Of a stretch of 59,692 bases of DNA, positions 1 through 59,692 are shown piece by piece. Origin of the DNA: an uncultured Bacteroides sp. (GTDB taxonomy: Bacteria; Bacteroidota; Bacteroidia; Bacteroidales; SM23-62); assembly GCA_964575235.1 (NCBI GenBank), contig CAZNQG010000003.1, forward strand, positions 1 through 59,692. The letters are read 5' to 3'. Every line of letters starts with the position of its first letter. The stretch's first letter is position 1. A program made the position numbers and the translations under genes. The notes beneath the pieces were generated by a model. That model ran no database searches, was not told the origin of the DNA, and was given only the letters and a program-made list of their open reading frames with translations.

Positions 1-1371
1 GTACAGGACAGGATACACGACTTCGGAGAAGTTGAACAAACCCTGAATTCGGAGGACAGGAAACTGCAGGCTGCCCGCTGCATGGATTGTGGGGTCCCGT
101 TCTGTCACTGGGCATGCCCGGTCATAAATATTATTCCCGAGTTCAACGACCTGCTGTACAGGGGGGAATGGAAAAAGGCCAGCCAGGTGCTGCATACGAC
201 AAATAATTTTCCGGAATTTACGGGAAGGATCTGTCCCGCACCCTGCGAGGATGCCTGCGTCCTGACCATAGACAAATCACCGGTCACCATCCGGGAGAAC
301 GAAGCCGCGATCACGGAAATGGCTTTTCGGGAGGGCTACATCAGGCCCAACCCACCCGGTTACCGTACGGGCAAGAAGGTGGCCGTGATAGGTTCGGGTC
401 CCGCGGGACTCGCATGCGCCGACCAGTTGAACAAGGCAGGGCACCTGGTCACGGTTTTCGAGAAGGAAGATGCGGCCGGGGGACTGTTGCGTTATGGCAT
501 TCCGGACTTCAAGCTGAACAAGGATGTAGTCGACCGCAGGCTAAACATCATGCTTGCCGAAGGGGTGCAGATTCAGTACGGCCAGGAGGTCGGCAAGAAT
601 CTGGACGCCGGGGGACTGGTTGATTCATACGACGCTTTATGCATCGCCATAGGGGCGGAGGAGCCCCGAGACCTCCAAATCGAAGGCAGGGACCTGGATG
701 GAATCCATTTTGCCATGGATTATCTCAGGCAGCAGAACAAAATCAGCCGTGGTCTCGAAATTCCCTACGATTACCTCATCAATGCGAGGGATAAAAACGT
801 AGTGGTGCTGGGCGGGGGCGATACCGGGTCGGACTGTGTAGGCACTGCTGTGAGGCAGGGGGCCAGTTCCATTACGCAGATCGAGATCCTCCCCCAGCCC
901 CGGGAAGTGGACGGCAAGGAAAATCCGAACTGGCCGTTCAATCCCCAGAAGCTCAAAACATCCACCTCACACGAGGAAGGCTGCATACGCAGGTGGAGCC
1001 TGTCCACCAAAAAATTCGTTGGCGATATGCGGCAGGTCATGGGACTGGAACTGGTGCAGGTGGACTGGACCCGGGATCCGAAGGGACAGTTAAAAATGCA
1101 TGAAATACAGGGAACTGAAGAATTCATAGAGGCCGACCTGGTATTGCTGTCGCTCGGTTTCCTTCACCCGGTGCAGGAAGGGATTATACGTTCGCTCGGA
1201 CTTAAGGTGAACAGCCGCAAGAACATCGTCACCGACCATGCTTTTTCTACCAGCCATGAAAAGGTTTTTGCCGCCGGAGATGCGAGAAATGGTGCCAGCC
1301 TTGTCGTGACGGCCATTTATTCCGGAAGGCAGGCCGCAGCGGCCATTCATGATTACTTGATGTCTTCCTGA
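1..1371 (+). CDS. gltD: Glutamate synthase small subunit (NAD(P)H), 5'-truncated by window edge
   Basis: Frame open from base 1 (VQDRIHDFGEVEQ...QAARCMDCGVPFC); Fe-S Cys motifs CMDCxxPFCxxxCP and GRICPAPCE; GSGPAG and GGGDTGSDC dinucleotide-binding motifs; C-terminal FAAGD. Confidence 0.95.
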   Translation, partial: VQDRIHDFGEVEQTLNSEDRKLQAARCMDCGVPFCHWACPVINIIPEFNDLLYRGEWKKASQVLHTTNNFPEFTGRICPAPCEDACVLTIDKSPVTIRENEAAITEMAFREGYIRPNPPGYRTGKKVAVIGSGPAGLACADQLNKAGHLVTVFEKEDAAGGLLRYGIPDFKLNKDVVDRRLNIMLAEGVQIQYGQEVGKNLDAGGLVDSYDALCIAIGAEEPRDLQIEGRDLDGIHFAMDYLRQQNKISRGLEIPYDYLINARDKNVVVLGGGDTGSDCVGTAVRQGASSITQIEILPQPREVDGKENPNWPFNPQKLKTSTSHEEGCIRRWSLSTKKFVGDMRQVMGLELVQVDWTRDPKGQLKMHEIQGTEEFIEADLVLLSLGFLHPVQEGIIRSLGLKVNSRKNIVTDHAFSTSHEKVFAAGDARNGASLVVTAIYSGRQAAAAIHDYLMSS

Positions 1372-2018
1372 GACAGGCGCAGGTATTCGGTTTTCTCTGT
1401 AAAGGTTCCCTGCTTTAACAGTTTTTTCAGTTCTTTGGCCGTTGGGGAAAGGATGTATTTTATCGGATTCCCATCCTTGTCATTGATTACTTCAACGTTA
1501 CAGTATTGACTGAAGAGTTCCATTTCTTTTACGTGGTCGATATCGAAAAGAAAAGCCCTCCCGCCGCGGTCGAAATTCAGTTTTACCACCATCCACAGGG
1601 TGTCGGTGGGTAGATTCAGAAAATAATCCTTACCCATTTTACGGAGCCGGTCGCCCCGGACTATGCTGAACACCGTGTCATAGATCACGATTCTGCCGAA
1701 AACCGAATCATTCCGGACGTCCACGGGAAACCTGAGGTCCGAATCCTTTATGAGAAGCATCCCGCCCGACAGTTCTGCATCCCCGTCTTCGATAACCTCC
1801 TCTACAGGGTTTGCCAGGTTCTCCTCATATCTTTCAAGGATTTTATCCGGTTTAATGATGTAAATGGAACTGTCGTCCAGTTCCATGTAGACGCCCCTGT
1901 ATGCGGGCGGGAAGCTCGTGAGATTTTTTTTGCCCTGCGGTTGCGGTTCCCGGAAGACCACGGTCGGATTACATGCGGTAAGGATCGCAAGGAGGAACAG
2001 GATTTCTATCTTTTTCAT
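1353..2018 (-). CDS. Hypothetical lipoprotein
   Basis: Likely start MKKIEILFLLAILTAC with lipobox LTAC; upstream TAnnTTTG box at 2035-2042 favours ATG 2018 over 2066; 3' end overlaps gltD by 19 nt. Confidence 0.75.
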   Translation of the reverse strand: MKKIEILFLLAILTACNPTVVFREPQPQGKKNLTSFPPAYRGVYMELDDSSIYIIKPDKILERYEENLANPVEEVIEDGDAELSGGMLLIKDSDLRFPVDVRNDSVFGRIVIYDTVFSIVRGDRLRKMGKDYFLNLPTDTLWMVVKLNFDRGGRAFLFDIDHVKEMELFSQYCNVEVINDKDGNPIKYILSPTAKELKKLLKQGTFTEKTEYLRLSQEDIK

Positions 2019-2034
2019 GAGTGCTGGTTTCTGA

Positions 2035-2067
2035 CAAAGATACGGCTTCGTAAAAAAAAAGCCCAAA
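2035..2067 (-). promoter_or_regulatory. Bacteroidota sigma-A-type promoter (-33 TTTG / -7 TATCTTTG) for the lipoprotein gene
   Basis: Minus strand reads TTTG (2067-2064), 21-nt spacer, TATCTTTG (2042-2035), matching TTTG...TAnnTTTG. Confidence 0.6.
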
Positions 2068-2118
2068 CGATTGACTTTTATAATTTTATTGCTATTTTAG
2101 GATCGTAAATCCAGAACC

Positions 2119-2190
2119 ATGCATTGCACTACATCCACCGCTTTTCCGACCTGGCGCTGGTGCTGGCGTAGCTTCACGAGGGTGTTGTAG
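2119..2190 (+). CDS. Trp-rich attenuator leader peptide MHCTTSTAFPTWRWCWRSFTRVL (23 aa)
   Basis: ATG 2119 to TAG 2190; three TGG codons at 2152, 2158, 2164; lies directly upstream of a terminator and a tryptophan synthase beta gene; absent from ORF track. Confidence 0.85.
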   Translation: MHCTTSTAFPTWRWCWRSFTRVL

Positions 2191-2218
2191 GCAATATGCA
2201 ATAAAAAATAACCGTAAT

Positions 2219-2252
2219 AAAAAGGGCATGTTGGTTATAACGTGCCCTTTTT
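2219..2252 (+). terminator. Attenuator terminator hairpin upstream of trpB2
   Basis: AAAGGGCATGTT-ggttat-AACGTGCCCTTT (one G-U pair) ending in a T run; competing pairing 2192-2199 (CAATATGC) with 2226-2233 (GCATGTTG). Confidence 0.85.
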
Positions 2253-2273
2253 GTATTTAAAAATCATACAGCT

Positions 2274-3668
2274 ATGAGTAAAAATTACAAAGTTTTCCTT
2301 TCTGAGAAAGACATGCCAAAGCAATGGTACAACCTGGCAGCAGATCTGCCCACAGCTTTGCAGCCGCCTCTGGGCCCCGATGGCAATCCGATATCCCCGG
2401 ACATGCTCGCCCCTGTATTTCCAATGAACCTGATTGAGCAGGAAGTCAGTCCCGATCGATGGATCGACATTCCTGAAGGCGTGCTGGAACTGCTTTACCG
2501 GTGGCGGCCAACCCCGCTGCACCGGGCATACCACCTGGAAAAGGCCCTGGGTACACCTGCCAAAATCTATTACAAGAACGAATCCATTTCCCCGGCCGGA
2601 AGCCACAAACCCAACACCGCTGTTGCCCAGGCCTGGTATAATAAGGAGTTCGGGATCAAAAAACTGACCACCGAGACCGGTGCCGGACAGTGGGGATCTG
2701 CCCTTGCCTTTGCCTGCTCTTTGCTGGGACTGGAATGCAAGGTCTTCATGGTAAGGGTTAGCTTCGATCAGAAACCCTTTCGCAAGATGCTGATGGCCTC
2801 CTGGGGAGCCAACTGCGTGGCCAGTCCCAGTGACGAGACCCAAGCAGGCAGGCACATCCTCGCCAAAGACCCCGACACTCCGGGAAGCCTCGGGATCGCC
2901 ATATCGGAAGCGATCGAAGCAGCCGTAACCGATAAAAGCGGAAAGACCCGATACAGCCTCGGGTCCGTGCTGAACCATGTCATGCTCCATCAGACCATCA
3001 TCGGACAGGAGATAAAGAAACAGCTGGAGATATTTGGTGAGAAAACGCCCGATATCATCATAGGATGCGCAGGAGGGGGCAGCAACTTTGCGGGAACCGC
3101 CTTTCCCTTTGTTTACGACAAGATCCATGGCAAGGACATCGACATCATACCCGTCGAACCTTCTTCCTGCCCAACCCTGACGCGTGCTCCCTTCGCATAC
3201 GACCATGGGGATGTGGCCTGCATGACACCGCTGCTCCCCATGTATTCGCTGGGTCACGAATTCATACCGCCCCCCATCCATGCCGGGGGACTCCGGTACC
3301 ACGGGATGTCACCCCTGGTTTGCCAGGCAACGGTGGAAGGATTGCTGAATCCCAGGTCGATACATCAGCTCGAAGCTTATGAGTCGGCCATTTTGTTTGC
3401 AAAGACCGAGGGGATCGTGGTGGCACCTGAAACCAGCCATGCGGTGGCGGCAACCATCCAGGAAGCCATGAAAGCGAAGGAGGAAGGCAAGGAGAAGGTG
3501 ATCCTTTTCAACCTGAGCGGTCACGGGCTTCTCGACCTGGTGGGGTACGACAAGTTCCTGAACGGACAACTTGTCGATTATTCACTGCCCGAAGAAGACA
3601 TCCGGAAATATACCGAACCCCTTAAGAATTTTCCTAAACCAAGCATGGCAAAGACAGGCAAATGGTAA
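2274..3668 (+). CDS. trpB2: TrpB-like PLP enzyme (tryptophan synthase beta chain type 2)
   Basis: GSHKPN (PLP Lys), [44 protein letters not shown]; N-terminal extension typical of TrpB2; no trpA adjacent. Confidence 0.92.
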
Positions 3669-3697
3669 AACAGTGGTCCTGATTCATGTGAGTACTG

Positions 3698-3733
3698 AAA
3701 AAGGGCGTCGATTCCTGGTCGATGCCCTTTTTT
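3698..3733. terminator. Bidirectional intrinsic terminator between convergent genes
   Basis: AAAAAGGGCGTCGA-loop-TCGATGCCCTTTTTT; A run before and T run after. Confidence 0.8.
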
Positions 3734-3747
3734 CAGCGAGGGGCATC

Positions 3748-4443
3748 CTAGAAGGATATTCCGAATACCAGGTGGATCTGACCGGCATCCGGATTGGTTA
3801 TAAGGGATACCGAAACGGGCAATCCGTACTTCTCGGTCACCGGTATCTCCTTGCTTGCTTTAATGCCCAAATTCACCAGCCCAAAATTGCCGTCGGTGGT
3901 ATAGATGCCGTTTCCTGCACCCAGGAACACATCGAGAATCGAAAAACCGTATCCAAGCTCAAAATAAATCGAGTTGTTTGAGTCGTTGTAAAAGTTAACC
4001 CCGACCGTGGCTGTCAGAGGAAGGTTTTCCAGCCCGTTGAAGGTTGCAAAGCCTTCCATCACATGATTGGTGGAATCTTTCCTGTATTCATAGTAATCGT
4101 AACCGAATACCTCATTCGGGAAGAAATAATCGGTTACTCCTGCCGTTACGACATCCTTTATGGTGTAGGAAACGTAAAGATCCATCTCCTGGATGCCCGG
4201 CAGGTTTGTTGTATAAGCACCCCAGGCTCCAATGGCAAATCCACCAAAACCGGCCTCGATATTGGGCTGGATGCTGGGCGAGGCTCCGTAATCAAGCCCC
4301 CTCCACACGTAACGGCTTACCATGTCTGCCCCAATGCTGATCGGAGATTCTGCTTCATCTTCCTGTGCCCTCAGAACCGAAAAGGGTGAAAGCAGAAATG
4401 CAACCAAAATTAAAAATGATAATCGACAAGCAATTGTCTTCAT
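3748..4443 (-). CDS. Outer-membrane beta-barrel protein (TorF-like putative porin)
   Basis: Signal peptide ending LRA-Q; N-terminal SRYVWRG motif; alternating beta-strand pattern; C-terminal aromatic residue (GISF). Confidence 0.7.
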   Translation of the reverse strand: MKTIACRLSFLILVAFLLSPFSVLRAQEDEAESPISIGADMVSRYVWRGLDYGASPSIQPNIEAGFGGFAIGAWGAYTTNLPGIQEMDLYVSYTIKDVVTAGVTDYFFPNEVFGYDYYEYRKDSTNHVMEGFATFNGLENLPLTATVGVNFYNDSNNSIYFELGYGFSILDVFLGAGNGIYTTDGNFGLVNLGIKASKEIPVTEKYGLPVSVSLITNPDAGQIHLVFGISF

Positions 4444-4497
4444 AATGCACTCGATTTAGGTTAATAATTATGTTGTGATAAAACTATAGGGACGGGA

Positions 4498-7191
4498 TCA
4501 TTGAAAGACGACCAGCAAGGTATCCTGCTCCTTTGAATTAATGGAAACCAGGCCCGGTATGGTTTTCAAATGAGCCGTTCCCGGCTCACTCAGCCTGATC
4601 GTATAGGTGCCTTCTTCAAATACTCCGGGCTGGTATTTACTGGATGGTATACGGAGGGTGTAAATGATTTCACCCGTTATTTCATCTACGATTTGCAGAA
4701 CAGGTGGGCGTTCGAGTCCTTCAATGCTCATCGGGGGCAGCCAGAAATCCTTCTTCCTGCCGTAATTGTCCTCCATCCGCAGGGTCACCGGCCACCCCGG
4801 GTACTGGCTTGCGTTGTATGCTTCAGGGTCGCAATGCCTGGGCCAGCATTCCAGCGTGATGAACTGGGACCTTTTATTCAGCCGTATGATGCCGTATCCC
4901 GGAGCAGCATCGTGAAGCAGGGCCGGTTCCTTCCCTGACTGCTGTGGATTTGAGACGGAGTGGACGGTTATGCGGTTGCCGAATCCGTCCAGGTACCGTC
5001 CCGTATACGGTGGCATGCCTGGCTGGTGGTCATCCCCGGGGGAGGAAGGGAACCAGCGTCGAGGCCACAGATTGGCTATGGAAGGCACACAGAAAGAATA
5101 ACCTGCATCCTCCCAGTCATCGATTCCGTGGTGAAGGACCGAACCTAGGTGCTGGTCGCCGCATATCATGAGTGCAAAGCCCTTTCGCAGCTCATTGAGT
5201 GCTTTGTTCCTTCCGGTCTGAGGCCAGCCGTTCGAATCCATATCCCTTGCTTTTCGGTAATCTTTCGGGATGACTCCGGGGGGCAGGGCAGGAAGCCTTG
5301 GCGTATGGGCATCGGTAAGGAAAGTATCGGGATAGGTCGTCAGGTTGGCGAGCAGTGTCTGGCTGATAGCAACCTTCATGTCAACGCCTTGCCAGTCCCC
5401 CGCCCAGTCCCTCAGAAAGGATAACTGGCGTTCGCCCAGCAGGGTTGCGTCCGGGGAATCCAGCTGTCTGCCATCCACTCTCCTGGCCTGGGCGAATCCG
5501 TTTACGATGTGGTATTCGGGGTGTATTCTTGCGGGGGCGGATTTGAATTTGCGGTCCTCCAGGATGGCCCAGCTTACCCTTCCATAATTCATATTGCAAT
5601 AATAAACCCCTATGCCCTGCCGGACAGGCGAGGGGTCATAGGGATCCGGAAGGTGGCTTGTCTGGGTTTGCTGGATCATGTTAACCAGTTCGGGTGGAAG
5701 TTTATACCCACCCTGGTCCTGCTGCCAGTAGCCTTCCATTCCCCGGTAATAATCCGGATATGTGCCGGAAGGGGGACGGGCAGGCGCTTTTACGCCGGAG
5801 GCTCCCCAGAGGTTTCCTTGGTAGACGTCGTGGTCGTCCGGGATGGTAATGGATGGAATGTTCCGGGTCAGGTCCCCGTGCGCCCATAGGAACATATACC
5901 ACTTATAAAGGTAGTCCAGTGCCGTGTTCTGGACGGAACTCAGGTCCGCAGGGGTGGGCCTGCCCTCGTAAACATTATCCCCGGTGTAAATGAGCAGGTC
6001 CGGCTGATGTTTTGCTACGGAGGAAATCAGATCTTCGTGCGGGAACCAGATCCGTTCGGAGAAATCATAGGATTTCCCGGTTATGCCGCCGTGACTGTTG
6101 CTGTTTCCCGTAAATGCCGCCACGACCAATTCATCACGGTTTCCCGGGTCCTGGACGATCACACCGTAGTAGTAAAACGGGGTGAGGGAACCGTTCCGGT
6201 TGGGGAGCTTATATACGATCCGGTAGTCTGAACGAACCTCCTCCATCCAGTTGTTTACCCGGAAATTTGCCGTGTACTGTGGGATCATTATCTGACTGGT
6301 TGCCAGGGTTTTCCACTCACGTGCACGGGCGTCCCGGACCTGGAATTCCACCACCTGCTCGTCCGATTCGCTGAGGGGCGGAAGCTGAGCCGTTAATTTC
6401 AGTGTCCGGTCACTCAGGGTGTAGAGGGTGCCGATGACCGGTCCCAGTTCATGTTCCCGGGCCATTCGGACCTTGGATCCTGAGATCTCCCAGCCGGAAA
6501 ACCAGAAAGGGCCGCCGTTGCAAACAAGCGCAAGGCTGCCGCTGAAATTTCCCGTCCGGCTTATAAGGGTATCCAGACCGGCAAGTTCTTCCCTGGTTTC
6601 GGGATCGGATGCACAGAGCCGGACCTGGTACAATTCCCCTCTCGGTGTCATTACCAGCGAAAGGAGGAAGGATTCCGGGACCGGTACGCCGGGCTTTGCC
6701 TGCATTTCAGCCGAACACAATGTTTGCCCGGTTTCATTGTCAAGCAGGAATATTTTTCCCCGGGAGCTGACCGCTGCAATCATGCCTCCTCCCCGTCCAC
6801 AGGCCCCGTGGATCAGTGCCCGTCGCCGGTAATCCATGGACTCGTTCCCGGCCGCGATCAGGAAACCACTGTAGTCCCCGGCTCCCGGTCCCCCGCCCCT
6901 GCGGATCGATCCCGTGGCAACTTGCATATCAAGGGAGCCCGGGCGTCCGGAAAGGTAACATTCGAGAAAGTGCAGTGTGCGCTTCGGGAGTTCTGGGTTA
7001 AGGCACTCCACCCTGCCGTTATGCAATCGCCAGTCCTGGAGACGGTTGGCCCAGAATTCGGGACCGATCCAGTACCGGTCCGGAAGTTGCTCCCAGTAAG
7101 AGCGGAAGGGTTTCGTCCCCGTTCTCCTCTGGCAATCCGGCAGAGAGGCCAGCAGGGAAAGGATTGTCAGGATATGGATAAAGCGTTTCAT
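4498..7191 (-). CDS. Large exported PhoD-family (alkaline phosphatase D-like) metallophosphatase
   Basis: Signal-like start MKRFIHILTILSLL; metal motifs GDNVY, PDDHD, GDQH; start 7191 preferred over 7209. Confidence 0.75.
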   Translation of the reverse strand: MKRFIHILTILSLLASLPDCQRRTGTKPFRSYWEQLPDRYWIGPEFWANRLQDWRLHNGRVECLNPELPKRTLHFLECYLSGRPGSLDMQVATGSIRRGGGPGAGDYSGFLIAAGNESMDYRRRALIHGACGRGGGMIAAVSSRGKIFLLDNETGQTLCSAEMQAKPGVPVPESFLLSLVMTPRGELYQVRLCASDPETREELAGLDTLISRTGNFSGSLALVCNGGPFWFSGWEISGSKVRMAREHELGPVIGTLYTLSDRTLKLTAQLPPLSESDEQVVEFQVRDARAREWKTLATSQIMIPQYTANFRVNNWMEEVRSDYRIVYKLPNRNGSLTPFYYYGVIVQDPGNRDELVVAAFTGNSNSHGGITGKSYDFSERIWFPHEDLISSVAKHQPDLLIYTGDNVYEGRPTPADLSSVQNTALDYLYKWYMFLWAHGDLTRNIPSITIPDDHDVYQGNLWGASGVKAPARPPSGTYPDYYRGMEGYWQQDQGGYKLPPELVNMIQQTQTSHLPDPYDPSPVRQGIGVYYCNMNYGRVSWAILEDRKFKSAPARIHPEYHIVNGFAQARRVDGRQLDSPDATLLGERQLSFLRDWAGDWQGVDMKVAISQTLLANLTTYPDTFLTDAHTPRLPALPPGVIPKDYRKARDMDSNGWPQTGRNKALNELRKGFALMICGDQHLGSVLHHGIDDWEDAGYSFCVPSIANLWPRRWFPSSPGDDHQPGMPPYTGRYLDGFGNRITVHSVSNPQQSGKEPALLHDAAPGYGIIRLNKRSQFITLECWPRHCDPEAYNASQYPGWPVTLRMEDNYGRKKDFWLPPMSIEGLERPPVLQIVDEITGEIIYTLRIPSSKYQPGVFEEGTYTIRLSEPGTAHLKTIPGLVSINSKEQDTLLVVFQ

Positions 7192-7198
7192 TTCCGGC

Positions 7199-8233
7199 TT
7201 ACAGTTCAATGATGGCCTTCATGACACCGTCGCCGTATACGGATACCAGGTCGAATGCCGAGGGACTTTCCACAAATGGAAAGCGGTGGGTTACCAGTTG
7301 GGTGGGTTCCACCCGTCCATCGGCAATCAGGCTAATGGCCTTCCGCAGGCGGTCGTTCTGCCTTCGGACGTTCTGGAAGCAGATTTCCTTTCTCCGGATC
7401 AGGTCCGCAGGAAACACCCAGTTGTCAAATTCGGGGATGCCAACGATCATGATCTTTCCACCGGGTTTTACAAGTTCCACTGCCTGATCCATGGCCTCCT
7501 GCATCCCGCAGCAATCGAAGATGATATCGAGGCCGCTTCGATCCTTATCCAGAATCCCGGATACGATATTCTCTTTGTCCGGGTTGCCGGTCCATCCTGC
7601 ACCCGCGGCTGCTGCCATTTCAAGCCGGTAGTCCAGTTTATCCGTCATAAAGATATTTTCGGCTCCCAGGTGGAGGCAATACAGCAGGACGCACATGCCG
7701 ATGGGGCCGCTGCCCAGAATCCCGATGCTGCTGCCGGGCACGCTGCCGGCCAGATCGACGGCCCAGATCGCGATGGAAAGGGGTTCAGAAAGAACGGCCG
7801 GTTCGTTATCGAGCCGATCGGGAAGCGGGTAGCAGGAATGTTCCGGGAGAACGATGTATTCGGAAAGAAGGCCCGGATGTTGCCCCGGGTTGCCCAGGAA
7901 CCTGAGGTTCCTGCAGGTATGCGGCCTTCCCGCAAGGCACTGGTCGCATTGCCGGCAGGACATGGCCGGTTCGATGGCTATGCGCTGACCCGGTCTGAGT
8001 CGTTTGACGCCTTTCCCTGTTTTTTCGATGATGCCGGACCCTTCGTGTCCCAGGACGAAAGGGTACTCGACCCGGTTGCTGCCGATCCGCCCGGTGGTAT
8101 AGTAGTGCATATCCGAACCGCAAACTCCCATGTGAGTGACACGGATCAGGACATCCGATCCGTTCCGCAATACTGGATCCGGTTCCGTGATCATTCCCAT
8201 TTCGGACAGACCGGTAAGGGCCATGGATCTCAT
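7199..8233 (-). CDS. Zn-dependent alcohol/polyol dehydrogenase (sorbitol/threonine dehydrogenase-like)
   Basis: GVCGSD, GHE, structural Zn CxxCxxCx7C, GSGPIG Rossmann motif. Confidence 0.88.
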   Translation of the reverse strand: MRSMALTGLSEMGMITEPDPVLRNGSDVLIRVTHMGVCGSDMHYYTTGRIGSNRVEYPFVLGHEGSGIIEKTGKGVKRLRPGQRIAIEPAMSCRQCDQCLAGRPHTCRNLRFLGNPGQHPGLLSEYIVLPEHSCYPLPDRLDNEPAVLSEPLSIAIWAVDLAGSVPGSSIGILGSGPIGMCVLLYCLHLGAENIFMTDKLDYRLEMAAAAGAGWTGNPDKENIVSGILDKDRSGLDIIFDCCGMQEAMDQAVELVKPGGKIMIVGIPEFDNWVFPADLIRRKEICFQNVRRQNDRLRKAISLIADGRVEPTQLVTHRFPFVESPSAFDLVSVYGDGVMKAIIEL

Positions 8234-8304
8234 CCCTGCTTGAGTTTGAAGATTTCACCTAAAAATACAGATAATTAATTCCCTTTTAATAAACTTATAT
8301 CAAT

Positions 8305-8312
8305 TATCTTTG
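8305..8312 (+). promoter_or_regulatory. Bacteroidota -7 promoter element for the tal operon
   Basis: TATCTTTG exact TAnnTTTG match about 37 nt upstream of the tal ATG, in an AT-rich divergent spacer. Confidence 0.55.
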
Positions 8313-8348
8313 GGCCGACGTTAAATTGATAAAAGAGGGTTATCTGCA

Positions 8349-9305
8349 ATGAATTTTCTGGAACAACTGAAGCAGTATACTCAGGTTGTGGCCGATACGG
8401 GAGATTTTAAAGCCGTTGAAAGGTTCAGGCCCATTGACGCAACTACCAATCCATCGCTTATCTATGCCGCCGCCCAGGATGAGAAGTACCGGTCCCTGAT
8501 CACGGACGCCGTTGCTTACGGGAAAGACCGGTCGGGCTCTGTGGAGGATCGCCTGGACGAGATTCTGGACAAACTGGCCGTGAATTTCGGCATCGAAATC
8601 CTGAAGGTGGTGCCCCGCCGGGTGTCGACCGAGGTGGACGCCAGCCTGTCCTTTGATGCGGATGCTTCCATAGCCAAGGCAAGGAAGCTGATCGGGCTTT
8701 ACGAGCAGGAAGGCATTTCCAGGGATAAGATCCTGATCAAACTTGCAACCACCTGGGAGGGAATCCGTGCAGCGGAAATCCTGGAAAAGGAGGGGATACA
8801 CTGCAATCTCACCCTGCTTTTCAGCATGACACAGGCCATTGCCTGCGCCGAGGCAGGCGTTCAGCTCATTTCGCCATTTGTAGGAAGGATATATGACTGG
8901 CATCGTAAGGACAGGGGAGTGGACTATATTCCGGGAGCGGAGGATCCGGGGGTCCTTTCGGTAAGGGATATCTATAATTATTATAAGAAGTTCGGGTATG
9001 CCACGGAGATCATGGGGGCCAGTTTCAGGAATGCGGAGGAAATCATTGAGCTGGCGGGCTGCGATCTGCTCACCATATCACCGGCCCTGCTGGCAGAACT
9101 CGAGGGAACGGAAGGTGAACTGGAGCGTAAACTGGATCCCGAAGAAGCCCGATCGTCAGGGTTTGAGAAGATATCCCTGGATGAGAAGGCCTTCCGCTGG
9201 ATGCTGAACGAAAATGCCATGGCAACCGAAAAACTTTCGGAAGGTATCCGGAGGTTCAATGCGGACCTGAACAAACTGAAAGAAATGGTCTTGGCGTACA
9301 CGTAA
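8349..9305 (+). CDS. tal: Transaldolase (long, TalB-like form)
   Basis: [32 protein letters not shown] (Schiff-base Lys), [21 protein letters not shown]. Confidence 0.95.
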
Positions 9306-9934
9306 TGCAGCAAAGCATGAAAGACATCATGGATCTTTTAAAACAGGAGGCGGATGCCATCCTTGGCATACCCGTAACAGATGCCTTTTACAGGGCGACG
9401 GACCTGATACATGACAGGGTACACGAACATGGGGGCAAGCTGGTGTGCTCCGGAATGGGCAAGGCCGGGCAGATAGCCCTGAACATGTCGACCACTTTCA
9501 GCTCAACCGGTACACCAGCCGTATTTTTACATCCCAGCGACGCCCAGCACGGAGATCTGGGGATTATACAGGAAAAAGACCTTCTCCTGCTTATCAGCAA
9601 TTCCGGCAAAACCAGGGAGATCATTGAACTGGTGGACCTTGCCGGGAACCTGAACGGAAGGCTGCCGCTCATATTGATTACCGGGAATCCGGGCAGCGGA
9701 CTTGCAGAAGTGGCCGATGTCGTGCTGCACACCGGCAGTCCTGCAGAAATCTGTCCCCTGAGGCTAACACCGACGACATCGACCACCACCATGACGGTGA
9801 TAGGCGACATCCTGGTCGTCCTTCAGATGAACCGGATCGGATTCACGGCAAAGGATTATGCCAGGCGGCACCACGGGGGGTACCTTGGGGATAAATCCAG
9901 AAACCATCCAGCAAATGAGAGTACAAAGGGATAA
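9305..9934 (+). CDS. SIS-domain sugar-phosphate isomerase (KpsF/GutQ-like, no CBS domains)
   Basis: SGMGKAG, FLHPSDAQHGDLG, SNSGKT, PTTSTT, HHGGYLG; 209 aa; TAATG overlap with tal. Confidence 0.85.
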   Translation: MQQSMKDIMDLLKQEADAILGIPVTDAFYRATDLIHDRVHEHGGKLVCSGMGKAGQIALNMSTTFSSTGTPAVFLHPSDAQHGDLGIIQEKDLLLLISNSGKTREIIELVDLAGNLNGRLPLILITGNPGSGLAEVADVVLHTGSPAEICPLRLTPTTSTTTMTVIGDILVVLQMNRIGFTAKDYARRHHGGYLGDKSRNHPANESTKG

Positions 9935-10457
9935 TGCCGCGGCACTGATCATCGATGTACAGGAAAAGCTGTTCCCGCACATCCACGAAAACGATGCGGT
10001 CGAAAAAAACACAGGGGTGCTGATACAGGGTCTGCAGGTTCTGGGGATTCCCCTTCTTGTAACCCAGCAGTACAGCAAGGGACTGGGAGCTACCATTCCT
10101 TCCATCCGTGCTTTGTTCGAGCCTTTCCGGCACATTGAAAAGACCGCATTCTCCTGTTGCGACGAACCCAGGTTCCTGATGGCCCTGGAAGGTACGGGGT
10201 GTACCTGCATCCTGATTGCAGGCATTGAAGCCCACGTCTGTGTCCTCCAGACGGTCCTCGACATGGTGGAAAGGGGGTATAAGCCGGTTGTCATTGAAGA
10301 TTGCATCTCATCCAGAAAACCGTCCGATAAAAAAACCGCCCTGGAAAGAATGAAAAGGGAGGGCGCCGTTCTGAGTTCTTACGAATCGATCCTGTTTGAG
10401 CTCTGCCGGTATTCCGGCACGGAGGAATTCAAAGCCATCTCTGCCCTGGTGAAATAA
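9915..10457 (+). CDS. Isochorismatase-family (YcaC-like) cysteine hydrolase
   Basis: LIIDVQEK, EKTAFSC, GIEAHVCV; likely start MRVQRD at 9915. Confidence 0.85.
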   Translation: MRVQRDNAAALIIDVQEKLFPHIHENDAVEKNTGVLIQGLQVLGIPLLVTQQYSKGLGATIPSIRALFEPFRHIEKTAFSCCDEPRFLMALEGTGCTCILIAGIEAHVCVLQTVLDMVERGYKPVVIEDCISSRKPSDKKTALERMKREGAVLSSYESILFELCRYSGTEEFKAISALVK

Positions 10458-10485
10458 TCCGGTGCCTGGACCAGCCTCCAATACG

Positions 10486-11424
10486 ATGAAAGCAAAAGCC
10501 TCCAGAAGGGTTTACGGATTCGGCGAGACGGTCCTCGACATCATATTCAGGGACGGCCAGCCCGTTACGGCAAAACCGGGAGGTTCGGTCCTGAATGCTT
10601 TTGTGTCCCTTGGAAGACTGGGCTGGAATCCCCGTTTCATCAGTGAATACGCTACGGATGATGTGGGCAGGCTTATCGATTCCTACCTTGCCGAAAACGG
10701 GGTCAATACCGCATACGTGAACCGCTATGGGGATGGTAAATCTGCACTGGCCATTGCATTCCTGGACCGTGACGGGAACGCCAGCTATTCCTTTTACAAG
10801 GATTTTCCTGAGAAGCGCCTGGAGGCTCTCCCGGATGAACTGGACAGAAGGGACCTCATCGTATTCGGATCGATTTATGCAGGCACCCCCGAGGTCAGGG
10901 ATTCGGTCCTCCGCTTTCTGGAAACGGGCCGAAAGAAGGGGGCACTGATCCTTTACGATCCGAATTTCAGGAAGGCCCACCTTGCCGACCTGGAAGAAAT
11001 GATGCCGCGGATCCTGGAGAACATAAATTATGCCGACATTATACGCGGATCAGACGAGGATTTCGATCTGATCTTCGGGCTGGGAGAACCGGAAAAGGTG
11101 GCCGCACGCATTGCGACCGGGTCACGGATCCTGCTGTACACGCAGAATTCCCGTGAAGTTCACGTCTTCAAGAATAACATCTGCCTGCGTGTCCCCGCAG
11201 AACCCATAGAACCGGTCAGCACCATCGGGGCAGGGGATAATTTCAACGCGGGAGTCGTGCATTATTTGCTCAGGCACGGGATTGAAAGGGCTGACCTGGA
11301 AGGGATCACCGCTGGCGAACTGGAGGGAATGGCCCGGACCGGGATCCGTTTTGCATCCCATGTCTGCATGCATTACGATAATTACATATCCAGGGAATTC
11401 GCGGATGCCCTCTCCACAGGATGA
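10486..11424 (+). CDS. PfkB-family carbohydrate kinase (fructokinase-like)
   Basis: GETVLD, PGGSVLN, YDPNFR, STIGAGDNF anion-hole motif; start 10486 or 10462. Confidence 0.88.
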   Translation: MKAKASRRVYGFGETVLDIIFRDGQPVTAKPGGSVLNAFVSLGRLGWNPRFISEYATDDVGRLIDSYLAENGVNTAYVNRYGDGKSALAIAFLDRDGNASYSFYKDFPEKRLEALPDELDRRDLIVFGSIYAGTPEVRDSVLRFLETGRKKGALILYDPNFRKAHLADLEEMMPRILENINYADIIRGSDEDFDLIFGLGEPEKVAARIATGSRILLYTQNSREVHVFKNNICLRVPAEPIEPVSTIGAGDNFNAGVVHYLLRHGIERADLEGITAGELEGMARTGIRFASHVCMHYDNYISREFADALSTG

Positions 11425-11434
11425 ACGGGTTTTC

Positions 11435-12541
11435 CTATTTTTTCGGTATCTTCCTGCACCGGTTTATAATATACATCCTGGTCATCTTCGGATTTTCTAC
11501 GATCATAAAGAATTCCCCCAGATACTCCAGCATTTCATTCCTGTTCGACGCGTCAAGCAGGGGAAAATGCTCCACCAGCGCAAACAGCTCGTCTTTATGA
11601 TCGAGGAAGGCCCGGATGTACTCCTGGTAATCTTCCTCACGGTCCATGCAGTAACCCCGGTAGACCCGTTCCCGAACGGACTCGATGCCGAGTCCTTCCG
11701 GCGGAACGGCATAGTCTGCGTTGACCATACCGCAGTAATCGAAGTCGTACGGGATGGCAATCGGGTAAGTCACCCTGTAATCCGCGGACTTGAACAGCCG
11801 GATGTTGTGCTGGTTCATGATGGCCCAGTCCGTATTGCCGATCATATACTGAAACAGGGTCATCAGGTTTGTCTGGTACGGTTCCGTCAGCCAGGTAGGG
11901 ATGCCCTGCCGTTCTATCCTGAGGGCGTTCAGACGCTGGGCCAGGTGATTATGGCTTTCAATGATGAAACCGTATTTATGCAGGGTTTTCCTCCGGCCTT
12001 CGGAATCCACGTATTCGATCTCGAAAAGGCGCACCCGGTAACTGTTGTCGGTCAGAATGTTGAACATGCGGTAGACCAGGTATTCCTTCAGGATATACTG
12101 CTGGTAGGTTGAACTGCCCTTGCAATGGGTTACCAGTTTCAGGGATGTGATGTCGTTCAGGTAGCCTTCCCCGTCCCCGGTCTTCTTGAAATTCAGCTTG
12201 ACCGGGGGGAAATTACAGTGGCTCCTGCGGAAATCTCCCCTCGACCGGATGCGGATCCTGCGCTCGACGGGCGAACCGGTAACGCTTGTGTAGCGAAGCA
12301 CCGCCTCTTGGTATTCATCCCCGTATTTTTCCCTCAGGAATTTTTTCATGTCGAATTCCAGGCTGATCCGTATCGGTTCGTCGGATTCGAAGGGATCCAT
12401 CTCCGGGAACAGGGTAAAGGTGAGCAGGTTCGAGGTGTCCACATCCGGCAGGGAATCGGCCACAAAAGCATGGCCTGTCACAGGGATCAGGCAAAAGCCG
12501 ATGGCCAGGACAAGGTGCCGGATCATGTTGGGTTTTTGCAT
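11435..12541 (-). CDS. Exported conserved hypothetical protein, possible CotH-like atypical kinase fold
   Basis: Signal peptide; RSRG...CNFPPVKLNF, KEYLVYRMF, GNTDW..HN, PYDFD motifs. Confidence 0.55.
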   Translation of the reverse strand: MQKPNMIRHLVLAIGFCLIPVTGHAFVADSLPDVDTSNLLTFTLFPEMDPFESDEPIRISLEFDMKKFLREKYGDEYQEAVLRYTSVTGSPVERRIRIRSRGDFRRSHCNFPPVKLNFKKTGDGEGYLNDITSLKLVTHCKGSSTYQQYILKEYLVYRMFNILTDNSYRVRLFEIEYVDSEGRRKTLHKYGFIIESHNHLAQRLNALRIERQGIPTWLTEPYQTNLMTLFQYMIGNTDWAIMNQHNIRLFKSADYRVTYPIAIPYDFDYCGMVNADYAVPPEGLGIESVRERVYRGYCMDREEDYQEYIRAFLDHKDELFALVEHFPLLDASNRNEMLEYLGEFFMIVENPKMTRMYIINRCRKIPKK

Positions 12542-12544
12542 TTC

Positions 12545-13813
12545 CTATGATGGTATGGTCCCGTGGATAAATTCGTTGATGACAGCCTTGCCCAGGGCTC
12601 TGAATTCATCGAGACGGTCGATCCTGGGATCGCCCTGCGCGTCCACATATCCCGTTTCCCCCCTCGCCCTTAAATACTGGTGAGCTGCCACGACAGCGGC
12701 ACCGTTATGAGCGGTGGCGCAGAGTTCATCATCCAGGAAATTTCCGTCACGGGTACAAACCCTGAGCGGTTTTTTTTCCGGCGTACTGTGGGCCGTTCCG
12801 AACAGGATTAAAAAACCGTTGCCGTCGAAAAACCGAACATAATCCTTAAGTATGTCCGGATGGTTCCGGAAGGGAAGGAATTCGATACAGTGTATGTTGT
12901 GCGAGAGCAATTCGTTCATCAGGATCTGCTTGTTGGCCTCGTATTCGGTACAGCTCCCGGACTCATCGTCCAGCAAAACGCTATAGCATGGGATTCCGCC
13001 GGCATTCAGTATGATCAGCAGCGTTTCCGAAACGGAAACGAATGCAGTGGGTTCCTCGGCGACGAATGCCTTGCCTCCGGATTTCAGGAACCGGGAACGT
13101 ATCCTGTTCTCGACCTGGGCGTGATCGCTTATTTCAGTTATGGTTTCGTCCTCCCCGCAGATTTGCTGGATTTTCCTGCTGCGTTCGGGGCGGTTCCTGT
13201 AACGCTCGAAGATCAGGGCCCGGATGGCCTTGCTTATATGCCTTTCCGTGACAAAGTCCATGGCAAATACCCGCTTTATCTCTGAATATTTCAGGTCAAG
13301 ACCGGGATCCATCTCCCGGATGGTACGGCCGGCCTTCTCAATGATATCCTTGAGGTGCATTTGCACCTCGAGCCTGGTTTGATTGAGCCGGCATGCCAGA
13401 TGTTCATCCAGGTGGAAAGGGTAATCCAGTCCTTTTCCCGAAAGGTAGGTGCGGCCCGGATTCTCCGGATCGTTTATCCGGAAACGGTCGTATTGCTCCT
13501 TGACCATCAGTCCCACGATCTCGATGTTGAACATCGGGAAGATCCTGTTTTTCAGTGCATGCTCATAAAATTCCCGGAAACCGTCCGCCAGGAAGAAATC
13601 GTTGATTCCGAGCACCCGCACATCTTCTTTAACAGCCTGCTCGAAAAGGGCCGGGATGCTTTCAAAGGAACTGAATGAATGGGGGGTATGCAGGTGGGCA
13701 TTGACCTGTGGGACATCCTTTGCTCCCTTGCTCTGGTAATTGAACAGCAGCGCTGCGCTATCCGGAAAATCTTTCAGTATATATCTGCTCATAGCCGGTT
13801 GATTCCTATTCAT
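12545..13813 (-). CDS. PHP-domain protein
   Basis: NAHLHTPHS (HxH), LGINDF, FNIE, ERH and GTAH motifs of the PHP fold. Confidence 0.7.
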   Translation of the reverse strand: MNRNQPAMSRYILKDFPDSAALLFNYQSKGAKDVPQVNAHLHTPHSFSSFESIPALFEQAVKEDVRVLGINDFFLADGFREFYEHALKNRIFPMFNIEIVGLMVKEQYDRFRINDPENPGRTYLSGKGLDYPFHLDEHLACRLNQTRLEVQMHLKDIIEKAGRTIREMDPGLDLKYSEIKRVFAMDFVTERHISKAIRALIFERYRNRPERSRKIQQICGEDETITEISDHAQVENRIRSRFLKSGGKAFVAEEPTAFVSVSETLLIILNAGGIPCYSVLLDDESGSCTEYEANKQILMNELLSHNIHCIEFLPFRNHPDILKDYVRFFDGNGFLILFGTAHSTPEKKPLRVCTRDGNFLDDELCATAHNGAAVVAAHQYLRARGETGYVDAQGDPRIDRLDEFRALGKAVINEFIHGTIPS

Positions 13814-14804
13814 CCAGGATTAATTCCAGCTTATCAAGATGCCCGTCCACGGCACTCATCTCATCCGGGCTGAGTTCAAAATCCAGGGTGCCCACGTTTT
13901 CAACGAGCTGCTCCTCGTTCCTTATACCGGTCAGAAGGCAACTGATGCCGGGTTGTTGCAGGGTCCACCTCAGCACCAGTTGGGCCAGGCTGACATTGCG
14001 GTTCCGTGCAATGGGACGGATCTCATCCAGGAATTCGTTGATCCGGATGATGTTCCCGAGCTTGTAGTAAGGTGTATCGGGCCTTGAATCCCCCCTTCTG
14101 AACTGGTGCTCGGGTTTTATTTTCCCGGCGAGTATTCCTCTTTGCAGGGGACTGTAAACGAGGATTCCAATGTTGTTCTCAATGCAATAGGGGATGGTTG
14201 CCTCCTCTATTTCTCTTCGTAACATACTGTAGGCCAACTGGTTGGATGTCAATTCAAGCACCTTGCCGGCCCTGTTCATATCCTCCACTGAGTAATTGCA
14301 TACTCCCGCGTGCCTGACTTTCCCCTGCTGTATGAGTTTTTGAACGGCCTGCATGCTTTCTTCAGCAGGCGTGGTGGGATCGGACCAGTGAATCTGGTAG
14401 AGGTCTATGTAGTCCGTTTTTAACCTCCGGAGGCTTTCTTCGCATTCCTGTATGATGCTATCCCTGCCGGCATACCGGTAGATGTTAACGGGGGTTCCGT
14501 CGTTCATCCTTGTGGGGAGAAAAAATTCTCCCTGCCGGGTGTCCCATCTCAGGCCGTATTTTGTAAGGATCTGGACCCGGTCACGTTTCCCCTGTATCGC
14601 TTCCCCCACGAGTTGCTCGCTAAGCCCGAAGCCGTATGCCGGAGCCGTGTCGATGGAAGTTATCCCCATTTCGATGGCCGCATTCAGTGCCTTCCTCGCC
14701 TTCTTTTCATCCGTTCCTCCCCACATCCAGCCTCCTATGGCCCAAGCCCCGAACGTAATCTGGGAAACCTCGAGACTGGAATTTCCGAGTTTTACCATTG
14801 CCAT
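13806..14804 (-). CDS. Aldo/keto reductase (IolS-like)
   Basis: GAWAIGG, IDTAPAYG, ILTKYG, DLYQIHW, YSPLQRG. Confidence 0.9.
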   Translation of the reverse strand: MAMVKLGNSSLEVSQITFGAWAIGGWMWGGTDEKKARKALNAAIEMGITSIDTAPAYGFGLSEQLVGEAIQGKRDRVQILTKYGLRWDTRQGEFFLPTRMNDGTPVNIYRYAGRDSIIQECEESLRRLKTDYIDLYQIHWSDPTTPAEESMQAVQKLIQQGKVRHAGVCNYSVEDMNRAGKVLELTSNQLAYSMLRREIEEATIPYCIENNIGILVYSPLQRGILAGKIKPEHQFRRGDSRPDTPYYKLGNIIRINEFLDEIRPIARNRNVSLAQLVLRWTLQQPGISCLLTGIRNEEQLVENVGTLDFELSPDEMSAVDGHLDKLELILDE

Positions 14805-14867
14805 AACAGATGGTTTTAAGTGATCACCCTAAAATATAAAAAATGTACTTCAAATAGAAGGCCCGGA

Positions 14868-16319
14868 TCACGGTGCAGGGGTATTTTCCGTTGGTCCGCG
14901 CAAGAAGGGGAAGTCCGGGGATTCCCATCGGCAGCGGGTGAGCAGGGTTTCCAGTTCATTCAGTTTTTCGGGGTACTTTCCGTAAATGTCCTTTGTTTCG
15001 CCCGGGTCATCCGCGAGATGATACAGTTCGGTTCGCATGCCTCCAGGAACGAGAACATCCAGCCTCACCAGTTTCCAGTCCCCCTTTAGAAGTGCCTGCT
15101 TTCCATTCATCTCATGGAATTCCCAGTAGAGGTATTCATGCTCCCGGGTGCTCGTATCACCGGTCAGCACGGGGAGGCAGGAAAGTCCGTCCACGGAATC
15201 GTGCACTTCCTGCCCGGTCAGTTCGGCCAGGGTTGGGTACAGGTCCCAGAAAGCCGAAAGGTGGTCCGATTCCGTTCCTGCCTTTATTTTACCGGGCCAC
15301 CAGGCGATGGCGGGCACTCGGATGCCCCCTTCGTACAGATCCCGTTTGTAGCCCCGGAATGCCCCGTTGCTGTTAAAGTAATCCGGGTCGGCACCGCCTT
15401 CCAGGTGCGGACCGTTGTCGGACGAAAAAATGACCAGGGTATTTTCAGCCAGTCCCAGGTCAACGATCTTTTGAAGAAGTTCCCCTACCTGCTCATCCAG
15501 GATGCCGATCATAGCCGCGAAGGCAGCATGCGGTTCCGCCTGCGAACCATAAGCGCCGGCCTTGTACCTGGGGTCTCCCGGCTCTGCACCCAGGTAAGGT
15601 TTTTCGGGAGGGAAGCTGTCCCTGTACCGGGCCATCCGGTCCTGCGGTGCAATGAGTTCGGCATGTGGGATGATGCTTGGATAATACAGGAAGAAGGGGC
15701 GTTCCCGATTATTTTCGATAAAAGAAAGGGCTTTCTCATGGATCAGGAACGGGGCGTATGTGCCCCTGCCGTTCCCCTCATTGCCGGGCAGGATCAGCTT
15801 TTCTGAATTGTCCCATAGGTGCAGGGGATAGTAATTATGCGCCAGGGTCTGGCAGTTGTAACCGAAAAATACGTCGAATCCCTGGTTCAGCGGATCGCCT
15901 TCGGAACCGGGACCTCCCAGTCCCCATTTACCGAAGGCACCGCACACATAGCCCTTCTGCTTCAGCATCTCTGCCAGGGTCAGGCTTTCATCCGGAAGAG
16001 GCCACTGGCCTTCCGGGGGAATGCCACGGTTGCCCCGGATGGGGGTATGGCCCGTGTGCTGGCCTGTCATAAGTGCCGAACGTGAAGGTGCACAAACCGT
16101 AGAGCCTGCGTAATGCCGGGTCAGCCGCATTCCCTCTGCAGCAAGGCGGTCGATGTTCGGTGTGCTGAACCTTTCCTGTCCGAAACAGCTCAGATCGCCG
16201 AAGCCCAGGTCATCGGCCAGGATGATGACGATGTTCGGTGGCCGGCCGGCTTCCTTTTTGGGAGCGCATGATACGAGCAGCAGGAGGGCCGGAAGGATAA
16301 GGACAATGGTCTTTTTCAT
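14868..16319 (-). CDS. Arylsulfatase (S1, Cys-type), lipoprotein
   Basis: Lipobox LVSC; ILADDLG, CAPSRSALMTG, FGKWGLG, SSDNG, YEGGIRVP. Confidence 0.92.
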   Translation of the reverse strand: MKKTIVLILPALLLLVSCAPKKEAGRPPNIVIILADDLGFGDLSCFGQERFSTPNIDRLAAEGMRLTRHYAGSTVCAPSRSALMTGQHTGHTPIRGNRGIPPEGQWPLPDESLTLAEMLKQKGYVCGAFGKWGLGGPGSEGDPLNQGFDVFFGYNCQTLAHNYYPLHLWDNSEKLILPGNEGNGRGTYAPFLIHEKALSFIENNRERPFFLYYPSIIPHAELIAPQDRMARYRDSFPPEKPYLGAEPGDPRYKAGAYGSQAEPHAAFAAMIGILDEQVGELLQKIVDLGLAENTLVIFSSDNGPHLEGGADPDYFNSNGAFRGYKRDLYEGGIRVPAIAWWPGKIKAGTESDHLSAFWDLYPTLAELTGQEVHDSVDGLSCLPVLTGDTSTREHEYLYWEFHEMNGKQALLKGDWKLVRLDVLVPGGMRTELYHLADDPGETKDIYGKYPEKLNELETLLTRCRWESPDFPFLRGPTENTPAP

Positions 16320-17320
16320 TTTCGGTGTGTATTATAGGGTTGATCCTGTTCATAACGTATGCCGCAGATGCTGCGCACCCGGTCGAGGGTTTCCATTAGT
16401 TCCAGACTGAAATCCAGCGGTAGCAGGGGACTTTCTTGAAGTCCCTCGTCCAGGCAGCGCATGAGCTCTTCGGCTTCATACCGGTAACCATTACCCGGTT
16501 CAGGGAATTCGATGCGTTGCGGTTCCCGGTCCGGCAGGTGCAGGGTGATGGGCCCCGGTGTGAACCACATGGATTCCATCCGGACCCATCCCCCGTCAAA
16601 GACCAGGCTTGCTTCTGTGGGTGTATCCGCAAGGAAGCTGCAGTTCAGTGAGGAGACCGGTCCGCCGCGGTGGACAAAGATCATGTGGCAGCTGTGATCG
16701 ATCCCGGTCGGGGCAAATCGGGCCTCGGCCTTGATCTCCCGTGGGGGACCGCAAAGCAACTGGGAAAGAAAGACCGTGTAAATTCCGATATCGAGAAGGG
16801 CGCCACCCGCCTTGGCCGGATCGAACAGGCGGTGCTCCGGGTCGAATTCCCTGCGAATGCCGAAGTCCGCATGGATCTCCTTCAGTGTGCCCAGTTCACC
16901 CGACTTGGCAATTTCGAGGACTTTATTCATCGAGGGCAGGAACCGGGTCCAGATGGCCTCCATCAGGAACACCCCGTTTTTACGCGCTGCCCGGACCAGT
17001 TCCTGCAGCTCCCTTGTGTTCATCGTAAAGGGTTTTTCGCACAACACCGATTTTCCGGCATTCAGGCAGGCCAGGCTGTTCTCGAAATGGTACGGGTGGT
17101 GTGTGGCAACATAAACCACGTCGATGTCCGGGTCCGCCGCCATCTCTTCCCAGCTACCGTAATATACCGGCAGTGAGTACCTGCGGGCAAATTCGGCTGA
17201 CCTGTTGCCGGAGCGGGAAGCAATGGCCTTCAATTCTGCCTGCGGAAGGAGACGCAGGTCCTCTGCGAATTTCCCGGCGATCCAGCCGGCCCCGATGATT
17301 CCCCAGTTATAACGTTTCAT
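16316..17320 (-). CDS. Gfo/Idh/MocA-family oxidoreductase (xylose/dihydrodiol dehydrogenase-like)
   Basis: GIIGAGWIA, CEKP, MEAIWTRF, GGALLDIGIY. Confidence 0.88.
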   Translation of the reverse strand: MKRYNWGIIGAGWIAGKFAEDLRLLPQAELKAIASRSGNRSAEFARRYSLPVYYGSWEEMAADPDIDVVYVATHHPYHFENSLACLNAGKSVLCEKPFTMNTRELQELVRAARKNGVFLMEAIWTRFLPSMNKVLEIAKSGELGTLKEIHADFGIRREFDPEHRLFDPAKAGGALLDIGIYTVFLSQLLCGPPREIKAEARFAPTGIDHSCHMIFVHRGGPVSSLNCSFLADTPTEASLVFDGGWVRMESMWFTPGPITLHLPDREPQRIEFPEPGNGYRYEAEELMRCLDEGLQESPLLPLDFSLELMETLDRVRSICGIRYEQDQPYNTHRK

Positions 17321-17341
17321 AGGGTGTATGTAATTTTCATG

Positions 17342-18349
17342 TCAGCGGCCGGTCCCAGCTCTGCCTTCAAAAATCCGATCGACGGCCTGCAGCTCTTCCT
17401 GCTTGAATTCAAGGTTGGAAAGGGCCCCCAGGTTTTCCCTTAACTGGTCTGCCGAACTTGCACCGATCAGCACGGATGTCACACGAGGGTCTTTTAAGAG
17501 CCAGGCGATGGCCATCTGGGCGAGGGACTGCCCTCTTTTCGCCGCCATGTTGTTCAGCCCGGATACCTTTTTCATCAGTTCGGGCGTTATCTGTTTCTTT
17601 TTCAGGAAATGGTCCCAGGCAGCCCTCGAGTCCGGCGGGATCCCCTTCAGGTACCGGCCGGTCAGCAATCCCTGTGCAAGCGGGGAGAAGGGGATGCAAC
17701 CGATGCCTACTTCCCCCAGCACGTCCAGGAGTCCGTTTTCCGGTTCCCTGACCAGCATGGAGTACTTTGGCTGGTGAATCAGGCAGGGAGTGCCCAGCGA
17801 ACGTAAGATGTTGGAAGCCTGCCGGGTGAGCTCGGCAGGATAATTGGAGATCCCCGCATACAGGGCTTTCCCGGAGCGAACGGCCTGGTCCAGAGCCATC
17901 ATGCTTTCTTCCAGGGGTGTTTCCGGATCGGGACGGTGGTGGTAAAAGATGTCCACATAGTCAATCCCCATTCGTTCCAGGCTCCGGTCCAGGCTGGACA
18001 GGAGATACTTCCTGGATCCGAAATCGCCGTACGGTCCCGGCCACATCAGGTAGCCGGCTTTGGTGGAAATCACCAGCTCATCCCGGTAAGGCAGCAGGTC
18101 CTCCCGCAGCACCCTGCCGAAATTGGTCTCGGCGGAGCCGGGAGGGGGACCGTAATTGTTGGCCAGGTCGAAGTGCGTAACGCCCAGATCGAAAGCTGTA
18201 AGAAGGATGCTGCGGATATATTTCTGCCGGTCCCCGAATCCGAAATTATGCCACAGTCCCAGCGAGATGGAAGGCAGCCTTAATCCGCTCCGCCCGCAAC
18301 GCCGGTATTCCATTCGATCGTATCTGTCGCTTGCCGGTATATGTTTCAT
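17342..18349 (-). CDS. mgrA: L-glyceraldehyde 3-phosphate reductase-like aldo/keto reductase (YghZ/Gpr/MgrA family)
   Basis: LGLWHNFG, HFDLANNYGPPPGSAE, STKAGYLMWPGPYG, IHQPKYS. Confidence 0.88.
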   Translation of the reverse strand: MKHIPASDRYDRMEYRRCGRSGLRLPSISLGLWHNFGFGDRQKYIRSILLTAFDLGVTHFDLANNYGPPPGSAETNFGRVLREDLLPYRDELVISTKAGYLMWPGPYGDFGSRKYLLSSLDRSLERMGIDYVDIFYHHRPDPETPLEESMMALDQAVRSGKALYAGISNYPAELTRQASNILRSLGTPCLIHQPKYSMLVREPENGLLDVLGEVGIGCIPFSPLAQGLLTGRYLKGIPPDSRAAWDHFLKKKQITPELMKKVSGLNNMAAKRGQSLAQMAIAWLLKDPRVTSVLIGASSADQLRENLGALSNLEFKQEELQAVDRIFEGRAGTGR

Positions 18350-18373
18350 AGATGATTTGGTTTTGCATTTTAC

Positions 18374-19357
18374 TTATGGTATCTGGCGATGCCCTCTCCC
18401 GGTATCTTTCCGGAAAATAGCCTGGGTCTTATACAAATCCCTTGTCATTCGAACGGGATCGATGCGGATGTACACATAGATTTTGCGTGGATTGTTTTCG
18501 GGCGGTGTTATGAGCTGTTTCCGGGTGCCCATGTCCGGGTTCAGAAATGCCTGCACCAGGGCGAGGCTTCCCATTGGAATGGAATCGGATTCCGAAGGGT
18601 AGGCGCAGAGTCGCTCTCGGATGAACCGCGAAAGCGTATCCAGGGTATCCACCCGCTCCAGGGTCTCGGACCTGTCCAGCACCAGTTCCTCAGCCACGTT
18701 GGACGGCAGGAGCTGGATCTCAAGCCGCTTTTCGTTCAGCAAAACATCCATGGCATCCAGATCCAGTCGGGTGATGCGGTCGTTCTTGTTCCAGGCGCGG
18801 CGGGAGGGGTCGTAATAAGGACCCTGTATGTGGCAGACGATCCTTTCAGAAATTTCCGGGTAATCCAGAATGGCCTTTGCAAGGTTCGTGGCTGAGCCCA
18901 TGCATATGAGCTGCAGTTTTTCACCGTAAGGCAATTCCTGGACGGCTTTCCGGATGGCCATGGAGACGGCATACTCTTTACCGTTCGCATCCTGAAGGTA
19001 AGCCAGGGGAACGCCGGGCCCATCCGGGTGGGGTATGTGGGTCCGGTGGTAATGTTCCAGCAGGAAGCGGTGAATTTCCCGGTTCATCCGGATGGTACTG
19101 TCGTTGTCCAGGTCGGCAAGCCTCCATTGGGCCGAGCAGAGTCCCCTGACCTCCAGGTTTTCGGACTCCATCAAACCCGGGATCGATAAAAGATCATCCA
19201 CGCCGTTGGCCGCATCGGCATCGATGAGTACCTGGACCTTCTCCTCGCCGGCCAGGTCCCGTATCCTTTCTATGTTACTTATAACCAGATAGATGGCAAG
19301 AATCACCAGAATAAAGATAAAGATGCGCGAGGCGATCCGTTTTATGGCTTTTCTCAT
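18374..19357 (-). CDS. Membrane-anchored nucleoside hydrolase-like protein (possibly degenerate)
   Basis: N-terminal TM helix; DADAANGVDD Asp-rich motif, GSATNLA; later motifs diverge. Confidence 0.65.
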   Translation of the reverse strand: MRKAIKRIASRIFIFILVILAIYLVISNIERIRDLAGEEKVQVLIDADAANGVDDLLSIPGLMESENLEVRGLCSAQWRLADLDNDSTIRMNREIHRFLLEHYHRTHIPHPDGPGVPLAYLQDANGKEYAVSMAIRKAVQELPYGEKLQLICMGSATNLAKAILDYPEISERIVCHIQGPYYDPSRRAWNKNDRITRLDLDAMDVLLNEKRLEIQLLPSNVAEELVLDRSETLERVDTLDTLSRFIRERLCAYPSESDSIPMGSLALVQAFLNPDMGTRKQLITPPENNPRKIYVYIRIDPVRMTRDLYKTQAIFRKDTGRGHRQIP

Positions 19358-19378
19358 TTTTACCGGGTTATCGGAAGA

Positions 19379-22300
19379 TCAGGATGATTTCCCGATCCGC
19401 ATTAAACGAGACCTGTATATGATCCACCTCAACAGGTCAATCAACAGTGTGATGTAGAGGATGAAGGAGAATCCCCAGAGGATCATAAGGTTGAACCATT
19501 TGGTGTCGGTAAGCTGCCCGTTGAACATCTTGAAAGGTGCATAGAATTGTGCCCTGCCCCAGTTCGATTCCGGGATCAGGTAAATGGGATCGGATTTTTG
19601 CACCAGGCGGTTCCCGACCTCGATGATCTTGTTCACCTCCAGCCGGTTGGTCACCTGGTCGAACAACTGGTTGTTGTGGTAATGCTGCTTCATCCGGAAA
19701 ACTCCGTTCGAGCCCAGGGAATCAACGAGTTTGGCATAGACCTTTTCCCTTCCTTCCGTTGCCTGTGCGGCTTCATCGAGGAAATAGAACCTTACATAGG
19801 CAAGCCAGTCCTCAAGTTCTGTGGAATATTCCTCGTCGAAATCGTTATAATTGAGTTTGCTGAGGTGTTCAAAGGGGAAGAGGTCCGGGTGATTGCCCAG
19901 CTTTTCCGATTCGGCATAAAGCATGTCCAGGTTCCGGTTCAGGATGGCCTGATCGCCTTCCACCCCGAGGTTGCGGTTGCATTCTTCCAGCTTGTTGATC
20001 AGCCTGGGAATGAGAAAGGATGTTTTAAACCTGGCCTCGCTGGCTTTCTGGTCGTAGATGTAAAAATTCCGGTCGAAATCATTGTTTTTCGCCTGTTCGA
20101 CTGCCAGGGCTTCATAGGACCATCTGGAGATCATAAGGTCCCCGATCACTGGAACATACACCTTGGAAGTAAGGCTTTTGTGCAGATCGTCGAATTTGAC
20201 CGTTACTCCGCTGAGCAGTAGCTGTGGGATCAGGATCAGGGGGATGATGATGTAAATGTTTACTATGGAGTTCATGCCTGAAGAAATATTCAGGCCCAGC
20301 ATGTTGGCACATGCTGCGGTGCTGAAGAGGACCAGCCAGTAGTAGAGCGTCATGCCACGGATTTCCAAAATCCAGTTTCCGACCAGGACGTAAAGCAGCA
20401 TCTGAATGGCGGAAAGGGCAAAAAGATATGTGATCTTTGAATTCAGGTAGGAGAACCAGCTCAGGTTCAGGAAGGCCTCCCTTTGCAGGATCTTGCGGTC
20501 CCGGATGATCTCTTCGGCACTGATGACCAATCCCAGGAAAATGGCCACGATCACCGACATGAAAAGGAAAGCCGGGATGTTCTTGTTTTCGCTGAACAGG
20601 TATTCCTTGCCAGGTGCGAATTTGGTAAAAAAGGCCAGGATGAATGCAAGGACGGGGGCTTCCAGCAGGTTCAGCAGGACATACTGCCGGTTCGAGATCT
20701 TGGATATCAGGTTCCGCATGAAAAACACCCGGAACTGCACCGTGATATCCGGGATCCTGAAGGAACTGGAGGGCAGGATCTTCTTAGTTTCCTTTATCCG
20801 GACCTTGGGAGCTATGTTTTCCTGGTAATTTTCGTACCAGGTTTCCGGAGGGATTTTCCGCTCAAGGGAGTATTTCCCTTTTTCATCGACCAGCTTGGCT
20901 TCCACGATTTCCAGGATCTGGTCCGGGTTCACGTGGCCACAACTCAGGCATTCGGCCTCGGTGGCTTCGGCAAAGCTGCTCAGCTTCTTGAAGTATAGAA
21001 TGGCTTCCACAGGGTTTCCTGCATATACGGGAAAACCACCCCTGTCCAGCACCCAAAGTTTATCCAGCATTTTAAATATATTGGAATTGGGCTGGTGGAT
21101 GTTTGCGATGACCAGTTTGCCCTTGACGGTCTGTTCTTTCAGCAGGCGGATCACATTCTCCGCATCCATTGAGGACAGTCCGGATGTAGGCTCATCGATG
21201 AACAGGATGCTGGGTTCCCGCATCAGTTCAAGGCCTATATTCAGCCTTTTTCGCTGTCCCCCGCTGATGTACTTGTTGAGCGGGGAGCCGACCTTAAGAT
21301 CCCTGATCCCGGCAAGGTCCAGCTCCTGCATGATGGTCGATACGGTCTCCCTGAGCTCGTGCTCACCGGCCTGGCCAAAGCAGAGCTTTGCGTTATAATA
21401 AAGGTTCTCATAAACGGTCAGCTCCTCGAAAAGCAGGTCATCCTGTGGTACGAACCCGATGATCCCCTTCAGCTTGAACCGGTCACGGTGCAGGTCGTAG
21501 TTGTTAATGGTGATTCTTCCATGGGAGAGGGGAAGCTGACCACTGAGCAGCTGGAGCAGGGTGGACTTTCCGACACCGCTTCCGCCCATGATGCCGATAA
21601 GCTGCCCGGATGTCTCTGAGAAGCTGAACCGGCGTAACCCGTGTTCGCTTTTCGGGAAGCGAAACTCAATATCCTCGGCATTCAGGGTGATGCGGACGCC
21701 TTCCGAGGACTGAAGGAACCTGCTGGCGATTTCCGTGTAGTATATGGCACCGAAACCACTGCCCCGGATGATCGATCCGTTGTCGAACAGGTGCACCTTG
21801 CCTGCATCCATCAGGTTTCCGTCAACGGTGAGGGTGTCCGGTCCCATGTACTTCAACACCATGATGTTCAGGCTCCTGAAATGAAGGATGGCGATCCTGC
21901 CCTGCAATCCATCCTTCTGGATGATGTGGACGGGCAATTCACGCCCGGGCCGGTTCTTTTCGATCCAGTCCCCTTCCAGTTCCTCTATCGCTCCCGGGAT
22001 CTCCGCCTGGATGAAAAGGGTGTACTCTTCCGGTATCAATTCCTCCTTGCCATCTTCAATGAACAACAGCGCATTTTCAAGTTCGGTACCCTCAATGGAA
22101 AAGGATTTGCCTACCAGCAGTACGAATTCACGTTCAAGGTCGCTGATGAACTTATCCTCAAATACGAATTCGATCAGCCGGAACAAAACGATGATTCTTT
22201 CGTTCCGGTTGAGCTCCTTCCGTATCTGGTTACAGATCCTGGAAAGGCCTTCGGTATCGAGCAGGGTTTTCCGGAAACCCGTATCCTCCTCCTGGGTGAT

Positions 22301-22495
22301 TGCGGCCTCCCTCCGGTAAAAATCATGGTAGTTGTCAAAAAGAACAAGGTATTCCTCGATGATTTCCTGCTTGAAAAGATAGCGCAGCAGGAAGGATTTC
22401 ACGATTTTCCTCCCGGAATCCGATACGTCTTCCTGCCGTACTGTTGCAAAAACAGCAAAGAGCCTCATCAATGCGTTGAGGATGGATTCACTCAT
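19379..22495 (-). CDS. ABCG-like single-chain ABC exporter (TerB-like N-domain + NBD + ABC-2 membrane domain)
   Basis: GGSGVGKS, FVPQDD, ISGGQRKR, LFIDEPTSGL, NIHQP; NBD precedes several TM helices; N-terminal helical D..IS..ERE pattern resembling TerB. Confidence 0.82.
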   Translation of the reverse strand: MSESILNALMRLFAVFATVRQEDVSDSGRKIVKSFLLRYLFKQEIIEEYLVLFDNYHDFYRREAAITQEEDTGFRKTLLDTEGLSRICNQIRKELNRNERIIVLFRLIEFVFEDKFISDLEREFVLLVGKSFSIEGTELENALLFIEDGKEELIPEEYTLFIQAEIPGAIEELEGDWIEKNRPGRELPVHIIQKDGLQGRIAILHFRSLNIMVLKYMGPDTLTVDGNLMDAGKVHLFDNGSIIRGSGFGAIYYTEIASRFLQSSEGVRITLNAEDIEFRFPKSEHGLRRFSFSETSGQLIGIMGGSGVGKSTLLQLLSGQLPLSHGRITINNYDLHRDRFKLKGIIGFVPQDDLLFEELTVYENLYYNAKLCFGQAGEHELRETVSTIMQELDLAGIRDLKVGSPLNKYISGGQRKRLNIGLELMREPSILFIDEPTSGLSSMDAENVIRLLKEQTVKGKLVIANIHQPNSNIFKMLDKLWVLDRGGFPVYAGNPVEAILYFKKLSSFAEATEAECLSCGHVNPDQILEIVEAKLVDEKGKYSLERKIPPETWYENYQENIAPKVRIKETKKILPSSSFRIPDITVQFRVFFMRNLISKISNRQYVLLNLLEAPVLAFILAFFTKFAPGKEYLFSENKNIPAFLFMSVIVAIFLGLVISAEEIIRDRKILQREAFLNLSWFSYLNSKITYLFALSAIQMLLYVLVGNWILEIRGMTLYYWLVLFSTAACANMLGLNISSGMNSIVNIYIIIPLILIPQLLLSGVTVKFDDLHKSLTSKVYVPVIGDLMISRWSYEALAVEQAKNNDFDRNFYIYDQKASEARFKTSFLIPRLINKLEECNRNLGVEGDQAILNRNLDMLYAESEKLGNHPDLFPFEHLSKLNYNDFDEEYSTELEDWLAYVRFYFLDEAAQATEGREKVYAKLVDSLGSNGVFRMKQHYHNNQLFDQVTNRLEVNKIIEVGNRLVQKSDPIYLIPESNWGRAQFYAPFKMFNGQLTDTKWFNLMILWGFSFILYITLLIDLLRWIIYRSRLMRIGKSS

Positions 22496-22533
22496 GCCGG
22501 GCGATGAATATCCGTAAAAGTAATGAAAATCTT

Positions 22534-22572
22534 AAAAAAGAACTGCCCGGTCGGTCAGGCCGGCCGGGCAGT
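22534..22572 (-). terminator. Intrinsic terminator downstream of the lipoprotein gene
   Basis: Minus strand ACTGCCCGGCCGG-loop-CCGACCGGGCAGT followed by TCTTTTTT. Confidence 0.75.
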
Positions 22573-22596
22573 ATGGAAGATGGTTTTAGGTCAGTG

Positions 22597-23433
22597 TCAG
22601 GATACGATCTTGAATCTCAGCTTTTCAACTTGCCGGATGAGTGTTTCAAGCTTATCACCGGACAGGTCTCCTTCCGCCTCCTTGTAAATTTCCTGTACGA
22701 GAACCAGGTCATTGAAAACGTCGGTACTCATTTCGGTTTCAGAGACCGGGCCCATAACCTCCAACAGTTTGTCGAGGGTGGTACTCTGCTCGTTGATGAT
22801 CTCCACGATTTTTTCATTTTGGGCGCTGATGATGCTGATCTGTGTGGTGATATACAGGGCCTCTATCCAGCTCCCTGCCATAACCAGGATGGACAGCTCG
22901 TCCTGTTCATTCTCTGTCAGATATTCATAGGTGCGGTAGAAAGAGTCGGAGATGAGTGTGATCAGCGAATCCAGGTTGTCAATATTGGCCTCAACGCTTT
23001 GAACCAGTTTCTCATCGAAGGACCCGATCTGCAGTTGATCGATGAGTATGGCACTGGCGTTCAGATACTGCATGGTTTCCTGCGTTTGCTTGTAGGTTGC
23101 AGCATAGCTAAGGTCGGCGCCGTAAACACCCAGGTTCAGGGCTTTGCTTTTGAGGTTTATGTATTTATCCACATTATCCACGTGGTTGCATAAGTCAAGG
23201 ATATAGCTTGCCCCGGCTTCAACCAGCAGGGTGGTCACCTCAAACGATGTGGGGAGTGGATAGTCGGTCATTTCCCGAATGACGGCATCTTTGCCTTCCA
23301 TCGTTTCCGGTATGGTGTCTGCGGTTCCTGATTTTGAAGATCCCCGGTTTTTACAGGAGGCAAATGAAAAAAGGATCAGAAGGGCAAGTCCTATACCAGT
23401 TATTCCCCGGTATCTGGTCACGGATGTTTTCAT
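22597..23433 (-). CDS. Conserved hypothetical helical lipoprotein
   Basis: Lipobox FASC; KALNLGVYGADLSY motif; acidic, helical composition. Confidence 0.75.
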   Translation of the reverse strand: MKTSVTRYRGITGIGLALLILFSFASCKNRGSSKSGTADTIPETMEGKDAVIREMTDYPLPTSFEVTTLLVEAGASYILDLCNHVDNVDKYINLKSKALNLGVYGADLSYAATYKQTQETMQYLNASAILIDQLQIGSFDEKLVQSVEANIDNLDSLITLISDSFYRTYEYLTENEQDELSILVMAGSWIEALYITTQISIISAQNEKIVEIINEQSTTLDKLLEVMGPVSETEMSTDVFNDLVLVQEIYKEAEGDLSGDKLETLIRQVEKLRFKIVS

Positions 23434-23576
23434 GTTGATTGGGTGTTAAGGATACGTATCTGAATGTGCTTTTGCTGTCCAAAAATATAAAATATATTGA
23501 ATCATCCGAGGCCAAATGTTCCAATCATTTTGCAATTTATTATTTTTATGCTTTCGGATTCAGAAACCGATCGTCT

Positions 23577-24611
23577 ATGAAAGCAACAAGAGAAGTGTTC
23601 GGCCTCATGCCGGATACTACGGAGGCCTTCCTTTTCACCGTCAGCAATTCCAGCGGTACAGTCGTCAGGATCAGCAATTACGGAGGGATCATCCAGTCCA
23701 TCCGGGTACCGGATAAAAATGGGGAAATGGACGATGTTGTGCTGGGCTTTGATGAACTGGGGGGATACCTTGGGGAACATCCCTATATTGGGACCCTGGT
23801 CGGGCGTTATGCGAACCGGATCCGGGGAGGGATTTTCAGGCTGGAGGAGACCGAGTACCAGCTTGAGCGGAACAACGGGAATAACCATCTTCATGGGGGA
23901 CTGAAAGGGTTCGATCGGGTATTATGGGAGGCGGCAGAGTTTGCAGATCATAAGGGAGCCGGCGTCAACCTGACATACCTTAGCCACGACATGGAAGAGG
24001 GATATCCCGGGAACCTGAAGGTGAGCGTTACCTTCACCCTGGATGAAGAAAACCGTCTATGCCTTGATTACAAGGCCGGTACGGATAAACCCTGTCCCGT
24101 GAACCTGACCCATCATGTCTATTTCAACCTCGGGGGCGGCTCCCTTCCGGTATACGACCATATGCTGACCATCCCGGCGGACCGGTACGTGGTAAGCGAT
24201 GAAGAACTGATTCCCACAGGAGAAATCCGAAAACTCGCCGGAAGCCCGCTCGATTTCAGGAAGCCTAAAAAGATCGGTGCCGGACTGGACAAGGTGCCCG
24301 GAGGATTTGATCACTGCTATGCACTTGGCGGGGACGGCAGCCAGGTCAGCCTGGCGGCACGGGTTGTGCACCCCGGGAGCGGCAGGGTCATGGAAATGTT
24401 CACCACGGAGCCGGGTGTGCAATTCTACAGTTCGAATTTCCTGGAAGGGATCCGGGGCAAGGAGGGCAAAATGTACGGGAAACACCAGGCTTTGTGCCTG
24501 GAAGCCCAGCATTACCCTGATTCACCCAATCATCCCCACTTCCCGGATACCGTACTGAAACCCGGTGAAACCTATACCCAGAAGACCATATACCGGTTTG
24601 CGGTAGAATAG
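23577..24611 (+). CDS. galM: Aldose 1-epimerase (galactose mutarotase)
   Basis: GRYANRI, HLHGG, EEGYPG, NLTHHVYFNL, CLEAQHYPDSPN; start at MKATREVFG. Confidence 0.93.
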   Translation: MKATREVFGLMPDTTEAFLFTVSNSSGTVVRISNYGGIIQSIRVPDKNGEMDDVVLGFDELGGYLGEHPYIGTLVGRYANRIRGGIFRLEETEYQLERNNGNNHLHGGLKGFDRVLWEAAEFADHKGAGVNLTYLSHDMEEGYPGNLKVSVTFTLDEENRLCLDYKAGTDKPCPVNLTHHVYFNLGGGSLPVYDHMLTIPADRYVVSDEELIPTGEIRKLAGSPLDFRKPKKIGAGLDKVPGGFDHCYALGGDGSQVSLAARVVHPGSGRVMEMFTTEPGVQFYSSNFLEGIRGKEGKMYGKHQALCLEAQHYPDSPNHPHFPDTVLKPGETYTQKTIYRFAVE

Positions 24612-24684
24612 TACAGGGCTGTTTGGATAACAATCACGTCGACGGGACGTTTTACCTGTTATCGGGTCGTAATCTTTTCATGGA

Positions 24685-26613
24685 ATGAGGAGGCTTGGTA
24701 TTATATCTTTCTTTGCGCTTTTACTTCTGGCATATTCTTCCGGGTTGAACGGGCACAGCTGTTCCGGAATGCATCTGTATAATCTGCTGAACCTGCAGAC
24801 CCATGTCAGTGATTCCGGGCTCCTGCTGTATGATGTGCACCATTACAACATCAATCTGGAGATCAGCGATACCAGTACTTATCTGAAGGGGTATTCGGAG
24901 GTTCTGGCCACCGTGCTTGGCACCCTGGATGAACTCGTCATCGAACTCAGTTCAGACCTGGTGGTTGATTCGGTGATCCTGGAGGATCGGGCAGTTAACG
25001 ATTTTACCCACGAAAGCGACTTGATACGGATAGAACCGCCGGAACCGGTCCGGGCGGGCGACCGGTTTTTTCTCAGGGTTTATTACCATGGCATTGGGGG
25101 ACAGAGCGGAATTTTTGCCGGGATATCAAACCGTACGGACAAAGAATGGGGGAACCGTGTCACCTACACCCTTTCCGAACCGTTCCGTGCTTTGGACTGG
25201 TTTGCCTGCAAGCAGGTCCTGAGCGACAAGGCCGATTCTGCGGATATAAACATCACGGTCGATGAGGGACTCATGGCCGGTTCGAACGGCCTGCTGGTCC
25301 GTGTGGACAGTCTTCCGGGCAATAAAATAAGGTACAACTGGCGTACCAGGTACCCGGTAGCCTACTACCTTCTTTCCATTTCGGTATCCAGGTACACGGA
25401 CTACAGCATATATACGGATGCAGGTGAAGGCAACGATTCCATCCTGATCCAGAATTTTATCTACGATGCACCGGATTACCTGGAAAGAAACAGGGAACAG
25501 ATCGATGCGACCGCAGATTTGATCCGCCTGTATTCAGACCTGTTCTCCGACTACCCTTTTGCCGGGGAGAAGTACGGCCACTGCCTTGCGCCTATGGGCG
25601 GAGGCATGGAACACCAGACCATGACCACACTCTCCGGTTTCGGTTTCAACCTGGTGGCCCATGAACTGACGCACCAATGGTTCGGAGACCACGTTACATG
25701 TGCCGGCTGGCAGGATGTATGGGTCAACGAAGGATTCGCATCCTACGGGGAATACCTTGCCCTGGAATTTCTCAGAACACCGCGCGAAGCGGCACAGTGG
25801 ATGGAGCAGGCACATCTCTGGGCCCTGTCCGAGCCACAGGGCAGTGTGTACATTCCGGTTGCCGATGCAAACGATCCCGTCCGTATATTCAGCAGGTCAC
25901 TGTCCTATAAGAAAGGGGCAGCCCTCCTGCACATGATCCGGTATGAACTTGGCAATGACAGTGTTTTCTTTGAAACCCTGGCCCGGTTCCAGGATCGGTA
26001 TGCCGACAGCATTGCAACGGGCAGGGATTTCCTGGAAGTACTTAACGAGACTTCGGGAAACAGCTACGACTGGTTTTTCGACCAGTGGTACTACGGACAG
26101 GGATTCCCTTATTTCCAGTTCATCTGGTGGCAGGAGCGTGACAGCGTGATCATTGAGATAAGGCAAACGCCCAGTTCCATGGTCACTCCCTTTTTCAGGA
26201 CCAAACTCGGCCTGGCCCTTCAATATGAAGGGGGTGGCGACACCCTGGTACAGACAAGGTGCGACAGCTCCTATATGAGAATAGGAATCCGGCTCGACCG
26301 TCCCGTATCGGCCATTATACCGGATCCGGACAACTGGGTTCTGGAAACCTCGGAAGTCATAAAAAAATCTTATAACGCAGGCTATTTCAGCGTCCATCCC
26401 AATCCTTTCGGTAATGAACTCAGGGTTCTTTTCCGCACGGGCAGCAACAAACGGGAAATCCGGCTCAGCGACCTGACCGGGAAGGTGCTGGTGGAACAAT
26501 CCTCTGCCGAAGGAACGGTTACCCTGGATACCCGTAATCTCCGTCAGGGTTTATACCTCCTGCAGGTCATGGAAGGGAAGGAACGTTATACAGCCAAGGT
26601 TGTAAGGCAATAG
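24685..26613 (+). CDS. M1-family Zn aminopeptidase with T9SS C-terminal sorting domain
   Basis: GGMEH, HELTHQW-x-NEGFA, YKKG; C-terminal HPNPF...GLYLLQV...KVVRQ. Confidence 0.9.
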   Translation: MRRLGIISFFALLLLAYSSGLNGHSCSGMHLYNLLNLQTHVSDSGLLLYDVHHYNINLEISDTSTYLKGYSEVLATVLGTLDELVIELSSDLVVDSVILEDRAVNDFTHESDLIRIEPPEPVRAGDRFFLRVYYHGIGGQSGIFAGISNRTDKEWGNRVTYTLSEPFRALDWFACKQVLSDKADSADINITVDEGLMAGSNGLLVRVDSLPGNKIRYNWRTRYPVAYYLLSISVSRYTDYSIYTDAGEGNDSILIQNFIYDAPDYLERNREQIDATADLIRLYSDLFSDYPFAGEKYGHCLAPMGGGMEHQTMTTLSGFGFNLVAHELTHQWFGDHVTCAGWQDVWVNEGFASYGEYLALEFLRTPREAAQWMEQAHLWALSEPQGSVYIPVADANDPVRIFSRSLSYKKGAALLHMIRYELGNDSVFFETLARFQDRYADSIATGRDFLEVLNETSGNSYDWFFDQWYYGQGFPYFQFIWWQERDSVIIEIRQTPSSMVTPFFRTKLGLALQYEGGGDTLVQTRCDSSYMRIGIRLDRPVSAIIPDPDNWVLETSEVIKKSYNAGYFSVHPNPFGNELRVLFRTGSNKREIRLSDLTGKVLVEQSSAEGTVTLDTRNLRQGLYLLQVMEGKERYTAKVVRQ

Positions 26614-26640
26614 CAGGACCATACGCATAGGCCCTTTAAT

Positions 26641-27486
26641 TCAGTAGACTTCAGGAACGAAGGTCTGCTCGGAGATGGGAGGCCTCACATAACCCTCCTT
26701 GCTGATCGGGGGCAGTTTGATCTTCTCGTGCTTCATTTCCTTGTAGGGTATCATGCTGAGCAGGTGGTGGATGCAATTCAGCCGGGCCCTTCTTTTGTCA
26801 TCTGCTTCCACCACCCACCACGGGGATATCTTGGTGTCCGTATAGGCAAACATCTCGTCTTTGGCCTTTGAATATTCCACCCAGCGGCTACGAGAATTCA
26901 GGTCCATCGTGCTGAACTTCCAGTTCTTGGTCGGGTCCTCGATCCTTTCCCTGAAACGTTTCTCCTGCTCTTCATCGCTCACGGAGAACCAGTATTTCAT
27001 AAGGATGATGCCCGAGTGGATCAGCATCTCCTCGAAGCGTGGGCAGGACCGGAGAAAATCCCAGTATTCATCTTCCGTGCAGAATTCCATGACCCTTTCA
27101 ACACCGGCCCGGTTATACCAGCTCCTGTCGAAGAGTACGATTTCCCCGGCAGCAGGCAAATGAGAAACATAACGCTGGAAATACCACTGGGTTTTTTCCT
27201 TCTCGGTCGGTACGCCCAGGGCCACGACCCGGCAGACCCTCGGATTCAGACGCTGGATGATTCGCTTGATAACGCCTCCCTTTCCTGCTGCATCCCGGCC
27301 TTCAAAGATCACTACGATCCGGAGGCCCTTTGACCGGACCCACTCATGCATTTTGACAAGCTCTGCCTGCAAGCGTTCCAGTTCCTTGAAATAAAACTGC
27401 TTATCCAGCTTCTTGTGGTCATGTTCCGGCGATGGATCTTCATGCTTGTGGTTTTTCTTCTTGTGGTTACCTTTATTATGGCTCAT
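26641..27486 (-). CDS. ppk2: Polyphosphate kinase 2
   Basis: EGRDAAGKGG Walker A, FDRSWYNRAGVERVM; start MSHNKG at 27486. Confidence 0.93.
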   Translation of the reverse strand: MSHNKGNHKKKNHKHEDPSPEHDHKKLDKQFYFKELERLQAELVKMHEWVRSKGLRIVVIFEGRDAAGKGGVIKRIIQRLNPRVCRVVALGVPTEKEKTQWYFQRYVSHLPAAGEIVLFDRSWYNRAGVERVMEFCTEDEYWDFLRSCPRFEEMLIHSGIILMKYWFSVSDEEQEKRFRERIEDPTKNWKFSTMDLNSRSRWVEYSKAKDEMFAYTDTKISPWWVVEADDKRRARLNCIHHLLSMIPYKEMKHEKIKLPPISKEGYVRPPISEQTFVPEVY

Positions 27487-27544
27487 TTTGCCTGTTTTAC
27501 AGGTAAATATAGGTAATATGAAAACCAAAATCAACGTTGGGACC

Positions 27545-28705
27545 TCAGGATAATTCCCGGGCTCCATCCCCGACTTCGCCGATGTAAAAATCAGGTTTCA
27601 ATCCGGTCCTGGCATGGTAAGCCGATCCTACTTCCTTGATGAAATCCTCGAGCCGGTCCCCGGCCACCAGGCTGACTGTGCATCCGCCAAAACCGGCACC
27701 CGTCATTCTTGATCCGATTACGCCGTCCACCTTCCGGGCTTCTTCTACGAGGGTATCCAGTTCCTTGCCGGTAACCTCGTAATCATCGCGCAGCGAGTCA
27801 TGGGATGCGTTCATAAGCTTTCCGAACTGCTCCAGGTCGGAAGCCTTCAGGGCCCTGACGGCATCCAGGCAGCGCTGGTTTTCCGAAACCACGTGATGCG
27901 CCCTTCTCCTAACCGTAGGGTTGGGTATCAGGTGCTGGAGTTCCAGGAACCTGGAATAACTTAGCTCCCCGAGCTGGGTTATTTTTTCCTCTGTGGAAAT
28001 GTCGCGGACGGACTGTTCGCATTCTGACCGGCGTTCATTGTACTTTGAATCTGCGAGTCCCCTGCGCTTATTCGTATTGGAAATGACGATGGTGTAATTC
28101 CCCAGGGAGAGGGGAACCTGCTCGTAATCAAGTGTGGCGCAGTCCAGGAGCACTGCGTGGTCCGTTTTTCCCATCCCGGATGCAAACTGGTCCATGATTC
28201 CGCAATTCACACCTACGTATTCGTTTTCTGCCTTCTGACCGATTTTAATCAGGTCGATCATATCCAGGTTCAGGTCCATTAAGGCATTCACCGCAATCCC
28301 GGTTACCATTTCTATGCTCGCAGAGGACGATAGTCCCGCGCCCCTTGGGACATCCCCGGAAAACAGGAGGTCCATGCCGGTAAGTTTAAAGCCCCTTTTA
28401 GCGATCTGGTCCATAACCCCGAGGGGATACTGTACCCACCTGAATTCCGGCTTCGAGTAGCCTTCGGCAGGAACGCTGGTTTTCTGGTCAAAATTCGTGG
28501 TGGCGAAACGTATGATGCCGCTGTCATTCGGTCGGGCCAGCAGGTATGTGCCGTATTGAAGGGCGCAGGGGAAAACGTAACCCCCGTTGTAATCCGTATG
28601 CTCACCGATCAGGTTTACGCGTCCGGGCGCGAAAAACCGCCGTACATCCCGCCCGTCTTTATCATAGAGCCCCAGAAACTTCTCCATTAACTTTTCTGCT
28701 TCCAT
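27545..28705 (-). CDS. galK: Galactokinase
   Basis: PGRVNLIGEHTDYN, PRGAGLSSSA, CGIMDQ, SRMTGAGFGGC. Confidence 0.95.
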   Translation of the reverse strand: MEAEKLMEKFLGLYDKDGRDVRRFFAPGRVNLIGEHTDYNGGYVFPCALQYGTYLLARPNDSGIIRFATTNFDQKTSVPAEGYSKPEFRWVQYPLGVMDQIAKRGFKLTGMDLLFSGDVPRGAGLSSSASIEMVTGIAVNALMDLNLDMIDLIKIGQKAENEYVGVNCGIMDQFASGMGKTDHAVLLDCATLDYEQVPLSLGNYTIVISNTNKRRGLADSKYNERRSECEQSVRDISTEEKITQLGELSYSRFLELQHLIPNPTVRRRAHHVVSENQRCLDAVRALKASDLEQFGKLMNASHDSLRDDYEVTGKELDTLVEEARKVDGVIGSRMTGAGFGGCTVSLVAGDRLEDFIKEVGSAYHARTGLKPDFYIGEVGDGARELS

Positions 28706-28850
28706 GTCAGGTTTGCTGTTGATCCGAAAGAAGGTAAATGTAATAAAACTGTGAACAATGCTGAAATACTGTGTATATGCTCGTTCTCCAAACCGGTGCC
28801 GTGGCTGATAAAAATCCTATCTTTATGACTCATATCATTTGCATGCAGCC

Positions 28851-31685
28851 ATGAAAAATGAACATCCGGTCCCGATGCTCCTTGCCATGTGGTCCTTGCT
28901 CTCAGCCCTGTATCCGGTACAGGCCCAGGAAGGAGGGAAACGGAATATGGATCATGGCATTTACGGGGACTGGAACGGCCTCCATGACATACGGATCTCA
29001 AACGACGGCCGCTGGGCGGCTTATGAGGTCAGGCCGGGACAGGGCGATGGGGTCCTCCACCTGGTAAACCTGCAGAGCCTCGGGGAGAAAACGTTCGAGC
29101 GGGGCAGCAATCCGCGTTTTTCGCCGGAATCAGACTACCTGGCATTCCGGATCAAACCGCCTTTCACCCTTGTCAGGAAAAAGAAAATGGAAAAAAAAGG
29201 TAAGGAAGCCATGCCGAAGGATTCCCTTGGCATCTACCGCCTCGGCCAGGATCTTCTTTCAAAGGTGCCCAGGGTAGAGGAATTCAGGGTACCCGACAAG
29301 GCATCGTCCTGGCTTGTCCTGAGGCATTACCATAAAACCGACACCGCATCGGCAGACACCAATGAATACGGCGTCAAACTGGCCATGCCGGAAGGCAAGC
29401 CATCGAAAATGGTGGTAATGGACCCGGTACGCAACGATAAGCATGAGTTCGAGAAGGTTTATGATTTTGAGATCTCGGAGGAGGGGAAGGCGGTGGTATT
29501 CAGCCGTTTTTTCCCCGCAAGGGACACCGTTCCCGGCCGGGCGGTCGAATACCTGGACCTGCGCAAAGGTTTGACGCAGGAGATCTTTGCCTCGGAAGGC
29601 AGCTACGGGAGAATGGGCATTGACCCGGAGGGAGAACAAGTGGCTTTCCTGCATCATCCCGACAGCGGCATAATGGTTGGACTGGACCTATACTACTGGT
29701 CCCCCGCCGGCAAAACAGCCCGGAAGATTGTAGACACCCTTTCCACCGGAATGCCGGAAGGGTGGGGGATCAGCAAGCATGCCGGACCCTGGTTCTCGGG
29801 GGACGGATCCCGGCTTTATTTCGGAACGGCGCCGCTTTGCCCGCCGGAAGCGAAAGATACGCTTCCGGAAGAGGAGAAATACCGGGTAGACATCTGGAAC
29901 TGGCAGGACGGCCTGCTGCAGTCCATGCAGTTGAAACAACTGGAGCGGGAGCGCAAGCGCACGCATCTGGCCGTATGGCATGTGGGCACAGAGGTCATGG
30001 TGCAACTCGGAGGTCCGGAACTTGAATCGGTCATTACTATGCATAGAGGCAATGGAGACCTGGCGCTGGGCGCATCTTCCATTCCTTACCACAAGCTGAT
30101 TTCATGGGAAACCTACCGATATCAGGATTTTTACCTGATCGATACCCGTTCGGGCAGCAGGGAAGTGATCCTGAAGAAGAAACCGTTCGGGGCGGAATTG
30201 TCACCGGGCGGCCGGTACCTGGCCTGGTATGAACCGGAGGACAGCAATTACTACGCTCACGGTGTGGAGTCCGGCGGATTGGTCTGCCTGACATGCGGAA
30301 TCGAAGATGCATTCTATGACGGGGAACGGGATATTCCGGCCGTGCCCAGGCCATACGGCATCGCAGGTTTCACGGAAGGGGATAAAGGCGTTCTTCTGAA
30401 CGCAAGATACGACATCTGGAAGACGGACCCCGCGGGTAAAAAACTGCCGGTAAACCTCACTCTGAATTCCGGGACGCAGACCGGCACGGAATACCGTTAC
30501 CGGCACCTTGAATACGACGATCCCTTTATCCCCTTGAAGAAGTCCATTTTTCTGGAAGGATTCAACGATCGCAGCAAAGAGACGGGCATCTACGAAGCCA
30601 GCGCCCTGATCAGCATGAAACCCAGGGCACTCGTGCAGGGAAGGTACCGTTACGAACTGCTTGCCAGGGCAAGGGATGCAGATATCCTTTTATGGCGCAA
30701 GGGGGATTTCGACGAGTACCCGGATGTATACGTCAGCGACCCGGAGTTCAGGGAAAGGTCAAGGATCTCCGATGCCAACCCGCAGGCTACAGATTTTTAC
30801 TGGGGAAATCCCCGGCTCGTCCGCTGGAAATCATACAGCGGCGAGGACCTGGAAGGGATCCTTTATGTGCCGGAGGATTTCGATCCTACGCGGGAATACC
30901 CCATGCTGGTCTATTTTTATGAAAAAAGATCAGACCGGCTTTACCGGCATGTGAGTCCCACTCCAAGCCGCTCAACCATCAATTTCGCCTGGTGCGTGAG
31001 CAACGGGTACGTGGTATTCGTCCCGGACGTTACCTACCGGGAAGGGCATCCGGGACAGAGCGCCTACGATGCCGTGGTGAGCGGTACCCTGGCCATGTGT
31101 GAACAATTACCATTCATCGATCGGGATAACATCGGTATTCAGGGACACAGCTGGGGGGGATACCAGGTTGCATGGATCCTGACCCGGACGGATCTTTACA
31201 GGGCTGCGATGGCGGGCGCACCGGTGGCGAACATGACCAGCGCCTACGGCGGAATACGATGGCAATCAGGGGCCAGCAGGATGATGCAGTATGAGAAAGG
31301 GCAGAGCAGGATAGGGGGTACCCTCTGGGAGCGGCCGGACCTTTACCTGGAGAATTCTCCCATTTTCCGCGTGCCGGATATACAAACCCCGCTGCTGATC
31401 ATGCACAACGATGCGGATGGCGCTGTTCCATGGAGCCAGGGCATAGAGCTTTTCGTTGCCATGCGCCGGCTTCAAAAGCCGGCCTGGATGCTGGTATACA
31501 ACGATGAAGCGCACAACCTCAGGAACTGGCCCAACCGGGTAGACCTGAGCATCCGGATGATGCAGTTCTTCGACCATTACCTGAAAGGAGAACCCGCACC
31601 GGCCTGGATGAGCGAGGGGATACCTGCACTGGAGAAAGGAAAGGTGGATGGTTATGAGCCTGTAATTAATACGGGGGGGGATTGA
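28851..31685 (+). CDS. Exported S9 (prolyl oligopeptidase/acylaminoacyl peptidase family) peptidase
   Basis: Signal peptide ending VQA-Q; beta-propeller repeats; GHSWGG, DGAV and EAH triad; start 28851 or 28839. Confidence 0.9.
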   Translation: MKNEHPVPMLLAMWSLLSALYPVQAQEGGKRNMDHGIYGDWNGLHDIRISNDGRWAAYEVRPGQGDGVLHLVNLQSLGEKTFERGSNPRFSPESDYLAFRIKPPFTLVRKKKMEKKGKEAMPKDSLGIYRLGQDLLSKVPRVEEFRVPDKASSWLVLRHYHKTDTASADTNEYGVKLAMPEGKPSKMVVMDPVRNDKHEFEKVYDFEISEEGKAVVFSRFFPARDTVPGRAVEYLDLRKGLTQEIFASEGSYGRMGIDPEGEQVAFLHHPDSGIMVGLDLYYWSPAGKTARKIVDTLSTGMPEGWGISKHAGPWFSGDGSRLYFGTAPLCPPEAKDTLPEEEKYRVDIWNWQDGLLQSMQLKQLERERKRTHLAVWHVGTEVMVQLGGPELESVITMHRGNGDLALGASSIPYHKLISWETYRYQDFYLIDTRSGSREVILKKKPFGAELSPGGRYLAWYEPEDSNYYAHGVESGGLVCLTCGIEDAFYDGERDIPAVPRPYGIAGFTEGDKGVLLNARYDIWKTDPAGKKLPVNLTLNSGTQTGTEYRYRHLEYDDPFIPLKKSIFLEGFNDRSKETGIYEASALISMKPRALVQGRYRYELLARARDADILLWRKGDFDEYPDVYVSDPEFRERSRISDANPQATDFYWGNPRLVRWKSYSGEDLEGILYVPEDFDPTREYPMLVYFYEKRSDRLYRHVSPTPSRSTINFAWCVSNGYVVFVPDVTYREGHPGQSAYDAVVSGTLAMCEQLPFIDRDNIGIQGHSWGGYQVAWILTRTDLYRAAMAGAPVANMTSAYGGIRWQSGASRMMQYEKGQSRIGGTLWERPDLYLENSPIFRVPDIQTPLLIMHNDADGAVPWSQGIELFVAMRRLQKPAWMLVYNDEAHNLRNWPNRVDLSIRMMQFFDHYLKGEPAPAWMSEGIPALEKGKVDGYEPVINTGGD

Positions 31686-31689
31686 AGGC

Positions 31690-32385
31690 ATGCTGAACCT
31701 GATCCGGAAATACAGGCTGGGCTTTTTATTGTACGGCACCGTAGCCGCCGCGGCTCTGTTATTGATCCTTTCCGTTCCCAGGCTGGAACTGCATGTCCTT
31801 ATGAACCGAGGCCATACGGACTTCCTGGATGCGTTTTTCCGCATCGTTACCTGGCTTGGTGATGGTTGGTTTGCCGGGGCCCTTTGCCTGATATTCCTTT
31901 TTATCCGCTTCCGCTATTCGTTCATGCTGATCCTTTCGTTCAGCATATCCGGCCTCCTGGCCCAGTTGCTGAAACACCTGGTCTTTCCGGATGCGGACAG
32001 ACCCTCTGCTTTTCTGGAGCAAATGGGAGAACTACAGACCGTCCCAGGTGTTGAATTGTTCCGGTCCCACAGCCTCCCTTCCGGGCATGCTACCACAGCC
32101 TTTGCCGTTCTGCTTCTGATCGGGTTCATATCGGGGAACCGGCCGGCATTCTTCTTTTTAACCATACTGGCCTGGTGCGTGGCATTTTCAAGGGTCTATC
32201 TTTCCCAGCATTTTCTGGTCGATGTATGGGCCGGTTCTTTCATCGGAACGCTTTCCGCTTTGTTTTTTTATTGGTATTTTCAAACCCTGAACCCGGAGTG
32301 GATAGACGGCTCGCTGTTGAGCCTTTTGAAAAGCAGGAAAAAACACGGAACCCCGCATGGGAAAGCACCGAACCATCATCCTTGA
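31690..32385 (+). CDS. PAP2-family membrane phosphatase
   Basis: K-x-RP (KHLVFPDADRP), PSGH, SRVYLSQHF..D; multiple TM helices. Confidence 0.9.
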   Translation: MLNLIRKYRLGFLLYGTVAAAALLLILSVPRLELHVLMNRGHTDFLDAFFRIVTWLGDGWFAGALCLIFLFIRFRYSFMLILSFSISGLLAQLLKHLVFPDADRPSAFLEQMGELQTVPGVELFRSHSLPSGHATTAFAVLLLIGFISGNRPAFFFLTILAWCVAFSRVYLSQHFLVDVWAGSFIGTLSALFFYWYFQTLNPEWIDGSLLSLLKSRKKHGTPHGKAPNHHP

Positions 32386-34039
32386 GCTGCTGATTGCCCT
32401 TGGAGCCCTGCTCCTGTTCATCCCATTCCTGGGGGGACTGAACCTTTTTGACTGGGATGAAATCAATTTTGCCGAATCCGCCAGGGAAATGATCCTGACG
32501 GGAAATTACCTGACCGTGCAAATTGATTTCGTGCCTTTCTGGCAAAAGCCCCCCATGTTCATCTGGATGCAGGTGCTTTCCATGAAAGCATTCGGAATCA
32601 ACGAATTTGCAGCCCGGTTCCCGAATGTGATCTGCGGGGCGGTTACGCTTCTGGCATTGTTCCGCACCGGAAAGCGAATCTACGACGAAGAATTCGGCTG
32701 GTTATGGATGCTGGCCTACGTGGGTTCCATACTCCCTTTCCTGTATTTCAAGTCCGGCATCATCGATCCCTGGTTCAACCTGTTCATATTTACGGCCCTG
32801 TTGAGGATGATCTGGTTCCTGGAGGCGGAACGCGGACAAAAACGCTGGCAGGACCTGGTGCTTTCCGCTGTCCTGCTGGGAATGGCCAACCTGACCAAGG
32901 GACCGGTTTCCGTGCTTCTTTTCGGCCTGACCATTGCCGCCTTCTGGGTACTTCATAAATTCAGGCTGAGGGTATTGTGGACCGAAATACTGGCTTTTCT
33001 GGGTGTCCTGGCGCTGGTCGGGGGACTATGGTTCATTCTCCAGATCGCCATCGGAAATTTCCACATCATCATCGAATTCATCCGCTACCAGTTCCGCCTG
33101 ATGCTGACACGGGATGCCGGGCACGGCGGTTTTTTGTTTTACCATTTTATCGTGTTGCTGTTCGGGGTCTTCCCGGTTTCGGTATTCGCGCTGAAAGGAT
33201 TCCGCAGGAGCTATTACGATTCGAATTTCCAGAAACGGTTCAAGGTATGGATGATCCTCCTTTTCTGGGTGGTCCTCATCGTTTTTACCCTGGTCAGGAC
33301 CAAGATCATCCATTATTCGAGCCTGTGCTATTTCCCGTTGACCTTCCTGGGTGCCTATGTCATATACAAGATCATACACAGGCGCATCAGGAACTACCGC
33401 TGGCTGAACATAATCTATGCTGCAGTCGGGATCCTGATAGGGATCTCGGTCACCGCAGCCCCGATCCTGGCATCCAGGATGGACTGGCTGATCGGGCTTG
33501 GATTCTTCAGGGATCCGTTTGCCCGGGCTAATGCTCTTGCAGACGTTCACTGGTCGGGATATGAATCCCTCATCGGGATCCTGTTCATCCTGGGAATCGC
33601 GGTGTCGCTCCTGCTTCTGAAGCGGAACCGGAAGAATGCCTATATCCTGATGCTGCTTAATGTAACGGTTTTCCTGAATCTCGTGCTCATATTCACCGCG
33701 GACAAGATTGAAGGATATTCACAGCGGGCGCTGATCGATTTCTGCAAGGAGCGCAGGGGGGAGGAGTGCTATGTTTCAACGCTGGGAATGAAGAGTTATG
33801 CCCATTTATTCTACACCGAAAAGCCCGTACCGGAAAGCGAAAATGCGGGCAATCCGGACTGGCTGCTGAACGGAGATATCGACAGGCCCGCATACTTCAT
33901 CCTCCGCAGCAAAACCCTGGATAATTTCCGCCGGCAATACCCCGGTCTTGAACTGCTTTACGAAAAGAACGGATTTTCATTCTGCATAAGGGAACCATCC
34001 GGACCTGTCATCAAAACCGAGGGGGATGATCAGGGATAA
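32357..34039 (+). CDS. ArnT/PMT-like GT-C glycosyltransferase
   Basis: DWDEINFAESAREM, QKPP, ARFP, LTKGP; many TM helices. Confidence 0.88.
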   Translation: MGKHRTIILELLIALGALLLFIPFLGGLNLFDWDEINFAESAREMILTGNYLTVQIDFVPFWQKPPMFIWMQVLSMKAFGINEFAARFPNVICGAVTLLALFRTGKRIYDEEFGWLWMLAYVGSILPFLYFKSGIIDPWFNLFIFTALLRMIWFLEAERGQKRWQDLVLSAVLLGMANLTKGPVSVLLFGLTIAAFWVLHKFRLRVLWTEILAFLGVLALVGGLWFILQIAIGNFHIIIEFIRYQFRLMLTRDAGHGGFLFYHFIVLLFGVFPVSVFALKGFRRSYYDSNFQKRFKVWMILLFWVVLIVFTLVRTKIIHYSSLCYFPLTFLGAYVIYKIIHRRIRNYRWLNIIYAAVGILIGISVTAAPILASRMDWLIGLGFFRDPFARANALADVHWSGYESLIGILFILGIAVSLLLLKRNRKNAYILMLLNVTVFLNLVLIFTADKIEGYSQRALIDFCKERRGEECYVSTLGMKSYAHLFYTEKPVPESENAGNPDWLLNGDIDRPAYFILRSKTLDNFRRQYPGLELLYEKNGFSFCIREPSGPVIKTEGDDQG

Positions 34040-34796
34040 GAAAATAACGGTGGTCCTGCCGGCTTACAACGCAGAGAAAACCCTTCAGCGGACCTTCAGG
34101 GAAATTCCCTTCGACATTGTGGATCATGTGATTCTTGTGGATGACAAAAGCAGTGACAAAACCCTGATGGTGGCACGGGAGCTGGGCATTGACCATATCA
34201 TCGAACATGAACAGAACCTGGGTTACGGGGGGAACCAGAAATCCTGTTACCGGAAGGCACTGGATATCAACTCCGATATCGTGGTCATGCTGCATCCCGA
34301 TTACCAGTATGACCCCAGGCTGATTCATTCCATGTGTTACCTGATCGCCAACGGGGTTTACGAAGTCGTTATGGGCTCCAGGGTCCTGGGAAAGGGCGCC
34401 CTGAGGGGCGGCATGCCGTTCTATAAATATCTTGCCAACCGCTTCCTGACCCTTTTCCAGAACCTTATGATGAAACAGAAACTGTCTGAGTACCACACCG
34501 GGTACCGCGCCTTTTCATCCGGTGTTCTTCGATGTATAAACTTCCATGAGAATTCGGACGATTTCGTTTTCGACAACCAGATGCTGGCCCAGATATTCTA
34601 CGCAGGTTACGAAATTGCAGAGATTACATGTCCCACGAAATATTTCGACGAAGCCTCCTCCATCAATGTGAAGAGGAGTATAAAATACGGATTGGGGGTC
34701 CTTGGCGTCTCCCTGGCTTACTTCCTGGCCAGGAAGGGTATCCGAAAAAGCAGGATTTTTCGTCAACCTTCCGGGGACCGGATTTTCAAGCATTAA
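34026..34796 (+). CDS. GT2 polyprenyl-phosphate glycosyltransferase (DPM1/ArnC-like)
   Basis: VVLPAYNA, VDDKSSD, NLGYGGNQK, HPDYQY, GSR, HTGYRAF. Confidence 0.9.
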   Translation: MIRDKKITVVLPAYNAEKTLQRTFREIPFDIVDHVILVDDKSSDKTLMVARELGIDHIIEHEQNLGYGGNQKSCYRKALDINSDIVVMLHPDYQYDPRLIHSMCYLIANGVYEVVMGSRVLGKGALRGGMPFYKYLANRFLTLFQNLMMKQKLSEYHTGYRAFSSGVLRCINFHENSDDFVFDNQMLAQIFYAGYEIAEITCPTKYFDEASSINVKRSIKYGLGVLGVSLAYFLARKGIRKSRIFRQPSGDRIFKH

Positions 34797-34813
34797 TCCA
34801 AAAGATTATTACC

Positions 34814-35932
34814 ATGAAGAACAGGAATTTCATCAGCAGTTTGATTCCCGGTGTGGCAACGATGCTTGCCGCCGGCCTGCTCATATCCTCCTGCAGGCAG
34901 GAAAAAAAACCACAGGCCGGTGAGACGGAGGCCCCGGCATCCCTGAAAAAGGGAGTTATCCTGGTGGATTACCGGGAAAAAAGGCGGGTGGATGTCTTTC
35001 TGGACGGGGATATATTTACTTCCTGTATATACCCCTCAGGTATAGCCAAACCGGTCCTGTTCCCGGTTCGTGCAGCCGGAGGGACCGGGATTACCAGGGG
35101 GTATCCCCTGGAACCAAGGCAAGGGGAGAGGGTGGACCATCCGCATCATGCCGGGGTATGGTTCGCTTTCGGCGACGTGAACGGATATGATTTCTGGAAC
35201 AGTTCCGGCAAACCGGGGGATGAGGTGAAAGCAAGACGCTGCCGTGTACTGCACCGTGGCGTGAAACGGGCGGAAAGCCGGGAGGATCTCGGCGTGCTTG
35301 AAACGGCCGCCGACTGGCAGACAGCAGAGGGGGACGGATCCTGGCGAACCATCCTGCAGGAGCAGACCGTGTACGAATTCAGCGGCGGGGAGCATACCCG
35401 GACCATCGACCGAATCACACAGCTCACGGCCCAGGAAGAAGAGGTCGTTTTCTCGGACAGCAAGGAAGGATTATTTGCCATCCGGGTATGCAGGCAGATG
35501 GAACATCCTTCAAACGAACCCGCCGTTCTCACCGGTCCCGATGGAATGCCCATGCAGGAAGCGGTCGTCAGCAAGGAAGGCGTGAGCGGTCGCTACCTGA
35601 ATTCCGAGGGCGTGGAAGGCACCGAAGCCTGGGGAAAAACGGCAAGGTGGGTCGCACTCTACTCCATCCTGGATGGGGAGAGGATAACCCTTGCCATATT
35701 TGACCACCCGGAAAATTACGGGTACCCTTCGCACTGGCATACAAGGGATTATGGCTTGTTCGCCGTAAATAACCTGGGTGCAAGGGCTTTCGATGAGAGC
35801 GCCCAGCCTGTGGAATACCGGCTGCAGCCCGGCGAGTCCATGATCTTCAAGCACCGGCTCCACATCGTATCCGGATCCCATGCGGACGCAGAGGAACTCG
35901 AGCGGGTGTTCGAAGATTTCTCAAAGCGCTGA
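34814..35932 (+). CDS. Lipoprotein of the 'PmoA family'/DUF6807 type (unknown function)
   Basis: Lipobox ISSC; DHPHH.G.WF, DHPEN, WHTRDYGLFA motifs; start MKNRNF at 34814. Confidence 0.7.
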   Translation: MKNRNFISSLIPGVATMLAAGLLISSCRQEKKPQAGETEAPASLKKGVILVDYREKRRVDVFLDGDIFTSCIYPSGIAKPVLFPVRAAGGTGITRGYPLEPRQGERVDHPHHAGVWFAFGDVNGYDFWNSSGKPGDEVKARRCRVLHRGVKRAESREDLGVLETAADWQTAEGDGSWRTILQEQTVYEFSGGEHTRTIDRITQLTAQEEEVVFSDSKEGLFAIRVCRQMEHPSNEPAVLTGPDGMPMQEAVVSKEGVSGRYLNSEGVEGTEAWGKTARWVALYSILDGERITLAIFDHPENYGYPSHWHTRDYGLFAVNNLGARAFDESAQPVEYRLQPGESMIFKHRLHIVSGSHADAEELERVFEDFSKR

Positions 35933-35952
35933 TAGTATAGCCTGCAGTCAGC

Positions 35953-36993
35953 TCAAAGCGGTATCCTGCATCCCTTTTCATTACTTTCACAGGCTGCTTC
36001 GATCACGCGTATGACCAGGTTTGCCTGCAATGCCGTGACCGCAGGCTCCGTTTTTTCAGTGAGTGCCCTGTAAATGCTGTCGTAATAGGCAGGATAGCAT
36101 CCCGGCAGGGTTTCGTATTTCCCGCGGAATTCTTTTTCCCCGTTTCCGGCATGCAGCACACCCCAATGCGATTCGGGTTCTTTCCCCCATTCATCTCCAA
36201 GGGGCCAGATCCCGTTTTTCAGGGCATTTTCCTGGGGATCCAGCCCGTGCTTCAGAAAGGATCCTTCCGTGCCGTGGAGGTAGTAACGGGGACCCGCCTC
36301 GCGGACCAGGTAGCTTGCCTTCAGGGTTACGTTAATGCCCGGATAGCCGAGCAGGATCGTGAAGGCATCGTCAACCCTGCCCCCATCCCTCTGCGTCCTG
36401 ATATCGGCATATACATAGCCGGGTTTCCCGAACAGGACGAGGGCCTGGTCGATCAAATGCGAGCCGAGATTGTACAGGGTACTGCCGGATCCCTTTTCCT
36501 CTTTCCAGGTATCTTCCTGGATGAAATTCCGGAACCGGTCAAAATGAGCTTCATATTCCACCAGCCTTCCAAGCACCCCTTCCTCCAGGATCTTCTGCAC
36601 CGTCAGGAAGTCTCCGTCCCACCTCCGGTTATGGAATACACTGAGCAATAATCCCTTCTTACCGGCCAGGTCGATCAGGATCTCTCCTTCCCGGCTATCC
36701 TTTACAAAGGGCTTTTCCACCACGACGTTCTTTCCGGCTTCGAGTGCCTGGTGTGTCATTTCAAAGTGCAGGGGATCGGGGGTGTTCACAACCAGAAGTT
36801 CGATCCTGTCATCCTTCAGCAAATCCCGGTAATCCCTTACGACCTTAACATCCGGGTAGCGTTCCGCGGAAAGTTTCCTGCTCCTTTCCAGGATCGATAC
36901 GATCTCAAAGCCGGGATTCACATGCAGCAGGGGTGCATGAAAAACCAGACCCGACATGCCGTAGGAAGCCACTCCCACTCCAATTCTCTCCAT
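35953..36993 (-). CDS. Gfo/Idh/MocA oxidoreductase (YdgJ/IolW-like)
   Basis: YGMSGLVFHAP, VEKP, FHNRRWDGDF, LGSHLIDQ, GLDPQE. Confidence 0.88.
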   Translation of the reverse strand: MERIGVGVASYGMSGLVFHAPLLHVNPGFEIVSILERSRKLSAERYPDVKVVRDYRDLLKDDRIELLVVNTPDPLHFEMTHQALEAGKNVVVEKPFVKDSREGEILIDLAGKKGLLLSVFHNRRWDGDFLTVQKILEEGVLGRLVEYEAHFDRFRNFIQEDTWKEEKGSGSTLYNLGSHLIDQALVLFGKPGYVYADIRTQRDGGRVDDAFTILLGYPGINVTLKASYLVREAGPRYYLHGTEGSFLKHGLDPQENALKNGIWPLGDEWGKEPESHWGVLHAGNGEKEFRGKYETLPGCYPAYYDSIYRALTEKTEPAVTALQANLVIRVIEAACESNEKGCRIPL

Positions 36994-37093
36994 ACTGGAC
37001 AACTTTAATGCCCGAAAAATACGCAAAGCCGGCAAGATTATGAATTATACTGTGTATTTTTAACCTCCTTTTTCATACTAAAAAAGAAATAAC

Positions 37094-38170
37094 ATGAAAT
37101 CTGTTATCATTAAATTACTGTATGCATCTACACTGCTTGTTTTAATTGCAGGCTGCAGCCCGACCGAACGGCCGGCTCATCCCAGGAACATCATCCTCAT
37201 GATCGGGGATGGCATGGGAACCTCCCATGTATACGCCGGCATGATGGCCAACGGAGGGCATCTGAACCTGGAGCGCTGCGAGTACATCGGATTCCAAAAA
37301 ACCTATTCCTCCGACTCGGATATAACGGATTCGGGTGCCAGCGGGACGGCCATTGCGACGGGGATCAAAACACGCAACGGGTCGATCGGAGTGGATGAGA
37401 ACGGGAACCCGGTCAAAAGCATTCTTGAGCTGGCGGAGGAAGAGGGCCTTGCTACGGGCCTGCTGGCAACATCCACCATTTCCCATGCAACACCGGCATC
37501 CTTTGCCGCGCACAACGCGGATCGAGGCAAATACGAAGAAATTGCCGTGGACATATGCCGTTCCGGCGTGGATGTGATCATCGGAGGGGGAAGGAACCAC
37601 TTTAATAAGCGTACCGACGGAATGAACCTGCTGGATACCCTGGTTGCGAAAGGCTATTTTGTAGGCCGGCAACTCGGGGAAATTTCCCCGGAACACAGTG
37701 GTCCCATAGCAATTCTGGCCGATACCATGGCGCTGCCGCCTGCCGTTCTGGGAAGGGACGACCTTCTCGCACAGGCTACCATACTGGCCGTTGACAGGCT
37801 TTCGCGAAATCCTGAAGGTTTCTTCCTGATGGTGGAAGGTTCCCAGATCGACTGGGCCGGGCATGCGAACCATACCGAATACCTGATCACGGAAGTGATC
37901 GATTTTGACCAGGCGATCGGCGCAGCCATTGACTTCGCCAAGAAAGACGGACGGACACTGGTAATCGTTACGGCAGATCATGAGACCGGAGGGTTTTCCA
38001 TCCTGAAAGGCGGTCCCGGTGACCCGGAGGTGGAAGGAGCCTTTTCATCCAAGGGACATACCGGGGTCATGGTGCCGGTATTCGCCTTTGGGCCCGGAGC
38101 GGAGAACTTCACAGGCATCTATGAGAATACCGGGATTTTTGATAAAATGAAAGATCTCCTGGGACTTTGA
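37094..38170 (+). CDS. phoA: Alkaline phosphatase (PhoA type), lipoprotein
   Basis: Lipobox IAGC; IGDGMG, TDSGA (catalytic Ser), HATPA, EGSQIDWAGH, ADHETGG, HTG. Confidence 0.9.
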   Translation: MKSVIIKLLYASTLLVLIAGCSPTERPAHPRNIILMIGDGMGTSHVYAGMMANGGHLNLERCEYIGFQKTYSSDSDITDSGASGTAIATGIKTRNGSIGVDENGNPVKSILELAEEEGLATGLLATSTISHATPASFAAHNADRGKYEEIAVDICRSGVDVIIGGGRNHFNKRTDGMNLLDTLVAKGYFVGRQLGEISPEHSGPIAILADTMALPPAVLGRDDLLAQATILAVDRLSRNPEGFFLMVEGSQIDWAGHANHTEYLITEVIDFDQAIGAAIDFAKKDGRTLVIVTADHETGGFSILKGGPGDPEVEGAFSSKGHTGVMVPVFAFGPGAENFTGIYENTGIFDKMKDLLGL

Positions 38171-38181
38171 TCCCCGACTCG

Positions 38182-39105
38182 ATGCATCGGTATTTCAGGC
38201 ATATGGTTTTTGCCATCACCGAGTGCCTGGCCTGCTTTGTCCTGCTTGCAGGATGCGGCGTGAGGGACCGCGGCGGACGCGAAGGCTCACGGGCCGACCT
38301 CCCCGAACTGGAAACGCACGTGCGCAACCTGGACGATATGCTGATGGAGAACTCGGGACTGATACTTCACGGGGGCAGGTTGTGGACCATAAACGACAGC
38401 GGGGGTGACCCTATCCTTTTTTCTATGGACATTCAGACCGGAAAGGCTCTTCAGGCAATCCGCGTTGCCAACGGAGACAATGTGGACTGGGAATCCCTGG
38501 CCCAGGATGAAGAATACATCTATATCTGCGATATGGGCAATAATTTCGGTCGCAGGAACTCTCTGGTGGTCTACCGGATCCCCAAAGACTCCATTCCTTC
38601 CTCCGGAAATGCCAGCGTTCATGCCGACATCATCGAATACCGGTACCGGGGTATGGAAAGAAGCGAACAGGCCTTCCACAGGAGCAGGTTCGACGGCGAG
38701 GCGGCATTCGTCTTCGGCGACAGCCTGTATCTGTTTACAAAGGACTGGGAAAACATGTCCACGACACTCTATACATGCAGTACACAGCCCGGATCGTACA
38801 TCCTGGATCCACGCCGGACATACGATATCGACGGTCTGGTGACGGGAGCGGACATCAGCCCGGACGGGCGGTATTTCGTACTCTGCGGATACAGGGATTA
38901 CGTCCCTTTCGTATGGCTCTTCCAGGATTTCAATCCATCGGACTATTCCTGCCGCAATGCCCTTCGAATTGATTTTCCGGCCTTTCTGAACCTGCAGACG
39001 GAGGGAATTGCGTTCGAGTCCCCGGAACGGGTATTCATTTCCAGTGAAATGAGTGATTTCCCGGCCTCCCTTTACCGATTGGATCTTCGTTCCTGCGTGA
39101 AATGA
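38182..39105 (+). CDS. Hypothetical beta-propeller lipoprotein
   Basis: Lipobox LAGC; ENSGL, WTINDSG, DWE, DMGNN, QTEGI repeat-like motifs; start uncertain (38167/38182/38203). Confidence 0.65.
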   Translation: MHRYFRHMVFAITECLACFVLLAGCGVRDRGGREGSRADLPELETHVRNLDDMLMENSGLILHGGRLWTINDSGGDPILFSMDIQTGKALQAIRVANGDNVDWESLAQDEEYIYICDMGNNFGRRNSLVVYRIPKDSIPSSGNASVHADIIEYRYRGMERSEQAFHRSRFDGEAAFVFGDSLYLFTKDWENMSTTLYTCSTQPGSYILDPRRTYDIDGLVTGADISPDGRYFVLCGYRDYVPFVWLFQDFNPSDYSCRNALRIDFPAFLNLQTEGIAFESPERVFISSEMSDFPASLYRLDLRSCVK

Positions 39106-39172
39106 ACCAGGATTTCATACATTTGTTATGCAACCAAGGTCCGGGTGGCATGGTTTGTGCAACTGCTGTATT

Positions 39173-41101
39173 ATGAGATTCCTTTTGGCATCGGCCCTGA
39201 TCCTTTTATCCTTTGCGCTTCATGCACAGGATGAATATTCCACCGACAACAAAAGGGCCATTGGGCGATACGAGATGGCCAAGAGATATTATGTGCTGAG
39301 GGATTATTCGAACGCGTCCGACAAGTTGCTGGAAGCCGTCCAGGCCGATCCCGAATTCGTCGAAGCCTGGCTGCTGCTGGGACAGGTGCAGACCGACGCA
39401 GGGAACCTGGAAGCCTCGGTTGAGGCCTACAACCGTGCCGTTGAAATTGACCCCCTGTTCTTTCCCAATGCGCTGTTTTTCCTGGCGGAGAACGAAATGG
39501 CCCTGGGCAAGTACTACGATGCCAGGGTGCATTACGAGTGGTTCCTTGCCATGGGAGACATCAGCCCGAGAATGCGGGAGGCAGCCCTGAAATCGCATGC
39601 ATCCTGCAGCCTGGCCATTCATTCCCGTGAGAACCCGGTTCCCTTCAAGCCGGTGAACCTGGGTCCCAACATCAACACGCAGTACGACGAATACTGGCCC
39701 AGCCTCTCCGCGGATGAATCCATGCTGGTATACACCATGCTTCTCCCCATCGATGAAAACAATCCCGCCTTCCATGGGAACCGGCAGGAAGACCTTTATT
39801 ACAGCAGGTTTGTGGACGGAGAGTGGCAGAAGGCCAGAAACGTGGGTTCGCCACCGAACACATCCGATAACGAGGGCGCCCAGACCATTTCAGGCAACGG
39901 TCTGCTGATGGTTTTTACCGGTTGCATGCGCGACGACGGACTCGGTCTCTGCGACCTGTATTTCTCTGAGAACCGGAACGGTAACTGGACCCTTCCCAGG
40001 AATATGGGGCCGCCCGTAAATACACCCTACAGCGAGAAACAGCCGGCGCTGTCATCCGACGGGAGGAAGCTTTATTTCAGCTCCAACCGTCCGGGGGGAT
40101 TCGGGGATTACGATCTCTGGATGTCGGTGCGAAATGATGACGGAACCTGGAGCGAGCCGGTTAACATGGGCAAGAACATCAATACGGAAGGATCGGACCA
40201 ATCCCCTTTCATGCATCCCGACAACAAAACCATGTATTTCAGTTCAACCGGCTGGCCCGGGATGGGGGACTTCGATATATTCATGTCCCGTAAAACCTCT
40301 GACACCAGCTGGTCCGAACCCCTGAACCTGGGATATCCGATCAATACCCATAATGCCGAGCAGGGGCTGATCGTGAATTCCCGGGCGAACATGGCTTATT
40401 TCGCATCCGACCGGCTCAGCGGGAAGGGCTTGGACATATTCTCCTTCGAACTCTACTACGATGCCCGGCCCAACCGGGTTTCCTATATGAAGGGGAGGGT
40501 CTATGACTCCGAAACGGGGAGGCCGCTGGAGGCCAAATTTGACCTGATCGACCTGGAATCATTCAAAACGGTTATCAGTTCCAATTCCGATCCCAGTAAC
40601 GGTGAATTCCTCGTGGTTATCCCGGTGGATGCGGATTATGCACTGAACGTTAACCGGCCGTCCTACCTTTTTCACTCGGAAAACTTTTCCTTCGACAAGG
40701 TCTACAGCCGGGACGAACCCTTTTACATGGACATTGCCCTGAAGCCCATCAAGGTGGGGGAGAAGATCACGCTTCGTAACGTATTCTATAAAACCGACTC
40801 ATTTGCCCTCGATTCACGTTCCAGGGTAGAGCTTGATAAGGTAGTGAACCTCATGGAAGCAAACTCGACCATGGTCATCGAGATCGGGGGACATACGGAT
40901 AACACAGGCAGCGATGCCCACAATGTTACGCTTTCGGGCAGGAGGGCGGAGGAAGTGGCGAAATACCTGGTATCCAGCGGAATTGCCAGGAGCCGGATCA
41001 GCTACAGGGGCTATGGGATGCACATGCCCGTGGCCACGAACGACACGGAGGAAGGAAAGGCCCTGAACCGGCGCACAGAGATGAAGATCATACAGAAATG
41101 A
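39173..41101 (+). CDS. TPR-PD40-carboxypeptidase-regulatory-like-OmpA_C protein (PorE-like)
   Basis: TPR-like helices, PD40 repeats (P..SSDG..LYFSSNR), C-terminal GHTD...LS..RA...NRR peptidoglycan-binding domain. Confidence 0.88.
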   Translation: MRFLLASALILLSFALHAQDEYSTDNKRAIGRYEMAKRYYVLRDYSNASDKLLEAVQADPEFVEAWLLLGQVQTDAGNLEASVEAYNRAVEIDPLFFPNALFFLAENEMALGKYYDARVHYEWFLAMGDISPRMREAALKSHASCSLAIHSRENPVPFKPVNLGPNINTQYDEYWPSLSADESMLVYTMLLPIDENNPAFHGNRQEDLYYSRFVDGEWQKARNVGSPPNTSDNEGAQTISGNGLLMVFTGCMRDDGLGLCDLYFSENRNGNWTLPRNMGPPVNTPYSEKQPALSSDGRKLYFSSNRPGGFGDYDLWMSVRNDDGTWSEPVNMGKNINTEGSDQSPFMHPDNKTMYFSSTGWPGMGDFDIFMSRKTSDTSWSEPLNLGYPINTHNAEQGLIVNSRANMAYFASDRLSGKGLDIFSFELYYDARPNRVSYMKGRVYDSETGRPLEAKFDLIDLESFKTVISSNSDPSNGEFLVVIPVDADYALNVNRPSYLFHSENFSFDKVYSRDEPFYMDIALKPIKVGEKITLRNVFYKTDSFALDSRSRVELDKVVNLMEANSTMVIEIGGHTDNTGSDAHNVTLSGRRAEEVAKYLVSSGIARSRISYRGYGMHMPVATNDTEEGKALNRRTEMKIIQK

Positions 41102-42684
41102 ACATCCGGATAAGAATATTACAATTCCTCGACCGAAAGGGGAGGCAGCTTCTGCTGCTCAGCGGAGCCTTCGTCCTGCATGCTGCAATTTTTGCCCAGG
41201 GAACTGGAAAACTGGACCTGGAGAAACTGGACGGATATATCGCGGAATCCATGGAGGCATGGCATGTACCGGGGCTAGCCATTGCCGTCGTCAAGGACGA
41301 CAGCGTAACTTTCGCACGGGGGTATGGCGTGAGGGAATACGGCCAAGCAGGGAAGGTCGATGCACATACTGTTTTCTGCATTGCATCCCTGGCCAAGGGA
41401 TTTACCACATCGGCCCTGGCCAGACTGGTGGATCAGGGAAAGATGGACTGGGACGACCCGGTCCGAAAATACCTTCCCGGTTTCACCTATTACAACGACT
41501 GGGTGAGCGGGGAGATCCGGATCCGGGACCTGCTGTGCCACAGGACCGGACTGGAAACCTTCAGCGGAGACCTGCTCTGGTATGAAACGGACTATACACC
41601 CGAGGAACTTCTGTACCGGATCCGATTCCTGGAGCCGGCTTACGGATTCCGTTACCGCTTTGGTTATTCAAACCTGATGTACCTGGCAGCGGGGGAGATC
41701 ATTCCCAAGGTTTCCGGCAAGAGCTGGGGTTCTTTTGTCGACAGCAATCTGCTGCAGCCGCTTGGGATGGATCGTACCTTCCTGGCAGAGGAAGATTTCC
41801 TGCAGGACACCAATTTCGCCCGGCCTCACCACGTGGACATCCTCGACGAACAAACCCAGGTTCTTCCGGACCTCAGGCTGGATCATATTGCTCCGGCCAT
41901 GGGAATGAATTCAAGTGTAGCGGATCTTTCCCGGTGGATCCGCTTCCAGTTGAACATGGGGAACTGGGAAGGGCACCAGATTGTGAGTGCCGAGAACCTT
42001 TGGGAAACCCGGGAATTGAATACGAGCCGCTCCCTTGATATGGGCAGTTCACGCATCTGGCCCTCCCGGCATTTCGATGGTTACGGATTAGGCTGGGAGC
42101 TCTTCGATTACCATGGATGGAAGGTTATCGGGCACGAAGGGGGAACCGACGGCATGCTTTCACGAATCGTAATGGTGCCGGAAGAGAATTTTGGTTTCGT
42201 TATCCTGACCAACAGCATCAGCGCTCTTCCGTTGGGATTGGAATACTATATACTCGATCAGTACCACCAGGGGCTTAGCTACGACTGGTCATCCATATAT
42301 CTGAGGAACTCAAAATTCATCATGCAACAGATCCGGGAGGATTGGGAGGAATACCTTGCGTCTGCAGACCGGAACTTGAAACTGAGCAGTGAACTCCCGG
42401 AATACACCGGCCTGTACGGATGTGACCTTTACGGTGACGTGAAGGTAAGCCTGGGATCCGAAAAGCTTGTTGTGGATTTCCTGCCCTCCGACCGTATGAT
42501 CGGAGACCTGGAGCCCTTCTCCAGGGATACCTTCCTGATACGGCTCAGGGACATGCCGAACCTGCCCCAGGGTACGGTGAAATTCACACTCGATGCTGAT
42601 GGGAAGGTGACCGGGCTGGAGATTGATATACCAAACCCGGATTTTGACTTTACGGAACTCAAACTGAAGAAATACAGCGAATAG
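41098..42684 (+). CDS. Serine hydrolase, beta-lactamase-related family, with C-terminal DUF3471-like domain
   Basis: SLAK (SxxK), YSN, LLCHRTG, HEGG; ATGA overlap with upstream gene. Confidence 0.85.
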
Positions 42685-42695
42685 ACAGAACTTGC

Positions 42696-42908
42696 ATGGA
42701 ATGTAACAAAGACAGAAATTCACAGTACTGCAATTGCAGCTATCCCTGCAGCAAACACGCCGTTTGCTGCGACTGCATTCATTATCACCGCAGGATGGGA
42801 GAACTCCCCGCGTGTTATTTTCCCGATGATGCGGAAAAGACCTTCGACCGATCCATTGATTATTTCATCAGCCTCTGGGAAAAGGACCGGGGTTCCTGGC
42901 TGAACTGA
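42696..42908 (+). CDS. Small Cys-rich protein (DUF6485-like)
   Basis: 70 aa with 8 Cys: CNCSYPC...CCDCIHYH...LPACYF; 11 nt after upstream stop. Confidence 0.75.
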
Positions 42909-42955
42909 ATCCGCGCCTGCGTTCCCGTGATTCCATTTCCCGGGAATACCCCGGT

Positions 42956-45900
42956 TTATTTCCCGCTTTTATCGGGACCAGCAGGAGGCGGCGGGACCGG
43001 TGCGTACTGGTCGAGCTGTCCCATGATAACCTCGATGGCCTTATTCAGCTGTTCATCCTCCCCGGCGTATTCCTTTGCAGGGTCGTTGTCGATGTAAATA
43101 TCCGGCTCCACCCCGTGATTCTCGATGATCCATGCGCTTTCCGTGGCTGAATAGGAACCGAATTCGGGACGCATCATGATGCCTCCGTCAATAAAGGCCA
43201 GGGTGCCGCGTATGCCGACTACGCCACCCCAGGTGCGGGTGCCTATGACGGTCCCGAGCTTATGCTTCTTGAACTGGTAAGCGAACAGGTCCCCGTCCGA
43301 TGCAGAGGCATAATTGATCAGCAGGACCTTGGGCCCGAATACCATTCCTCCGGGAACCGGGTCCCCGGTCTTGACTTCCCGTAACGAGAATGCAAAGGAC
43401 AGTTCCCGGCGAAGGCGCTCTATGACGATCCGCGATACAAATCCTCCGCCGTTGCCCCGGTCATCGATGATCAGTCCCTTTTTATCCCGGAGCTGGGGAT
43501 AATAATAACGGGCAAAGATGTTGAGTCCGTGAACCCCCATATCCGGTATGTGGATATAACCGATCTGTCCCCCGGTGGCCTCGTTTACCTTCCGGATGTT
43601 GTCCTGGACCCATTTGTAGTAATACAGCTCGGATTCATCGCCGAGGGGAACGACCAGCTCATCGTGGGCCCCGTCCGGTGAGGGACTTGAATTCACCGAG
43701 ATCCGTATGGTTTTTTCTGCTGTATTTACCAGGGAAGCGTATATATCCTGCATTTCCCGGGTCGATTTCCCGTTGACGGCAAGGATGTAATCCCCCTCTT
43801 TAACGTTAACACCGACCTCGGTGAGCGGTGAACGAAACTCGCTGCTCCAGTTGGCACCTTCCAGGATCTCATCGATCCGGTAATACCCGGAGGCATCCCT
43901 GGAAAGTACTGCTCCCAGCAGTCCGGTCTGAATGCGTTCCGGTCCCTCCAGTCCCGGAGGAGAATTCACGTAGGCATGCCCGATGCATAATTCGCCGATC
44001 AGTTCCCCGATCACGTAGGTCAGGTCTTTCCGGTGATTGACATAGGGGATCAGGACATCGTATTTCGCGTGCATGGCTTCCCAGTCCAGGCCGTGCATGT
44101 TCTCCACGTAAAAGAAATCCCGCATCTGCCTCCAGCTCTCGTCGTATATCTGCTTCCATTCCGCGCGGTAATCCGTCATGACCTGCATGTTCGACAGGTC
44201 AACGGCATCCGTAATGCTCACCTGCCCCGATGGCGGGTCGATGACGGCATACTTTCCGTTCTGCCTGACAAGCATCTTACTCTGGTTGGCCGAGAGGGTA
44301 AAGAGCAGGTTTGCGCCCAGTTCGGTTTCCTTTTTGGTCTTCAGGTCGAATACCTTGGCCGATCTCTGTCCCCTGTCCTCTCCTGCAGCGTAGTACACTT
44401 TGCCTTTTGCAGGCTGCAAATTTCCGTAATTCATTGCAGCAACGGGCAGGGAGATGATCCTTGAATTCAATCCTTCGACGTCGATCTTCGTGGTTTTCGT
44501 TTCCTGGGCATCCGTCTTGTCCTGCCCGTTCTTGCCTTTATCGCCTTCTTTATCTGCATCCGTGCCGACCTTTACCTCGTCGTTTTCCGGTGCAAAGGGC
44601 GAAGGGGTATCCTTTGCAAGGGTCATCAGGTATATCTTCTGCATGTTGGTGTATGCTATGGTCAGCTCCGTGTTGGAAAAGGTGGGATTGAAATCCCGGT
44701 TCGAAACGAAGTACAGGTATTTCCCGTCGGGGGAGAAGCGGGGACTGCCGGATTCGTACCAGTTGTCGGTTGCCGTGTGGATCTTTCCGGACTCGAGGCT
44801 GTACAGCCGGATGACCCCGAATTCGTTTGCATCGGCTTCCCGGAATGCGATCCAGCGGCTGTCCGGCGACCAGTCAAAATCGTTCAGTTCGGTATTGCCT
44901 GATTGATGCACCAGGGTCGTTTTCTTGCTGGCAACATCCACGACCTGGAGCCGGAGCTTGCGGTCGCTGAAGGCGATCTTCTTGCTGTCGGGAGACCATT
45001 TCAGGTCGTATAGATAGTTTTTGTATCCGGGTGTGAGTGAAACGGGTTTCTCCGAACCATCCTGCTTCTGGATGTAGACTTCATACTCTCCCGACATATC
45101 GGACAGCCAGGCAATGTACTTACCGTCCGGCGACCAGGTTGCACTGCGGTCGTGCGCGCCGGAGCTCTGTGTAAGGTTCCGGGTGATCCCTTTCTTGGCC
45201 GGCAGGCTGAAGATTTCTCCTCGCGCGGCAAAAAGAACCCGTTCGCCGTTCGGGGACAGGTCAGCGCTCCTTATTTCCTTGCTTGCATCCTTCAGTTCCG
45301 TGCGGCTGTAGGCAAGGTCATTGGCAATCCGGATGGGGACCTTGGCATATTCCTTGGTATGGATATCCAGCTTGTAAATGAAACCCCCGTTTTCGAATAC
45401 GATACGGTCCTTGCCCAGAGAAGGGAATTTCACATCATACTCGGTAAAGTTTGTCACCTTGCTGGTCTGCCCGGTGCCTGTATTATACACAAATACGTTC
45501 ATCGTCCGGTCACGGTCCGACAGGAAAAATATTTCTTCACCGGCCCACATGGGAATAATGTCCTGTTCATTGTTATCGGTTATCTTCCGGGTTTCCCGGG
45601 TGGTGAAATCATGGATCCATATTTCGTCTGCCATGCCGCCCCGGTAATACTTCCAGGTCCTGAATTCCCGGAAAATCCGGTTGTAGGCAAGCTGTTTGCC
45701 GTCCGGCGACCAGGAATGGAACCCGCCTGTGGGCAGTGGGATCTCCTCGCTGAGCCCGCCTTCTGCAGGCACCTTGAAGAGCTGTCCTATGAAGGAATTA
45801 TAGGACTGCTTCCTGGACCGGAAGGTGATGTATTTACCGTCCGGCGTCCAGTCCATCACGATGTTATTGGGCCCCATCCGGTCCGAAACGTCGTCACGGC

Positions 45901-46225
45901 CCAGTGTTGCCGTATAGGTCAGCCGCTTGGGGGATCCTCCTGCAGCCGGTATGACAAACACCTCGGTGTTGCCATCGTACTGGCCCGTAAAAGCGATCTT
46001 GCTTCCGTCGGGGGAGAAGCGCGGGAACATTTCATAGCCGTTGTGGCTGGTCAGTTTCCGGGCGACACCGCCCTCGCTGCTGACCGTGAAAAGGTCACCG
46101 GCATAAGTAAAGACAATCTGGTCGCCGTAAATGGCGGGAAATCGAAGAAGCCTTGCTTCTTCAGCGGCTTGCAGGGACACGGATATCCCGGCAAGCAACA
46201 CAATCATTTGAAATAACTTTTTCAT
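42956..46225 (-). CDS. Tricorn-like S41 protease
   Basis: Signal peptide; two propeller regions (WSPDG repeats), PDZ, GYIHIPDM, DDRGNGGG, ASDGD, GTRTWGG. Confidence 0.93.
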   Translation of the reverse strand: MKKLFQMIVLLAGISVSLQAAEEARLLRFPAIYGDQIVFTYAGDLFTVSSEGGVARKLTSHNGYEMFPRFSPDGSKIAFTGQYDGNTEVFVIPAAGGSPKRLTYTATLGRDDVSDRMGPNNIVMDWTPDGKYITFRSRKQSYNSFIGQLFKVPAEGGLSEEIPLPTGGFHSWSPDGKQLAYNRIFREFRTWKYYRGGMADEIWIHDFTTRETRKITDNNEQDIIPMWAGEEIFFLSDRDRTMNVFVYNTGTGQTSKVTNFTEYDVKFPSLGKDRIVFENGGFIYKLDIHTKEYAKVPIRIANDLAYSRTELKDASKEIRSADLSPNGERVLFAARGEIFSLPAKKGITRNLTQSSGAHDRSATWSPDGKYIAWLSDMSGEYEVYIQKQDGSEKPVSLTPGYKNYLYDLKWSPDSKKIAFSDRKLRLQVVDVASKKTTLVHQSGNTELNDFDWSPDSRWIAFREADANEFGVIRLYSLESGKIHTATDNWYESGSPRFSPDGKYLYFVSNRDFNPTFSNTELTIAYTNMQKIYLMTLAKDTPSPFAPENDEVKVGTDADKEGDKGKNGQDKTDAQETKTTKIDVEGLNSRIISLPVAAMNYGNLQPAKGKVYYAAGEDRGQRSAKVFDLKTKKETELGANLLFTLSANQSKMLVRQNGKYAVIDPPSGQVSITDAVDLSNMQVMTDYRAEWKQIYDESWRQMRDFFYVENMHGLDWEAMHAKYDVLIPYVNHRKDLTYVIGELIGELCIGHAYVNSPPGLEGPERIQTGLLGAVLSRDASGYYRIDEILEGANWSSEFRSPLTEVGVNVKEGDYILAVNGKSTREMQDIYASLVNTAEKTIRISVNSSPSPDGAHDELVVPLGDESELYYYKWVQDNIRKVNEATGGQIGYIHIPDMGVHGLNIFARYYYPQLRDKKGLIIDDRGNGGGFVSRIVIERLRRELSFAFSLREVKTGDPVPGGMVFGPKVLLINYASASDGDLFAYQFKKHKLGTVIGTRTWGGVVGIRGTLAFIDGGIMMRPEFGSYSATESAWIIENHGVEPDIYIDNDPAKEYAGEDEQLNKAIEVIMGQLDQYAPVPPPPAGPDKSGK

Positions 46226-46370
46226 AGGATCTAGATTATGGTTTGAATAGAAATGGATTCAAGAATTGCTTTCTCCGTTCCCGGAGTGAACTGAAAAACA
46301 AGCTAAAAGGGGCATAAGCCCTCATTTTTCCTAATACTCTTAAGCTGGATTAACCAGTCTGGCCTGTATA

Positions 46371-46484
46371 CAAATTTATAATTTCCCCTGAGAAGATCGG
46401 CCTGCTCAGGGTAAATTTTGATCGGGAACTACCATCGGGTGTTGAAAATTGTGTTTTCCGGGCCGGACAGAACTGCTATATTTG
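46371..46484. promoter_or_regulatory. Divergent Bacteroidota -7 promoter elements for tricorn (minus, 46371-46378) and GH3 (plus, 46477-46484)
   Basis: TAAATTTG on minus and TATATTTG on plus both match TAnnTTTG; an imperfect inverted repeat (CCCTGAG...CTCAGGG) lies between them. Confidence 0.55.
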
Positions 46485-46509
46485 CTACGTACCATGTAAC
46501 AGACCCGGA

Positions 46510-49500
46510 ATGAAGCGTCCCGAAAAGATCAGTACGGTCCTCCTGGCCATATTATCCCCCCTGGTTATCTCAAGCTACCATTTCTCCGGTCATCAACAAT
46601 CCGGCGAACGTGTCGACCCTCCCTTTATGGATGCCGGGACAGAGTGGGTTGACTCGGTGTATGAGTCCCTCAACAGGGACGAGCGGATTGCTCAGCTTCT
46701 GATGGTACGTGCATATTCCAATATGGGCCAGGCTCATACGGAATCCATCCTGAAGCTGATTAAAAGGTACAACATCGGGGGCCTCTGTTTCTTCCAGGGT
46801 GGTCCCGCACGGCAGGCCATCCTGACCAATCTTTACCAGGCGGAAGCCAAAACCCCGCTGCTGATTGCGCAGGATGCGGAATGGGGACCGGCCTTTCGGC
46901 TGGACAGCGTCCTGGCATACCCCCGGCAGATGACCCTCGGGGCCATCCAGGGAGAGGAAACAATCCGGCAGATGGGACGGGATGTTGCCGAGCAACTGCG
47001 GATGATCGGCGTCAACATGAACATGGCCCCGGTGATGGACGTTAACAACAATCCCAAGAACCCCGTAATCGGAAGCCGATCGTTCGGGGAAGATCCCTGG
47101 AACGTCAGCAGGAAGGGGATCGCCTATATGGAAGGCATGCAGGAAGGGAGAGTGCTGGCCGTGGCAAAGCATTTTCCCGGCCACGGGGATACGGACAAGG
47201 ATTCCCACCATACCCTGCCGCTGCTGCCTCATTCCAGGGAACGGTTCTGGGACACGGAATTCATTCCTTTCCGGGAAGCCATAGAAAAGGGAATAAGCGG
47301 CATCATGACGGCACACCTGGAAGTACCGGCCCTGGATTCGACGCCCGGCCTGGCTTCATCCCTTTCACAGAAGGTCGTAACCGGGATCCTGAAGGAAGAA
47401 CTCGGGTTCCGGGGGATCGCGATCAGCGATGCCCTGGATATGGCCGGAGCCGAAATGCATCATTCATCCGGGGAACTGGAGGCGCTTGCCTTCAAAGCGG
47501 GGAACGACATACTGCTCCTGCCGTCTTCCGTTCCAAAAGCCATCTCGGAAATCAAACGGGAGATCCGAAGGGGGAACATCACCTGGGAGCGGGTGGAGGA
47601 AAGCTGCAAAAAAATCCTTTCGGCAAAATACTGGGCTGCCATCGAACATCCGCTGGAAATTTCCGGCCTGCATGGTAAACTCAGCGATCCCCGATACCTG
47701 CTTACCCGCTCAGAACTTTACCGGGCATCCCTGACCCTCCTTGAAAACCAGGGGGAGTTCATTCCCCTGAAGCGGCTGGATACGCTGAAGATCGCCACCC
47801 TGGTGATCGGGGATACCTGCCTGAATGAATTCCAGAAAACCGTTGACCTGTACCTTCCCTCGGTCCATTTCAACATCTCCAGGGAAGCGACGGCACAGGA
47901 TTTCCTTGGTCTGCTCTCCGAGCTGGATTCCTTCAACCTGGTCCTTGCCGGCCTGGTCAACACCGATATGAGGGCTTCCAGGAATTACGGGATCACGGAA
48001 AACTCCGTCCTCTTTCTAAACGGACTTACCGCCATGAAGCCAACCGTTCTTGCCTTATTCGCAAGCCCCTATAGTCTGTCGGAATTCGACTTCGGAGAAC
48101 GGCTGATGGGATTGTTGATGGCCTACGAGGATAAGGATCTCCAACGGGGATTCGGTGCGCAGCTGATCTTTGGCGGAATCCGCGCCCAGGGGAAGCTGCC
48201 GGTTTCAAGCGGCGAGAATTACCGGGCCGGAGATGGGATACAGACCGGCGATGCGATCCGGCTTCGCTACGGACTTCCAGAAGAAGCCGGCGTTGATTCA
48301 AGGCTGCTGTACAGGATCGATTCCATTGCCCTGGATGCGATCCGGTCCAAAGCCATGCCGGGCTGCCAGGTACTGGCCGCCCGTAACGGTCTGGTGTTCT
48401 GCCAAAAGACCTTTGGATACCATACCTACCGGCGAAGGGACACCGTCAAATGGAACGACCTGTACGATATCGCTTCCGTCACGAAGATCGTGGCCACACT
48501 TCCCGTTCTGATGAGACTTACACAGGAGGGAAAATTCAGCGTTGACGACAGACTGGGCAAATACCTTCCCGAACTGGATACCAGCAACAAGGGGGACCTG
48601 CTGATCCGCGATATCCTGAGCCACCATGCGGGACTTCATCCCTGGATACCCTTCTACTATTCCACCCTGGAAACCATGGATCCGGACCAGGACCTGATCA
48701 GCCGGGAACTGTCGAGCAGTTACCCCTTCCGGCTGGCCGACCATGTGTTCCTGAATAAGAACCTCGACTTCGTCGAAGGGGCCTATGCCGCAGGCCCTTC
48801 GGAAGAGTACCCCATACAGGTTGCAGATGGGCTCTTCCTGAACAGGAGTTACCGGGACAGCATCTGGCAGCGGATTGTGAATTCAGAACTAAGGAAAAAA
48901 AAGGAGTACCTCTATTCTGATCTGGGGTACTATTTCCTCCAGCCTGTTGCGGAAGCACTCGCCGGAAGCTCCCTGGAGGTGTATACCCTTGAGCACCTGT
49001 ATCGCCCCCTGGGAGCTGCGTACACGAGCTATCTTCCGCTTCAGCATTTCCCGCAGGAACGCATCGTTCCGACCGAGAACGACCTGTACTTCCGGAGACA
49101 GCTTCTGAGGGGATACGTGCACGACCCGGGAGCTGCCATGATGGGCGGCGTTGCCGGGCATGCCGGTGTATTTTCCAACGCAAACGACTTGGCCAAGATC
49201 ATGCAAATGTACCTGAACGGGGGATCCTATGGAGGTGTGCAGTTCCTGGCCGACAGCATCATACGGCAGTACAATACCTGCATCCACTGCGAGGAGGGCA
49301 ACCGCAGGGGACTGGGATTCGACAAGCCCGAAATGGATTATGAAAAGGAAGGGCCCACATGCCGGTGCGTTTCACCGGACAGCTTCGGTCATTCCGGTTT
49401 CACGGGCACACTGGTCTGGGCGGATCCTGAAACGGGACTGATCTACGTCTTCCTTTCCAACCGGGTGCACCCGGACACCGATAATCCCAGGCTGGTTGAA

Positions 49501-49554
49501 ATGAACGTCCGTACCAACATCCAGCAGGTGCTGCACGATGCCCTCATACATTGA
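46510..49554 (+). CDS. GH3 beta-N-acetylglucosaminidase fused to a beta-lactamase-family serine hydrolase
   Basis: QDAEWG, RSFGE, KHFPGHGDTDKDSH (NagZ motif), SDAL nucleophile; C-terminal SVTK, YSD, GHSGFTG. Confidence 0.9.
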   Translation: MKRPEKISTVLLAILSPLVISSYHFSGHQQSGERVDPPFMDAGTEWVDSVYESLNRDERIAQLLMVRAYSNMGQAHTESILKLIKRYNIGGLCFFQGGPARQAILTNLYQAEAKTPLLIAQDAEWGPAFRLDSVLAYPRQMTLGAIQGEETIRQMGRDVAEQLRMIGVNMNMAPVMDVNNNPKNPVIGSRSFGEDPWNVSRKGIAYMEGMQEGRVLAVAKHFPGHGDTDKDSHHTLPLLPHSRERFWDTEFIPFREAIEKGISGIMTAHLEVPALDSTPGLASSLSQKVVTGILKEELGFRGIAISDALDMAGAEMHHSSGELEALAFKAGNDILLLPSSVPKAISEIKREIRRGNITWERVEESCKKILSAKYWAAIEHPLEISGLHGKLSDPRYLLTRSELYRASLTLLENQGEFIPLKRLDTLKIATLVIGDTCLNEFQKTVDLYLPSVHFNISREATAQDFLGLLSELDSFNLVLAGLVNTDMRASRNYGITENSVLFLNGLTAMKPTVLALFASPYSLSEFDFGERLMGLLMAYEDKDLQRGFGAQLIFGGIRAQGKLPVSSGENYRAGDGIQTGDAIRLRYGLPEEAGVDSRLLYRIDSIALDAIRSKAMPGCQVLAARNGLVFCQKTFGYHTYRRRDTVKWNDLYDIASVTKIVATLPVLMRLTQEGKFSVDDRLGKYLPELDTSNKGDLLIRDILSHHAGLHPWIPFYYSTLETMDPDQDLISRELSSSYPFRLADHVFLNKNLDFVEGAYAAGPSEEYPIQVADGLFLNRSYRDSIWQRIVNSELRKKKEYLYSDLGYYFLQPVAEALAGSSLEVYTLEHLYRPLGAAYTSYLPLQHFPQERIVPTENDLYFRRQLLRGYVHDPGAAMMGGVAGHAGVFSNANDLAKIMQMYLNGGSYGGVQFLADSIIRQYNTCIHCEEGNRRGLGFDKPEMDYEKEGPTCRCVSPDSFGHSGFTGTLVWADPETGLIYVFLSNRVHPDTDNPRLVEMNVRTNIQQVLHDALIH

Positions 49555-49576
49555 AAAACCATACAAACCGATTCGT

Positions 49577-49981
49577 ATGAAACCAAGCCATATAGAACAC
49601 ATCGGGATTGCAGTGAGCGACCTGGCCGCCGCAATTTCTTTCTATGAGAATGTCCTGGGACTGGAATGTTATGCGATCGAAGAGGTGGCAGACCAGAAAG
49701 TACGTACCGCCTTCTTCAGGGTGGGGGATACCAAGATCGAACTGCTGGAATCGACCGACCCGGAAGGTCCGGTGGGCAAATTCATCGAAAAACGGGGGGA
49801 GGGCATCCACCATATCGCCTTTGCCGTGGAAAACTCGGCAAAGGCCCTCAGGGAAGCGGAAAGCAAGGGGGTGAAACTCATCGATGAAACCGCCCGGAAG
49901 GGTGCGGAAGGCCTGGAGATCGGCTTCCTTCATCCCCGCTCAACCTTCGGGGTGCTGACCGAGTTCTGCAGCAAGCCTTGA
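49577..49981 (+). CDS. mce: Methylmalonyl-CoA epimerase
   Basis: HIEHIGIAV, KIELLE, GEGIHHIAF, FLHP..TFGVLTE (VOC fold metal ligands). Confidence 0.9.
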   Translation: MKPSHIEHIGIAVSDLAAAISFYENVLGLECYAIEEVADQKVRTAFFRVGDTKIELLESTDPEGPVGKFIEKRGEGIHHIAFAVENSAKALREAESKGVKLIDETARKGAEGLEIGFLHPRSTFGVLTEFCSKP

Positions 49982-50097
49982 TCCCCGCAGGTGACTGGAA
50001 CGGGGATGTGGATCAGCCCGGGCATATTATTAAGCATAAGCCCCGGGACATCGAATCAACGAAAGTCTTTCTATATTTATGCCTGGCTCATTAAGTA

Positions 50098-51297
50098 ATG
50101 GCTTCAATGGGTAAATCAGGAAGTGCCGGGAACCACGGCGACAGAATACGATCGGATTGCCGGGTGGAGGTCGAGATCACCGGATCCGGCGGGATTACGG
50201 TCGAGGTCCACAGCAAGGTGGATGCGCTTTACGGCAAATCCATACGGCACCTTGTTAAAAGGATGATGGGCCATTTTGGGATCAAGGATGCCAGGATCCG
50301 CATCCTGGACAGCGGCGCCCTGGAATTCGTCCTGTCGGCCAGGATCGAAGCCGCCCTCAAAAAGGCAGTCCCTTCCCTAAAGGCTCGGTTTCTTCCGGAG
50401 GGACTGACGGAAGATCCTCCCTGGGCGGAACGTGACCGGTTTCGCATTACCCGGTTGTATCTTCCCGGGAACATACCCAGCATGATGATCAATGCAGGCA
50501 TCCACAGACCGGATGGGATCATTCTTGACCTGGAGGATTCTGTGGCACCCGCTGCCAAGGATGAGGCCAGGATCCTGGTTCGAAATGCCCTTGGGGCGGT
50601 CGATTTTTACGGCGCGGAACGGATGGTGCGGATAAACCAGCTTCCCGGGGGACTCCAGGACCTGGAGGCCGTCGTTCCACTGCATCCCGACCTGGTCCTG
50701 ATCCCGAAGGCCGAGGCCCCGGCGGACATAACCGCCGTTGCGGAAAAGATCCGTGAATGTTCACACGACGCCGGGATTTGCCTGATGCCCATCCTTGAAT
50801 CCGCTCTTGGAATTGAGCGGGCGTACGAAATTGCCACGGCAGATGAGAACGTCGTTGCCATGGCCATCGGCCTGGAGGATTATACCGCCGACATAGGGGT
50901 GCAGCGTACCGAAGAGGGTTCTGAATCCCTTTTTGCACGCTCCCGCATGGTTAACGCCTGCAAGGCGGCAGGCATACAGGCGATCGATTCGGTGTATTCC
51001 GATGTCGATAACGAGGCGGGGCTCCGCGAAACCTCCATCCGGTCAAGGAATATGGGGTTCGAGGGAATGGGCTGCATACATCCCCGGCAAATCCCGGTTA
51101 TACGCGAAGCGTTTCAGCCTTCAAAAGAGGAAATAGAGAAAGCCCTGTCGATCGTGGAGGCATTCGAGGAGGCCGAACGAAAAGGCCTCGGGGTGGTAAG
51201 CCTTGGCTCCAAGATGATCGATCCGCCCGTGGTTAAAAGAGCTCAGAGGGTGCTTGCACTAGCCCGCCGGGCCCGTCTTATAACAGATAAACCGTAA
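50098..51297 (+). CDS. Fusion of citrate lyase ACP-like (CitD) and citryl-CoA lyase beta (CitE) domains
   Basis: First ~90 aa CitD-like (SKV..LYG..I, DSGAL...ARI); then RLYLPG, LDLEDSV, VRIN, PKAE, ESALG, GLEDY, CIHPRQI, MIDPP. Confidence 0.85.
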   Translation: MASMGKSGSAGNHGDRIRSDCRVEVEITGSGGITVEVHSKVDALYGKSIRHLVKRMMGHFGIKDARIRILDSGALEFVLSARIEAALKKAVPSLKARFLPEGLTEDPPWAERDRFRITRLYLPGNIPSMMINAGIHRPDGIILDLEDSVAPAAKDEARILVRNALGAVDFYGAERMVRINQLPGGLQDLEAVVPLHPDLVLIPKAEAPADITAVAEKIRECSHDAGICLMPILESALGIERAYEIATADENVVAMAIGLEDYTADIGVQRTEEGSESLFARSRMVNACKAAGIQAIDSVYSDVDNEAGLRETSIRSRNMGFEGMGCIHPRQIPVIREAFQPSKEEIEKALSIVEAFEEAERKGLGVVSLGSKMIDPPVVKRAQRVLALARRARLITDKP

Positions 51298-51298
51298 A

Positions 51299-52864
51299 AT
51301 GACCACAAAGCACAGTTCCATGATCACGAACGCAGCCGGAAGGCAAGTGCCCGAAACGGTCAACGGAAAGCCGCAAGTGGCTTATATGGGACTAAACCGA
51401 TACCGGCCGCAAGGCCATCGGTACGGTCCCCCCATCGACACCTGCAACGATTTCCCTTCCGGCGGTGACAAGAGGGTTCCTTCCCTTGAGGAAGCCCTCG
51501 GGAAGTGCGGCCTGAAGAACGGGATGTACATATCTACCCATCACCATTTCCGGAACGGTGACCTGCTTGCCAACCAGGTATTCGATGCAGCACACGATAT
51601 GGGTATGAAAAACCTGGTCTGGTTTCCTTCGGCATCATTCCCTTGCCATGAATACCTGATCAAATACCTGGAAGACGGTACGATACACCATATCGAGGGA
51701 AGCATGAACGGTCCCCTGGGAAGATTTACCTCCGAGGGCAGAATGAAAGGAACGGGCGTGCTCCGGTCGCACGGGGGCAGGTACCAGGCCGTCCAGGACG
51801 GGGAGGTACACATCGACATTGCCGTTATAGGGGCAGGCTGTGCGGATCCCTTCGGCAACGCAAACGGGCTTTCAGGTCCTTCTGCCAGCGGGCTCCTGGG
51901 ATTTGCACTGGCCGATTCCCAGTACGCCGACCGGGTCATCCTGGCCACGGACAACATGGTTCCGTTTCCCTGCATTCCATGGCAGATCCAGGGGAATTAC
52001 GTCGATTACACAGTGGAAATGGACAGGATCGGGGACCCCGAAAAGATCGTATCCGGTACAACCCGGATCACCCGGAGTCCGGACAGGTTGTGCCTGGCGG
52101 AACTGACGGCCCGGTTCTGCGATGCGGCAGGAATCATCCGCGACGGTTTTTCCTTCCAAAGCGGGGCGGGGGGGACCTCCCTCGCGGTGGGGGAGTATTT
52201 CCGTAAGATTATGAGAGAGAAGAACATCCGGGCACGTTTTGCCCGGGGAGGCAGCAATGCCTACCTGGTATCCATGCTCGAGGAAGGCCTTGTGGAATAC
52301 ATACTGGACGGCCAGACGTTCGACCTGGAAGGGATTCGCAGCATGCGGGATAATCCGGCCCATGTATGGACCAGTCCCTTTACCTCATACAACCACCACG
52401 GCAAGGGCAATTTTGCAGGCATGGTGGATGTGGTCATACTGGGGGCCACCGAGATCGACCTTGAATTCAATGCAAATGTGGTCACTCATTCCGACGGTTA
52501 CCTGCTGCACGGGCTGGGCGGGTGGCAGAACTGCCTGTTCTCGAAAACGGTAATCCTGCCGGTGCCCTTGTTCAGGGACAGGATCCCGGTCATCCGGGAC
52601 CGAGTAACAACCCTTTGCGGACCGGGGGAACTGGTTGATGTTATCGTCACCGAACGAGGCATCGCCATCAATCCCATTCGTCGCGACCTTATCGAAAAAG
52701 TGGAGGGAGCGGGACTTCCGATCAGGGACATACGGGACTTAAAGCAGGAGGCCGAAAGAATATGCGGGAGGCCGGAGAAGCCCCGCTTCACGAAAAAACC
52801 GGTCGCTATAGTGAAATGGGTTGACGGAACCGTCCTGGACACCGTCTGGCAGGTAAAGTCATGA
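51299..52864 (+). CDS. citF: Citrate lyase alpha subunit (CoA-transferase)
   Basis: STHHHFRNGD, LRSHGGR, GDPEKI, QSGAGG, LGATEID, TLCGPG..VD.IVTERGIAINP. Confidence 0.88.
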   Translation: MTTKHSSMITNAAGRQVPETVNGKPQVAYMGLNRYRPQGHRYGPPIDTCNDFPSGGDKRVPSLEEALGKCGLKNGMYISTHHHFRNGDLLANQVFDAAHDMGMKNLVWFPSASFPCHEYLIKYLEDGTIHHIEGSMNGPLGRFTSEGRMKGTGVLRSHGGRYQAVQDGEVHIDIAVIGAGCADPFGNANGLSGPSASGLLGFALADSQYADRVILATDNMVPFPCIPWQIQGNYVDYTVEMDRIGDPEKIVSGTTRITRSPDRLCLAELTARFCDAAGIIRDGFSFQSGAGGTSLAVGEYFRKIMREKNIRARFARGGSNAYLVSMLEEGLVEYILDGQTFDLEGIRSMRDNPAHVWTSPFTSYNHHGKGNFAGMVDVVILGATEIDLEFNANVVTHSDGYLLHGLGGWQNCLFSKTVILPVPLFRDRIPVIRDRVTTLCGPGELVDVIVTERGIAINPIRRDLIEKVEGAGLPIRDIRDLKQEAERICGRPEKPRFTKKPVAIVKWVDGTVLDTVWQVKS

Positions 52865-52907
52865 TGTACGTGATCTGAGCCGGTGGAACGGTTCGAGCAG
52901 AACCGTC

Positions 52908-53600
52908 CTAATCCGTTCCGTCGTCGTCGTAACTGAGCATTTCCACCCCATCCTCTTCCGAGTTGTCGTCCCGGTAATGAATTCTGAGCCGCACCGAATC
53001 CCTGAGGTAGTTTATTCTTCCGATCTCCACCTTGGTAATGTCCAGTTTGGTTTTTTCCCGCAGATCCTTCAGCAACTCGGCCCTACGTTCGGGCTGGACA
53101 AGTTCTATGTTTTCATAATCGATCACCTTCTTGGATTCGTTCTTCATCAGCCAGACCCTCTCCAGGAAATATACCACCACGATGGTAATGACATTGGTGA
53201 ACACCAGCTCAAGGTAGCTGATGTTCATGTTGGAGAGTCCGTTGATCACCGAGATCCCGATTACGATGAACAGGTAGGTCATTTCCTTGATGGGAATGGG
53301 ATTGGTCCGGTACCGGATGATCCCGAATATGGCGAAGAGTCCCAGAGCGAATCCGATGCCCAGTGAAATGCTGTCCAGCAGGAAGCAGATCAGGAACACG
53401 ATGGTGCTGATGAGTATGAAAGCGAACAGGTAATTTTTTCTCCTGGATACGGAATAGTAGAGGCCGCGTACGATGATCCCGATGACCAGAAAATTGAAGC
53501 TGAATCGGATGACCAGGGCCAGGAGTGCATCCGGGTTAAAGAAATTCGTTCCGAGAAGCTGGCCTTGGTCAGCCTGCAGCAGGGTAAGATCTGTAAGCAT
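52908..53600 (-). CDS. DUF4956 membrane protein
   Basis: GFALGLFAIFGIIRYRT..I.IKEMTYLF motif, several TM helices and a soluble C-terminal domain. Confidence 0.85.
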   Translation of the reverse strand: MLTDLTLLQADQGQLLGTNFFNPDALLALVIRFSFNFLVIGIIVRGLYYSVSRRKNYLFAFILISTIVFLICFLLDSISLGIGFALGLFAIFGIIRYRTNPIPIKEMTYLFIVIGISVINGLSNMNISYLELVFTNVITIVVVYFLERVWLMKNESKKVIDYENIELVQPERRAELLKDLREKTKLDITKVEIGRINYLRDSVRLRIHYRDDNSEEDGVEMLSYDDDGTD

Positions 53601-54357
53601 TTTCCAATTTGTTGATTTTACGAATTTTGCTCTTGAAACGATTGTACTTGACCGGGCTTTTAAGAAGAACGGTGCCCAGGCAATACTTGCTGGTTGATCC
53701 GGGGTAAATGCGTTCCTCTTTCAGGATTTTCATGAAATCGGTAGAACCGCCTGATTGTCCCCTCTTCACTTCACATACACACAGAAAGGGAAGGGATGTA
53801 TTTTTATTACCGCAGCGAAAGGAAAGATCCAGGTCAATGGTGATGCGCTCCGCGATCCCGTTTCCGGCCAGGGTAATCCTGCGGAACAGGGTCCACAGTG
53901 CGGGACTCAGTTCGGCCGCATCCAGGGGGGAACGCTCTTCAATATACGCCCGGGATTTTTCCGAGAGTTCCTGCTCGATGCTTTCGCACCGGATCCTGGA
54001 CTTCCGGGTCCGTTCGTTTGAAATTTTTCGCTTTACCTCGAGGAAAATCCCGCAGGTATCCTCGTATTCCCGGAACCTTACCTTGTAGCGGGGCCTGATC
54101 CCATTGTGATGGTCGAAATAGCACCGAAGGTCCGGAGTATCCAGGTAAAGGGAGTTGTACCGGAACATCCGGTTCCCGTTAATTTCAAGAGCCCGGTACA
54201 ACCCGGTGGCTTTTTCAAGGATCCCCGGCAGCATTTGAGTGTGAACAAGATATTTCGTATCCACCCGGCTCATCAGCCGGACTGCATCCATTTCCTCAAG
54301 GCTGATGCTTTCGAACTTACGGGTAGCTTCAACGATCCGATTATATTCATTTTCCAT
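53569..54357 (-). CDS. VTC-domain (polyphosphate polymerase-like, CYTH fold) protein
   Basis: RVDTKY, SLYLDT, RYKVRFREY, FLEVK, ERITID, EVK, SKYC. Confidence 0.85.
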   Translation of the reverse strand: MENEYNRIVEATRKFESISLEEMDAVRLMSRVDTKYLVHTQMLPGILEKATGLYRALEINGNRMFRYNSLYLDTPDLRCYFDHHNGIRPRYKVRFREYEDTCGIFLEVKRKISNERTRKSRIRCESIEQELSEKSRAYIEERSPLDAAELSPALWTLFRRITLAGNGIAERITIDLDLSFRCGNKNTSLPFLCVCEVKRGQSGGSTDFMKILKEERIYPGSTSKYCLGTVLLKSPVKYNRFKSKIRKINKLENAYRSYPAAG

Positions 54358-54362
54358 GGGTG

Positions 54363-54370
54363 CAAAGATA
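54363..54370 (-). promoter_or_regulatory. Bacteroidota -7 element for the VTC-DUF4956 operon
   Basis: TATCTTTG on minus strand ending 5 nt before the ATG at 54357, implying a near-leaderless transcript. Confidence 0.5.
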
Positions 54371-54478
54371 AAAGAAATACAGTAAATATGTTGAACGGGC
54401 ATTTTTGGAATATGGGGTGAAAAGCGATAAATTGCGACGGGTTCAATCCTTGAACAGCCTAATTCTGTATCTCATTGC

Positions 54479-54643
54479 ATGAAAAAATACCGCTGCACCG
54501 TTTGCGGATACGTGTACGATCCGGTTGAGGGCGATCCGGACGGGGGAATTCCTCCCGGAACGGCCTTTGAAGACATCCCGGATGACTGGGAATGCCCGGT
54601 CTGCGGCGTAAGTAAATCGGAATTCGTCGAGGATGACTGGTGA
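54479..54643 (+). CDS. Rubredoxin (54 aa)
   Basis: [54 protein letters not shown]; two CxxCG motifs; below ORF-track cutoff. Confidence 0.95.
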
Positions 54644-54652
54644 TCTTGCGGG

Positions 54653-56113
54653 CTATGCGGCCGGTATCCGCCTGAGCAGCTCCAGCAGAAGCTTCCAGAA
54701 CCGTTCCGTGCTTTCCAGGTGTATCCTTTCCGTAGGTGTGTGCGCCCCCCGGATGGTCGGTCCGAAGGAAAGCATATCCAGTCCCGGGTACTTTTCAAGG
54801 ATCAGCCCGCATTCAAGTCCAGCGTGAATGGCCCTGACAACCGGCTGGCTCCCGAAAAGACTGAGGTAGGCCTGCTTCGTAATACGCAGGATTTCGGAAT
54901 CCGGGTTCGGGTCCCAGCCCGGGTAACCGTCCGAATGTTCGACTTGTGCACCGCCGTTCTCAAAGCAGGCCCGGATTCTCGCCGCGATTTCCTTCTTGGC
55001 TCTGTCCACCGAACTCCTCTGGCTGGTCGTAACAACGAACGTATCCCTGCCTTCATGCTTCACGGAGGCCAGGTTGGTCGAGGTTTCCACCAGACCCTCG
55101 AGCGACCGGCTCCACCCGATCACACCGTGGGGGCAGCAATCGATGGCTTCCAGTATTTTCATATGTGCATCTTCAGGCAATACGTATTCGGGTATTCCGG
55201 CAGGATCCAGGCTTAGTTTCATGTCGGGCTCAAAATCAGCCAGCTCCGCTGAAACTACATTTGCATAAGCATTGAATTGTTTTTCGAGGTCTGGCATCAG
55301 GCGGGCCGGCAGTGTGAGCAGGGCATAGGCATCCCTGGGTATGGCGTTCCGCATGTTGCCTCCGTCAAAGCTGGACAAACGCACCCCGGAATCATTGCTT
55401 TCCAGCAGGAGAAATCGGTTCAGCACCTTTATGGCATTTCCGGGACTGATGTGGATCTCGTCACCGGAATGCCCCCCCTTGAAGCCTTCAACCGATACCC
55501 GGCAACCGATACAGTCTTTACAGGGTTTCTGTGGCTGGAAGCGAAAGGTGCCGATGGTATCGATCCCGCCGGCACATCCGATGAACAACTCGCCTTCGTC
55601 CTCCGAGTCCAGGTTAATCAGGATCTCTCCGTTCAGAAAATCAGGATGCAGGTTCTTGGCCCCCGTCATCCCGGATTCTTCATCCACCGTGAAGAGGCAT
55701 TCCAGGGGAGGATGGATCAATTCTTTGCTCTCAAGGATGGCCATCTGGGAGGCAATCCCTATCCCGTCATCCGCTCCCAGGGTGGTATCCGTGGCACGGA
55801 TCCATTCCCCGTCGCGCACAGGCACGATGGGATCGCTTGTGAAATCATGGCTGGAGGAGGGGTCTTTTTCGCCTACCATGTCCAGGTGGCTCTGTAGGAT
55901 GACCTTTTTGCTATTTTCCATGCCTGGAGACGCCGGTTTGCATATCAGCACGTTCCCGATGTCATCCTTCCTGGCTTCCAGTTTTTGTTTGTCTGCAAAC
56001 GAAAGCAGGTATTCGATCATCCGCTCCTCGGATTTGGAGGGTCTGGGTATCCTGCAAATCTCCTCAAAAAGCTCCCACACTCTTGCAATGCCTGTATTTA
56101 CCGCTGATTTCAT
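54653..56113 (-). CDS. pepD: Aminoacyl-histidine dipeptidase (M20C)
   Basis: QSHLDMV, TTLGADDGIG, DEESGM, NLDSE, GGHSG, HAGLECG, AHTPTE; start MKSAVN at 56113. Confidence 0.92.
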   Translation of the reverse strand: MKSAVNTGIARVWELFEEICRIPRPSKSEERMIEYLLSFADKQKLEARKDDIGNVLICKPASPGMENSKKVILQSHLDMVGEKDPSSSHDFTSDPIVPVRDGEWIRATDTTLGADDGIGIASQMAILESKELIHPPLECLFTVDEESGMTGAKNLHPDFLNGEILINLDSEDEGELFIGCAGGIDTIGTFRFQPQKPCKDCIGCRVSVEGFKGGHSGDEIHISPGNAIKVLNRFLLLESNDSGVRLSSFDGGNMRNAIPRDAYALLTLPARLMPDLEKQFNAYANVVSAELADFEPDMKLSLDPAGIPEYVLPEDAHMKILEAIDCCPHGVIGWSRSLEGLVETSTNLASVKHEGRDTFVVTTSQRSSVDRAKKEIAARIRACFENGGAQVEHSDGYPGWDPNPDSEILRITKQAYLSLFGSQPVVRAIHAGLECGLILEKYPGLDMLSFGPTIRGAHTPTERIHLESTERFWKLLLELLRRIPAA

Positions 56114-56232
56114 CAAATGGGACCTGACCTTGAAATGTTTTACAAAATAAATGATTAATAACACATGGATGAAAAAAGGGGAAAGTTTTTTTTCATCTAT
56201 TTTTAGGACTTCAGCATCAGCGATTCATTCTC

Positions 56233-57447
56233 ATGAGGGACAAAAGGAAAATTGTTACCATGCCCGGAGACGGCATCGGCAGGGCGGTATTGAAGGAGGC
56301 CATACGCATACTGGAGGCAGCGGGCTTCAGCGCGGAATACATCGAGGCGGATATCGGCTGGGAATTCTGGCGGAAGGAAGGGAATCCGCTCCCGGAGCGT
56401 ACCGTGAAACTCCTGGAGGAACACAGGATCGGCCTGTTCGGGGCCATAACCTCAAAGCCCAAGGAGGAAGCCGCTGCCGAACTGGACCCGTCGCTGCGGG
56501 ACAGGGGACCGGTATACTCAAGCCCCATTGTGGGTTTACGGCAGCATTTCAATCTGGATGTGTGCATACGCCCCTGTCACACATACCCGGGCAATCCGCT
56601 GAATTTTATTCGCAGGGGACCGGGAGATACCGTCGAGGAACCCGTTGTGGATGTGGTGATTTTCAGGCAGAACACGGAAGGGCTTTACGGGGGTGTGGAA
56701 TGGACCGATCCGCCCGAGCAGGTTTACCAGGCCCTGCTGAGCCATCCGAAATTCAGGCAGAATTTTTCACATGTCCCCAAATCGGAACTTTCCGTTTCCA
56801 CGCGGATCTTCAGCAAAGCGGCCACCGGCCGGATCCTCCGTGCTGCATTTGAATATGCAAAGAAATTCAACTACCGGTCGGTTACGGTATGCGAGAAACC
56901 GAATGTAATCCGCGAGACTTCGGGATTAATGTTCAGGCTTGCAAAGGAAATTCAGAAAAACGAATACCCGCACATCGAGCTATGGAACACAAACATCGAC
57001 GCCCAGATGATGTGGCTGACTAAAAACCCGGAGGATTACGGGGTGATCGTAGCCGGGAACATGTTCGGCGATATCGTTTCGGATGGATTTGCGGGTTTGA
57101 TCGGGGGACTCGGATTTGCCTGCAGTGCCAACATCGGGGAAGAAGTTGCCGTTTTCGAACCTACTCACGGATCGGCGCCAAAATACGCATCATACGAGAT
57201 CTCTATCGTTAACCCTATTGCCATGGTCGAATCGGCCTGCATGATGCTGGACCACATCGGGGAAAGCGGAATAGCCACCCGGATCCGGAAAGCCATCGGA
57301 AAGGTGGTGCGGGAAGGAAAGGTCCGTACCTACGATATGCTTAAACTGCCCGGAAGGGAAGATGTCATCTCACAGGGTGCGGCCTCTACAACAGCAATGG
57401 CCGATGCGATCATCGTGAACCTGGATTCAAATCCCCGGAAATTATGA
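56233..57447 (+). CDS. Isocitrate/isopropylmalate-family beta-decarboxylating dehydrogenase (homoisocitrate dehydrogenase-like)
   Basis: PGDGIG, GAITS, YSSPIVGLR, RQNTEGLY, EKPN, NMFGDIVSD, FEPTHGSAP. Confidence 0.88.
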   Translation: MRDKRKIVTMPGDGIGRAVLKEAIRILEAAGFSAEYIEADIGWEFWRKEGNPLPERTVKLLEEHRIGLFGAITSKPKEEAAAELDPSLRDRGPVYSSPIVGLRQHFNLDVCIRPCHTYPGNPLNFIRRGPGDTVEEPVVDVVIFRQNTEGLYGGVEWTDPPEQVYQALLSHPKFRQNFSHVPKSELSVSTRIFSKAATGRILRAAFEYAKKFNYRSVTVCEKPNVIRETSGLMFRLAKEIQKNEYPHIELWNTNIDAQMMWLTKNPEDYGVIVAGNMFGDIVSDGFAGLIGGLGFACSANIGEEVAVFEPTHGSAPKYASYEISIVNPIAMVESACMMLDHIGESGIATRIRKAIGKVVREGKVRTYDMLKLPGREDVISQGAASTTAMADAIIVNLDSNPRKL

Positions 57448-57989
57448 AAGAAAAAGTCTATGAACTATGGCCCGAACTGAAATGGATCGAGGACCCTTTG
57501 CTCCGGGAGCAAACTGCCAGCACATGGGAACTGGCACTTTCGAAAAGCGATCTGAGCCCGGAGGACCTCGAGAGCATCCCTTTTACGCTCCTGGTTCCGG
57601 ATCTGAAGGTATCCTTCATGGAACACAAACGATGCGTGGTCCACATTGCCCGCGACAGCGGTGAACACATCCGGACTCACCTGGGTAAGGGCCTGACCGT
57701 GAATATGGACGTCCTGATTGCCGGTGCCATACTGGCCGATGTGGGAAAGCTCCTGGAATACGAAAAAAAGGATGGCAGGATCGTCCAGGGAACCTACGGG
57801 AAGTACCTGCGCCACCCTTTTTCGGGCGTCAGCCTCGCTGAAGCCTGCGGGGTACCCCCCGAGGTCTGTCATATCATCGCGGCACATGCCGGGGAGGGAG
57901 ACCTGGTCAAACGGTCCGTGGAAGCCTGTATCGTGCATCATTCAGACTTCATGACTTTTCTCCCGTTTAAAAGCAGGCTGGAGACATAA
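57444..57989 (+). CDS. HD/HDIG-domain protein (variant motif)
   Basis: EH...ILADVGK...RHPFSG...AAH...HHSD; ATGA overlap with the dehydrogenase. Confidence 0.75.
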   Translation: MKEKVYELWPELKWIEDPLLREQTASTWELALSKSDLSPEDLESIPFTLLVPDLKVSFMEHKRCVVHIARDSGEHIRTHLGKGLTVNMDVLIAGAILADVGKLLEYEKKDGRIVQGTYGKYLRHPFSGVSLAEACGVPPEVCHIIAAHAGEGDLVKRSVEACIVHHSDFMTFLPFKSRLET

Positions 57990-58052
57990 AATTTTTATCT
58001 GACCATTAATTTTCTTTACTTTATGCATGCCCTTCACAGGCAGGCTTAAACC

Positions 58053-59692
58053 ATGCTGAGCTTTGATCAGATACTTGTCTTCATTGTCCTTCTTTTCATC
58101 CTTATTTCCCTCTACAGGGAGATTCTCGGACCGGCATTCACCTTCCTGGTAGGCGTACTTGCCCTGGGCATTTTTGGCGTGCTCACACCCACCGAAATCA
58201 TCAGGGGATTCGGAAATGAGCAGATTGCCGTGATCCTCCTGCTCCTGCTGCTCGGGGATGTGATCCGCAGGACGGCTGTGGTGGAGGTGATATTCGACCG
58301 TTTCTTCAGATCGGCAAGATCGTACAGGGGATTCATGAGCCGGATGACTTTGCTCATAGGGGGGTTTTCGGCTTTCCTTAACAATACGCCCCTGGTGGCC
58401 GTCATGATTCCGTACGTTCATTCCTGGTGCAAACGGAAAAACATATCGCCCTCGAAATTCCTGATCCCGCTTTCCTATGCAGCCATCCTAGGGGGATGCG
58501 CCACCCTTATAGGAACCTCGACCAACCTGATTGTAAACGGTCTGGTTGTTGACCAGACGATTCTGCCGGGACTCGAACCCCTGAAAATATTTGACTTTGC
58601 GGCGGTGGGGGTCCCCATGATTGTCATTGGCTGGCTTTACCTTTTATTCTTCGGCGAGAAGTTGCTGCCTTCCCGCCCGGATACCATGACACAATTCTCG
58701 TTGGGACGGCGCGAGTACCTGTTCGAGGCCAAGGTCAGGGATAAATCCCCCCTGATCGGGAAGACCATCGAGGAATCGGGATTGCGCCAGAAGCCCGGTT
58801 TCTCTATCGTCGAGATCTGGAGGCGGGGTTACAAAATCACCGTATTCGGTCCCGATTTCCTGCTGGACAAGGGGGATATTTTGATCTTCGCAGGCGAAAC
58901 GGAAGCCGTAGCGGATATGATTGGCTCAAGCACGGAACTGGTAATCGCCGAAGTTGGAATGCTGACCCATAAATCCCGCGCCGAGATCGTGGAGGTGGTC
59001 GTGTCACAGAACTCCACCATCGAACACAAGACCGTGCGCGAGGCTAATTTCAGGAGCAAATACGACGCTGCAATCGTTTCGGTCCACCGCAACGGGGAAC
59101 TGATCAAGGGAAAGATCGGGGAGGTCGTTTTAAAATCAGGCGATGTCCTGCTGCTCTTTACAGGAGAGAATTTTGTTGAGCGTACGGTAGCAACCAAGGA
59201 TTTCTATTTCATTTCCAAGGTGAAGGAAATGGTAAAGCTGGAATGGTATAAAGCCGCCACCCTGCTGGGAGGGCTGCTCGTTGCCATCACCCTTGCAGCC
59301 CTGAACCTGGTGCCTCTGTTCCTGAGCCTTCTCTTTATCCTGGTCCTTTCCCTGGCCATGAGGATCACACAGCCCAGGGAACTGCCCCGGGCCATAGACT
59401 ATAACCTGGCCCTCATTATCGTACTTGCGCTGGCCCTCGGCACGGCCATGGTGAAAACCGGCACGGCCGACCTTGTCGCGGACGGAGTGATCCGGTTGTT
59501 TGCCCCCCTGGACAAGGTGGGCATCCTGGCCGGCATTTACCTGATCACCACCATACTGGCCGCCTACATCACCAGCAAGGCCGCTGCTGCCATCATATTT
59601 CCCATTGCCCTGCAAACGGCTGTGAACCTGCAGCTAGACCCGACTCCGTTCATTATGGACCCCGCGTATGCAGCGGGGGCTAATTTCTTCCC
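58053..59692 (+). CDS. SLC13/CitMHS-family anion permease with TrkA-C domains, 3'-truncated
   Basis: Open from ATG 58053 to window end; SAFLNNTPLV, LIPLSYAAILGGCATLIGTSTNL, two TrkA-C-like soluble repeats. Confidence 0.88.
   Translation, partial: MLSFDQILVFIVLLFILISLYREILGPAFTFLVGVLALGIFGVLTPTEIIRGFGNEQIAVILLLLLLGDVIRRTAVVEVIFDRFFRSARSYRGFMSRMTLLIGGFSAFLNNTPLVAVMIPYVHSWCKRKNISPSKFLIPLSYAAILGGCATLIGTSTNLIVNGLVVDQTILPGLEPLKIFDFAAVGVPMIVIGWLYLLFFGEKLLPSRPDTMTQFSLGRREYLFEAKVRDKSPLIGKTIEESGLRQKPGFSIVEIWRRGYKITVFGPDFLLDKGDILIFAGETEAVADMIGSSTELVIAEVGMLTHKSRAEIVEVVVSQNSTIEHKTVREANFRSKYDAAIVSVHRNGELIKGKIGEVVLKSGDVLLLFTGENFVERTVATKDFYFISKVKEMVKLEWYKAATLLGGLLVAITLAALNLVPLFLSLLFILVLSLAMRITQPRELPRAIDYNLALIIVLALALGTAMVKTGTADLVADGVIRLFAPLDKVGILAGIYLITTILAAYITSKAAAAIIFPIALQTAVNLQLDPTPFIMDPAYAAGANFF

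Follow-up and report, generated by a model that had tools for sequence, protein, structure and literature searches.

The window, as we call the whole stretch of 59,692 nucleotides that was analysed, encodes a CitD-CitE fusion of 399 amino acids in an intact gene on the forward strand (50098..51297), recognised with Pfam and NCBIfam profiles. The protein begins with a carrier-fold domain (about residues 1-92), which matches the CitD/MdcC carrier family (PF06857, residues 19-90, E 1e-16), and continues as a Mg-dependent acyl-CoA C-C lyase barrel of the CitE type (PF03328, residues 120-329). Going by its homologues, translation may start at the second ATG (50107) instead of at 50098. One base downstream of the fusion ORF, on the same strand, starts citF (51299..52864), which encodes a CitF-type class II CoA/ACP transferase of 521 amino acids (PF04223, E 1e-134). 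These three profiles bear out the layout given in an earlier, sequence-only reading of this DNA, a CitD-like domain N-terminal to CitE with citF next, and both motifs quoted there, AGNHGDRIRSD and GALEF, are found in the translation.

The barrel of the fusion and CitF are each 41% identical to their Escherichia coli counterparts. Both proteins score below the equivalog cut-offs: the fusion reaches 273 against 443 for citE and 59.5 against 63.5 for citD, and CitF reaches 498 bits against 501 for TIGR01584. R178, E234 and D261, ordinary CitE residues, occur in 80/80 fusions, as does D375; we take these to be the catalytic Arg, the Mg-binding Glu and Asp, and the C-terminal Asp, respectively. Fixed differences from the ordinary proteins number five in the CitE part and 32 columns in CitF, the latter counted against six ordinary CitF proteins. 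In a fold search the barrel matches malyl-CoA lyase and CLYBL; the models for stand-alone CitE-family lyases score below the CitE model on the fusion protein.

The carrier domain has an Arg where the prosthetic group would be attached. Arg18-Ser19-Asp20 (50149..50157, forward strand) aligns so that Arg18 falls in the column of CitD Ser14 and MdcC Ser25, the former presumably the phosphoribosyl-dephospho-CoA site. This column was placed by MdcC Ser25, the carrier Ser lying two residues before a conserved Asp; the column after it is Gly in E. coli CitD and in MdcC. Arg is found there in 198 of 201 fusion homologues, the remaining three being gaps. Whether the Ser of the RSD motif maps to the modified Ser had been posed as a check, and alignments with MdcC and E. 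coli CitD answer it in the negative: Ser19 is offset by one position, which rules it out as an ordinary attachment site. Ser19 is kept in 200/201 fusions, and since ordinary CitD also has Ser in this column (Gly in E. coli CitD), the column is probably conserved for structure. Cys21, kept in 199/201, sits in a predicted strand and is Phe in one homologue.

The domain had also been called degenerate, a description that does not hold. R18, S19, D20, C21, G73, L75, R82 and E84 are invariant in 37 homologues, and the fold is predicted with confidence (block pLDDT about 87-96 over residues 21-100). It carries a three-residue insertion relative to ordinary CitD. GALEF, read earlier as a departure from CitD, is ruled out as a sign of decay, as ordinary Bacteroidales CitD varies at this position (GALS, GALE, GALT). 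A PDB sequence search with the carrier domain alone gave no match.

The maturation genes are missing as well. Neither CitG (PF01874), CitX (PF03802) nor CitC (PF08218) was found in the window, as the sequence-only reading had noted, or in the whole 3.47-Mb genome (98% complete), while control genomes gave matches. CitX was searched for in the source genome; CitG and CitC were followed through the fusion-bearing genomes, another check proposed earlier, and occur together in only 4/79, each of the four also carrying ordinary citD (ESSD type), citE and citF genes. Because both the source genome and the wider family lack the attachment site and the maturation genes, CitF and the fusion most likely turn over free CoA esters, as had been suggested. 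By analogy, the carrier domain has likely been retained to bridge CitE and CitF, and Arg18 is possibly a CoA-phosphate binder.

The two genes were earlier suggested to form a two-component unit, but the system extends into a multi-enzyme pathway. A beta-decarboxylating dehydrogenase, homoisocitrate dehydrogenase (HICDH)-like, whose cofactor site is of the NADP(H) type (56233..57447, forward strand), and its constant partner, an HD-fold protein without the His of the HD motif (57444..57989, forward strand), are encoded 3.4 kb downstream of citF and belong to the same system. The best NCBIfam matches of the dehydrogenase are to AksF, below cut-off, and its N-terminal part is closest to Thermus thermophilus HICDH. 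Ile replaces Asn115 of isocitrate dehydrogenase (ICDH) in 23/23 sequences, and the substrate loop reads FGAITS, as in HICDH, against KGPLTT in ICDH. The NADP residues K344, Y345, V351 and Y391 are present in 23/23, whereas T. thermophilus HICDH has an NAD-type loop. Direction and substrate are not settled by the NADP site, Ser113 or Val116, because oxidative ICDH shares them. Val aligned with Arg85 of T. thermophilus HICDH was dropped as a mark of homoisocitrate specificity, E. coli ICDH also having Val there, and a PDB sequence search with a 60-residue piece of the dehydrogenase gave no match.

In the HD-fold protein, A/I/C-D replaces H-D in 23/23 sequences. Its fold is only weakly HD-like (YhaM, E 2.9e-3), the fold search returning nothing at E <= 0.001, and an Atlas search gave only HD-like clusters. 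A gene of the citrate-transporter family (CitMHS) follows it in the window. Directly upstream of the fusion lies a methylmalonyl-CoA epimerase gene (mce; 49538..49981, forward strand; TIGR03081, 147 bits, cut-off 115), a frequent Bacteroidales neighbour that adjoins in 15/81 loci, often together with mmdADCB decarboxylase genes; its functional link to the lyase system is uncertain. A promoter and terminator scan found no excess over shuffled sequence.

The other fixed partners are hydratases, mostly present in fusion genomes as two paralogues. In Ignavibacteria the cluster hydratase scores above the cut-off of TIGR00139, the equivalog for fungal homoaconitase (882 and 884 bits in the two tested, against 530); the source genome's own hydratases match only subfamily-level models (LeuC/HacA and the HacA family). 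One complete genome (G023, 100%) has only one of the two hydratases. A PrpD-like partner occurs in 16 loci, with a weak match (83 bits, cut-off 575), and no PrpD of the cluster type was found in the source genome. The conserved cluster holds no PrpB or PrpC of the 2-methylcitrate cycle and has the dehydrogenase instead. A quick tree of the hydratases, which carries long-branch warnings, resolves three clades.

Across genomes, these enzymes travel with the fusion. Family-level sampling of Bacteroidales gave 80 genomes, 38 with the fusion, i.e., 38 of the 80 sampled families, and 42 without. The HICDH-like enzyme is present in 35/38 fusion genomes and 0/42 others, homoaconitase-like hydratases in 36/38 and 0/42, and saccharopine dehydrogenase of the LKR type in 37/38 and 12/42; relatedness and a common lifestyle link the genomes, so that these counts overstate independence and Fisher tests are descriptive only. 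Among 41 further fusion genomes, 38 have SDH or Lat, including Lat in all eight SDH-negative Ignavibacteria (one match partial), while neither was found in three of eight Chloroflexota.

The same gene cluster occurs in Ignavibacteria, Chloroflexota, Cloacimonadota and Bacteroidales. In one relative it forms, with genes of lysine and histidine catabolism, a single co-oriented run, hutH-hutU-hutI-FTCD-citDE-citF-DH-HD-acn-acn-pcd-LKR-SDH, whose Pcd passes NF050084, and saccharopine genes lie immediately 5' of citDE in four loci (SDH-LKR in L020, L025 and L075; LKR in L053). The source genome has lysA, Pcd, LKR and SDH, along with separate citrate synthase, aconitase, ICDH and leu genes; glutaryl-CoA dehydrogenase and kamD were not found in it. 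A lysA-like gene of about 450 codons in the source genome fell below cut-off and scored better to FslC, and such matches were not counted as lysA.

Taken together, these data suggest that CitF and the fusion act as a free-CoA homocitrate lyase that ends a reversed aminoadipate route, a reading to which we assign a probability of about 0.55. The saccharopine enzymes or Lat would turn lysine into aminoadipate semialdehyde, from which Pcd/ALDH7 would form 2-aminoadipate and a putative transaminase, in turn, 2-oxoadipate. The NADPH-type dehydrogenase would carboxylate 2-oxoadipate to homoisocitrate, homoaconitase would form cis-homoaconitate, and a second hydratase, PrpD-like or, in the source genome, a second aconitase-family enzyme, would yield homocitrate, probably the (S) form, which is the one a CitE-type lyase handles. 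CitF, a predicted homocitrate:acetyl-CoA CoA-transferase, would then shift CoA from acetyl-CoA to homocitrate with release of acetate, and the fusion, a predicted homocitryl-CoA lyase, would split homocitryl-CoA into 2-oxoglutarate and regenerated acetyl-CoA. The net reaction from 2-oxoadipate, CO2 and NADPH would give 2-oxoglutarate and acetate.

A catabolic direction is favoured by several features. Pcd and Lat are catabolic enzymes, the source genome combines lysA with Pcd, LKR and SDH but not with glutaryl-CoA dehydrogenase or kamD, and the dehydrogenase is of the NADP type. No LysX and no Lys2-like or Lys2-size reductase was found in the five genomes tested, four of which were chosen for lacking both lysA and Pcd. 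Several points count against the homocitrate lyase reading: the Chloroflexota without SDH or Lat, the single hydratase of G023, the subfamily-level hydratase matches, the CitMHS neighbour and the dehydrogenase residues shared with oxidative ICDH. ALDH7/Pcd gave no match in 20/38 fusion genomes, where aldehyde:ferredoxin oxidoreductase is a candidate for the oxidation of aminoadipate semialdehyde. Glutaryl-CoA dehydrogenase, present in 9/38 fusion and 4/42 other genomes, is not complementary to the fusion. A weak trend only is seen for kamD (1/38 against 7/42), which gave no match in a five-genome search, the 80-genome search serving as its positive control.

lysA is also depleted, being above cut-off in 9/38 fusion genomes and 23/41 others, which suits a biosynthetic role for the same enzymes and substrate too. 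Here acetate or acetyl-CoA and 2-oxoglutarate would be condensed to homocitrate and carried via 2-oxoadipate and saccharopine to lysine, so that neither homocitrate synthase nor the DAP route would be needed. No homocitrate synthase is found in the conserved cluster, and HMGL-family matches in the source genome are those of the leu operon and one contig-end fragment. The condensing direction raised by the sequence-only reading stays as a rival to the cleaving one, improbable in our view but the most serious of the alternatives. LKR and SDH run both ways, a CoA-recycling route would by rough estimate lie near equilibrium, and the gaps in Pcd fit as well. Against it stand the reductase search in the five genomes, the lysA of the source genome and the association of Lat and Pcd with the cluster. 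Ignavibacterium album, moreover, needs yeast extract and was judged an unlikely lysine maker by the authors who described it (PMC3362086).

The fusion and CitF could also cleave citrate to oxaloacetate and acetate as a carrier-free citrate lyase, serving citrate fermentation or a branch of the reverse TCA cycle; isocitrate and aconitate would then be what the dehydrogenase and hydratases use. Such a citrate route needs one aconitase, not two hydratases, and we regard it as unlikely. The 41% identities to the E. coli proteins, the ICDH-like NADP site with Ser113, the CitMHS-family gene and ATP-citrate lyase genes near one cluster (L069) speak for it; the fungal-type homoaconitase of Ignavibacteria, the fixed differences in CitF, the four genomes that hold the fusion system together with ordinary citrate lyase, and the source genome's own citrate synthase, aconitase and ICDH speak against it. 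It has been proposed before: the same fusion and citF architecture was described in 2012 in I. album (IALB_1146/IALB_1147) and taken as citrate lyase for fermentation or the reverse TCA cycle (PMC3362086). The available part of that report does not take up the loss of the Ser, the lack of maturation genes or the partner cluster, and mentions neither aconitase, isocitrate dehydrogenase nor saccharopine.

Of the substrates put forward earlier (citramalate, methylcitrate and homocitrate), the partner genes favour homocitrate. It is doubtful that the module shortens or lengthens another 2-oxoacid (of the citramalate/2-oxobutyrate type, methylcitrate, or another amino acid-derived acid) with the lysine genes as companions of lifestyle, even though mce and mmdADCB often lie directly upstream, a PrpD-like partner recurs, and Bacteroidales hydratases are placed only at the LeuC/HacA level. 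The PrpD match is weak, the homoaconitase match in Ignavibacteria is at equivalog level, and in different phyla the cluster is physically linked to SDH, LKR and Pcd. Methylcitrate fits poorly because the fixed partner is a secondary-alcohol dehydrogenase and 2-methylisocitrate is a tertiary alcohol, which to our knowledge this dehydrogenase family cannot oxidise. Least probable is a carrier on whose Ser19 or Cys21 an unrelated enzyme, such as the HD-fold partner, which would thereby gain a role, still installs a covalent arm: the two residues are nearly invariant, but the Ser19 column is probably structural, Cys21 lies in a strand and can be Phe, no CitG is there to make the cofactor, and the HD fold resembles hydrolases but has lost the motif His.

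In the literature searched, which takes in few subscription journals, neither a homocitrate lyase nor a reversed aminoadipate route was found described. If the homocitrate lyase reading is correct, a homocitrate lyase activity is defined, and abundant bacteria of sediments, digesters and groundwater have a route that takes up CO2 while turning lysine into 2-oxoglutarate and acetate. The odds seem even that this is a widespread O2-independent lysine catabolism, new to the literature searched, in which NADPH-driven carboxylation of 2-oxoadipate, two hydratases and a citrate lyase descendant turned free-CoA homocitrate lyase are joined. It is an equally balanced call that the route is present in about half of the sampled Bacteroidales families and at least four other phyla, where annotations would wrongly call it citrate lyase or reverse TCA cycle; MAG annotations that use citE/citF as evidence of citrate fermentation or the reverse TCA cycle would then need correction. 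Even with citrate as the substrate, a CitDEF complex without prosthetic group, CitG, CitX and CitC would represent a carrier protein losing its carrier role. The pathway is testable with six purified proteins, and I. album is a cultured carrier.

Among known systems, the closest is the ATP-independent citrate (pro-3S)-lyase CitDEF with CitC/CitG/CitX of E. coli, Klebsiella and Geobacter bemidjiensis. It shares the CitD fold, the CitE barrel with its catalytic Arg/Glu/Asp, the CitF transferase and, by prediction, the transfer-then-cleave chemistry with release of acetate. In contrast to it, the system described here has CitD fused to CitE, the three-residue insertion, Arg at Ser14, no citC/G/X, the fixed differences in CitF and CitE, and as fixed partners an HICDH-like enzyme, two hydratases and an HD-fold protein. 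The upper alpha-aminoadipate pathway (fungal Lys20/21, aconitase, Lys4 and Lys12; Thermus HCS, LysTU and HICDH) resembles the present system, which has a homoaconitase-like hydratase, of the fungal equivalog in Ignavibacteria and of the HacA/LysT type elsewhere, an HICDH-like dehydrogenase and two predicted hydratase steps. Here, however, a reversible CoA-transferase/lyase pair takes the place of homocitrate synthase in the cluster, the aminoadipate-reducing Lys2 and the LysX of LysWXZY are absent from the five genomes, the dehydrogenase is of the NADP type, and the link to Pcd, Lat and saccharopine enzymes accompanies a predicted reverse run. Stand-alone CitE-family lyases (malyl-CoA lyase, CLYBL, RipC and (S)-citramalyl-CoA lyase) have the same barrel and use free acyl-CoA esters as substrates, proof that this fold can do without a carrier; unlike the fusion, they are without a CitD domain and have other CoA-transferases as partners. 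Finally, in malonate decarboxylase (MdcA-MdcC), MdcC, a member of the same carrier family that, unlike the fusion, depends on MdcB/MdcG and has kept both Ser25 and the prosthetic group, bridges the transferase and catalytic subunits and so offers a precedent for a structural role of the carrier domain (PMC5534430).

The fusion (50098–51297, + strand) joins a CitD/MdcC-family carrier domain to a CitE barrel in a single ORF, and its stop codon and the start of citF (51299–52864, + strand) lie one base apart. With a probability of roughly 0.56, the best-supported reading of this pair is a free-CoA homocitrate lyase that would form the end of a reversed aminoadipate route, serving lysine breakdown. 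No description of such a pathway was found in the literature searched, a search that excluded most subscription papers. The source genome (3.47 Mb, 98% complete, with the window as contig C3) has nearest relatives labelled Bacteroidota/Bacteroidales. The fusion family is large: in the species-genome collection, no fewer than 438 stretches encode relatives, the best 80 of which come from Bacteroidota, Ignavibacteria, Chlorobiota, Cloacimonadota and Chloroflexota, and the same three Pfam families recur in all 120 best homologues. A report on Ignavibacterium album already describes the fusion, interpreted there as a citrate lyase (PMC3362086). Among 80 evenly sampled Bacteroidales genomes, one per family, 38 carry it, counting a split copy (G030), a partial copy (G043) and an atypical copy (G057) lacking citF and the RSD motif (Arg18-Ser19-Asp20). 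The last (contig C109, L088:8360-9592) reads SKND at that motif in a genome without citF, partner dehydrogenase or hydratases, and is apparently a decaying remnant. At two loci (L027, L061), a single fusion gene precedes two tandem citF copies of the fusion type.

Across 81 loci, the 80 relatives plus the window, citF occurs at 70, a homoisocitrate-dehydrogenase-like gene at 24, an HD-fold gene at 24, aconitase-family hydratases at 21 and PrpD-like genes at 16, many of the relatives' loci ending at contig ends. In the window, the dehydrogenase and HD-fold genes span 56233–57989. The source genome's two cluster hydratases lie on contigs C42 and C146, one being split across contig ends, and no cluster-type PrpD was found in that genome. 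In the Bacteroidales sample, whose genomes are related and not independent, the dehydrogenase is present in 35/38 fusion genomes versus 0/42 others, and cluster hydratases in 36/38 versus 0/42. The hydratases form three clades in a quick tree and usually occur as two paralogues; clusters hold either one hydratase with PrpD or two without it. One genome (G023) has a single cluster hydratase, which counts against the main reading. The HD-fold protein, from which the motif His is absent, is possibly a non-hydrolytic carboxylate-binding enzyme. Throughout its family (57444–57989 in the window), A/I/C-D replaces H-D and many basic residues are invariant, including K62, R63, K102, R123 and R157.

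Other neighbours were also recorded. A PepD-like M20 peptidase gene (54653–56164, − strand) is divergent from the dehydrogenase and recurs as a neighbour in six loci. VTC-domain and DUF4956 membrane genes (52908–54402, − strand) stand together, a pairing commonly associated with polyphosphate metabolism, and a PPK2 gene lies at 26644–27567. In the source genome, a Type I-C-like CRISPR-Cas locus (C42:11068-23300; cas3 to cas2, long array) adjoins cluster hydratase genes. In a Melioribacteraceae genome, ATP-citrate lyase genes aclB/aclA (L069:13812-17180) follow a complete six-gene cluster by about 2.5 kb.

The link to lysine comes from co-occurring and neighbouring genes. LKR-type saccharopine dehydrogenase is found in 37/38 fusion genomes versus 12/42 others. 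An SDH-type enzyme occurs in 25 of 41 further fusion genomes; lysine 6-aminotransferase (Lat), searched in 31 of the 41, is present in all eight SDH-negative Ignavibacteria (one match partial) and in 5/8 Chloroflexota, so that 38/41 have SDH or Lat. In one genome (G111), 13 genes follow one another in the same orientation: hutH-hutU-hutI-FTCD-citDE-citF-dehydrogenase-HD-acn-acn-pcd-LKR-SDH. The Pcd encoded there scores above the cut-off for P6C dehydrogenase. Four loci have saccharopine genes immediately ahead of citDE (SDH-LKR in L020, L025 and L075; LKR in L053), and in G073 such genes adjoin a cluster hydratase. The source genome has LKR, SDH, Pcd and lysA; glutaryl-CoA dehydrogenase and kamD were not found in it. 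Results that count against the main reading include the incomplete presence of Pcd (18/38 versus 5/42) and the lack of complementarity between glutaryl-CoA dehydrogenase and the fusion (9/38 versus 4/42). Elsewhere in the source genome (C80, L223:1379-6001), an ATP-grasp-like gene, a LysA/FslC-like decarboxylase gene (~450 aa) and a urea-transporter-like gene stand in a row; such weak lysA matches occur in many Bacteroidales genomes and are mistakable for lysA. A 1099-aa ORF in G045 (C130, L225:3504-6800) combines a P5C-dehydrogenase-like N-terminus with a Pcd/ALDH7 match, resembling a fusion of two aldehyde dehydrogenases.

Operation of the same system in the biosynthetic direction is the foremost rival, and is unlikely. 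It draws on the depletion of lysA in fusion genomes (9/38 versus 23/41, G001 being left out), which counts against the main reading and could reflect auxotrophy just as well as biosynthesis. A search of five genomes detected neither LysX nor a Lys2-like reductase in any of them. The dehydrogenase has Lys344, Tyr345, Val351 and Tyr391 in 23/23 sequences, with Lys replacing Arg395 in 22/23; two papers identify these positions as determining NADP use in E. coli ICDH (PMC8623467, PMC5054688). This apparently NADP-type site would suit a reductive step in the breakdown direction, short of proof.

Citrate as the substrate is less probable still. It is favored by a CitMHS-family transporter gene after the HD gene, which counts against homocitrate. 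This CitMHS/SLC13-type gene with TrkA_C domains (58053–59692, + strand) runs off the contig end; its product could import a di- or tricarboxylate, and it does not recur as a neighbour in other loci. Several observations favor homocitrate instead. Citrate synthase, aconitase, ICDH and the leucine pathway each have genes of their own in the source genome, and four genomes retain an ordinary citrate lyase beside the fusion. Against small reference sets of ordinary subunits (six CitF, four CitE sequences), 32 CitF columns and five CitE columns are fixed differently. The dehydrogenase keeps all catalytic residues, has Ile for ICDH Asn115 in 23/23 sequences, and most resembles the homoisocitrate dehydrogenase of T. 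thermophilus in its N-terminal part; its best NCBIfam matches are to AksF, below cut-off. The hydratase of Ignavibacteria, in both clusters tested, scores above the cut-off of the fungal homoaconitase equivalog (882 and 884 bits versus 530), the remaining cluster hydratases reaching HacA-family level only. Known stereochemistry suggests that the substrate of a CitE-type enzyme would be (S)-homocitrate, a form out of homoaconitase's reach; this would explain the need for a second hydratase. Another acid is quite improbable as substrate: upstream methylmalonyl-CoA genes could point to one, and could alternatively serve 2-oxoglutarate disposal via succinyl-CoA.

MdcC has its prosthetic group attached at Ser25 and forms a bridge from the transferase to the subunits that carry out catalysis (PMC5534430). 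Ser25 aligns with CitD Ser14, two residues ahead of the conserved Asp. An alignment of 201 fusions, to which CitD of E. coli and three ordinary CitD sequences from Bacteroidales were added, shows Arg in this column in 198 fusions and a gap in three. The next column is Gly in E. coli CitD and Ser in 200/201 fusions; the RSD serine is therefore not the ordinary attachment site, as the sequence-only reading had thought possible. That reading had also called the domain apparently degenerate, noting GALEF in place of GALDC. Ordinary CitD proteins likewise deviate from GALDC, the remainder of the domain is conserved and it is predicted to fold well, so this view did not hold; the carrier domain appears re-purposed, without decay.

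The reported absence of citC, citG and citX from the window was borne out and extends to the whole 98%-complete source genome, which had no CitG, CitX or CitC match while control genomes gave matches. In a survey of 79 fusion genomes and one control with the ordinary system only (G012), CitG and CitC each matched the same five genomes, the control and four fusion genomes, all four of which also hold a separate ordinary ESSD-type citD with citE and citF. Roles of CitG and CitC within the ordinary citrate lyase cluster are stated in PMC2996986. In ordinary operons of Bacteroidota/Chlorobiota (L085, L087, L094-L096, L099, L100), CitX and CitG are joined in one protein of ~460 aa, and citC comes next. 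Because CitG and CitC occur in so few fusion genomes, each with an ordinary citD, free CoA esters are the likely currency of the fusion and CitF. A hidden covalent arm on the carrier is highly improbable. The predicted chemistry of the pair would resemble that of citrate lyase; the pair nevertheless falls outside the ACP-dependent citrate lyase system, because neither of the two defining features tested was found. Stand-alone CitE-family lyases provide one precedent for working with free CoA, and citrate lyase subunits, which accept acetyl-CoA in vitro, a second. With methylcitrate, PrpD fills a role comparable to that proposed for the second hydratase.
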